A stretch of 63,214 nucleotides of DNA, counting the filler, from Octopus bimaculoides (Eukaryota): NCBI RefSeq assembly GCF_001194135.2. It is 8 parts of 7 records of this genome, joined end to end, with 100 filler letters (N's around TTAATTAATTAA, not from the genome) between each part and the next. Parts side by side here need not be neighbours in the genome. Positions count along the whole stretch, not along the records: positions 1 to 10,467 come from NC_068998.1; 7 more parts are not named here. The stretch is one strand, 5' to 3'. The notes under the pieces were generated by a model. The model was not told where the DNA came from and searched no databases. It saw nothing but the letters and a program-made list of their open reading frames with translations. The translations under genes were made by a program, and so were the position numbers. This document shows, in pieces, positions 1 through 63,214 of the stretch; the first letter of the stretch is position 1, and each line of letters starts with the position of its first letter.

Positions 1-20
1 TATATATATATATATATATA

Positions 21-186
21 TACGACAGGCTTCTTTCAGTTTCCGTCTACCAAATCCACTCACAAGGCTTTGGTCGGCCCGAGGCTATAGTGGAAGACAC
101 TTGCCCAAGGTGCCACACAGTGGGACTGAACCCGGAATCATATGGTTCATAAGCAAGCTACTTACCACACAGCCACCCCTACGCCA
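21..186 (-). mobile_element. tRNA-derived SINE family A, 5' part
   Basis: ggctgtgtggtaagtagcttgctt...ccttgggcaagtgtcttc...gaagcctgtcg; more than 10 copies in the window. Confidence 0.85.
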
Positions 187-273
187 ATGCTTATTTTTTA
201 CTCAACCTGATACATACAGTCACACCACTCAACTCTAATGATAAACTAGAAAAATATTTATATTTTCAATTCC

Positions 274-279
274 TTTATT
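274..279 (-). promoter_or_regulatory. Polyadenylation signal of the peptide gene
   Basis: AATAAA 44 nt after the stop codon. Confidence 0.6.
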
Positions 280-322
280 CATCTCAAAGAATTACATTTT
301 CCCTAAAAGTGGAAGACCTTTC

Positions 323-344
323 TTAACCAGTTTGTTCCAGGACA
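323..344 (-). CDS. Secreted Cys-rich prepropeptide, last coding exon: (I)VLEQTG*
   Basis: Strong acceptor ttttctttcttttctttttttctag|; phase 2 fits the previous exon (AT|T = Ile); TAA stop at 325..323; AATAAA at 279..274. Confidence 0.8.
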
Positions 345-409
345 CTAGAAAAAAAGAAAAGAAAGAAAATCATTGTAGAGAAAGAATTTAATTATTAATT
401 AAAAATTTA

Positions 410-590
410 AGGCAATGAGCTGACAGGATGATTAGCACACCAGGTAAAATGCTAAGCCATATTTCCATCTATCTTTGCTTTTTAGGACAATAAAATAAGA
501 AGCAGTCGAGGACTAGGGGTTGATGCAATCAACTAGCCCCTTCTTCTCAAATTTCAGGCCTTGTGCCTATAGCAGAAATGATTATTAATT
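410..590 (+). mobile_element. tRNA-derived SINE family B, decayed
   Basis: aaggc..gagctgacagga..ttagcacaccagg head and cttgtgcctatagcagaaa tail. Confidence 0.65.
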
Positions 591-664
591 AAAAATGTAA
601 GCAGTTTCATAACTTCATAATTAGAAAATATTGAAGTTGAGATGAAGTTCATAGCTTTCATCAG

Positions 665-860
665 GTTTGATTTGCATGCCTACTCTCATCTATGGTCAAG
701 AATGTTGAGTAACAAGAGAAGTAGTAAGACTGCAAGTACAAGCGGTCAAAATGGGGTTCCTCAGAAGGATATCTGGAATATTGTCATTCTACATGGTGCA
801 TGATTTGAAGATTAAGTAGCCTCTCCAAATCAAGTCACTTCTTCTCCAGACTGAACGGTC
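665..860 (+). mobile_element. RTE-clade LINE ORF2 fragment, decayed
   Basis: Translates PTLIYGQEC*VT...KMGFLRRISG...LLLQTER with stops; resembles the RTE post-RT region. Confidence 0.7.
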
Positions 861-892
861 AGTTTCAGCCACCATGAACATGTGATTAGTTG

Positions 893-1260
893 TGGTTGGC
901 ACTCCATCGCTTACGACGTCGAGGGTTCCAGTTGATCCGATCAACGGAACAGCCTGCTCGGGAAATTAATGTACAAGTGGCTGAGCACTCCACAGACACG
1001 TGTACCCTTAACGTAGTTCTTGGGGATACTCAGCGTGACACAGTGTGACAAGGCTGACCCTTTGAATTACAGACACAACAGAAACAGGAAGTAGAAGTGA
1101 GAGAAAGTTGTGGTGGAAGAGTATAGCAGGGTTCGCCACCATCCCCTGCCGGAGCCTCGTGGAGCTTTAGGTGTTTTCGCTCAATAAACACTCACAACGC
1201 CCGGTCTGGGAATCGAAACCGCGAGTCCGCTGCCCTAACCACTGGGCCATTGCGCCTCCA
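893..1260 (-). mobile_element. tRNA-derived SINE family C, near full length
   Basis: Head ggaggcgcaatggcccagtggttagggcagcgg with pol III A/B boxes; further copies at 6671, 15630 and 50117. Confidence 0.88.
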
Positions 1261-1305
1261 CTTTCAGTCAAGTAAGGAAGAAAGAAACACATAACATCAA
1301 CTTAC

Positions 1306-1420
1306 ATTTTGCATGCTGCTGAGCACATAAATTGCCAGAAATCACCAACATATTTTTCACAAGCTGCCACACAACCACCAGATAAATCTAGTTGCTGTAG
1401 ATGTTTAATAATGTCATCAA
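1306..1420 (-). CDS. Secreted Cys-rich prepropeptide, middle exon: (I)DDIIKHLQQLDLSGGCVAACEKYVGDFWQFMCSAACK(I)
   Basis: Acceptor tttttaatctctttcag|, donor |gtaagt; 115 nt open in phase 1 to phase 2, matching both flanking exons. Confidence 0.88.
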
Positions 1421-1499
1421 CTGAAAGAGATTAAAAACATCAACAATGATAAAAAAATAATAACAACAACAGTTTCTTTGTGGTTACGTATATGTAAAC

Positions 1500-1730
1500 T
1501 TTAAAGACAGGTGAAAATGAATAAAAGATGTAAGGTGGTAAAGTGGGAGAATCATTAGCACTTTGGTCAAAAGGCTTAGACTATTTCTTCTGGTTTTATG
1601 TTCTGAGGAGGTCAACTTTACCATTCAACCTTTCGAGGTTGATAAGATAAGGATCGGTTAAAACTGGGGTTGTTTTACTCAGTTTCTTCTCCTCCTCCTC
1701 CTCCCCCATAGGAATTTCCAGTTGTCCTCT
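1500..1730 (+). mobile_element. SINE family B, decayed
   Basis: gaggtcaactttaccattcaacctttcgaggttgataa core. Confidence 0.55.
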
Positions 1731-1929
1731 ATGTTACAAGTCTGTGGCCCCTCTGCTTTCTCATCAAATTCCTTAATTAGGGTGTCCCTAAATCACTGAC
1801 CATACTAAGAGAATAATTTCACTTGACAATAGTGAGAACAAAACACAGTCACTGGAAAAATACATGAATTGTAAAAATATATACAAAAATTAAACTAGGC
1901 AAGAGTCTGACCTCTTCCAAAGGAAAAGA

Positions 1930-2150
1930 GAAAAATATCACTTTATGTATTCACTTTAACAATTCCTCATATAACTGTCCATTGAGTACATGTGGACTAG
2001 TTCAATAGCATTAAACATGGACAGTTCATGTTGGTGAGGGAGAACAAACAACATGTCCATGATATTGGTGAGATAATCCAAGCTAGGCTGATTATAGCAG
2101 TGATTGGTCCACATTGTTAGTGGAGCATTCATGCTTACACTGTAATGGGA
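1930..2150 (-). mobile_element. Tc1/IS630-like transposase remnant
   Basis: Frameshifted HGHVV / LPHQH..FNAIELV resembles the GH.V..LPPYH..LNPIELVW motif. Confidence 0.35.
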
Positions 2151-2372
2151 GAAAGGAAAATGGTGAGATCAGGCTCAAACTTCGATCACGTGACCACAAT
2201 AGTACCAACTATAACCATGTATGCGCAGAAGGCAGTGTGACAATAATAAAGATATGTTATGGTGAAAGTGCGGATAATTTTTGACTTTCCCTCATGTGTG
2301 TGTGTGTGTGTGTTTTTGTCTCAAAATAAAGTGGTCCTTCTGAAGAAAATACATATAACTTGGAAAACTTAC

Positions 2373-2463
2373 TTGAGAATCTCTTATCTATTACATCATC
2401 AGAATACACACTGGCACTCAGTACCAAAGGCACAAGAGCCAAGAAGAAAAGTACGATTTTCAT
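2373..2463 (-). CDS. Secreted Cys-rich prepropeptide, first coding exon: MKIVLFFLALVPLVLSASVYSDDVIDKRFS
   Basis: ATG at 2463, 12 nt inside an exon with acceptor tcttcttattttaccag| (exon start 2475); classic signal peptide; dibasic KR; donor |gtaagt, phase 1. Confidence 0.88.
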
Positions 2464-2789
2464 GGTATTCAGTTTCTGGTAAAATAAGAAGACATACAGA
2501 ATCTATGAGACAGGATTACATACATATATATATACACACGTATACATACATATATATATAGACTGGTAATAAGTATCTTTATCTAATCACTCTTCTGCTC
2601 TTTAATTAGAATGTGCTCCTCTTTCAGGTTTATGATTTACTGACAATATATCTATACATATGTGTATATATGGGAGAATATACAAATAATAACAACAGAC
2701 GAGGACAACAGATGTGTATATACCTATACATATATTTATATATATGCATATATACATATACATACATATTGCATGCATGCATGCATAAT

Positions 2790-3350
2790 ACACACACATA
2801 CATGCCCTGATGCAGTACCAGGCAGTGGCCCTCATGGCTTTTGATCTTAACTGATTGTTAAGTGTTATCATGAACATTGTTTTGTCTTGGTATAAAAGAT
2901 GGGCTATAGTAAATATTCTGCTCAATACCACAGATTTGCTTGTCTGTTGCTTGATCTTAACCAGTTGAGCATGTCCCTTAGTGGCTGACAACATGTGCAT
3001 CTCTGATCACAAGCAAAATTAGTTGGGGAGCATCATAGCCATGTGTTGAAAGGAATTCTTTGGGTTTTGGATAATTCACCTCTGGAAACATGGGTGTTTC
3101 ATTCAACATCCTTAAACAACCCATATTCAAGGACCTTTTGAGCAAGGTGGGCAACTCGACCTGAAGAAAATTCTAACAGGGCCTCACCTCCAAGGTCATG
3201 CATTGTTTTTCTTGATATGAGATCACCATGTCATGCACATATGGTTGTGACGCATGTGCCTAGTGTACCCTTATCAGATGGGTAGTCATGATGGGTATAC
3301 TGGGCTTCGTATATTTTACCCCAGTGTCACTTTGATGACATACACAGCAA
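2790..3350. repeat. Probable interspersed repeat of unknown class
   Basis: About 560-bp non-coding block bounded by (AT/AC) microsatellites; recognised from memory of octopus repeats, single copy in this window. Confidence 0.4.
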
Positions 3351-3599
3351 AGTAATATACATGCATGTGTATATATATATGATGGATTTCTACAGTTTCC
3401 ATCTACCACATTCTCTCACAGGGCATTAAATCAGCTTGGGGTAATAGCAGAAGACAGAGGTGGAAGGTGCCATGCAGCAGGACTGAACCTGAAACTGCAT
3501 AGCTGCAATGCCATCTTCTTAACCACATAACCATATTAGCACCTAGACCCATGCCTGAAAAAATATTCAAAGAATTGATAGAAAGAAAACAATTCTTAC

Positions 3600-3625
3600 C
3601 TGGAGTTCTGCAGCTTATATGGGAT
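3600..3625 (-). other. Candidate 26-nt 5'UTR exon of the peptide gene
   Basis: ttcttttttgacag|atcccatataagctgcagaactccag|gtaaga; no ATG; same strand, 1.1 kb upstream of the first coding exon. Confidence 0.4.
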
Positions 3626-4177
3626 CTGTCAAAAAAGAACTTGATTCAGACATATATATATACAATTCGTATCGGTCACCTTATGTTTAATTCTCATTAA
3701 AGTGGGTTTTCATGTTATCATATCTATTCAGGAAACCAAGTCACATGATAATGTTATGAAATCATATCAGAGTTAACTTTAGTGATTAATAAAGCCTACA
3801 ACTTTATTTACGTACATGTATGTATGTGTGTATGTACATACATATGTATATATCTATGTATGTGCATGTCAGGTCACTCTTGATTGCTACTGGTAATATA
3901 TAATCCATTAAAACATGCTGCATGGTCGGTTCATTGGTGACTAAACTGGCAACCCCACCAGGCTTGCTTGGTGAAGAAGGTGATTGTTGGACACCCTGCA
4001 AGACAAAAAATAAGACCTGTCCAAGGGCGGAGGAACTCATGAGTAGTTAATGGCCATCAAACAAATATGTGTAAATATGTATATATCGCTTTTTCATATA
4101 TTCCTATGTATGTAAATATGTACATATCGTTTTTTTCATATATTCCTATATGTATATATATATATATGTATATATCA

Positions 4178-4719
4178 TCATCTTTTAGCATCCGCTTTCT
4201 ATGCTGGCATGGGTTGGACTGTTTGAATGAGGACTGGTGAGACAGAGGCTGCACCAGGCTCGATCTGATCTGGCAAAGTTTCTACAGCTGGATGCCCTTA
4301 ATAATGCCAACCACTCAGAGTGTAGTGGGTGCCTTTACATGCCACCAGCATGAAGACTAGTCAGGCAGTTCTGGCAACGACCACACTCAAAGGTATTTTT
4401 ACGTACTACCTGCATGGGAGCCAGTCTGGTGGCACTGGCAACGACCACGCTTGAATGTTGTTTTTCACGTGCCACCAGTACAGGAGCCAATCCGTGGTCT
4501 GAACTAAATTCGACGACTGGCACCCATGCCAATGTTGTCTCCTTCATTGGACACGAAACTCGGCTTGCGAAGACCTGTTGGGGCAAGCGAAAGCGAAATC
4601 GTGATGGCACCTGTGCCCAGCGTCGCCTTTCTGGCACTTGTACCGGTGGCACGTGTAAAGACTTTCAAGTGAGATCATTGCCAGTGCCGCTGGACTGGCT
4701 CTTGTGCAGGTGGCACATA
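4178..4719 (-). mobile_element. RTE-LINE 3' end / derived element with internal tandem units and (GAT)n tail
   Basis: gctggcatgggttgg...tctacagctggatgccct...gtgccaccag repeats; homologues at 16347, 17560, 38890 and 40590. Confidence 0.8.
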
Positions 4720-5124
4720 NNNNNNNNNNNNNNNNNNNNNNNNNNNNNNNNNNNNNNNNNNNNNNNNNNNNNNNNNNNNNNNNNNNNNNNNNNNNNNNNN
4801 NNNNNNNNNNNNNNNNNNNNNNNNNNNNNNNNNNNNNNNNNNNNNNNNNNNNNNNNNNNNNNNNNNNNNNNNNNNNNNNNNNNNNNNNNNNNNNNNNNNN
4901 NNNNNNNNNNNNNNNNNNNNNNNNNNNNNNNNNNNNNNNNNNNNNNNNNNNNNNNNNNNNNNNNNNNNNNNNNNNNNNNNNNNNNNNNNNNNNNNNNNNN
5001 NNNNNNNNNNNNNNNNNNNNNNNNNNNNNNNNNNNNNNNNNNNNNNNNNNNNNNNNNNNNNNNNNNNNNNNNNNNNNNNNNNNNNNNNNNNNNNNNNNNN
5101 NNNNNNNNNNNNNNNNNNNNNNNN

Positions 5125-5824
5125 CAAAGAATTTCACATTTTCCCACAATATTTCTAGCCCCAAATGGCTTATTTTTTTTCATACCTAGCACTATGTCTT
5201 TCTCCATTTCTAAGTTAAGGGTAGAAAATAAAGCAACCCTGAAAAACACACAACTGATCTTTAAACACAGACGCACAAAATAACAGCAATCAAATAACAG
5301 CAGAGTGCTCAACAAGCACCAACGATTTGACCTTTACCTGTACTCTTGACAAGAGATGCCAATTAGTTTTTTACACCTGCAAGGCTTGTTCGTATTAGCC
5401 CGAGTTGCTGGATAACTTTTCGTTCCTTCAAGAATATTATAGAACGGAAACTTTTCATGGATTGGAATTTAAATCCTTATCTCTATAGAAATTTATTGTT
5501 TCAAGAAAACATTGAATTACTTTTGATTTTTACGATTATAGATAACAACTAGGGCACAAACTTCTGAGAACGAGTCAGGTGTGTGTGAATGATGTCAAGA
5601 GAATGTCTGCTACGAAACGAATGATGTTTTTTGACACAGGGCGTCTCTAAGACGACTATCAGATGCTGAATGAAAATAAATAAAAGGAGCCTGAGTTATT
5701 GACTGTAATTACATACTTGAAGTCAGTGTTGGCAGAAATTAAATCAGCTTGCAAATACATGTTCACTTTCCTAAATTTATACTCAGGCTAAGCCCAAGCA
5801 GCCTGAGTGCTGGAGTCACCACTG
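5125..5824 (-). mobile_element. hAT-like non-autonomous DNA transposon end abutting (TA)n
   Basis: Terminus reads CAGTGGTGACTCC on the minus strand; other end lies in a gap. Confidence 0.4.
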
Positions 5825-5865
<41 letters not shown>

Positions 5866-6670
5866 AGAAATGAGGGCAGGGAATCGTCAATTAATAATAG
5901 AATTAATAATTAACAATTTTGCCAAGTAGTTCAGTATGAAAAAAACCTTTATCGGTAAAACCATTTATCATCATAAATATAAGGGATTAGCAATTGAGTT
6001 GCTTCNNNNNNNNNNNNNNNNNNNNNNNNNNNNNNNNNNNNNNNNNNNNNNNNNNNNNNNNNNNNNNNNNNNNNNNNNNNNNNNNNNNNNNNNNNNNNNN
6101 NNNNNNNNNNNNNNNNNNNNNNNNNNNNNNNNNNNNNNNNNNNNNNNNNNNNNNNNNNNNNNNNNNNNNNNNNNNNNNNNNNNNNNNNNNNNNNNNNNNN
6201 NNNNNNNNNNNNNNNNNNNNNNNNNNNNNNNNNNNNNNNNNNNNNNNNNNNNNNNNNNNNNNNNNNNNNNNNNNNNNNNNNNNNNNNNNNNNNNNNNNNN
6301 NNNNNNNNNNNNNNNNNNNNNNNNNNNNNNNNNNNNNNNNNNNNNNNNNNNNNNNNNNNNNNNNNNNNNNNNNNNNNNNNNNNNNNNNNNNNNNNNNNNN
6401 NNNNNNNNNNNNNNNNNNNNNNNNNNNNNNNNNNNNNNNNNNNNNNNNNNNNNNNNNNNNNNNNNNNNNNNNNNNNNNNNNNNNNNNNNNNNNNNNNNNN
6501 NNNNNNNNNNNNNNNNNNNNNNNNNNNNNNNNNNNNNNNNNNNNNNNNNNNNNNNNNNNNNNNNNNNNNNNNNNNNNNNNNNNNNNNNNNNNNNNNNNNN
6601 NNNNNNNNNNNNNNNNNNNNNNNNNNNNNNNNNNNNNNNNNNNNNNNNNNNNNNNNNNNNNNNNNNNNNA

Positions 6671-6853
6671 AGAGTGTGAGAAAGTTGTGGTGGAAGAGTA
6701 CAGCAGGGTTCGCCACCATCCCCTGCCGGAGCCACGTGGAGCTTTTAGGTGTTTTCGCTCAATAAACACTCACAATGCCCGGTTTGGGAATCGAAACCGC
6801 GATCCTATGACCGCGAGTCCGCTGCCCTAACCACTGGGCCATTGCGCCTCCAC
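6671..6853 (-). mobile_element. SINE family C, 5' half
   Basis: Near-identical to 1085..1260. Confidence 0.88.
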
Positions 6854-7245
6854 AGAGGTGAGTGTAACTTAGTAAGAAATTAACATGGTGCAGTAGAGGA
6901 TTAGCAATTTTACAACAGATATCTTTCTGAGATCTGCATTCTTCTGTCCATGACACCAACACACATTTTGTGCACGTGTACAACTTATTATTTGTATAAT
7001 TCTTTCCTGTATCTCACTTTCTTTCTGACTCTCTCACACACATACAACCACTCAACAACTAAGTTGAACTTATGACAGTCAATAACTAAATGAAACAATA
7101 TCTGTGTGTGTGTGTGTGTGCGCGTGCATGAATAAATAGATGTGTTTGTATGTTTATGTATGTATCTATATATATACATATATGTGTTTATATAGATAAA
7201 TTAGATAAGCATGTGCTTGTTTAATTTTGTATGTGCATATGTATG

Positions 7246-7286
<41 letters not shown>

Positions 7287-7296
7287 NNNNNNNNNN

Positions 7297-7330
<34 letters not shown>

Positions 7331-8712
7331 GTGTGTATTTGTGCGTGTATGTATGTACATACACATACACACACATTCAAGTCAAATGAGAAAAATATCT
7401 GTGTAGTTACTGACACCTGCTAGAAATAACAATGCACCCTCCCTCAATGTCACACACATTGGCTGAGGAGAAAAATAAAGACTATGTTTGTAGCTTGAAT
7501 ACTTAACAGCAGCATGTATATGAATAAATTTATAACATCAGGCATGCACATACAGATATATAGAAATATATACAAATCTATGAAAGTAGCATAGCCACAA
7601 ACACACATATATATTTACAATTATGTTAAACTCTGGGTTTTCTTCTTTTCCTTTTTAACTTTTCTCTTTCTCTCCCTAACTTTCATATTCATTTCCATTT
7701 TTCTGTTTACATCTCAGTCTCTCTTACTGAATCTTTTCCTTTCTTTCTCTCATTTTCTTTCATATCACTTTGTTGCTCCCATTTCCCTGACCCTCACCCT
7801 CTTTCTCTCACACATATGCACACAGGTATCTGACAAACGATGTTTCAACTAAAATTATCCAGAAACAACTGAAGTGTTCCTTTTCCCTGTTCTCAGCAGA
7901 CAATAACTTCCCAAAGAGATATTGGAAGAATGTGAAATATGGTTGCAAAAGTGAGGAAATTTTAAGAGAAGAACAAGAGGAAGAAAAAGTGATAAACATT
8001 GAGAAATAAGAATGCAGAGAAAGAAGGAAAATTATGGAAATTAAAAAGCATAAAGATAATATAAAGGACAAAGAAATAAAGATTGCAAAAAAAAAAAAAA
8101 AGAGAGAAAGGTGGAATAAATAGAACACCATTCTGTGTTCATGCTTTATTTCACTTCAGCCCTCACATTTTCTCTGTATGCAGTCAGTGGCCATGTCTCA
8201 CTACCTTGCAGCATTGCATGGTACTGAGTTAGGGGCACTGGATGCAAAAGAAGAAAAAAAAGAAGGGCTTTCTAATAGATCCTTACACACATTTAAAAAA
8301 CCATTTAACCAAATCACTTTCAAATAGATTTGAACAGGATGAATGAAAGTATAATAATAAAACAACAAAAAGAACCATGCATGAGCAGATGCCAAAATTA
8401 CAGGCCTGTCTGCTTGTTTACTTTGAAATATCAAGATCAGCAGAAAGAATTATCAGGTAAACTGATAAAAGACTGCCAAGAAAAAAACAATCAGCTTGCT
8501 TTACTTTTCTGCCCCCTCAGTTTGCAATGCTATGGTAGTACTTCTCAGACATTTGTAGATATGATCTACTTGAATTTTATGAAGGTATTCATTAGAAGAA
8601 ATAGAGGAGTCCATGCGAGCTTACACAGTCACGATGTTAGTTGTACTGTGTGTTGGCAGCACAATAATAGGGCTTTTCAAACAAATGCAGATTTGGTCTG
8701 GTTTGCCAAGAT

Positions 8713-8965
8713 CAGTGGTTCCCAACAGGTGTCCATATGGCTCCTGAAAACAATTTTGCCTTAAATGTTGTATTGGTGTGTATTGCAAGAAACAGCTAGG
8801 TTTCTTTAACGTTTTACATAGTTCAACCTAAACAACTTGTGAAAAACAAAATAGTAGTTTTGAAAGAAGTTTCTATAAAAACGAGTTTCTAAACAATGAA
8901 TGGCTATGTGGGTCCACCAGAGTAAAATAGTAACCAACGGGGTCTATAGATTAAAAAGAGATCAA
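8713..8965 (+). mobile_element. hAT (Charlie-like) MITE remnant
   Basis: Starts CAGTGGTTCCCAAC; matching right TIR not seen. Confidence 0.4.
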
Positions 8966-10567
8966 GTCGTATTTATGTGGTACTGGCTGAGAGAAACTTT
9001 CCTTTGTGAAAATGATATCAAATTTCTGTAAACATTCGTACTGTAAGTAGAACAGAAGAAGATGCATTTAAACTTTTCGTTGTTGTTATTTACTCTGAAA
9101 CAAAATTCAAAGATTTAGTTCAACATCGTATATTTTAGTTCAATAGTTTATTTTTCACACTGAAATGAAAATTGTAGAGGCTACGGCCGGAATAAACTTG
9201 TAGTAACGCTGTGCGCATGCGTAGTCTCACGCATGCATGGAATTCAACAACCAAGCTTTCCCGCTTTGATCTGTCTCTTTCTTGCTGGCCAGCGATTGAG
9301 CAAGGACGTGTTTAGCTGTCTCTCTCCATCTTTCGAACTTACGCTAGACAGCTCGCCCACATCTACATACCAACATCCATGCTCACACAGAAGACGTCTC
9401 AACAAACAAGAGCTAAAGATATATATATTCCACCTTAAATAAATGTTGTTATGTTGATAGTCTGGAGTTCAGCGTTCCGTTAATTCTTAATTTTATATAG
9501 GAAAGTCAGGTATACATCTAATGATGTATCACCCACTTTCCTATAAACTGAAGCATAGTTGTGCACTGAATATGTCAATTTCGAGGAAAGATTGATGCTA
9601 ATTTAGTTTTTATCCCCACGAAATCTCATATTCAAAATTGAATAACACAGTTAAACCATAATTAGCCTAAATGAATTGAACGACACAACACCCTCTCATT
9701 CTTTATTTAGAACTTAGTATTAAGTTCTTTGCCATTTAGACATTTATATATGAACTTTCTAATGAATTTCGGTTTGTATTTTCCATGTTTTGAAATATCT
9801 TACTTTTTTGAGACACACCTAATTACATCTTGCAGTGCACGGTTTGGGAGTCACTGGGTTAATCAGACCCTTGTGAGTGAATTTGGTAGAGGAAAAATGT
9901 GTGAGTCCATTATATATGTATGTTTTTGTGTGCCCTAGCAATTACTTGACAAACCGTGCCATGTAGTGTGACTGAGCCAGAAGCCACTTGACTGCAAAGT
10001 AAGCTTCTTACCTACACAGCCATACCTGTGTCCATTTCATGTACCTTTACACCTAAAATGAACAAAAGAAAAATATAGGACCTGGTGTGATTTTTTGAGA
10101 CATTTTGTACACGTTTTGGATCTATTTTAAAACGGGGGCGCCAGTTTTCATTTATGTTTTATGTAGTGTTTTTGGTACGGAAAGACTTTCAAACTTCGTA
10201 TACTTATCTATTTTGTGTTATAGAACAGAAAAATATTTTTGTATTCGAATTTATTTCATGTAAAAAATTGTCTTATTTCGATAATTTCTACTAATCACTG
10301 ACGTCTATTCAGTTGAAAACAGTTAGCGCTGTAACGGTGTATATCATTAATCCCCTAACCCTAGAATCCGAACTCTAAAATTGTTACACACATAGATACG
10401 CACAGCGTAATTTATTATATAAACAATATATGCGTATAAATTACGATTAAACCAGATGAAATATGTCNNNNNNNNNNNNNNNNNNNNNNNNNNNNNNNNN
10501 NNNNNNNNNNNTTAATTAATTAANNNNNNNNNNNNNNNNNNNNNNNNNNNNNNNNNNNNNNNNNNNN

Positions 10568-12318
10568 AAAATTTAGATTCAGATGAATATGGTACTTAAG
10601 TTGAGGCACCAGAATTTAGTATGGTATTATCCATACAGTTTCATAATAAGGTGATTAAAATCAAAATAAGCAACAAGGATATCCAGAGGTAATGCAGCAT
10701 GATCGTTTCAAGCAACTCTATTTAATTTAACAATGCAACCATTACATCAATTTAAATGCAGAGCAATCCTCAGCTGCATAAAGACATAGAATTAAATTAA
10801 ATTAAAACAGATGGATAAATTAGTATAATTATACCTAAAATCTCCAAGAAGGTAAGGAGATAGACAAAGAACATGCTGTTTTCACTTCAGCTTAGAAGTT
10901 ACTAAGGTATCAGGAAAAAAGACTTGTTAGAGATCCAGCTTGTCACTGTTTTTTGGGGGTCAGTTTTAATTTATAGTCTTTATCAAATCTTTGTATATCA
11001 AAATCTAAGGCCAAGGAACAAGGAACAGTATCTGTTATGGAAGGGGCCAAGAGAGTCGACAGAAATCATTGTGGGGATAGTCATAAAACTATCAAGATTA
11101 ATTTGAAGCAATATAATGAGATTTGATAAAGGAAAATCTTAAATCAAGATGTTAGTTATCAATTAAAGGGGCAAGACTCTAGTAAAACCAATGATGATAA
11201 TACAGGGAAATTTTATCATGGGGTACTATAGTTGAATACTTTAAACAATATTGCTATATTGTATAAAGTTAAAATTTAGGGTTATCAAGAAGATTATTAA
11301 GAAGAATATTATAACCAAAAGGATAAAATTTTTTGAATACTTTCGAGTATATACCAAATTTTACCACAATAGAGGGAGGAAAGAAATTACATAGAAATAG
11401 TTTAATATTCATTCATATTATATACTTAAATATTAACTTATTAGATGATGTCTATGAAGATTGGCATTTACTGGTATTTAATAAAGGAGTCCTGAGGCGA
11501 AATAATATGCTAACTATATATTAATTAAATTATAATCTAAGCAGTTTATCATAAGTTGTGAAGATACCACTACTGTTATATATAAGCTAAGTATGGATTT
11601 CTAGGGGCACAAAAGTTGGGTTTATTTCATAAAGGCTATTATAAAATAATAAAATGAACAGGTAGGGTAGAACGCCATATAAAAGGAATAAAATAGCTTA
11701 ATCACTCAAACCATGATGAAGTATATATACCTTATTAACATCAATAGAGAAGATTTATAGAAAATGTATAATAATTTAAGTATTTAAACTAAAAATTGTT
11801 TATTTACTTATTTTAGTTTGTATCTATAAAGACTGAAATCAGGTATTAACTAAAGGAATATTGATCTTATAGGACATGCTAACTATATATTAATTATAAA
11901 CTAAGAGGTATAACATAGGTTTTGAAAGTTTTTAGTGTTAATCCATACATGATATTATAGTTTCTTAGGGGTACTTAGTTAGAAGGGCTACTTACATAAA
12001 GGTTCTTATAAAAACTGACCCCCAAAAAACAGTGACAAGCTAGATCTCTAACAAGACTTTTTTCCTGATACCTTAGTAGCTTCTAAGCTGAAGTGAAAAC
12101 AGCATGTTCTTTGTCTATCTCCTTACCTTCTTGGAGGCTTTAGGTAAAATTCTACTAATGTGTCCATCTGTTTTAATTTAATTTAATTCTATATCTTTAT
12201 GCAGTTGAGGATTGCTCTGAATTTTAAATTGATGTAATGGTTGCATTGTTAAATTAAATGGAGTCACTTTAAATGATTGTACTGCATTACCGCTGGATAT
12301 CCTGTTGTTTATTTTGAT
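10568..12318. mobile_element. Non-autonomous foldback element with long TIRs
   Basis: About 10659..10968 is the reverse complement of about 12010..12318; AT-rich core with a diverged internal direct repeat. Confidence 0.8.
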
Positions 12319-12718
12319 ATATATATATATATATATATANNNNNNNNNNNNNNNNNNNNNNNNNNNNNNNNNNNNNNNNNNNNNNNNNNNNNNNNNNNNN
12401 NNNNNNNNNNNNNNNNNNNNNNNNNNNNNNNNNNNNNNNNNNNNNNNNNNNNNNNNNNNNNNNNNNNNNNNNNNNNNNNNNNNNNNNNNNNNNNNNNNNN
12501 NNNNNNNNNNNNNNNNNNNNNNNNNNNNNNNNNNNNNNNNNNNNNNNNNNNNNNNNNNNNNNNNNNNNNNNNNNNNNNNNNNNNNNNNNNNNNGGAAGAT
12601 GTTTATAAGCCATTTACGAAGCACACAAAAACTGTTAGATTCACTTCAACATTTAAATTTAATTTGCCAAAATATTTTCGTCACTTTGAGACCATGACTT
12701 GTTCACTGACAAAATTCC

Positions 12719-12751
<33 letters not shown>

Positions 12752-12754
<3 letters not shown>

Positions 12755-12890
12755 CGGGCTTCTTTCAGTTCCCGTCTACCAAATCCACTCACAAGGCTAT
12801 AAAAGAAGACACTTGCCCAAGATGCTATGCAGTGGGACTGAACCCAGAACCATGTGGTTGTTAAGCAAGCTACTTACAACCACTCTTATG
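12752..12890 (-). mobile_element. SINE family A, partial
   Basis: Homologous to 21..186. Confidence 0.8.
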
Positions 12891-13137
12891 CCTTTAGTAT
12901 TTTGTCTTGATTTTTATTTTGGTGACATGTGTTTTTGTTTTTGTGTTTGTTTTCTATTAATGATTTTCTGGAAATACAAAGAGAGGGAAATGACGATGTT
13001 CTTCACATCATAAGATCAAACCTTGTTTGTTCGTCTTCAGTGGTTTGTGAGGGTTGGGCAGTGTTTTGGTGCTTCCCCTTGCTCACCTCCTCCTCCTCAA
13101 TAAATACATTTTAATCTTTGATTTTAGTTCTACAATA

Positions 13138-13274
13138 ATGTCATCATCATCATCATCATTGTCGTCATCGCCGTTGTCATTGTCCTCTTTGCAGCATTGT
13201 CATTATCATCGCCTTCACCACTGCTACCATTGTTGTCAGTGTCATTGTCCTCCACTTCCTTCTCATTGTTGTCA

Positions 13275-13329
<55 letters not shown>

Positions 13330-13456
13330 TGTCCTTGTCATTGTCCTTTTGCAGTATTGTCATCATCATCTTCACCACCACCACTACCATTGTTGTCATT
13401 ATCATTATCCTCCTCCACCACCTCCTCATCATCTTCATCATCATCATAATCATCTT
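13138..13456. repeat. Decayed (CAT/CAC)n trinucleotide tract
   Basis: Visible directly; source of spurious poly-D/S/H ORFs. Confidence 0.9.
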
Positions 13457-13792
13457 TTAGCGTCTGTCTCCCATGCTGGCATGGGTTGGCTGGTTCAACA
13501 AGATCCAAGGGGTCAGAGGATTGTATTGTTCTCCAATGTCTGCTTTCGGATTTAGTGGAATAAATTCATGTCCACCCTTCATGCCAAGGCTTTTACTAAA
13601 CCAAAGTTAGTTTCGAGTCTGTCCATTTGTAAAAAAAATCGCAATGACATTGTAAGTAAGTGTGAGAGACCAGATATAGCCAGTTTGAACATAAAATAGG
13701 TAGAACATTACAGTGTCTTAGGAGGGTCATTACACTAATATTAATTACACGCACACTGGTTCAGTACCACTTCTTTATTGTTAGTCAATTAC

Positions 13793-14190
13793 TCTTTTAC
13801 TCTTTTACTTGTTTCAGAAATTTGACTGCAGCCATGCTGGAGCACCGCCTTTAGTCGAGCAAATCAACCCCAGGACTTATTTTTTGTAAGCCTAGTACTT
13901 ATTCTATTGGTCTCTTTTGCCGAACCGCTAAGTTACGGGGACATAAACACACCAGCATCGTTTGTCAAGCGATGTTGGGGAGACAAACACAGACACACAA
14001 ACACATACACACACATATATATACATATATACGACGGGCTTCTTTCAGTTTCCGTCTACCAAATCCACTCATAAGGCTTTGGTCGGCCTGAGGCTATAGT
14101 AGAACACACTTGCCCAAGGTGCCATGCAGTGGGACTGAACCCGGAACCATGTGATTGGTAAGCAAGCTACTTACCACACAGCCACTCCTG
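13793..14190 (-). mobile_element. SINE family A, full length (head, body, (TA/CA) spacer, 3' domain)
   Basis: Complete match to the architecture of the 49655 and 53965 copies. Confidence 0.88.
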
Positions 14191-14811
14191 GTTAAATACC
14201 TAACAAAGGTCCTGAAAAGGTTGTGAATGATGAATCATTCACAACCACTTCAGTGACTTGGTGACTTCTCCTCTTTCCAAAATCTGCTCTGAATCTGTGG
14301 CATTGAACCTGTGCATGTATTATTATTACTAGCATAATGACTCTCCCAAAACGCAACAAAATTTGTTTCAACACACAAGTTCTCATCAAGAATCTGGCCG
14401 GACATGGCCAGATTAAATACTAAAGGATTATCATAAATCCTGATAAACTTAACTGATAACTTATATTCCAAGATCCCTCCACAACATTAGATATTTCCAT
14501 TCTTATGGCTACTGAGCCAATTAAACTCTTCTACTGAACACTCCTATTGGCTAATACTTTCCCAGTCAACTTGTTACTAGTTTCCATGGTGGAAGGGCAA
14601 GACTGATACCCTAACACTTTATCTTTCATTTTAGTTTTATTTGCTGTGTTCTTTTATATTCCAGAAACCAAACCCACCAATCAGATTCAATAATGTTCTA
14701 TCCAACATTACCAAACTTGTCCAATGTGTTCATTCATTTGAAGACAAACGTAGGCAAAAAATTTTTCTTTATTCTCAGAATGAATTTTTAAAAATATAAT
14801 ATATATATTCT

Positions 14812-15185
14812 TTTACTTGTTTCAGTCATTTGAATGTGGCCGTGCTGGAGTACTGCCTTTAGTCGAACAAATCGATCCCAGGACTTATTCTCTGTAAGCC
14901 TCATGCTTATTCTATCGGTCTCTTTTGCTGAACCGCTAAGTTACGGGGATGGAAACACACCAGCATCAGTTATCAAGCGATAATGGGGGGACAAACACAG
15001 ACATGCAAACACACACACACACACATATACGATGGGCTTCTTTCAGTTTCCATCTACCAAATCTACTCACAAGGCTTTGGTTGGCCCAAGGATATAGCAG
15101 AAGACATTTGCCCAAGGTGCTGTGCTATGGGACTGAACCTGGAACCATGTGGTTGGTAAGCAAGCTACTTACCACACAGCCACTC
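14812..15185 (-). mobile_element. SINE family A, full length
   Basis: Homologous to 13793..14190. Confidence 0.87.
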
Positions 15186-15629
15186 AAATGGCCTCATGAG
15201 GGAATTGTATCATCCAAGGAAATACTGGTTCAATACCTAATATTTTGTGGGGAGGATTAAATCTATAAAATGATAGATTTATATATAAACTGTCATTTAT
15301 AAACAAGCAAATGAAAAATTAGAAAATGGAGATATTGGATTTAATAAGAAACATGATTTTGATACTTACTTAAACTTCATTAAGCTTAACTGAAACAGCT
15401 GTAAGGGACAATGTTTGATTTTTTTGCTGATAATAAACTCTTATTNNNNNNNNNNNNNNNNNNNNNNNNNNNNNNNNNNNNNNNNNNNNNNNNNNNNNNN
15501 NNNNNNNNNNNNNNNNNNNNNNNNNNNNNNNNNNNNNNNNNNNNNNNNNNNNNNNNNNNNNNNNNNNNNNNNNNNNNNNNNNNNNNNNNNNNNNNNNNNN
15601 NNNNNNNNNNNNNNNNNNNNNNNNNNNNN

Positions 15630-15932
15630 GTGCCCTTTTCAAGCCTAGCCAGGCTCATGGACTCGGTTTCCTTGTTTCTATGACGTATGTGTTCCCCCCC
15701 AGCTGGACAGGATGCCAGCCCATCGCAACGTTACTCAAGAAACAGGAAGAAAGAGTGAGAGAAAGTTGGGGCGAAAGAGTACAACAGAGGTCGCCACTGC
15801 CCTCTGCCGGAGCCTCATGGAGCTTTAGGTGTTTTCGCTCAATAAACACACACAACACCTGGTCTGGGAATTGAAACTGCGATCCCCCGACTGCGAGTCC
15901 GCTGCCCTAACCACTGGGCCATAGCACCTCCA
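15630..15932 (-). mobile_element. SINE family C variant with a different 3' tail
   Basis: Head and body match 1085..1260; 3' part differs. Confidence 0.8.
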
Positions 15933-15964
15933 CACACACACATTTATACATACTTGGAAATGGA

Positions 15965-16325
15965 TGTGTGGTGTTCTCCCAGTGTTCACTATTTTCCTCT
16001 TGTTCTGGTCTAATGACCCTCCATGTTTGTTTTCATTCGGTTTCCTTGTATGTCTTCACTGTCCTGTTCTTGTTCCCAACTCTGACCCTCTAGAAATCCT
16101 AAATTTTGTTTTAGAATTTATGGGAGCAACTGTCTTTGAAGACTCATACTGTTATTGAAAGCTTGAAATGAGGAGTATATATAGACAGCCAGCAACTGAT
16201 GAAGGGTCCTTTCTCTATGTTTACTTGTCCTGTTCTCCATTTTTTCATCTCTCGTTGTTTACGTATTTAACATCCTTGTTTACGTATTTCATGTTGTTTG
16301 CACAGTTGGTGATGTCCTGTTCCCA
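15965..16325. mobile_element. Possible Penelope-like terminal remnant
   Basis: gacagccagcaactgatgaaggg motif and pyrimidine-rich tail typical of PLE ends. Confidence 0.35.
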
Positions 16326-16346
16326 TATATGCATATATATATATAT

Positions 16347-17215
16347 CATCATCATCATCATCGTTTAACGTCTGCTTTCTATGCTGGCATGGGTTGGGCA
16401 GTTTGACTGAGGCTGCTCCAGGCTCCAATCTGATCTGGCAGAGTTTCTACAGCTGGATGCCCTTCCTAATGCCAACCACTCCGAGTGTGTAGTGGGTGCT
16501 TTTATGTACCACCGGCATGAGGGCCAATCAGGCAGTACTGGTGACAGCCACGCTCAAATGGTGTTTTTTATGTGCCACCTGCACAGGAGCCAGTCCAGCA
16601 GCACAGGCAATGAACTCGCTCAAATGTTGTTGTTTTTCATGTGCTACTGGCACAAGTGCCAGTAAGGTGATGCTGGTAACGATCATGCTCAAATGGTGCT
16701 TTTTATGTGCCACCAGCATGGGAGCCAGTCAGTGGCCCTGGCAACGATTATGCTCAAATGGTGCTTTTAATGTTCCACTGGAACAGGTGCCAGTCAGGCA
16801 GTACTGTTATTGGCCACGTCAGTGAATTTGATTTTGATTGTGACTTCACTTGCCTGAAAAGGTCTTCGCAAGCAACATATAAGTAGGCTGGTTACACCGC
16901 TGGCATAGGCCACAGGTTATGGTCTCACTTGGCTTGCTGGGTCTTCTCAAGTCCAGCATATTTCCAAAGGTCTCAGTCACTAGTCTTTGCATCAGTGAGG
17001 CCCAATATTCGAAGGTCGTGCTTCACCACCTCATCCCAGGTCTTCCTGGGTGTACCTCTTCCACAGATTCCCTCAACTGCTAGGGTGTGACACCTCTTCA
17101 CACAGCTGTCCTCATCCATTCTCACCACATGTCCATGCCAGCGCAGTCGTCTCTCTTGCACACCACATCTAATGCTTCTTCGGTCCAAGTTTTCTCTCAA
17201 GGCGCTTATACTCTG
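16347..17215 (-). mobile_element. 5'-truncated RTE LINE: ORF2 C-terminus, 3'UTR and (GAT)n tail
   Basis: ERRLRWHGHVVRM...GRGTPRKTWDEVV is an RTE C-terminal signature; continuous with the tandem-unit 3'UTR. Confidence 0.85.
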
Positions 17216-17234
17216 TTGTGTTAGTCTCCATACA

Positions 17235-17536
17235 TAAGAAACAGTTTATAAAATCCCCTAGATCCCCTGATCTTATCCCTCTATCTTTGGGGGTATTTGA
17301 AAGGCATGGGGTATCGCGGAAAGACGAAAGACAAATCATTTGAAGGAATGCATCACCAACTCATTTGCACACGTATCACCAGATGTGTTATTACAAGTTC
17401 ACAATGAGTGGGGTAAACGTATTGCAATGTATATTCAAAACCATGGTAACCATATAGAGACTGTTAAATAAATAAGAAGGTGTTTCTTATAAAAAGATAA
17501 ATTGTTCCTATGTATGGTGACTTTTGAATCACTCTG
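17235..17536 (+). mobile_element. Tc1/mariner 3' end
   Basis: SPDL.P motif and decayed transposase C-terminus; terminus cttttgaatcactctg|TA. Confidence 0.75.
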
Positions 17537-17559
17537 TATATGTATATATATATATATCA

Positions 17560-17887
17560 TCATCATCATCATCATCATCGTTTAACGTCCGCTTTCCATG
17601 CTAGCATGGGTTGGACGATTTGACTGAGGACTGGTGAAACCGGATGGCAACACCAGGCTCCAGTCTAACTTGGCAGAGTTTCTACAGCTGGATGCCCTTC
17701 CTAACGCCAACCACTCAGAGAGTGTAGTGGGTGCTTTTACGTGTCACCCGCACGAAAACGGCCAGGGGTACTGGCAACGATCTCGCTCGAAGATCCTACG
17801 GGAGCCAGTCAGGCGGTACTGGCAACGGCCACGCTCAAAATGGTGCATCTCATGTGCCACCCGCACAAGAACCAGTCCAGGGGCACT
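17560..17887 (-). mobile_element. RTE-LINE 3' end, young copy
   Basis: Same family as 4178..4719, with (CAT)n tail. Confidence 0.82.
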
Positions 17888-17987
17888 NNNNNNNNNNNNN
17901 NNNNNNNNNNNNNNNNNNNNNNNNNNNNNNNTTAATTAATTAANNNNNNNNNNNNNNNNNNNNNNNNNNNNNNNNNNNNNNNNNNNN

Positions 17988-19475
17988 CACCTTAATGTAT
18001 AATCTTCCTGTGAAAACTAAAATTTTAACTTTATCCATTGATGGCATATGGTTTTACTTAAATTTTTTCCATATCACATTTGCTATTGCTGTTAGTTTAG
18101 TGTGTATTTTACTTAACTTTAATGAATAGGATGTTTGAAATTTCTTAATAGTTTTTAATAGTTTTTAAACCTTTTAAAATTCTATTTGATGCCTGACCCT
18201 AAAGGATTCATGTTATTCCATTGTTGTTGTAGTGTTATCATTGTTATTTTATGGGTGACTTAAATAAATCTAATCCTTGTTCCATTATTATTTTGTACTT
18301 AGCCTATGTTAGTTAATACCAGTTCCTGATAATTTAAAATAGTGTAATCTAATTGAATTAGTACATAATTATCATGTTCTCTATTAATAGTTTAGTTCAC
18401 CACTATATTCAACGTTAATTCCAATCGTTCATTTTATCAGTTTCTTAAACCCTGATGAGTCCATCATTATAAACCATGTAAATCCTATGTATCAATTCTT
18501 TATATTAACTATATAATAAATTTATCTCTTATGTGTCCTTTAAATGATATTAGATATATAAGTTTAATTTTAAAATTTTAGTCCAATATATATAAAAAAT
18601 TTAATTTCACATCTTATCTATGGGTCCTTTATATTGGTGTAAATAATCATTTTACCATAGCATTTTAAATTAATACCACTTCATTATTAATTTATAATTA
18701 GCCTTTATTTATTAACATATTAATTAAGCAAATATTGGTATCTCAAGTATTTCAAACTTAGCATATGTAAAACAATACTGATATATTATTCTGATTAATG
18801 AAAACTATGAATAACCATTTACTGTATCTGTATACAATAGAGCAACTTTATTTTATATACGTTTGACCTAGGTGCCTATTGATAATACTTCCCCCGTTCC
18901 ATTATAAACTGGTCTGCTAGTAGAAACCACCCCACTATAGTAGTTTGTCACCAAACCTTAAGAAATCTTATAACTATATCATCCATGTTTACTGCTTATA
19001 CTGTTTACCCCTTACCCTAAAAAGAAAATGCCAGTGCCCTCTTAAGCTTTGAATCACTAGGTCTGATAAAATAGTCCATAAATCAAGTAACAAAAAGCAA
19101 ATAAAATCAGTGACAGTTAAAAATCTGCTTAGAATTATCTATTAGCCTGTGTGGTCTGGCTAAGTCAAAATGTTTTTTTGTATTCTTCCTTTCTACTTGG
19201 GGAGTTTAGATTTAGTTATAAAAATATGTCCTTCTGTTTAAATGTAATTTCATTAAATTTCTATATCTTTGTGCAGCTGAGGATTGCTCTGCATTTTATA
19301 TTTGATGTAATGTTCACATTAAATGGGGTCGCATGAAACGATCGTACTGCATTAACTTTGGATATCCTTGTTGCTTATTTTGACTTTAATCATCTTATTT
19401 TGAAACTGTATGGATAATACCATACTTAATTCTGGTGCCTAAACTTAAGTACCATATTCACCTAAATCTAAATTT
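17988..19475. mobile_element. Second, more diverged copy of the long-TIR foldback element; left end in a gap
   Basis: About 19090..19475 is homologous to the TIR at 10568..10968 and ends ...cctaaatctaaattt|(AT)n. Confidence 0.7.
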
Positions 19476-19479
19476 ATAT

Positions 19480-21135
19480 ATATATATAAAATAAAGTAAA
19501 GTTGTGGGATACCGTACGAGTGGAAATATATATGAAAGAAGGTTTGAAAATGCAATTTTAAAGATATTTATTCACTTAACCGGTTTCACTTTTTTAGAAA
19601 AAGATTGTCAAAAGTAAAATATAAATCTTTGTAGTATTAGGTCTTTGAGAATAATAGAAAATGTTAAAAAACAGTTTGAGTATTAAAATACATATATACA
19701 TTCTTTGATGATAATAAGAGGAATATATTTAAAGTATGAAGCTTTGCATGAGCTTTGTAGTGTTACATACTGATTATCACAAAGGTATTGAAATACATTC
19801 TCTGATAATAAGACGAAAATGTTAAAAGCAGTGTAAGTATGAAAATACATATATGGAAAAATACATATANNNNNNNNNNNNNNNNNNNNNNNNNNNNNNN
19901 NNNNNNNNNNNNNNNNNNNNNNNNNNNNNNNNNNNNNNNNNNNNNNNNNNNNNNNNNNNNNNNNNNNNNNNNNNNNNNNNNNNNNNNNNNNNNNNNNNNN
20001 NNNNNNNNNNNNNNNNNNNNNNNNNNNNNNNNNNNNNNNNNNNNNNNNNNNNNNNNNNNNNNNNNNNNNNNNNNNNNNNNNNNNNNNNNNNNNNNNNNNN
20101 NNNNNNNNNNNNNNNNNNNNNNNNNNNNNNNNNNNNNNNNNNNNNNNNNNNNNNNNNNNNNNNNNNNNNNNNNNNNNAAATGGGACAAGAACGCAAAACA
20201 TCCAGACAGTTAGGTGATACAAGAAAGGGACAACAAAAACATCCAGATAGATGATACAAAGAAAACAAGGACAGATCATTCGGAGTTTTCTTTCATCAGT
20301 CGAGTTCCAGATTATCTTTGCAATTTCAGCTGGTTATACTCGAGATTGCTCCAATCTGGCCAGCTCCAATGAAAAACTAAGCTAAGAGCATTAGATTCCT
20401 TGGAAGAAAGCAGTTAATATATACAAAAACAAGGACGGAAAAAAAACGAACAATGTTACACAAACACAATAAAAATAATAACAGGACATAACAACAGGTG
20501 TCTTTCGACTAAGGACGAATTAAATTAAGCTAGCGTGTGTGGAAATAAAGCCTTACGGCAAGGATACAAGATTTCACAGGCACAGAGAGGAATATCGATG
20601 TTGCATGGACAACGAGCGGCCAAGAAAGAAAAATCAGGCTTGGCTGAATGCCGGTCACGTGGGAAAACAAGAGAGAAAGGTAAAGGCAGAGGGACAAAAG
20701 AATTAAGGAAGGGCGAGGAAAAATGACAGGGACACAGTGAAGTAAAAAGTGAATGGAAAGTGAGCAAGAAGAGAAGGCAAGGAAATGTGAGAGAGGGGGA
20801 ACGAAAGAACGAAGAGTGGAGTGAACGAATAAGAGTGAAAGGGTTGATAGACAGAAAGAGAGTCGTACAAGATTTAGAAAAATGTATACTTACATATAAG
20901 AGCCCAAAGTGTACGTACGCCAACATATATATATATATATATAAACAATACAAAATGGGAAAAGAACGCAAAACATCTAGACGGTTAGGTGATACAAGAA
21001 AGGGACAACAAAATCATCCAGATATATGATATAAAGAAAACAAGGACAGGTCATTCGGAGTTTTCTTTCATCAGTCGAGTTCCAGATTATCTTTGCAATT
21101 TCGGCTGGATGTACTCGAGATTGCTCCAATCTGTC
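19480..21135 (-). mobile_element. Penelope-like terminal region with tandem pseudo-LTR-like direct repeat
   Basis: 20179..20360 is approximately equal to 20953..21135; CTGATGA-containing end. Confidence 0.55.
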
Positions 21136-21189
21136 CACACACGCACATACACACACAAGAACGTGTAGATATTTGTGATTAATGCTGAC

Positions 21190-21307
21190 CTTAATGTGGT
21201 CGGATATATTTCAGGAGTATATAACCATAAACCACCAAAGGCACCACTGATACCGACCATTCCAAGTAAAGACAAAACTACTGTGGAAGTGTTGATGGCA
21301 TCACTGT
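21190..21307 (-). CDS. SLC22: SLC22-family organic cation transporter exon: (D)SDAINTSTVVLSLLGMVGISGAFGGLWLYTPEIYPTTL(R)
   Basis: TM10 and the ExYPTxxR motif; acceptor tttctatttacag|, donor |gtcagc; phase 1 to phase 2. Confidence 0.9.
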
Positions 21308-21883
21308 CTGTAAATAGAAAATATAGGTCAACATTATCAGACATAAAACAGTTTGCTTCTAGGTTTCTAGATCGAAATGAAAATATGTGATGNNNNNNNN
21401 NNNNNNNNNNNNNNNNNNNNNNNNNNNNNNNNNNNNNNNNNNNNNNNNNNNNNNNNNNNNNNNNNNNNNNNNNNNNNNNNNNNNNNNNNNNNNNNNNNNN
21501 NNNNNNNNNNNNNNNNNNNNNNNNNNNNNNNNNNNNNNNNNNNNNNNNNNNNNNNNNNNNNNNNNNNNNNNNATTTAACTTCTGTTCAGTTGATATCTTC
21601 TTTTCAATGATGACAACACCAAAAACTGCTTTTGATGACACCTTCTAGATGTATGAATGGTAACGTGGTAATTTAAAGAATTCGCTCAATAAATTCACTG
21701 ATATTTAATAGACTTGGCCTCGAATCTTTTGGACTATTCAAATATATCTGACCTTATGTCAGTGTAATTTGATCTTCAACCACTTGACGATGCATAGAGA
21801 GCTAAACACCAAAACAGAAAAAATTGCATAAATCAGATGACTTGCCTTTTCGATGACTGTTTGTCTGTCTGTCTGTCCGTCTA

Positions 21884-21915
<32 letters not shown>

Positions 21916-22651
21916 CCCTTCCCTCTTTCTCTCTGTTTACAAGATCGTCTTGAATATTCAAGATAAAAGCATAAACAGTACGATGTGTTAACATTTCTGC
22001 TTTTCCCTATGTCACTTCATACAATCCCGTTTTAGAGAGCTCTTGTGGTTAATCATTCCAGTGTTTGCATTGAATTTCAGTGTGTGTGTGCGTGTGCGTG
22101 TGTGTGTGTGTGTGCATGTGTGTGTGTGTATGTGTGTGTGTGTGTGTGTATGTGTGTGTGTGTGTGTGTGTGTAAATGCACCCTCACACAGACCCATGCA
22201 AATTTAATATTGTTTCATGTTATTTTTGAAAGCCTGCCGAGCCTTTTCATCGCCATGTGATTTTCCTTGTTCACGTAATGTCTGTTTTCATTTATTCATT
22301 GACCACTATCGTTCTATTTTAAAATCAGATTAATTTATTTTGTTTCATGCAGTGGATATGTCAGAGTTACATATAGGAAATATTAATGGTGGATAATAGC
22401 TTTATATAAATGTAGTGTAGTTTGAATTTTGTGAGGTCTATTGCACCGAAAGTATTGTGTTGTCGAGGCTGGATTTGACAAGTGGTGTTTGTTCTATATC
22501 TATTTAATACACTCCCTTATCCTTTTCACCACGAGTGAATGAAATCTCTTACTAGATAATGTTGAGAGAAATTGTCATATATACATATATATGCATATAT
22601 ATAATCAACATTTTGTGCTTAAATATTGCAGATAAAATATAGGTATCTTAC

Positions 22652-22737
22652 CACCGATCGACTTCAGAACTGCCACGGCTAACAATGTCACAGCTGAGGA
22701 AGCAATGAGAATTATGATGGTTTTCTTCCGTCCAAAT
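22652..22737 (-). CDS. SLC22: SLC22-family exon: (L)FGRKKTIIILIASSAVTLLAVAVLKSIG(D)
   Basis: MFS TM8-9 loop motif FGRK; acceptor catgttccag|, donor |gtaaga; frame-consistent with neighbours. Confidence 0.88.
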
Positions 22738-22942
22738 CTGGAACATGGTACAAAATAAGATTATGGTGGTGACCTTGAATGATTAGTTTCATAGATTAGT
22801 ACACGGAGTAAATAATCTCAGATATCGTAGTCGACCTTTCAGTGATACGTACAATGCAATAAAGAAAAGCAACGACGGAAAGAGAGAGTGAGAAGGAAAA
22901 GGAGCGAGATAGAAATAAAGAGAGAGAAGGGTAGGGAGAAGT

Positions 22943-22986
<44 letters not shown>

Positions 22987-23580
22987 GATAGAGAGAGAGA
23001 GAGAACTCCAATGGCATATATTTTCGAAAAGAGAAAAGGCAAAGTTGACCTCGGAGGGGTTGGAGTTCAGACCGCGTAGAGCTGGAACAACGATTGCGAA
23101 AGGCAGTCCAACCAACTCTTTAACGATTCCACAAGTTTGCCACCTGAAATCATATTCGTTTGTCTTAGGTGAAAGCAAGGCATATTTGATAACACAGTTG
23201 AAAATAGACTGTGTTTGGAAAAAAGAGGCAAAATGATGGCAATTGGAACTGCTTTGATCATAGTTAGTTGAACTAAGGTTATTGTGGGATATCCATAATA
23301 ACAAAAAATACCGTACTTACAACCACCAACTCCTGTTCAATTATCTTCTGCTCAGTATTTCATCTGCGCCAACTATCTGTCTCAGTCTTCTGTCTCTTTC
23401 TCTCTCCCCTTTTCTCTCTCTCCTCCCTTCTCTCTATAAAATCGCCCGTTACTTTAATGTACACATCTCATAACACATAAAGCTTCTAGCGAGCCCTGAT
23501 TATTTGTCACCAGAACGCTCTGTATCATTCAATGTTTTCGCCACCCTATAATCTTCATTAATTTTTAAATTAAGATTTAG

Positions 23581-23708
<128 letters not shown>

Positions 23709-23824
23709 TTAAAGGCACTCACACAAATAGAAATATCTATCTATCCATCTATCTATCTATCTCTGTGTGTGTGTGCATGTATATATATATGCGTATGTGA
23801 ATCAAATATAAAATATTTACGAAC

Positions 23825-23959
23825 AGCATGAATAATTTGTATTGGACGAAACTGGAAGGAAGTTCCATGGATGCTGTGAGGAAATAATTCAAATGACGGT
23901 CCCCAGACAAACTACTGGAGGTCAAGTAGAGTCCGAAATATGTCACACTGGTAATCAGC
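23825..23959 (-). CDS. SLC22: SLC22-family exon: (W)LITSVTYFGLYLTSSSLSGDRHLNYFLTASMELPSSFVQYKLFM(L)
   Basis: TM7-8 pattern W..S..Y.GL...LSG..LN.FL...ELP; acceptor gtatttcag|; donor |gttcgt is needed to keep frame. Confidence 0.87.
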
Positions 23960-24062
23960 CTGAAATACAGGAAACAAAATAGACATTTGGCTTTTGTTCT
24001 TTCTTAAAAATATTATTACGCATAGTATTCAGTCTTTTACTTTACGTTATCAAATATAACCA

Positions 24063-24595
24063 ATGTTGTTTTGTATGTATTTGTGGCGCAGACGCGGATA
24101 TTTAATAAGAAGTTTTCTTCCCAACCACATGATTCCAGTTTCAGTCTCACTGCGTTACACCTTGAGCAGGTGTCTTCTACTNNNNNNNNNNNNNNNNNNN
24201 NNNNNNNNNNNNNNNNNNNNNNNNNNNNNNNNNNNNNNNNNNNNNNNNNNNNNNNNNNNNNNNNNNNNNNNNNNNNNNNNNNNNNNNNNNNNNNNNNNNN
24301 NNNNNNNNNNNNNNNNNNNNNNNNNNNNNNNNNNNNNNNNNNNNNNNNNNNNNNNNNNNNNNNNNNNNNNTGTATACATCAGCGTGTGTGTCTGTGTTTG
24401 TCCCCATCCACCCACCACTCGATAACTGGTGTTGGTGTGTTTATGTCTCAGTAAACTAGCGGTTTGACTTAAGACATCGATAGAATAAGTACCTGGCTTT
24501 ATAAAATAAGAACTGGGGGCAATTCATTCGACTAAAATTTCAAAGCGGTGCCCCAGCATGGACACAGTCTGATGGCTGAAGTAAGTAAAAGGTTA
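24063..24595 (+). mobile_element. SINE family A, gap-interrupted
   Basis: Head before the gap, 3' domain after it. Confidence 0.75.
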
Positions 24596-25799
24596 AAAAT
24601 AAATTATGCATCTAACACGAGTCTTCAGCTTCTAAGACGTTGTTGTTAACTTTCTGAAATCAACAGTGAGGTTGGTGGCAGTCTTAGTCGAACGCCGGTG
24701 AGTGTGACCATGGTGTGTTACATGAACAGCTAAGAGCAATAATACCTGGCTGCAGACCACCAGGTAGGCAGCCATTGTCTGGTGATTTCGCTCAACGACG
24801 GTCAAGAGCATTCCGCTGGTTTGCGCGTCAAGTTTGCCTGATAAAAGACACCCAACGCCTGCTCGCAGGACACTGCCGGATCGTGTGGATGGGGTTTAGT
24901 AAATGTAAAGAATGTTTTATTAGAGCTATATATTTCTAACATCTAGTTGTGTCTTTCACAATCCTGCGTCTGCCATGATCAAATGTAAGGAATTTTTGCT
25001 TAATTAAGTCATAATTTTATGAGTATAAAAGCTGCGAACATTAAATGAAAGATTCAATATATGTTATTTTTAATCATAAAGACAGTAAGACTGACGTGCC
25101 CGTTGTTGGCCTCGTCAGTCTTTCAACACTTACTACTTGCAAAACTTCGAAGTCACAGCTAATAAAATCATTAATAGTATATTTTGCATTGTAATTTCTA
25201 AACTAAATATTATGATAATAGGTTTGCTGCATTTCTTAAGTTGGCGAAGAACAAATATGGTAAGGGATTACCTGTAATTCAGTACAAAGAAATTCATTTA
25301 TAGTCTATCTGCTTGTTATGACGCCTACCTTATTCGCTGATATGCATATATGTATATATGTACTCATACGTGCATACATAAATATACATGAATAAATGCA
25401 TTCATGCACTTTACATCTTAATTCAAAAGCGAAACATTAATTGCAGAAGTTCTCAAGAAATTCAAAATAAAATAGAGCTGTGGCTTACTCTGGATAAAAA
25501 ACAGAACGGAAAGGAGAGAATATAGCAGAAGGTAGACTTGTGCATATTACCTGCACTGATTCCAACTACAATATACTTAGTAGAAACCGATCAACATGAG
25601 ATTATAAAAGAAGGATTTTGCTTAATGCTCCACGCAAAACCACGAGGTTGCAAATAGATCTTCTTAACAACACAGACATGTCGGTGTCTAAGCCTCTCTA
25701 TCATAAATGAACAGTTCGTTTGAGATCACAGTCTTAAATGTGTATGGACGGCGGAATTTTCGATTAAGTTCGAAAAGAGTTCTTGCTTATTGATGGTGA

Positions 25800-27088
25800 A
25801 CTAATAATGGTTTCCAATTTTGGTACTAAGCTAAGCAATTTTAAAGGAGCGGGCATGTCGAGTACATCGACCCCAGCACTGGTACTTATTTTATTCACCC
25901 CTAAAATGATGAAATGCAAAGTCAATATCGGTGACATTTGAAATCAGGAAGGAATTTTGTCCGGAGCGGTAACAATTCTGCCAGCTATCCGCCTAAATAA
26001 GAATAACGATTATGATGATGATAACAATGATAACAACAATAACATTAACAACTACGGCAACAGCAGCAGCAGCAGCAGCTGCAACGCCAACAACAACAAC
26101 AACACTAATAACCATTCTACTATAGGCACAGGGCCTGAAATTTTGCGGGAGGGGGCTAGTCGATTAGATCGACCCCAATGCGAAACTGCTATTTTTATTT
26201 ATCGACTCCGAAAGGATGAAAGGCAAATTTGACCTCAGTGGAATTTGAACTTCGAACGTGAAGAATTTAAACTCAGAACGTATAGATAGACAAAATGCCG
26301 CTAAGCATTTTGCCCGGCGTGCAAACATTTCTGCCAGCTCGATGCCTTAACAAGAACACTAATAACAGGAACATGAATAAGAACAACAGCTTCAACAATA
26401 ATAACAATGATTTAAAATTTTGCTACAATGGCCAGTAATTTTTCGAGATAACATCGACCCAAGGGCTGAACTGGTACTTGTTTTATTGAGCAAAGTTGAC
26501 CTCTGCGGGTCTTAAACTCTGAAACTAAAGAGCCGGAGGAAATGTCGCTTTGCATTTTCACCGACGCGCCTTTGATTCTGCCAGCTTACTGCTTTAGATT
26601 CTGATTTAGGCACTAAGCCAGCAATGTTAATGGCAGGGGTAGGTCGATGCTACGGATTCTGGTATTTCACTAGTATTGCAGTGTAGCTTATTAGAACACC
26701 TTTTCGTAATTTCCTGACGTCTGCAGTGAGACTTGAATTTATAACATAAGGGATCGTGAGTAAAAACAGAATGCTGCATTTTCGAGCTAAACATTCCATA
26801 GTCCATTACCTCAATAACCGCAAAATAATTAGCACGTTGAGTAAAATGCTGGTTGGTATTTCGTTTGTCTTTACGTTTTGAGTTCAAATCGCGCCGAGGT
26901 CGACTTGGCCTTTCATTATTTCGGGGTCGATGAATTTCATTATTTCGGGGTCGATCCCATTTGAGAATTGGGATCGATGTAATCGACATAGTCACTCACC
27001 ACAAATTTGAGGCCTTGTGCTTATAGTAGAAAGAATTATTATCATTATTATTATTGTTGTTGCTGTTGTTGTTGTTGTTGGTATTATT

Positions 27089-27174
<86 letters not shown>

Positions 27175-27315
27175 GGCGGCAAGCTAGCAGAATTGCTAGC
27201 ATGCCGGGCGAAATGCTTAGCGGCATTTCGTCTGTCATTACGTTCTGAGTTCAAATTCCACTAGGGTCAACTTTAAATAAGTACCAGTTACGCACTGACC
27301 CTGGGATCGATGTAG
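25800..27315. mobile_element. Cluster of SINE family B copies interleaved with (AAC/AAT)n tracts
   Basis: About five partial or complete copies; 27172..27315 is on +, most others on -. Confidence 0.75.
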
Positions 27316-27356
27316 AAAGGAATATTATTATTATTATTATTATGAAGAAGACTTAC

Positions 27357-27665
27357 CATGCGAACATGACAACTAGGGTGATATTTCTGGTTGTACTGTA
27401 TTTCATCATGGTCCACAATCCAAGCGCAGTTTCTTTAGGATGAACTTTGGCTTCGTCTTCAGGGTTTGTTGCAGTTCTGTCAATCAGTTGTTTGGACTGT
27501 TCACCTAATTGATGCAGTTCCATGGCAGATTCATTAGATTTCAGACATTTTGTCCATGTCGATTCGAAATCGACTCCGTTAAGTTTTGCTGCGCGTTTCA
27601 CAATTCTTTCGGCTTCTACAATTTTCCCTTTTGCGAACAACCATCGAATGCTTTCTCTTATGTAC
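27357..27665 (-). CDS. SLC22: SLC22-family exon, central loop: (W)YIRESIRWLFAKGKIVEAERIVKRAAKLNG...RNITLVVMFA(W)
   Basis: Variant of the PESPRWL motif (RESIRWL); acceptor attatgcag|, donor |gtaagt; phase 2 to phase 2. Confidence 0.92.
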
Positions 27666-27734
27666 CTGCATAATATGAATATGTATGTATGTATGCATGT
27701 ATATATGTATATATGTATGTATATATGTATATAT

Positions 27735-27818
<84 letters not shown>

Positions 27819-28754
27819 ATATTATTAATAAAATTTATAAAATTATTAATAATATTCACAGGAAATCAATATCCAAATTTCCGAAAGATATATGTTTAAT
27901 GTGACACAGTAATATTTTGAATAATAGTTAAATTAAAATTTAAGATGTACAAAATATAAATATATATAAAAAATATAAATGTACATAAAAATACATGCGT
28001 ATATAAATGTATATAAAAATGTATGCGTAATTGAGTATAAATATTATGAAAGTCTAAAAATTAAAAAGCATCTGACGATCGTTTCGCGGACATTATTGCC
28101 TTCACAATGTAATCAATATAGATAAGCATATTGGCAATAATTCCGCTCTTCGGAGATGAATGGAGTTATTATATACGTGTTAAAAACGAATGGTATATAT
28201 AATAAGATAATATTAATTAAATATTAAAAATATTAAAATATTAAAATGTATACTGTCCTTTAAGAGTTTGTAAAAGCAATCCCTCCTATAATTTGGAAAA
28301 TTCATATTTTTCATTTGTAGAAATTTTAAATGATATATATTTTTTAAAAAATTGATATGTTTTTCAGAATATTTAAGAATTCGGTATATAATTATAGTAA
28401 AGTTCATCTTGTTGAATATATTGGTAATCCTATGAATCGCATCAATATTTAGAAGTTCATCCACTGCATATATTTCAATAATGAAATATTTCAATAATAG
28501 AAATATTTCTATCGGGACACGGTACTGCAAATTGTTTTCACTGAAAAATCTCGGGTCTTGAAATAACCACTAAAATCGCTAAGCAGAGGAGTTTCAGAGA
28601 TCTTCCTCGTCTGCCGCAGTCAGAAGCTATTTCGTCTGAAAATCTTCTCGCTGAAAATTTCCTCAGTTCTTAAAACCCATGCGATGCTTCAACGACGTAT
28701 TAGCCATTATGGCTAATTCAAACTAGAGAACTAAACTTCTCCTAAGAAATGCCT

Positions 28755-28763
28755 TTCTTTCCT

Positions 28764-28846
<83 letters not shown>

Positions 28847-28848
28847 CT
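28755..28848. repeat. (TTTC)n microsatellite
   Basis: Visible directly. Confidence 0.95.
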
Positions 28849-29434
28849 TTTAAGAAATAGTTAATGATAGATTCTGTCGTTACAGTTTCGTGCCGCCTCT
28901 AAGACAATACCTAGCTGAATAATTAGCGCTGTTAAAACATCTATGGGGTGGATTCTCATTAGCTAAAACTAGTCAGTGATATATTGCACCATGCCCTAGC
29001 GAATGGTGTAAGTTGCTATATAGGAGAATTGCAGATCAAATTAGTTCAGCTGCAGATTATTACCAGTTCTTCGGATCATGAATTCCACACACGGAAGATT
29101 TTAACAGATAATTCTAAATTTTATCTAGTCCCGCTTCAGGAAGCTTTTTATTCATTGCAAACACACCTCTTTAGCAATCCTGAAACGTCTTGAGTACCCA
29201 AAATGCTTCAGGGTCCAATCTCGAAACTAAAGATACAGGCTTTATACTAGTATGATGTTTAATTAGCATTTATGTAAAAAAAAAAAAAAAGCAAAAAAAA
29301 AAAACAAAAAAAAAAAAATCTTTCGTCATTTTGTCACATTTAGTATTGGAGTTTTCACCACGAAAGAAAATGCAAAGACAAAGACAAAATGAAAAACGTA
29401 GAAGTAGTTTGAAAAATCACAAGAAATTCCTTAC

Positions 29435-29637
29435 CAGAATTCAAATACACATACGATCCCTGGAAACCCACAAACGGCACACAACCATCTCCATTCCGAA
29501 TGTTTCATCACATAGGCAACCAACGCAAGGATCATAACACATAAACTCCACCAAACCCCCACTATGCATGAAATCAGTGTCCGTTTGTCAGCAGGAAACG
29601 TTTCCAATATCATGGTAAAACCAGGAATAGCGGAACC
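29435..29637 (-). CDS. SLC22: SLC22-family exon: GSAIPGFTMILETFPADKRTLISCIVGVWWSLCVMILALVAYVMKHSEWRWLCAVCGFPGIVCVFEF(W)
   Basis: TM4-6 with E..P..R and WRWL motifs; acceptor tcttcctacag|, donor |gtaagg. Confidence 0.9.
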
Positions 29638-29779
29638 CTGTAGGAAGATAATTTAGGTTCACGGTTATTATAAAAGTTTTATAGACTCAGCATGTATGTG
29701 CTGAGTATTGAAGTTTAGCAAGTTATTTAATACATTAATCTATTTTAACATCTTGTAGCTTTCACAATAATCATTTCTA

Positions 29780-29964
29780 ATGTAGGCATAAAGCCTGAAA
29801 CTTTTGGGGAGGGGACTAGTCGATTACTTCGACCCCAGTACTCAACTAGCACTTATTTTATCGACCCCAAAAGGATGAAAGGCAAAGTCAACCTCGGCGG
29901 AATTTGAACTCAGAATGTAAAGACGTGCTAACGATTCTGCTAGCTCACCGCCTTTGTAGCCTTC

Positions 29965-30005
<41 letters not shown>

Positions 30006-30650
30006 TCTTTCTAATTTTGGCATAGGGCCAGCAATGTTAAGGTGAGGAAGAAGTCGATCACATCGATCACAATACCTAACAGGTACTTTTTTTATCGTCC
30101 CTGAAAGAATGAAAAGCAAATTCAGCATCGGCGATTGAACTCAGAAAATAAAGCCAGAAGAAATGCTTCTAAGCATTTTGTCCGGCTTCGTAACGGTTCT
30201 GCCAGCTCACTACATTTTACATATGATAATAATCCTTTCTCCAAAAGCACAAGTCTTGGAATTTTGGAGGAGGGAGATACTCGATTACTCTGATCCAGGA
30301 CTCAATGGATACTAATTTTATCGACCACAAACGAAGAAAAGGCGAAGTCGACCTCCGCGGAATTTGAACTACGAATGTACAGCAAGAAGAACTGCTGCGA
30401 AGCATTTTGTTCTGCGTACTAACTATTCTGCCACATAACTCATTTTTCATAAGAATAATAATGATCTCAAATTTTGACTCAAGGACCGTAAGTTCTGGGG
30501 ACAGAGTAAATCAACCCAGTGCTTATTTTATTTTATTTTATCGTTCTCGAAAGGATGAAAAGCAATGTCAAACCTCGGCAGATTTTGAACTCAGAACGTA
30601 AAGATGGACGAAATGTCGCTTAGCATTTTGGCCGGAGTGCTAAAGATTCT
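29780..30650 (-). mobile_element. Tandem array of four SINE family B copies
   Basis: Repeated gaatttgaactcagaa...gcattt...gattctgc units separated by (AAT)n. Confidence 0.8.
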
Positions 30651-31329
30651 ACTCACTCGCGTACACACACGCCCAGAGTCGCATATGTATGTATTTATGT
30701 ACCCACACGTCTACGCGCATAGGTGTACCATATTCTATACTTAGGCAGACGAGGGTCGGTTCATATGAAAAAGAAAGTGAACAAAAGAATACGACCGCTT
30801 GCTTATCGAGAAATTTGTAAGTTCGATTTGTTTCATTTTTTTACTTTATCGTTAAGTATCACCATTATAGGATTGTATACTTCAAATGAAATTAAGAAAT
30901 CAAGTCGTAAATAAACGAAACCGTCGAATCCATCATTGTACACACACACACACACACACACACGAACACACACACACACACAAACACATTTATACGGTCG
31001 TAAGCCTATGTATGTATGTATGTATGTACCCACACGTCTCTACGCGCATATGTACACCATGAGCTATACACACGTTTATATGAAAACGAAAGTGAACAAA
31101 ATAATATGACCACTTGCTTGTCGGGAAATCTGTAAGATCGATTAAAATAATCTTTTAAAAATAATCAATACAAATGTTCAACATTTCGTGCCACTCACCC
31201 AACGAGTATTTTTGCCAAATGTGATGAAAATCCGTGCAGCCGTTTTCCAGTAATTTTGCAAACACACAGACAAACAGACAAGACAAGTGATTACAATACC
31301 CTGCTTTCGCTTACTCGCGTATAATAATG

Positions 31330-34300
31330 ATTTCTTTCATTCACCACAAGGGCCCAGGACATAATGAACAATATCAAAGAGCAAGATACAGCAGACAAAA
31401 CAGGTGAGGTTTACATTGATCAAGGGGAAAAACTATAACCTTAAAAGATATAACAGAGGGATAAATAAATAGATATTGGAAAAATAAATGTTTAATAAAT
31501 ACAGTCACCAATAGCATGATAGTTCATATAGGTAATTCGGGATAAAGTCTCCACAAAAATCCCGGATTACCCTGCCATCCCCAAGCAAGGGAATTGCCAT
31601 CTGCCTCAGTCTGCGCTTGATCCAGAACTGTAGCTCAGTCAAGGGGCGAATGGCAACCATATCTACTCGCCGTCAAGGAAATGGTGAAGATAGCGTAGAC
31701 TCGGCGCATGTCTACGCATCAGCATCCACGACATGCCCATTTTCCCAGTTAGCGCCTGACCAGTGGTACACGTACTTTCCACAGGAACTGAAAGAATTTC
31801 CGTTCCAATTTGGTCAGATGGGAACTGGGGCAAGTCACGATGGTCATGTGATAATATATGACAGACGCTATGTATGCATTCGCCACCTCTGTCCAATCTG
31901 CTAGAGACAGGTTTCTGCCTGTCAATTTCTGGGCGAGATTGGCTACCCTGCTCGTCACATCGCCCCAATTTTTTCACCTGGAGATCCAGACCAAAAACAG
32001 ACCACAAGGAATCTATCCAGTCCCTCCGTCTAGCGTCCCATGACGTTATTGAACGGCATGGGCTGCCTCTCCAGGTGCCAAGCTGCAGGCCAACTAACTA
32101 TTCTTGGTTAATTTTGCTCCTGTCAGAGATTCGTATTTTTTCAGAGCTGTACCGATCAGGTTTATGTGGCTAGTGTTCCACTCTTTGATGGTCATGTCGT
32201 CTGCATATGCCGACACAGTTCTCCCACGTCCTAGTTCGCTCGCGATGCCTCTCAACGCCTCCAAAGTAGTGACTCTAGAACCAGTACATACATAACAAAC
32301 GAGGTGGGGGCACACTTGAAGGACCGAACGCATTATGCTGAACGGTCTCAATAGGTAACCATCTACTGAATCCTTCGAGCAGATGTCACTGTACATTGTG
32401 GCAACACAGCCACAGAAAACGGGACCGAAACCGACAACTATGACAATGGCTTTCAAGTACTGGTGGTCGACCCTACTGAAGGCTATTGAGTGATCTAAAT
32501 TGATCAGGGCCCCACCAATACCAGCTTCTTTACCCACTCTGTCTATGCTGTATCGCATCAGGTGGAGGCTATCGTGGATAGATCTGCTTGGAATTGTACA
32601 TGTTTGCGTATCACTAACCAGTTCTTCAACGATAAGCGCTAACACCTTAATCAAAATTTTCAACAGCTTTATGGACCTGAACTTTTCTATTTGATCCTCT
32701 TTCTTTGGGTTCTTCCTTAGTAGTACCACCACTCTTCGAATCGCAGAACTAGGAATTCTCCCGTTGTGCTGTCAGTTGCAGTAGATGTCTGCTAAGAGGC
32801 TACCAAAAACGTCCGACATGTGAAAGTAAAGTTCATTGGGCAGATCATCCACACCAGGCAATTTGTTCCCCATGCAGCCCATCATCATATCCCGTATTTT
32901 CGCGGCTGTAATCGGCTTTTTGCAACACTCCACCCCCATTGCAGAGAGTCGTGACACGCCGTCGAGTTAGGCACTGAAGTCCATCCTGCGTTCCAGATTG
33001 CCATTCGTCCCAAACACTTGAGCAAAGTGCTTCCAAAATGCCGCACATATCTACTTGAGTTTGAGTTTCATGCGCCCATTTTGGTCAACTAAAGACCAAA
33101 TTATGGATTTCTTGTCACGCTGTGCTCCTACGACTCAGAACCTCGAGCGGCTTTCGTTCCCTAGTTTCTTAGAACACGCTCCTTATTTCTGACAATGTAT
33201 CCTTTGTGCTTAGCGATGAAGAATTGGTCTGGAGCTAATCTCACCGTCAGCTAGTCAGTTGCGATGCCTTTCCTAAGTGCCCCTTCTACGTTTCTAAATA
33301 CGTTCTCCTCTATTCTTTTTCTGTCTTTCGCTAATGCCTTACTAAACCTAATAGATTCTACCCTAATTGCCTCTTTTCAGGGAAAACCAACATTTATTGT
33401 TGATAATTGCTCCTGATTACAAATTTGTGGTCTGTGTAGATTTTGAAAAGTGGACATCTTATGCCATCCTTATCTAGTAGCCTACAGAATACCCTGCTAG
33501 ATACGACCTAGATGACCTGATACGATTCATTCACACTCTCACTGTCACATTGGGGAAAATCAGTCGGTACCCGTCAGACAGATGAAAATGTCTGAGCAAG
33601 TTTGTCGAGCTTTTCACATTCCCCTCTTCTAACAGCTCGCCTCACATAATCTAAATGCACATCTAAGATGGTGTTTAAATCACTCATTAACAACAATGGT
33701 CAAGACGTTTCCAGGAAAACTGCTAGGCGTCCAAAGAAATCCGGTTGTTCTGCCCCTGTCGGAGCATAAACAACCATGAATTGGAAAGAACCACCTTGCT
33801 ACTGTTCATTTTCAGGGTCACCAACTTACCCCGTTGGATCCAGGAAGATTGGTCTTATCTTGAGATTCAGACCTTTCAGATACAACGTCGCAGTTCCACC
33901 CCACCCCAGATTTCCAGTTGACATAGAGATAAGTAAATCTTATATGCACCAAAAAAGAGTATGAAAATTTGTGGAGTGAAGAGTCTGGTGTTACTGACAG
34001 CCATTACATCTAAATTTTTTGACCTGAGATCACTGAGCAGGTGGCCCTGTTTCTAAGGTGAACCCAGGCAGGGCCATGTTTGTCAGAGAGAAGGAGATGA
34101 AGAGAATCACCAACCCTATTTCTGTGGAGAGACAGGTACCTCCACAAGCATTTTTTTGTAGAGTCTTTTGTTTATGGTTCCAAGGAAATCTCCCATTCCG
34201 TTGGGATGCTTTGTTGTCAATTTGTTGTAACTTTGCGTTGCTTTTATAATTTTTTATATGAATGTTGGGTTGAGATGTATTCATTTAGAGTAATTTCTGT

Positions 34301-35450
34301 GTATTTTTGAATATGCCTTATTGAGTTCTTGTTGTTTGTGTCTATAGTAGTGTAATTAGTGATGCCTTGGGAGTGCTGTTCCTATTGTTGGGCTGGATTG
34401 CTGTGTTTTCGTTTGTGAAGTTGTCTGTGATGTTGGAGATGTTTATAATTGTCTTGGTGTAGAGCGTGTATCGGTGTGTGATAGTTTGCTTGTTTCTGTA
34501 TCTTCTCTGCTAATCTCTTTTTGCTTTTAGTCTTGTAATATTTTATGTTTTTCTTTTTACTAGTGTCCATTCTGGTGGTTTTTGCAAACTGCTTTCCTCG
34601 CTAGACAAGTTTCACAGTCGGAGAAATCTGTGGCTGGGAAAGAAGTATGTCTGCACAGTCGCACATTTCTAAGCTGATAGTCGGTACTAGTGACGTTATT
34701 GTTTTCCTCAGGTGTGGTACCGGTACTTGCTGCTGATGTTGAAGAATGGATCTCTCCTGCTGCTTTTTGCTTGATGGATTTGTTTTCATGCTGTCGCTCT
34801 TGGCACTGACGTTGTAAGTGTTGATGATGGTGGCACTGCTGTTGTTGCTTTTAATGCTGTTGTTGTTGTTGTTGTATTAGCGGTATCTACAGTAGCGGGG
34901 AGGAGGAGTTTCTTTTCTTTGCATGGGGTAGAAAGCCTTTGAATGGTTTGTCTTGTCACAAATGTGACATCTCGACTGTTACAAATAGTTGTGCGCCTTC
35001 AAGAAGGTTGATCAAGTCAGGGATAACTTCGCTACCCTTCATCGGCGTGTATCCATAATTCCATGCCCATGTTTGATCAATGCTCCTTTCCTATTTTACA
35101 TACCGTGTGAATTCTTGTTTTGTTATCTATACCGTACAATACGGTTGCCACAAGCAAAGGGATCTCCTCTTCTTCCTCTACCTTTATTTTCACCACCCTC
35201 AGACCGAGGTATGTCGGAATTAGCAACAATTCTTCACTTATGAGGGATGTCGTCCACTTTCTTTAACTAATTTGTCAGTCGTGAATCTTACCTCGATGGT
35301 GTGAAGAGGTCTCCCATGCGGCATAAGACTTTAACTTCCAGACCAGTCTTAGGCGTTTATCAGTAGAAGACTGCGTTGAGTTAGTTAGAGTAGATATAGG
35401 CTTCTATGTAGAAAATAGTGAAGATTCTAGAGATGACCTCCTCTTCTTAT
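31330..35450 (-). mobile_element. Decayed, near-full-length Tx1/L1-like LINE (ORF1, APE endonuclease, RT)
   Basis: RT motifs NKLPGVDDLPNELY, FRSIKLL, LINLDHSIAFSRVDH and YADD at 32094..32957; APE-like YAP / D..A.S.TRL at about 33600..34050; ORF1-like IPDLINLLEG.QLFV with a decayed knuckle at about 34900..35250; many stops and frameshifts. Confidence 0.8.
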
Positions 35451-36126
35451 GTGTAGCTTGTATTAGACCCCATTTTGTAAATATGATACATCCGATATAT
35501 TGAGGCGGAGATAGTTTTAATAAATCAAGAATTTATGTATTTGATATTCTTGCATTTTCTTAAATTGCTCAAGTCCATTCCACTGGCTCCTCTGAATAAT
35601 TTCTTTTAACTCGTTTTTGTTTTATTTACACAAATTACTAGGTTCATAAATATGTTCTACTCTTTTTGTATAAGTCTAAGTCTCTTGGCCTGTTCGTCAG
35701 GTCGGATAATCGTTGTGTTGATGATGGGCTATTGAGCCAGAAACCACTGTCCTCTTATCTCCAAAACTTGAATATGTCCATTTCCTTAATGGTTTATCAA
35801 CTTTGGTGAATAGCTGGATCGTGAGAATATTTCCTTCTTCAATTAAGTTACTCTTAATTAATGACGATACACTTAATTAATTAAGCATTCTTAACTGTCA
35901 TCTAGTTATTATAATGCATCGACTCGAGGCGGAGATAATTTGGATAAATCCCAAAATTATATTGTATTTTGTTTTAATACACCTGTATTTGTGTGTGTGA
36001 AAGCAAGTGGCTTAGTGGTTAGAGTGTTGCAGTTATGATGGTGAAATTATGGTCTCAAATCCTGAACCGGGCGATGCCTTGTGCTCTTGAGCAAAATGTT
36101 GGCGCAGCCAAAGGTCCTTTTTCTCC

Positions 36127-36130
36127 ATCC

Positions 36131-36216
<86 letters not shown>
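36127..36216. repeat. (ATCT)n microsatellite
   Basis: Visible directly. Confidence 0.95.
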
Positions 36217-36269
36217 CTGTATACATACATACATACATACATATACATATATATATTTATATATATATA

Positions 36270-36630
36270 TAGTGGTTGTCTACTCCTTACACAGAGTTTG
36301 ACCACCTCCTGTACCTACACCTTAATCCCTTCATGGCGTCTGATATGGCTTTTTAAACCAGACAATGTTCTAAAAAAACACCCACACAGATTGCACCTCT
36401 GATTTGAACTACCAATACCTGCAGGTAAACTCTGCCCATTGTGGATCTTAACATGTCTTTTAAGACCCCCATTAGATTTGCAAGCCTTCTGGCATACATC
36501 ACATTCAAACGTGTTCACAGACATATAGTCAGAATAGTTGGTTGAAGTTTGTTTTCCATGGGTTCGCAGGTGAGATTTGAGGCCAGTCAAAGGCAGGCAT
36601 ATATATGTAGAAGGTTGAAAAGGAACACAC
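36270..36630 (-). mobile_element. 5'-truncated retroelement 3' end encoding two complete C2H2 zinc fingers and one partial finger
   Basis: CDVC-x12-HVKIH and CNLC-x12-HIRRH with non-TGEKP linkers; stop, then short UTR and (TA)n; no splice acceptor. Confidence 0.6.
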
Positions 36631-36719
36631 GAGTCTTCCAAAATGGATAGTACTAGAGTTATGTAGTATACCATGTTCATATAACTCTAGTACTATCCAT
36701 ATTAGAAGACACAACATAT

Positions 36720-37394
36720 TATGAAAACGCCCAACACTACAGTCAGCATAAAATAACGAGAGACCTCAAATCCATGTTAAACCTATACAGAGAAGGAGTC
36801 ACCGACAAAGAATATGACTAAATGACCAATTTCAAATGTAAAACCAGTCAATTCTACGGTTTTCCCAGGATACACAGAAGTGAGAAAATACGTAACGCAT
36901 ACAGGATAGCCACAGACATAATAATCAAAGTCCCTACTCCTAATGACCTCAAATTGAAACCTAAAATAGCAGGTCCCGCATGCGAAAACCACCGCCTCAG
37001 TAACTATTTAGATACCCTCTTAAAACCATTCCCCAAGCATATCAAAAGTTACATAAGGGACGACCTGGATATGCTCAATCACCTTCCTGAAACAATAAAC
37101 AAAAACACTCTACTAGTATCCTTCGATCTAGTCAACCTCTATTCCAATTTCCCCCACAACCTAAGAATAGAGGCAATTCAATTCTGGCTAGAGAATTACG
37201 CCAACGAACTCCCACATCACATCAAAAAAGAATTCGTGATAGAAGGGCTAAAATTCGCCTTGGAAAATAACTACTTCATCTTCAAAGAAAACTTCTATCG
37301 ACAAAAATTGGGGACTGCGATGGGTACGAGAATAGCCTGCTCCTTTGCTAACCTAGTCATGGGATATCTAGAAATTAGGCTTTATCGTAAGGTT
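36720..37394 (+). mobile_element. Penelope-like element reverse transcriptase fragment
   Basis: FYGFPRIH, LKPKIAG, SFDLVNLYSN and FYRQKLGTAMG motifs; one stop; runs into a gap. Confidence 0.88.
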
Positions 37395-37859
37395 NNNNNN
37401 NNNNNNNNNNNNNNNNNNNNNNNNNNNNNNNNNNNNNNTTAATTAATTAANNNNNNNNNNNNNNNNNNNNNNNNNNNNNNNNNNNNNNNNNNNNAATGTT
37501 TAATGTAAGGAAACAGCCATTGAGAAGTCTATGTTTACATATATATGTCTCTTCTTTAGTTTTTCTTTATAGTGTCATCACCTGTATTCACATGTACCAT
37601 AGTTTAACATGACTGTGTTTAGCTTGTATAGAGAAAGAGAAAGAGAAAGAGAGAGAGAGAGGGGGTGGAGATAGAAGAAAATAGAGAGAAGAGTGTTGTT
37701 TATTAACAAAGCTAAAACAAATTAAAACTGTAAAAACATTCATCAAAAATGTATTTCTATATTTTGTTCTGTACTGGGAGAGTCATCATGCTAATAATAA
37801 ACACACTCACTGGTTTTCTTTCACTTCTTTATCTTTATTTGTCAATATTTCTATAATTG

Positions 37860-38235
37860 TTAAGGTGGCAAGCACATGGAGCAAAAATGCTTAGCAGCAT
37901 TCATCCATCTTCACATTCTGAGTTCAAATTTTGCTGAGGTCGATTTGGCTTTTCCTCCTTTCAGGGTTGACGAAAGAAGTACCATTCAAGTACTGGGCTT
38001 TATGTAGTCTACTATCTCCCTCTCCCAATTTCAGGCCTGGCAGAATCGTTAGCACGCCAGACGAAATGTTTAGTAGTATTTTGCCAGACCCTACGTCGTA
38101 AGTTCAAATTTCGCCAAGGTCGACTTCGCCTTTCATCCTTTCAGGGTTGATAAAATAAGTACCAGTCACGCACTGGGGTCAATGTAATCGACTTAATCCC
38201 CTCTCCCCAAGCTGCCCTTGTGGCAAAAATTTGAA
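37860..38235 (+). mobile_element. Two tandem SINE family B copies
   Basis: Typical head and core; located just past the ENOSF1 polyA signal. Confidence 0.8.
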
Positions 38236-38486
38236 CTCATCATCATCATTATTATTATAAGATTTAATATGGTAAAAGAATCAGGAAAAAAATTGTCAAT
38301 TAAAGATATTGGAACTGAGAATTATTGGTCAGTTTTTGGCAGATCTGAGAAGATGCCATTATGGCATTTATTTGGTAATTATCAAAATATTGATAAACAA
38401 TTAAAACAACAATTAAAACAAAAAGAATCAAAGTCAATTTAGTTATTTCTTTCTTCCAATTATTAATTAATAACAAATGAATTCTT

Positions 38487-38594
38487 TCATGGGGTAAAGA
38501 GGCCATCCACAAATAGCTTTTGCCATTCACTTCCATTGGGGTACTCAAATTCTTTCAGGGAAGATTCCTTCATCTCAGAACTGAATCCTGGTTT
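38487..38594 (-). CDS. ENOSF1: ENOSF1 (L-fuconate dehydratase, enolase superfamily) last exon: KPGFSSEMKESSLKEFEYPNGSEWQKLFVDGLFTP*
   Basis: Matches the ENOSF1 C-terminus (PGYSTEMK...YPDG..W); acceptor gactttcag|; TGA stop; AATAAA at 38372..38367. Confidence 0.93.
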   Translation of the reverse strand, partial: KPGFSSEMKESSLKEFEYPNGSEWQKLFVDGLFTP

Positions 38595-38889
38595 CTGAAA
38601 GTCATAAAACAACAATACTGAAACATCTTCCATTTCAGAAAATTACTTATGAATATTAAAATCTATGGGTCTGTATAAGCAGTCGTTGTTGGTGAGGGTT
38701 TTACGAGGTCAGAGTACAAATCCTACCACAACCCCTTTTAGTTACCTTTTTATGAGATGCAGAGGAAACATTGGGTCTATTCTTTGACATTGTGGTCCCC
38801 CACAATTAGAGTAAAGGGGGACATAAGATTTAATAAAAAGATGGTGATGATGATAATGATGATGATGATGGGAATGGGTAATGATGATG

Positions 38890-39120
38890 ACAATGGTGAT
38901 TATCATCATTGAACATCCACGTTCCCTTTTGGCATGGGTTGGATGGTTTCACGAGATCCGATGGATACAAGGTGTGCATCATGTACCAATGTCTACTTTG
39001 GCATGACTTCCGCACTTGGCTGCTCTTCCTAATGCCAAACACTTTACAGAATGTACTGGTTGCTCTTGTGTTTTTTTTTTTCTTTGTGGCACCAGCACTT
39101 GTGGGGTCATCCTACAGCCT
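38890..39120 (-). mobile_element. RTE-LINE 3' end, decayed
   Basis: ggcatgggttggatggtt...cttcctaatgccaa motif. Confidence 0.65.
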
Positions 39121-39705
39121 ACAAAACGAAGATCCTCTTTGATTGAGTGGGCTGCAGTAAAGAGGAAAGTAGATTTATGCTATGGGGCAAAAAGATTAAA
39201 CTGTGAAAGAAGGGGTCAGAATAGAATAGGTTTCTTGCTGCAGAGTAACTACGCAGCTACTCAAATTATAGATGAGAGGGTGAAAGTGGTTGGGGTGGAA
39301 CTGGAAAGAGATAAAAACTGTGATGATTGGGAATCAGAGTGAATGCTGAAGGTATGAGATGAGTTGAAGTAACAGCAGACAGAAGAACAGGAAGTGTGAG
39401 TGGGTCGAAGTTGCAAGAGTGCTTGGGAGAATGAGAGATGGCTAGAGATAACAAATAGGGGAGAGGGTGAATATTATGTGTCAAGGGATGATAAAGAATG
39501 ATATGTGTCAAGGGATGATAAGTAGGGGCAGTTGGGAAGAGGGAAGAGTAGGTGACAACTGTAAAAAAACTGGGTACGGTTAAATGTCAATCAAGAATAC
39601 ATGAGTTGGAGGGCAGGTAGGGGAGAGGAGATAGTCTGTTGTACTTTATATATGAATGTGTGTGTGTGTGTGTATGACATATGAAAGCAAATTCTTCAAA
39701 CTTAC

Positions 39706-39787
39706 TAATGGAACTTGGTAGTAACCATTCTTTACTTGAACAGGATTCAAGAAATGTTCATGTAAATGACTTGCGTATTCTACAACA
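39706..39787 (-). CDS. ENOSF1: ENOSF1 exon: (S)VVEYASHLHEHFLNPVQVKNGYYQVPL
   Basis: EY..HLHEHF motif; tttatttcag| and |gtaagt; phase 2 to phase 0. Confidence 0.93.
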
Positions 39788-39879
39788 CTGAAATAAATAG
39801 AAATAGTATTGGGTTAAGATCTGATTTTGTTTTTCCCGATGGCTATTTTCTGAATGTTTGTCTATCACTAAAGTCAGCA

Positions 39880-40070
39880 AGCTGCCCTGAATTGTTAGGC
39901 AAAATGCTTAGCAGTCTTTACGTTCTGAGTTCAAATTCCACCAAGGACAACTTTGCTTTCATCCTTTTAGGGTTGATAAAATAAGTACCAGTTGAGCAGT
40001 GGGGGTCACTGTAATTAACTTAGCCCCTCCCCCAAAATCGCTGGCCCTGTGCCAAAATTTGAAATCAATA
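39880..40070 (+). mobile_element. SINE family B
   Basis: aaatgcttagc...gttctgagttcaaattcc...aagtaccag. Confidence 0.8.
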
Positions 40071-40589
40071 TTTGTGTATCACTTGTTTTTTTTTAATTTT
40101 TTTTTTTTGCGATTACAGTTTACACAAAATAAAACAAATGTGTGTAGAAACTTCTAAGTGTATGAAATGTAAATTTTTCATATTTGCACAAAATTAAAAT
40201 GTAAATTTTATAATTTAAATTTATAATTTATAATTTAAATGTAAATTTTATAAAATGTAAATTTTTCATAGTTGCACGAAATTACTGATTTGTATAAGAG
40301 GGTGAGTTTAGTTGATGGAATCAACTAGGAATAGCTACAGGTGCAGGAGTGGCTGTGTGGTAAGAAGCTTGCTTCCCAACCACATAGTTCCAGGTTTAAT
40401 CCCACAGTGTGGCACCTTGGGCAAAGTAATTTAATGCAAATTAATTTGAAAATACAGCATTTAAAACCAAAATTAAAAATTCCACAAGAACTTTCTTGAC
40501 AACCTAATATTTCTTTATAGAAAAATAAGTTCATAAATAATGAAGTGTATAAGCCCAAATAATTAATATATATACTATATGATGATGAT

Positions 40590-40900
40590 GATCATCATCA
40601 TCGTTTAACGTTCATTTTCCATGCTGGCATGGGTTGGATGGTTTGACTGAGCACTGGTAAGCCAGGAGGCTGCACCAAGCTCCAATCTGATCTGGCAGTG
40701 TTTCTACAGCTGGATGCTCATCCTAATGCCAACCACTCTGAGAGCGTAGTGGGTGCTTTTTACGTGCCACTGGCATGGGGGCCAGTCAGGCAGCACTGGC
40801 ATCGGCCACCATGTTTGGATGGTGCTTTTTATGTGCCACTGGCACAGGAGCCAGTTAGGCGGCACTGGCATTGGCCACAACAACAATCTCCATTTCTGAT
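40590..40900 (-). mobile_element. RTE-LINE 3' end
   Basis: Same family as 4178 and 17560. Confidence 0.8.
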
Positions 40901-41240
40901 TGTGATTTTGATATATATTTTTTACACACACACACACACACACAGACACACACACACACACACTAATATAACAAGCAGAGAGCAGAATTGTTGGTATCAT
41001 GTTTATTCCCTGGTTTACAACTGTTTCAATAGCATTTTGTTGATGGATGACAAATCACATAAGTTGGTAAACATAGAGAACAGTAATACTCTTGTAGAAA
41101 TTATATAATGTTATATGATATTATATAATATTATGTAATGAAATACACAGTGTGTGTGTGTGTGTGCATGTGTGTGTGTAGTTATAGACATTCTTAGTTT
41201 GTATTGCAGAAATGGAACTAAACAGAGAGAACTGGATTAC

Positions 41241-41334
41241 CTGAGTTTTCCCGAGACACAAACGTAATCAAACATTGAAAGGTGTTGTACCAACTCACAC
41301 AGACCAACACCACCAGCATGCGGACATACAGGAA
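41241..41334 (-). CDS. ENOSF1: ENOSF1 exon: [31 protein letters not shown]
   Basis: Diagnostic [16 protein letters not shown] with the catalytic His; cattgtacag| and |gtaatc. Confidence 0.95.
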
Positions 41335-41992
41335 CTGTACAATGAGAGAGAAAAATATACGGAAAATAAAAGAGCTGGAATATTTTTCTAGAGGTTTCTG
41401 TGAGTGAACAAGATAAATAATTAATTCTTACAGATACCAACTTAAAAATAACTGTCTCAGTCTTATGTGAGAACCATGGACAGTGACTCTTTCTCCTGAT
41501 GAAACAAGATTTTGTGAAATAATTTTAAGTTGTTGTTGCCTGAAGCTGACCTGGAGTAGAGAAGGTATGTCATTGAAGAGGTCACGGATGTCAACAAAAG
41601 GACTTAGGCAATCACAAACGATTGATTGATTAATCAAATGATCAATCAAGCAATTGATTAGCTACTTGGTTAAAAAGCTAGTCAATTTATGAATAATAAA
41701 GAAGTGAAATTGAAACTGTGTGTGTGTATACTTATATTTGGCATAATGACCCTCCCAAGATGCCACAAAATCTGTTTCAACACAAGAGTTCATATCACAA
41801 ACCTTGTAAACCNNNNNNNNNNNNNNNNNNNNNNNNNNNNNNNNNNNNNNNNNNNNNNNNNNNNNNNNNNNNNNNNNNNNNNNNNNNNNNNNNNNNNNNN
41901 NNNNNNNNNNNNNNNNNNNNNNNNNNNNNNNNNNNNNNNNNNNNNNNNNNNNNNNNNNNNNNNNNNNNNNNNNNNNNNNNNNNNNNNNNNNN

Positions 41993-42148
41993 CATTAAAA
42001 TAACTGCAAGGTTTTCATTAACTCCTCCAAGACGGCAACTGTCTATTTGACAGAAATCCATGGCCTTTCCTTGTAAGAATTGTTTGAACATGATTCGATT
42101 CTGACATTGTTCTCCAGTGGCTATTCCAATCTTCAGTGGTCTGAGATT
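41993..42148 (-). CDS. ENOSF1: ENOSF1 exon, 3' end lost in a gap: NLRPLKIGIATGEQCQNRIMFKQFLQGKAMDFCQIDSCRLGGVNENLAVILM
   Basis: ATGEQ metal ligand and QIDSCRL motif; acceptor tttttaattgccag|. Confidence 0.94.
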
Positions 42149-42224
42149 CTGGCAATTAAAAAAAGTAACAAAAGTAGAATTATTACATTATTTTGGCAAA
42201 TGAATTACTATAGAAGATTAGTTG

Positions 42225-42512
42225 CTATAGTGGCTATAGTAGAAGACATTTACCCAAGGTGCCACGAGGTGGGACTGAACCTGGAACCATGTGGTTGGGA
42301 AGCAAGCATCTTAACACATAGCCACACCTGTGCCTATATATATATATATATACAATCGGCTTCTTTCAGTTTCGGCCTACCAAATCCACTCACACGGCTT
42401 TGGTTGTATTGAGGCTGTAGTAGAAGATATTGACCAAGGTGCCACACAGTGGGACCCAACCCAGAACCATGTGGTTGAGAAGCAAGATTCTTACTACACA
42501 GCCACCTCTGTG
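42225..42512 (-). mobile_element. Two tandem partial SINE family A copies
   Basis: Repeated ccaaggtgccac..gtgggac..aacc unit. Confidence 0.78.
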
Positions 42513-43854
42513 CCAATGTCTATGGCAGAAAGCATTATAATAACCACACGAAACAAAGCATGACTGTGGTTGTGTATGTAAGTTTATTAGAATAACCTAC
42601 TTTACCAAACAGAAGAAGATAAAGCAATGACATGGTGTAGAAGGCTATTATAATTCTTTTAAAGGGCTAATTGGTTACATTGATCCCCAGTGTGTAACTG
42701 GTACTTATTTCATAACCTTGAAAGGATGGAAGTCAAAGCTGACCTCAGTGGAATTTGAACTCAAAACATTTTTTTATTTTTTTGTCTTGCAAGTTACTTG
42801 GTGACCCTGTCAGTGCAGGTGCCACTTAAAAGGACCCAGACCATGCTGTAAAGTGGTTAGTGTTCAGAAGGGCATCCAGCTTTAAAAACCTTGCCAAAAC
42901 TGACCTCGCTTGTGTTTGTGCCACGTAAAAAGCACTAAGTCCACTCTGCTGAATGTTTGGTGTTAAGAAGGGCCTCATCATCATCATCATCATCATCATC
43001 ATAATCATCATCATCCAGTGTTTTAAATCTGGGCTTTGGCCCGTTAATGGGGGTGGATGGATCTACCACAATGCCATAGCAACCAAAGTAGGCAGGTACA
43101 GCCCACCCCAACCTTTGCGCTGGCTGGTGCCCATTCTCTTTTACTATCATTAGGCTTTTTTGGAGCTGGATTTTCTACGGGGAGCATGCCCTTGCTTACC
43201 CCCAACCTCAGTTTCTAGACATGAGTGGTCCTGAGACCAAGGCCTCTACCATGATTTTTAAGAAATGTGACGGTAAACTAGCTCAGGAAGGTAGGGATGC
43301 TACTCCCTGAGACTCCTCTCGGTGCCTCCCTACCTAAGCTGTAAAAATCCTGCCAAAACAGTCACAGAAGTCTGGTACAGGCTTCTGCCTGGCCAGCTCT
43401 TGTGNNNNNNNNNNNNNNNNNNNNNNNNNNNNNNNNNNNNNNNNNNNNNNNNNNNNNNNNNNNNNNNNNNNNNNNNNNNNNNNNNNNNNNNNNNNNNNNN
43501 NNNNNNNNNNNNNNNNNNNNNNNNNNNNNNNNNNNNNNNNNNNNNNNNNNNNNNNNNNNNNNNNNNNNNNNNNNNNNNNNNNNNNNNNNNNNNNNNNNNN
43601 NNNNNNNNNNNNNNNNNNNNNNNNNNNNNNNNNNNNNNNNNNNNNNNNNNNNNNNNNNNNNNNNNNNNNNNNNNNNNNNNNNNNNNNNNNNNNNNGATCA
43701 ACATAAAGTTGAGTGAAATGCTGCTAAACATTTTGTCAGGTGTGCTAATGGTTCTGCTAATTATGTTATTACTAATAACTTAGTTTACCAATTTGAAGGA
43801 TACACAGGAATGATAATGTTTAGTTATATGCAAGAATTTGTTCTATAAACTTAC

Positions 43855-43989
43855 TTGACCAATCAGAGCATGTCCAGCAATGTCATCAGGACTTGTTGGT
43901 TCTTCAATCCACAGAGGTTTGTATTCGGCCAATTCTTTCATCCAATCAATTGCTTCTTGTACTTCCCATTTTTGATTGGCATCAACCAT
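43855..43989 (-). CDS. ENOSF1: ENOSF1 exon: [45 protein letters not shown]
   Basis: DANQ and WIEEPT metal ligands; gtatttag| and |gtaagt; phase 0 to phase 0. Confidence 0.95.
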
Positions 43990-44174
43990 CTAAATACAGA
44001 AATCAATACAGTAGAACCTTGCAGTATGAGTGTCCCATTGTATGAGTAATTTGCTGTACAAGCCGAGACTCGTGCAAATTTTTCATGAAGTATGAGTGGA
44101 AATCTGCAGTACGAGCACACAAGTTGTCCCATCTTTAAGGTAATTCATTTATATAAACAGGAAACAACTGTAAA

Positions 44175-44777
44175 CAAACAGGAAACAACTTCTATCTCAT
44201 TCCCGGGTGAAAAACTAGAGGTAGTCGATAGCTTCCACTATCTGGGCGGCCAAGTTAGTAGTGGGGGTGGGTGCGCTGAAAGTGTAGCTGCTAGAATAAG
44301 AATAGCCTGGGCAAAGTTTAGAGAGCTCTTACCCCTGCTGGTGACAAAGGGACTCTCACTCAGAGTAAAAGGCAGACTGTATGACGCATGCGTACGAACA
44401 GCCATGCTACATGGCAGTGAAACATGGGCTGTAACTGCTGAGGACATACGTAAGCTCGCAAGGAATGAAGCCAGTATGCTCCGTTGGATGTGTAATGTCA
44501 ATGTGAATACCCGTCAGAGTGTAAGTNNNNNNNNNNNNNNNNNNNNNNNNNNNNNNNNNNNNNNNNNNNNNNNNNNNNNNNNNNNNNNNNNNNNNNNNNN
44601 NNNNNNNNNNNNNNNNNNNNNNNNNNNNNNNNNNNNNNNNNNNNNNNNNNNNNNNNNNNNNNNNNNNNNNNNNNNNNNNNNNNNNNNNNNNNNNNNNNNN
44701 NNNNNNNNNNNNNNNNNNNNNNNNNNNNNNNNNNNNNNNNNNNNNNNNNNNNNNNNNNGATGATGATGATGATGATA
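44175..44777 (+). mobile_element. 5'-truncated RTE LINE, gap-interrupted, with (GAT)n tail
   Basis: EVVDSFHYLG...ARIRIAWAKFREL...LHGSETW is an RTE post-RT signature. Confidence 0.85.
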
Positions 44778-44854
44778 CTTTATTTAAAAGCAGCTGCGAT
44801 GCTTAATCAAAAATCACAACAACAACAACAATAATTATTAAAACAAATACAAAC

Positions 44855-44942
44855 CAAAACGTTGTTAAACCCAATCTGTTCACGGATAATCTGACATCTT
44901 CTTTTGTCGTCTTCCAAGTTAGATCCGACCTTGGCTTTAAAT
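44855..44942 (-). CDS. ENOSF1: ENOSF1 exon: (K)FKAKVGSNLEDDKRRCQIIREQIGFNNVL
   Basis: KxK catalytic motif; ctccgacag| and |gtttgt. Confidence 0.93.
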
Positions 44943-45116
44943 CTGTCGGAGATATTGGGAGAAGATTTTGAGATGCTGAGTTATTTTATGGGGCAGAATG
45001 GGCAAGGGGGATAAATACTCATCCACATATAGGTACCTGGGTCTTTATGCAAACACACACACACACACATATATACATACATACACATATAATATTTATA
45101 TGTTAATATATATAGC

Positions 45117-45335
45117 GCTAAGGCAGCGAGCTGGCAGAATCGTTAGCACACCGGGTGAAATGCTTAGCGGTATTTCATCTGTATGTTCTGAGTTCAAATT
45201 CTGCTAAGGTCAACATTGCCTTTCATCCTTTTGGGGGTTGATGAAATAAGTACCAGTTACTCACTGGGGTCAATATAATCGACTAGCCCCTCTCCCCCAA
45301 AATTTTGAAGGCCTTATTCCTAGAGTAGAAATATT
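45117..45335 (+). mobile_element. SINE family B, near full length
   Basis: aaggcagcgagctggcagaatcgttagcacaccgggtgaaatgc head. Confidence 0.85.
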
Positions 45336-45359
45336 TACACAGGGCGAAATGCTTACTCT

Positions 45360-46386
45360 GTTTTTACTCTTTTTACTCTCTTTTTACTGGTTTCAGTAAT
45401 TTGACTGCGGCCATGCTGGAGCACCACCTTTAGTCGAGCAAATCGACCCCAGGATTTATTCTTTGTAAGCGTAGTACTTATTCCATCGGTCTCTTTTGCT
45501 GAANNNNNNNNNNNNNNNNNNNNNNNNNNNNNNNNNNNNNNNNNNNNNNNNNNNNNNNNNNNNNNNNNNNNNNNNNNNNNNNNNNNNNNNNNNNNNNNNN
45601 NNNNNNNNNNNNNNNNNNNNNNNNNNNNNNNNNNNNNNNNNNNNNNNNNNNNNNNNNNNNNNNNNNNNNNNNNNNNNNNNNNNNNNNNNNNNNNNNNNNN
45701 NNNNNNNNNNNNNNNNNNNNNNNNNNNNNNNNNNNNNNNNNNNNNNNNNNNNNNNNNNNNNNNNNNNNNNNNNNNNNNNNNNNNNNNNNNNNNNNNNNNN
45801 NNNNNNNNNNNNNNNNNNNNNNNNNNNNNNNNNNNNNNNNNNNNNNNNNNNNNNNNNNNNNNNNNNNNNNNNNNNNNNNNNNNNNNNNNNNNNNNNNNNN
45901 NNNNNNNNNNNNNNNNNNNNNNNNNNNNNNNNNNNNNNNNNNNNNNNNNNNNNNNNNNNNNNNNNNNNNNNNNNNNNNNNNNNNNNNNNNNNNNNNNNNN
46001 NNNNNNNNNNNNNNNNNNNNNNNNNNNNNNNNNNNNNNNNNNNNNNNNNNNNNNNNNNNNNNNNNNNNNNNNNNNNNNNNNNNNNNNNNNNNNNNNNNNN
46101 NNNNNNNNNNNNNNNNNNNNNNNNNNNNNNNNNNNNNNNNNNNNNNNNNNNNNNNNNNNNNNNNNNNNNNNNNNNNNNNNNNNNNNNNNNNNNNNNNNNN
46201 NNNNNNNNNNNNTGGGTGCTTTTACGTGTCACCCGCACGAACGTGCAGTTTCCATCTACCAAATCCACTCACAAGGCTTTGGTCGGCCCGAGGCTACAGT
46301 AGAAGGCACTTGCCCAAGGTGCCACGCAGTGGGACTGAACCTGGAACCATGTGGTTGGTAAGCAAGCTACTTACCACACAGCCACT
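45360..46386 (-). mobile_element. SINE family A pieces flanking a gap
   Basis: 3' domain at 45360..45503 and head at about 46245..46386. Confidence 0.7.
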
Positions 46387-46572
46387 TACGTTCTGAGTTC
46401 AAATACCACCGAAGTTGACATTGCCTTTCATCTCCTAGCATAAAGTGAGAGGGGGGGTTAGAAATAGATAGACAGAGAGAGAAAAAGAGAGAGAGAGTGT
46501 GTGTGTGTGTGTGTGAAGGAGGGAAATTTTAACATGTGAATCATGAAGAAATTGAAAATAGTCTTAACGTAC

Positions 46573-46607
46573 TTTGTAAATCCTTCCGCGAGAGCCTCTC
46601 TACAAAG
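46573..46607 (-). CDS. ENOSF1: ENOSF1 exon: LCREALAEGFT(K)
   Basis: 35-nt exon, ttgtcgtttcag| and |gtacgt; corresponds to the LCAQALKDGWTR segment of ENOSF1; phase 2 joins the next exon. Confidence 0.85.
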
Positions 46608-46864
46608 CTGAAACGACAAATATCTAATATATTTTAATTACACAGTCCTTGTTTAATTAGGTAAAAAGAATAAAGTTTCTAATCAACTGAGATAATTAAT
46701 TGCTCTTCTTCAAGTGAAGAATGAGATTGAGAACAAATTCGGTTTAAGTTCAAAGAATCACAGAAAGAATTTGCTACCAAAACAGACAGAAACTATGAAT
46801 CTTGAATCTTATGTCTGTTTTTTTTTCTTTTCTTCTTTTATGTATGTTTTGCATACATTCATTG

Positions 46865-47270
46865 TCTTCATCATCATCATCCTCACCATCAACATAACTG
46901 CCATCATTACCACCCTCCCCCCTTCCTCCTCCCCATCATCACCATCACCATCACCATCATCATCCTGATCATCGTCGTTGTCATTGTCATCATCATCATC
47001 ATCATCATCATCATCGTCTTCAACATCATCATCATCATCACCCTGATCATCTTCATCACCACCATCATCATCATCATTATCCTCGCCAAAACCNNNNNNN
47101 NNNNNNNNNNNNNNNNNNNNNNNNNNNNNNNNNNNNNTTAATTAATTAANNNNNNNNNNNNNNNNNNNNNNNNNNNNNNNNNNNNNNNNNNNNCATCGTC
47201 TTTATCATCATCATCGTCTTCATCATCATCATCACCAATCATCATCATCGTCTTCACCATCATCATCATC

Positions 47271-47302
<32 letters not shown>

Positions 47303-47351
47303 CGTCAATAACAGTAACAGTAACAATCAGAACAATCACAAGAAAAGCAAC

Positions 47352-47385
<34 letters not shown>

Positions 47386-47420
47386 ACGACAACAACAACA
47401 ACAACAATAATAATAATGTC
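46865..47420. repeat. (CAT)n/(CAA)n trinucleotide tracts around a gap
   Basis: Visible directly. Confidence 0.9.
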
Positions 47421-47529
47421 GACCAAATGTGTTTTCCGTCATCTCGTTACGTTTAAGATGTAATTGATGTCTGAATAAGGGGTTGGGCCCGGGAGGGGAG
47501 TAGATGTATGATACATGTTCCTGTGTTGG

Positions 47530-47581
47530 TAATTATACCTGTCCTAAACAAAATGGCATTACCTTTTGACTCACCCTCGTA
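47530..47581 (-). mobile_element. Mariner-type terminus remnant
   Basis: Minus strand reads TA|CGAGGGTGAGTCAAAAGGTAATGCC. Confidence 0.4.
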
Positions 47582-49057
47582 CTTAGATACACCAATATCA
47601 CAGAACGTGTAATTGCTTCACTCCTGCGTAACGCTGCCCTTTTCGACAAAACAAATCCGCCATTTACACTTTCGCCTCAACTAAGCATCTTGTAGTACTT
47701 GTTGCTTTCGTTATTGCTGTTGCTGCTGCTGCTGTTGTTGTTGTTGTTGTTGTTGCAGTGTAGATTAGTTTATTTAGTTCGCCATTGATTCCGTAGATCT
47801 GTGGCCATTGGCGTTCCGGTCGTGACATCCCTTTTCCATTATTCGGACGGTATATCTGAGACGACCTTTGTCCAATGCAGCTCTCCGTGACCAACACCAC
47901 CAACAAACAGTACCGGACGTCATCCCCATGGCTACAACTACGACGACCACCGGCAGCACCACCACCACCATCATCATTATCCTCACCACCACCACCACCA
48001 CAACCACCACCCCGATCACCACCACCACCACCACCACCACACAACTACCTCCATCACCGCCATCATCACCATCACCACCGCCACCTCAATCACCACNNNN
48101 NNNNNNNNNNNNNNNNNNNNNNNNNNNNNNNNNNNNNNNNNNNNNNNNNNNNNNNNNNNNNNNNNNNNNNNNNNNNNNNNNNNNNNNNNNNNNNNNNNNN
48201 NNNNNNNNNNNNNNNNNNNNNNNNNNNNNNNNNNNNNNNNNNNNNNNNNNNNNNNNNNNNNNNNNNNNNNNNNNNNNNNNNNNNNNNNNNNNNNNNNNNN
48301 NNNNNNNNNNNNNNNNNNNNNNNNNNNNNNNNNNNNNNNNNNNNNNNNNNNNNNNNNNNNNNNNNNNNNNNNNNNNNNNNNNNNNNNNNNNNNNNNNNNN
48401 NNNNNNNNNNNNNNNNNNNNNNNNNNNNNNNNNNNNNNNNNNNNNNNNNNNNNNNNNNNNNNNNNNNNNNNNNNNNNNNNNNNNNNNNNNNNNNNNNNNN
48501 NNNNNNNNNNNNNNNNNNNNNNNNNNNNNNNNNNNNNNNNNNNNNNNNNNNNNNNNNNNNNNNNNNNNNNNNNNNNNNNNNNNNNNNNNNNNNNNNNNNN
48601 NNNNNNNNNNNNNNNNNNNNNNNNNNNNNNNNNNNNNNNNNNNNNNNNNNNNNNNNNNNNNNNNNNNNNNNNNNNNNNNNNNNNNNNNNNNNNNNNNNNN
48701 NNNNNNNNNNNNNNNNNNNNNNNNNNNNNNNNNNNNNNNNNNNNNNNNNNNNNNNNNNNNNNNNNNNNNNNNNNNNNNNNNNNNNNNNNNNNNNNNNNNN
48801 NNNNNNNNNNNNNNNNNNNNNNNNNNNNNNNNNNNNNNNNNNNNNNNNNNNNNNNNNNNNNNNNNNNNNNNNNNNNNNNNNNNNNNNNNNNNNNNNNNNN
48901 NNNNNNNNNNNNNNNNNNNNNNNNNNNNNNNNNNNNNNNNNNNNNNNNNNNNNNNNNNNNNNNNNNNNNNNNNNNNNNNNNNNNNNNNNNNNNNNNNNNN
49001 NNNNNNNNNNNNNNNNNNNNNNNNNNNNNNNNNNNNNNNNNNNNNNNNNNNNNNNNN

Positions 49058-49104
<47 letters not shown>

Positions 49105-63214: not shown

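Follow-up and report, generated by a model that had tools for sequence, protein, structure and literature searches.

A spliced Octopus bimaculoides gene for a twin-CX3C peptide and its family of predicted secreted peptides in cephalopods

Introduction

To our knowledge, few small disulfide-rich peptides have been described from cephalopods, in whose venoms and secretions enzymes, larger proteins and tachykinins are the best-known components. A pair of CX3C motifs in a 63,214-nucleotide stretch of Octopus bimaculoides DNA (hereafter the window, meaning the whole stretch that was analyzed) raises the question of whether such a peptide is encoded there, and if so what it resembles and what it might do. 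A preliminary description of positions 1306-1420 had proposed a cysteine-stabilized helical hairpin with an additional N-terminal helix, possibly a channel-active toxin, pheromone or defense peptide, convergent with or homologous to certain cone-snail and scorpion toxins. It had stated that the kappa-hefutoxins, flf14 and the plant alpha-hairpinins share one cysteine motif and connectivity, which agrees with the literature, where OmTx and flf14a-c are among the peptides with these features (PMC7191063). The conotoxin vil14a has I-IV and II-III bonds and adopts the CS-alpha/alpha fold (PMC4278219).

Results

Positions 1420..1306 on the minus strand are the middle coding exon of the O. bimaculoides gene for UniProt entry A0A0L8FGZ6. 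The region marked out by the preliminary description coincides exactly with this clean 115-nt exon, which is bounded by an acceptor, ctctttcAG/T (AG at 1422-1421), and a donor, AAAT/GTAAGT (GT at 1305-1304), both on the minus strand, and which encodes (I)DDIIKHLQQLDLSGGCVAACEKYVGDFWQFMCSAACK plus two nt of the next codon. Its twin CX3C motif (1311..1373, minus strand) reads CVAAC EKYVGDFWQFM CSAAC, that is, Cys47-X3-Cys51-X11-Cys63-X3-Cys67. The motif had thus been read correctly. When the window is translated in all six frames, a single C-X3-C-X11-C-X3-C turns up, compared with an average of 0.01 over 200 shuffles. Translation of 1430..1305 (minus strand) gives SLSVDDIIKHLQQLDLSGGCVAACEKYVGDFWQFMCSAACKM and then a stop. 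The string FSIDDIIKHLQQL given earlier holds for the spliced product, in which F29, S30 and the first base of I31 are supplied by the upstream coding exon (2463..2373), but not for straight genomic read-through, which yields 'LSVDD' instead. Two other readings were set aside: the plus strand of 1306-1420 offers only a featureless 41-aa ORF, the motif being on the minus strand, and a prokaryote-style ORF meets stops on both sides of the exon, a difficulty that splicing settles. Scans of the window for tRNAs and Rfam families gave no matches.

The gene comprises four exons, one in the 5' UTR and three coding, spanning about 3700..255 on the minus strand, and its spliced 75-aa product is identical to A0A0L8FGZ6_OCTBM (P0001), annotated "uncharacterized protein". 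The first coding exon (2373..2475, minus strand) has its acceptor AG at 2477-2476 and opens with 12 nt of 5' UTR; its coding part starts with the ATG at 2463 and runs for 91 nt, specifying MKIVLFFLALVPLVLSASVYSDDVIDKRFS plus one base of the Ile31 codon, the first, ahead of the donor A/GTAAGT. Within it, the codons of Lys27-Arg28 (2380..2385, minus strand), a predicted dibasic pro-peptide cleavage site, directly precede the mature peptide. The coding part of the last exon (323..344, minus strand; acceptor ttttttctAG/) completes Ile69 and adds VLEQTG and the stop TAA (325-323), and an AATAAA polyadenylation signal (274..279, minus strand) follows in the 3' UTR, about 45 nt past the stop codon. 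Upstream lies a probable non-coding 5' exon (5' UTR; 3600..3697, minus strand), defined only at its 3' end, by the donor CTCCAG/GTAAGA, with 3600 as the last exon base. This exon is homologous to the N-terminal 'extension' of the paralogue models P0020 and P0022, frame-breaking stops are read alongside its donor, and the O. vulgaris orthologue is preceded by a matching element that has the same donor (L001, about 8800-8907) and sits inside a collinear block of 81% identity. We found no second copy of the gene in the window, where only the 5' UTR exon resembles paralogue models.

This exon structure recurs in related genes. The window is collinear with the locus of the O. vulgaris orthologue P0017, and both P0017 and its neighbor P0016 have coding exons of 91, 115 and 22 nt with identical junctions; their first coding exon has the same 91-nt coding length, donor and intron phase, and their products likewise end in ...LEQTG. 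The 115-nt exon is also present in P0009. Each of the four genes checked (window, L001, L002 and L003) has a middle exon of exactly 115 nt, whose 3' boundary recurs in Argonauta L006 and Sepia L004. The analysis also corrects annotation, since a number of database models of the family include spurious extensions at the N-terminus or read through an intron.

An initial word-indexed search of proteins, made with the exon peptide in unspliced form, returned no candidates. Later searches recovered at least 15 relatives, all from cephalopods (O. bimaculoides, O. vulgaris, Argonauta hians and Sepia), and the second and third family searches found no taxa outside this group. The gene belongs to a multigene family that, among the relatives found, is confined to coleoid cephalopods (Octopus, Argonauta, Sepia). 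Long HMMER matches to P0002-4, P0007, P0008 and P0012 were discarded as spurious, being bacterial or repetitive proteins that match 'LDLSG..' through summed repeats and leave the cysteines unaligned. Family members sit partly in tandem, P0016 and P0017 lying on the same strand 30 kb apart, and they are transcribed. One Sepia RNA-seq contig (L004), from a run within a Sepia esculenta juvenile project, has the first two coding exons spliced together and keeps the last intron. In a Sepia mRNA contig (L005) the CDS is fully spliced, and AATAAA signals with a poly(A) tail after them close the contig. This expression evidence comes only from Sepia RNA-seq runs, which carry neither tissue information nor a link to a venom gland. 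Literature searches by sequence fragment, UniProt or NCBI identifier and topic found no paper on the family, which is previously undescribed: a new sequence family on a known scaffold.

In the 75-aa precursor, a signal peptide is followed by a short acidic pro-piece with Lys-Arg at its end and then by the mature part, an anionic and hydrophobic peptide of 47 aa that carries CVAAC-X11-CSAAC. The motif does sit within a peptide of secreted type. The signal, judged by eye, has MK, a hydrophobic core of 13-15 residues and a c-region of small residues, and a hydrophobic N-terminal signal sequence is conserved across all members of a 13-sequence alignment, as is K27, with R28 nearly invariant. A signal followed by a basic cleavage site flanking the peptide is the layout of a neuropeptide or hormone precursor. 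All 13 mature peptides have a net charge between 0 and -5 (negative in 12) and a positive GRAVY score. The C-terminal Gly of A0A0L8FGZ6 is a possible amidation donor; an amidation signal is not a conserved feature of the family, however, as about half of the members end in Gly (P0001, P0016, P0017, P0020) or Gly-Lys (P0006, P0018) and other members in ...VGN, ...GGGGN, ...IFQQ or ...TASP.

The four cysteines and their X3/X11/X3 spacing are invariant in 13 of 13 aligned homologues from four cephalopod genera, as are L43, F61 and A66. Cysteine conservation had been named beforehand as a point on which the hairpin proposal could fail, and with these positions invariant across orthologues and paralogues alike, the proposal came through on that point. 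Conserved and variable columns of the alignment alternate with helical periodicity. AlphaFold2 placed helices at 3-13, 19-27 and 29-39 when given the exon region translated straight through (41 residues, single sequence, pLDDT 72) and at 31-39, 47-54 and 61-74 in the precursor modeled with the 13-sequence alignment (pLDDT 61). At this modest confidence (pLDDT 61-72), each CX3C is predicted to fall within a helix, with the turn at Gly56-Asp57, and the additional N-terminal helix that had been guessed is predicted as well; a hydrophobic moment of 1.97 was calculated for it. Foldseek, part of the structural check suggested earlier, found no usable match for either model in the PDB. The peptide has the CS-alpha/alpha cysteine motif C1-X3-C2-Xn-C3-X3-C4, and two solved proteins with spacing identical to its own, vil14a (6EFE) and Grindelwald C2 (6ZSY), are nested-disulfide helical hairpins. 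By analogy and from the models, the four cysteines should staple two helices into a hairpin; the three-helix packing and the disulfide connectivity are predicted.

Likeness of spacing was not accompanied by detectable homology to conotoxins, scorpion kappa-KTx, plant alpha-hairpinins, small Tims or any Pfam family. The exon peptide and all 13 members gave nothing significant in Pfam, where the Conotoxin family matched one of the 13 at E=0.19, below its cut-off. A PDB search with the single peptide returned only a chance LRR match, and a search of all PDB sequences with the family profile (E<=10) did not retrieve 6EFE. The earlier suggestion of homology to cone-snail or scorpion toxins consequently found no footing, kappa-KTx 2.9 being the only such toxin in the profile search, through a weak match, 'SddCieaCknpV', at E=1.2.

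Among the closest formal parallels are the conotoxins vil14a and flf14a-c, which share with the octopus peptide the C-X3-C-X11-C-X3-C spacing, a molluscan origin and secretion. The 6EFE sequence, GGLGRCIYNCMNSGGGLSFIQCKTMCY, has the same X3/X11/X3 loops as octopus C47-C51-C63-C67, and the 11-residue central loop given earlier for vil14a was correct. These conotoxins fold as helix-loop-helix peptides held by I-IV and II-III bonds; for the octopus peptide, helices are predicted at both CX3C motifs. However, vil14a has 27 residues against 46-47 in the octopus peptide, neither the N-terminal amphipathic helix nor the hydrophobic tail at the C-terminus occurs in the conotoxins, and the octopus family is acidic. 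The vil14a precursor is unknown (PMC4278219), so the precursors cannot be compared. Since cone snails and cephalopods belong to different molluscan classes, convergence is the simpler reading.

The scorpion kappa-KTx peptides (kappa-hefutoxin, OmTx, kappa-KTx 2.9, PDB 7ZRU) also share the CX3C...CX3C motif and, unlike the octopus peptide, originate in arthropod venom. The central loop of kappa-hefutoxin is shorter, at 9 residues. Scorpion kappa-KTx form a CS-alpha/alpha hairpin with nested disulfides; they are basic, 22-28 residues long, and carry a functional Lys/Tyr dyad (PMC7191063). The octopus family has no such conserved Lys plus Tyr/Phe dyad on a basic peptide: K25/Y26 of the A0A0L8FGZ6 copy is T/Y, D/Y, D/N or A/I in relatives, and is changed even in the O. 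vulgaris orthologue. The plant alpha-hairpinins (EcAMP1, Tk-AMP-X2 and others) follow the pattern XnC1X3C2XnC3X3C4Xn, with C1-C4 and C2-C3 bonds and a helix-loop-helix (PMC7191063). They are restricted to plants, often derive from vicilin-type or multi-module precursors, are mostly basic with antimicrobial or protease-inhibiting activity, and have no sequence similarity to the octopus family, which comes from a cephalopod gene with a 75-aa single-peptide precursor.

The best PDB profile match was the C2 module of the Drosophila TNFR Grindelwald (6ZSY), at E=0.13 over 22 residues, which is not significant, with a shared 'FLC' before the third Cys. Its spacing, Cys57-x3-Cys61-x11-Cys73-x3-Cys77, is identical to the octopus motif, and this extracellular module, solved at 0.92 A, consists of two antiparallel helices with nested disulfides. 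It forms part of the cysteine-rich domain of a membrane receptor, where it follows the beta-hairpin X2 module, and has no KR-processed precursor, whereas the octopus product would be a free peptide: at 75 aa it has no TM segment, and AlphaFold2 predicts the residues before the motif to be helical and not a disulfide-bonded beta-hairpin. Small Tims carry twin CX3C motifs 11-16 residues apart in a helix-loop-helix with nested disulfides, have no signal peptide and acquire their fold within the intermembrane space of mitochondria; the Tim10/DDP Pfam family gave no match at E<=10. Aplysia attractin, a small, acidic, secreted molluscan pheromone protein, is an antiparallel helical hairpin with nested disulfides. 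It has six cysteines in another spacing, a different precursor and no known sequence similarity to the octopus peptide, and it exemplifies what a nested-disulfide helical hairpin can do in a mollusc.

Between P0001 and its orthologue P0017 we counted 15.5 nonsynonymous and 1.5 synonymous differences (dN 0.094, dN/dS about 3, or about 5 over the mature part); P0001 versus P0016 gave a dN/dS of 2.3, and mature-part values were 1.7-5.0, from small counts. Flanking non-coding DNA is 87-91% identical, which puts dN near the neutral rate. Synonymous changes numbered about 1-3, against the 4-6 expected under neutrality, and, with so few substitutions, the excess of dN/dS over 1 is not statistically established. 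The mature peptide is no more conserved than the rest of the precursor, while the orthologous pair P0010/P0013 is much more conserved, with a nearly identical mature core. Across the alignment, the core is fixed at its Cys, Leu, Phe, Trp and Ala residues, and the positions assigned to helix surfaces diverge roughly as fast as neutral sequence or faster.

Discussion

From the sequence and standard secretory-pathway biochemistry we can propose how the product might be made. The signal peptide (MKIVLFFLALVPLVLSAS...) would direct it into the ER, where the CX3C motifs, each on one helix face, would form the nested disulfides Cys47-Cys67 and Cys51-Cys63, stapling an antiparallel helix-turn-helix with its turn at Gly56-Asp57. 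The hydrophobic face of the conserved amphipathic N-terminal helix (SIDDIIKHLQQLDL) could pack onto this hairpin, giving a three-helix miniprotein. A furin- or prohormone-convertase-type enzyme would cut after Lys27-Arg28, removing the short acidic pro-piece, and Gly75 of A0A0L8FGZ6 may become a Thr74 amide. The released product would be a hydrophobic, acidic peptide of about 5.1-5.2 kDa (pI about 4.5), with a calculated monoisotopic mass, two disulfides included, of 5117.43 Da for the amide and 5175.43 Da for the form that keeps its Gly.

From this contrast between an unchanging core and helix surfaces that diverge at a neutral pace or above it, we infer that the peptide may act outside the cell as a ligand or effector, its binding surface diversifying on a rigid scaffold. 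A role between organisms or in recognition (secreted defense, saliva or chemical communication) seems most likely, and a conserved neuroendocrine messenger less so. Taken whole, the account of gene model, processing, stapled hairpin, family and fast-evolving effector or recognition role is in our view probable as the best explanation. A more specific version, in which a coleoid-specific secreted three-helix family (a CS-alpha/alpha hairpin plus N-terminal helix) pre-dates the octopus/cuttlefish split, has expanded by tandem duplication under positive selection and represents a new bioactive class with a target unlike K+ channels, is plausible, and we would stop just short of calling it probable.

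The acidity of the family and the absence of a conserved Lys/Tyr dyad argue against a conserved neuropeptide, a cationic antimicrobial and a classical K+-channel blocker alike. A lineage-specific neuropeptide or hormone precursor, neuronal or endocrine, KR-cut, C-terminally amidated and acting on an internal receptor, would account for the classical layout (signal, short acidic spacer, KR before a conserved N-terminus, one peptide per precursor), for the Gly or Gly-Lys termini and for the conservation of the P0010/P0013 core; the N-terminus [FLI]S[IL]xD[IL][IV] is also loosely reminiscent of ELH/DH44-type starts. We nonetheless consider such a precursor unlikely, as the mature peptide changes nearly as neutral sequence would (dN/dS 2-5) and no more slowly than the signal and pro regions, the amidation signal varies among members, no Pfam family, ELH and CRF included, matched at E<=10, and the passages on cysteine-containing peptides in a survey of molluscan neuropeptides describe no similar family (PMC6425005). 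Less likely still is a venom or saliva toxin that, like vil14a or kappa-hefutoxin, plugs or modulates voltage-gated K+ channels of prey. The vil14a spacing and an expanded, tandemly duplicated, fast-evolving family with a fixed cysteine framework would suit such a toxin, and the signal-pro-KR-mature layout is typical of conotoxin and other venom precursors as well. Yet pore-blocking kappa-KTx-type peptides rely on a Lys plus an aromatic residue (PMC7191063), whereas no octopus family member is cationic and Lys25/Tyr26 becomes Thr/Tyr or Asp/Tyr in the closest relatives and Asp/Asn in others. The peptide is moreover almost twice the length of the toxins, has an extra helix, shows no sequence similarity to CS-alpha/alpha toxins beyond the cysteines, and is seen expressed only in Sepia RNA-seq (one juvenile project), with no venom-gland link. 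The channel-active toxin of the preliminary description is thus not favored.

An antimicrobial or host-defense peptide comparable to the plant alpha-hairpinins would share their defining motif, C-X3-C-Xn-C-X3-C (PMC7191063), and rapid evolution with gene-family expansion is typical of immune effectors, but the peptide is anionic and hydrophobic where a cationic one would be expected and resembles no known antimicrobial-peptide family. The usual acidic-pro/basic-mature arrangement is absent too, as basic character is missing from the pro-piece and the mature peptide alike, and we regard this role as very improbable. Hardly credible is a fragment or derivative of a small Tim, or a TNF-receptor C2 module serving as a soluble decoy. 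What recommends it is the identical spacing and 'FLC' of Grindelwald C2, as the best PDB profile match, together with the twin CX3C that defines small Tims; that match is not significant, a preceding beta-hairpin module and a transmembrane segment are missing from the 75-aa product, the Tim10/DDP family is absent, and the cleavable signal peptide, judged by inspection, excludes a small Tim.

If the proposed secreted hairpin family is real, it would add another independent origin of the twin-CX3C hairpin beside those in cone snails, scorpions, plants and TNF receptors. It would also offer natural surface variants on one rigid 5-kDa frame, useful in peptide engineering, and it would provide a concrete candidate for the so-far anonymous secreted signals specific to cephalopods.

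Results

The preliminary description had reported a C-X3-C-X11-C-X3-C motif at window 1306-1420, and both the motif and its limits hold precisely. On the minus strand, a polypyrimidine tract and acceptor ctctttcAG (AG at 1422-1421) lie upstream of base 1420 and a consensus donor, AAAT/GTAAGT, directly follows base 1306, so these coordinates delimit exactly one 115-nt exon. Read unspliced, 1430-1305 (minus strand) gives SLSVDDIIKHLQQLDLSGGCVAACEKYVGDFWQFMCSAACKM and then a stop, with stop codons on both sides. Six-frame translation of the window contains a single instance of the motif, whereas 200 shuffles gave a mean of 0.01.

The remainder of the gene lies on the same strand. The first coding exon (ATG at 2463, last base 2373) encodes MKIVLFFLALVPLVLSASVYSDDVIDKRFS plus one extra base and is followed by a GTAAGT donor; the last coding exon, after acceptor ttttttctAG at 346-345, reads (AT)T GTC CTG GAA CAA ACT GGT TAA, with an AATAAA signal downstream at 279-274. 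Splicing of 91, 115 and 22 nt yields a 75-aa product, MKIVLFFLALVPLVLSASVYSDDVIDKRFSIDDIIKHLQQLDLSGGCVAACEKYVGDFWQFMCSAACKIVLEQTG, which accounts for the 'FSIDD...' string reported earlier, since the upstream coding exon supplies F, S and the opening base of the I codon. A non-coding 5' UTR exon (about 3697-3600, minus strand; donor CTCCAG/GTAAGA) joins an acceptor AG at 2477-2476, 12 nt 5' of the ATG, and is also kept ahead of the orthologous O. vulgaris gene. When the in-window exon translation was searched exhaustively with HMMER, a 75-aa database protein identical to the spliced product was recovered, P0001 (UniProt A0A0L8FGZ6, 'Uncharacterized protein', Octopus bimaculoides); the gene model is therefore independently annotated.

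The surrounding DNA contains repeats. A SINE-like interspersed repeat is present at 1096-1168 (to about 1290) and again at 6673-6745 (to about 6860), the two copies sharing 96% identity across 73 nt, and the first copy falls within the intron that follows the 115-nt exon; their ORF-like translations (MVANPA.LFHHNFL...) are listed twice among the ORFs, and ARAGORN and Rfam did not recognise the repeat as a tRNA. Another interspersed repeat (1-189) has 70-92% identical matches at many places, on both strands, in two O. vulgaris loci. Assembly gaps at 4720-5124, 6006-6669 and 7287-7296 interrupt the gene's 5' flank, and ORFs across them are meaningless. Microsatellites of (CA)n, (TA)n and (TATG/TACA)n type are abundant (2290-2320, 2520-2560, 2600-2850, 4060-4250, 7166-7420), and produce spurious long ORFs of 'YIYIYI / CVCVCV' type in both orientations; one (CA)n run lies within the first coding intron, 60 nt from its start.

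Across the HMMER search and two profile searches, 15 relatives and no further members were recovered: at least eight paralogues in O. bimaculoides, five members in O. vulgaris, two in Argonauta hians and one Sepia cluster from transcriptome assemblies, which rests on two runs (SRR19578103 is from a Sepia esculenta juvenile RNA-seq project). Long repetitive proteins, bacterial or eukaryotic, that matched 'LDLSG...' through summed repeats with the cysteines unaligned were discarded. One Sepia contig, L005, carries a fully spliced CDS and terminates in a poly(A) tail; another, L004, which comes from SRR19578103, joins the first two coding exons, retains the last intron, and ends at a TGTAAAAT/GTAAGT junction as in the window. 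The family is thus transcribed and older than the octopus-cuttlefish split.

Coding exons are 91/115/22 nt in the O. vulgaris members P0016 and P0017 and 94/115/16 nt in a third, P0009, and the Argonauta gene shares the exon boundary seen in the window. The window and the P0017 locus align collinearly across promoter, all exons and both introns, which identifies P0017 as the orthologue. P0017 and P0016 lie on the same strand of O. vulgaris chromosome OX597831.1, 30 kb apart (loci at about 42.06 and 42.09 Mb), with P0009 on a different chromosome; O. bimaculoides has a single annotated counterpart to this pair.

All four cysteines and their spacing are unchanged in the 13 aligned members. M1, K2, L8, P12, K27, L43, C47, C51, F61, C63, A66 and C67 are invariant and R28 nearly so, and per-column entropy reveals conserved hydrophobic and variable polar positions alternating with helical periodicity. 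At the Asp42 column (window codon 1388-1386), the conserved 'LDLS' becomes 'LNLT', 'INLT' or 'LNLG' in the Sepia member, A0A0L8GV66 (O. bimaculoides) and P0018 (O. vulgaris); the first two of these variants create an N-glycosylation sequon shortly ahead of the first cysteine, so some members may be glycosylated.

The O. bimaculoides paralogues P0020 and P0022 begin 'MRIKHKVAGIGCIYIY...LQKLNT' ahead of the real Met-Lys signal peptide, an extension that corresponds to a mis-translated 5' UTR exon (equivalent to window 3600-3697, minus strand). In the window exon this reading is interrupted by a frame shift and a stop; the extension is therefore probably an annotation artefact, and one that would mask the signal peptide. 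Intron read-through terminates P0011, P0021 and P0023: P0011 ends in ...CKM and a stop because its contig, L004, retains the last intron (L004 830-845, with the ...AAAAT/GTAAGT junction as in the window), and in P0021 and P0023 the second CX3C is missing and unrelated sequence follows.

Discussion

By inspection, the precursor N-terminus is laid out as a secretory signal with n, h and c regions, and an invariant Lys-Arg, a standard furin or prohormone convertase site, immediately precedes the other 47 residues, whose N-terminus is conserved. C-terminal amidation is plausible from the terminal Gly of P0001 but is not general in the family. The predicted masses, with two disulfides in each case, are 5117.43 Da for the amidated form and 5175.43 Da for the Gly-extended form.

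AlphaFold2 predicted helices at 3-13, 19-27 and 29-39 for the 41-residue exon-region read-through with no alignment (mean pLDDT 72), and at 31-39, 47-54 and 61-74 for the precursor with a 13-sequence alignment (pLDDT 61). Both CX3C motifs are therefore predicted to be helical, with a break at Gly56-Asp57, symmetric between Cys51 and Cys63, and the segment before them forms an amphipathic helix (hydrophobic moment 1.97). Two solved structures share the X3/X11/X3 spacing exactly: the conotoxin vil14a (PDB 6EFE, sequence verified), which adopts a CS-alpha/alpha fold with its cysteines paired I-IV and II-III (PMC4278219; PMC7191063), and the C2 module of the Drosophila TNF receptor Grindelwald, solved at 0.92 A, with antiparallel helices and a nested Cys57-x3-Cys61-x11-Cys73-x3-Cys77 arrangement (PMC8024323). 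This shared spacing strengthens the inference of nested disulfides in the octopus peptide. Its motif and predicted secondary structure place the peptide in the CS-alpha/alpha (alpha-hairpin) class of structures, a reading that is well motivated, not proven; Foldseek with these small, modest-confidence models gave no useful match.

In sequence, the peptide fits no known family built on the CS-alpha/alpha scaffold. Pfam gave no significant match to the exon peptide or to family members, and the best matches of the family profile in the PDB were non-significant (Grindelwald, E=0.13; kappa-KTx 2.9, E=1.2). Homology to cone-snail or scorpion toxins, raised in the preliminary description, is not supported: that search did not retrieve vil14a and reached kappa-KTx 2.9 only at E=1.2. 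The economical explanation is that a very simple scaffold arose convergently. A small Tim protein is ruled out by the signal peptide, a TNFR domain by the architecture, and a plant alpha-hairpinin by taxon and precursor type. Literature searched by sequence fragment or accession mentions no family member, and the passages on cysteine in a molluscan neuropeptide survey (PMC6425005) describe no comparable family.

All 13 mature peptides have a net charge of 0 to -5 (12 are negative) and are hydrophobic (GRAVY above 0), with a pI of about 4.5 for P0001; the lack of net positive charge in any of them argues against both a cationic antimicrobial peptide and a basic pore-blocking K+-channel toxin. 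The earlier suggestion of a channel-active toxin is further disfavoured, as regards K+ channels, by the Lys/Tyr pair of P0001 (K25-Y26), which is not conserved even in the O. vulgaris orthologue.

The mode of evolution also bears on function. Substitutions are too few to establish dN/dS>1, at 15.5 nonsynonymous and 1.5 synonymous for P0001 and P0017 over the whole CDS (dN 0.094, dS 0.031, dN/dS about 3), 8.5 and 0.5 over the mature part (0.082, 0.016, about 5), 23.0 and 3.0 for P0001 and P0016 (whole CDS; 0.144, 0.063, 2.3), and 13.0 and 2.0 for P0017 and P0016 (whole CDS; 0.078, 0.041, 1.9). However, non-coding DNA flanking P0001 and P0017 is 87-91% identical and dN equals this flanking divergence; the rate of change at non-core residues therefore matches or exceeds that of neutral DNA. 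Of the seven differences between the mature peptides of P0001 and P0017, four are at polar, charge-changing positions (K8T, Q12K, K25T, Q32T), and the cysteines and core residues have been held constant since the Sepia/Octopus split. Paralogues are not uniform, the mature cores of P0010 and P0013 being nearly identical.

The P0001 gene, annotated but uncharacterised, belongs to an undescribed, fast-evolving family restricted to coleoids, whose secreted acidic peptides probably have three helices with a twin-CX3C staple. A fixed scaffold, a changing surface, tandem duplication and lineage restriction are the signature of a secreted effector or recognition molecule, for example a toxin, defence peptide, pheromone or reproductive protein, and not of a conserved neuropeptide.
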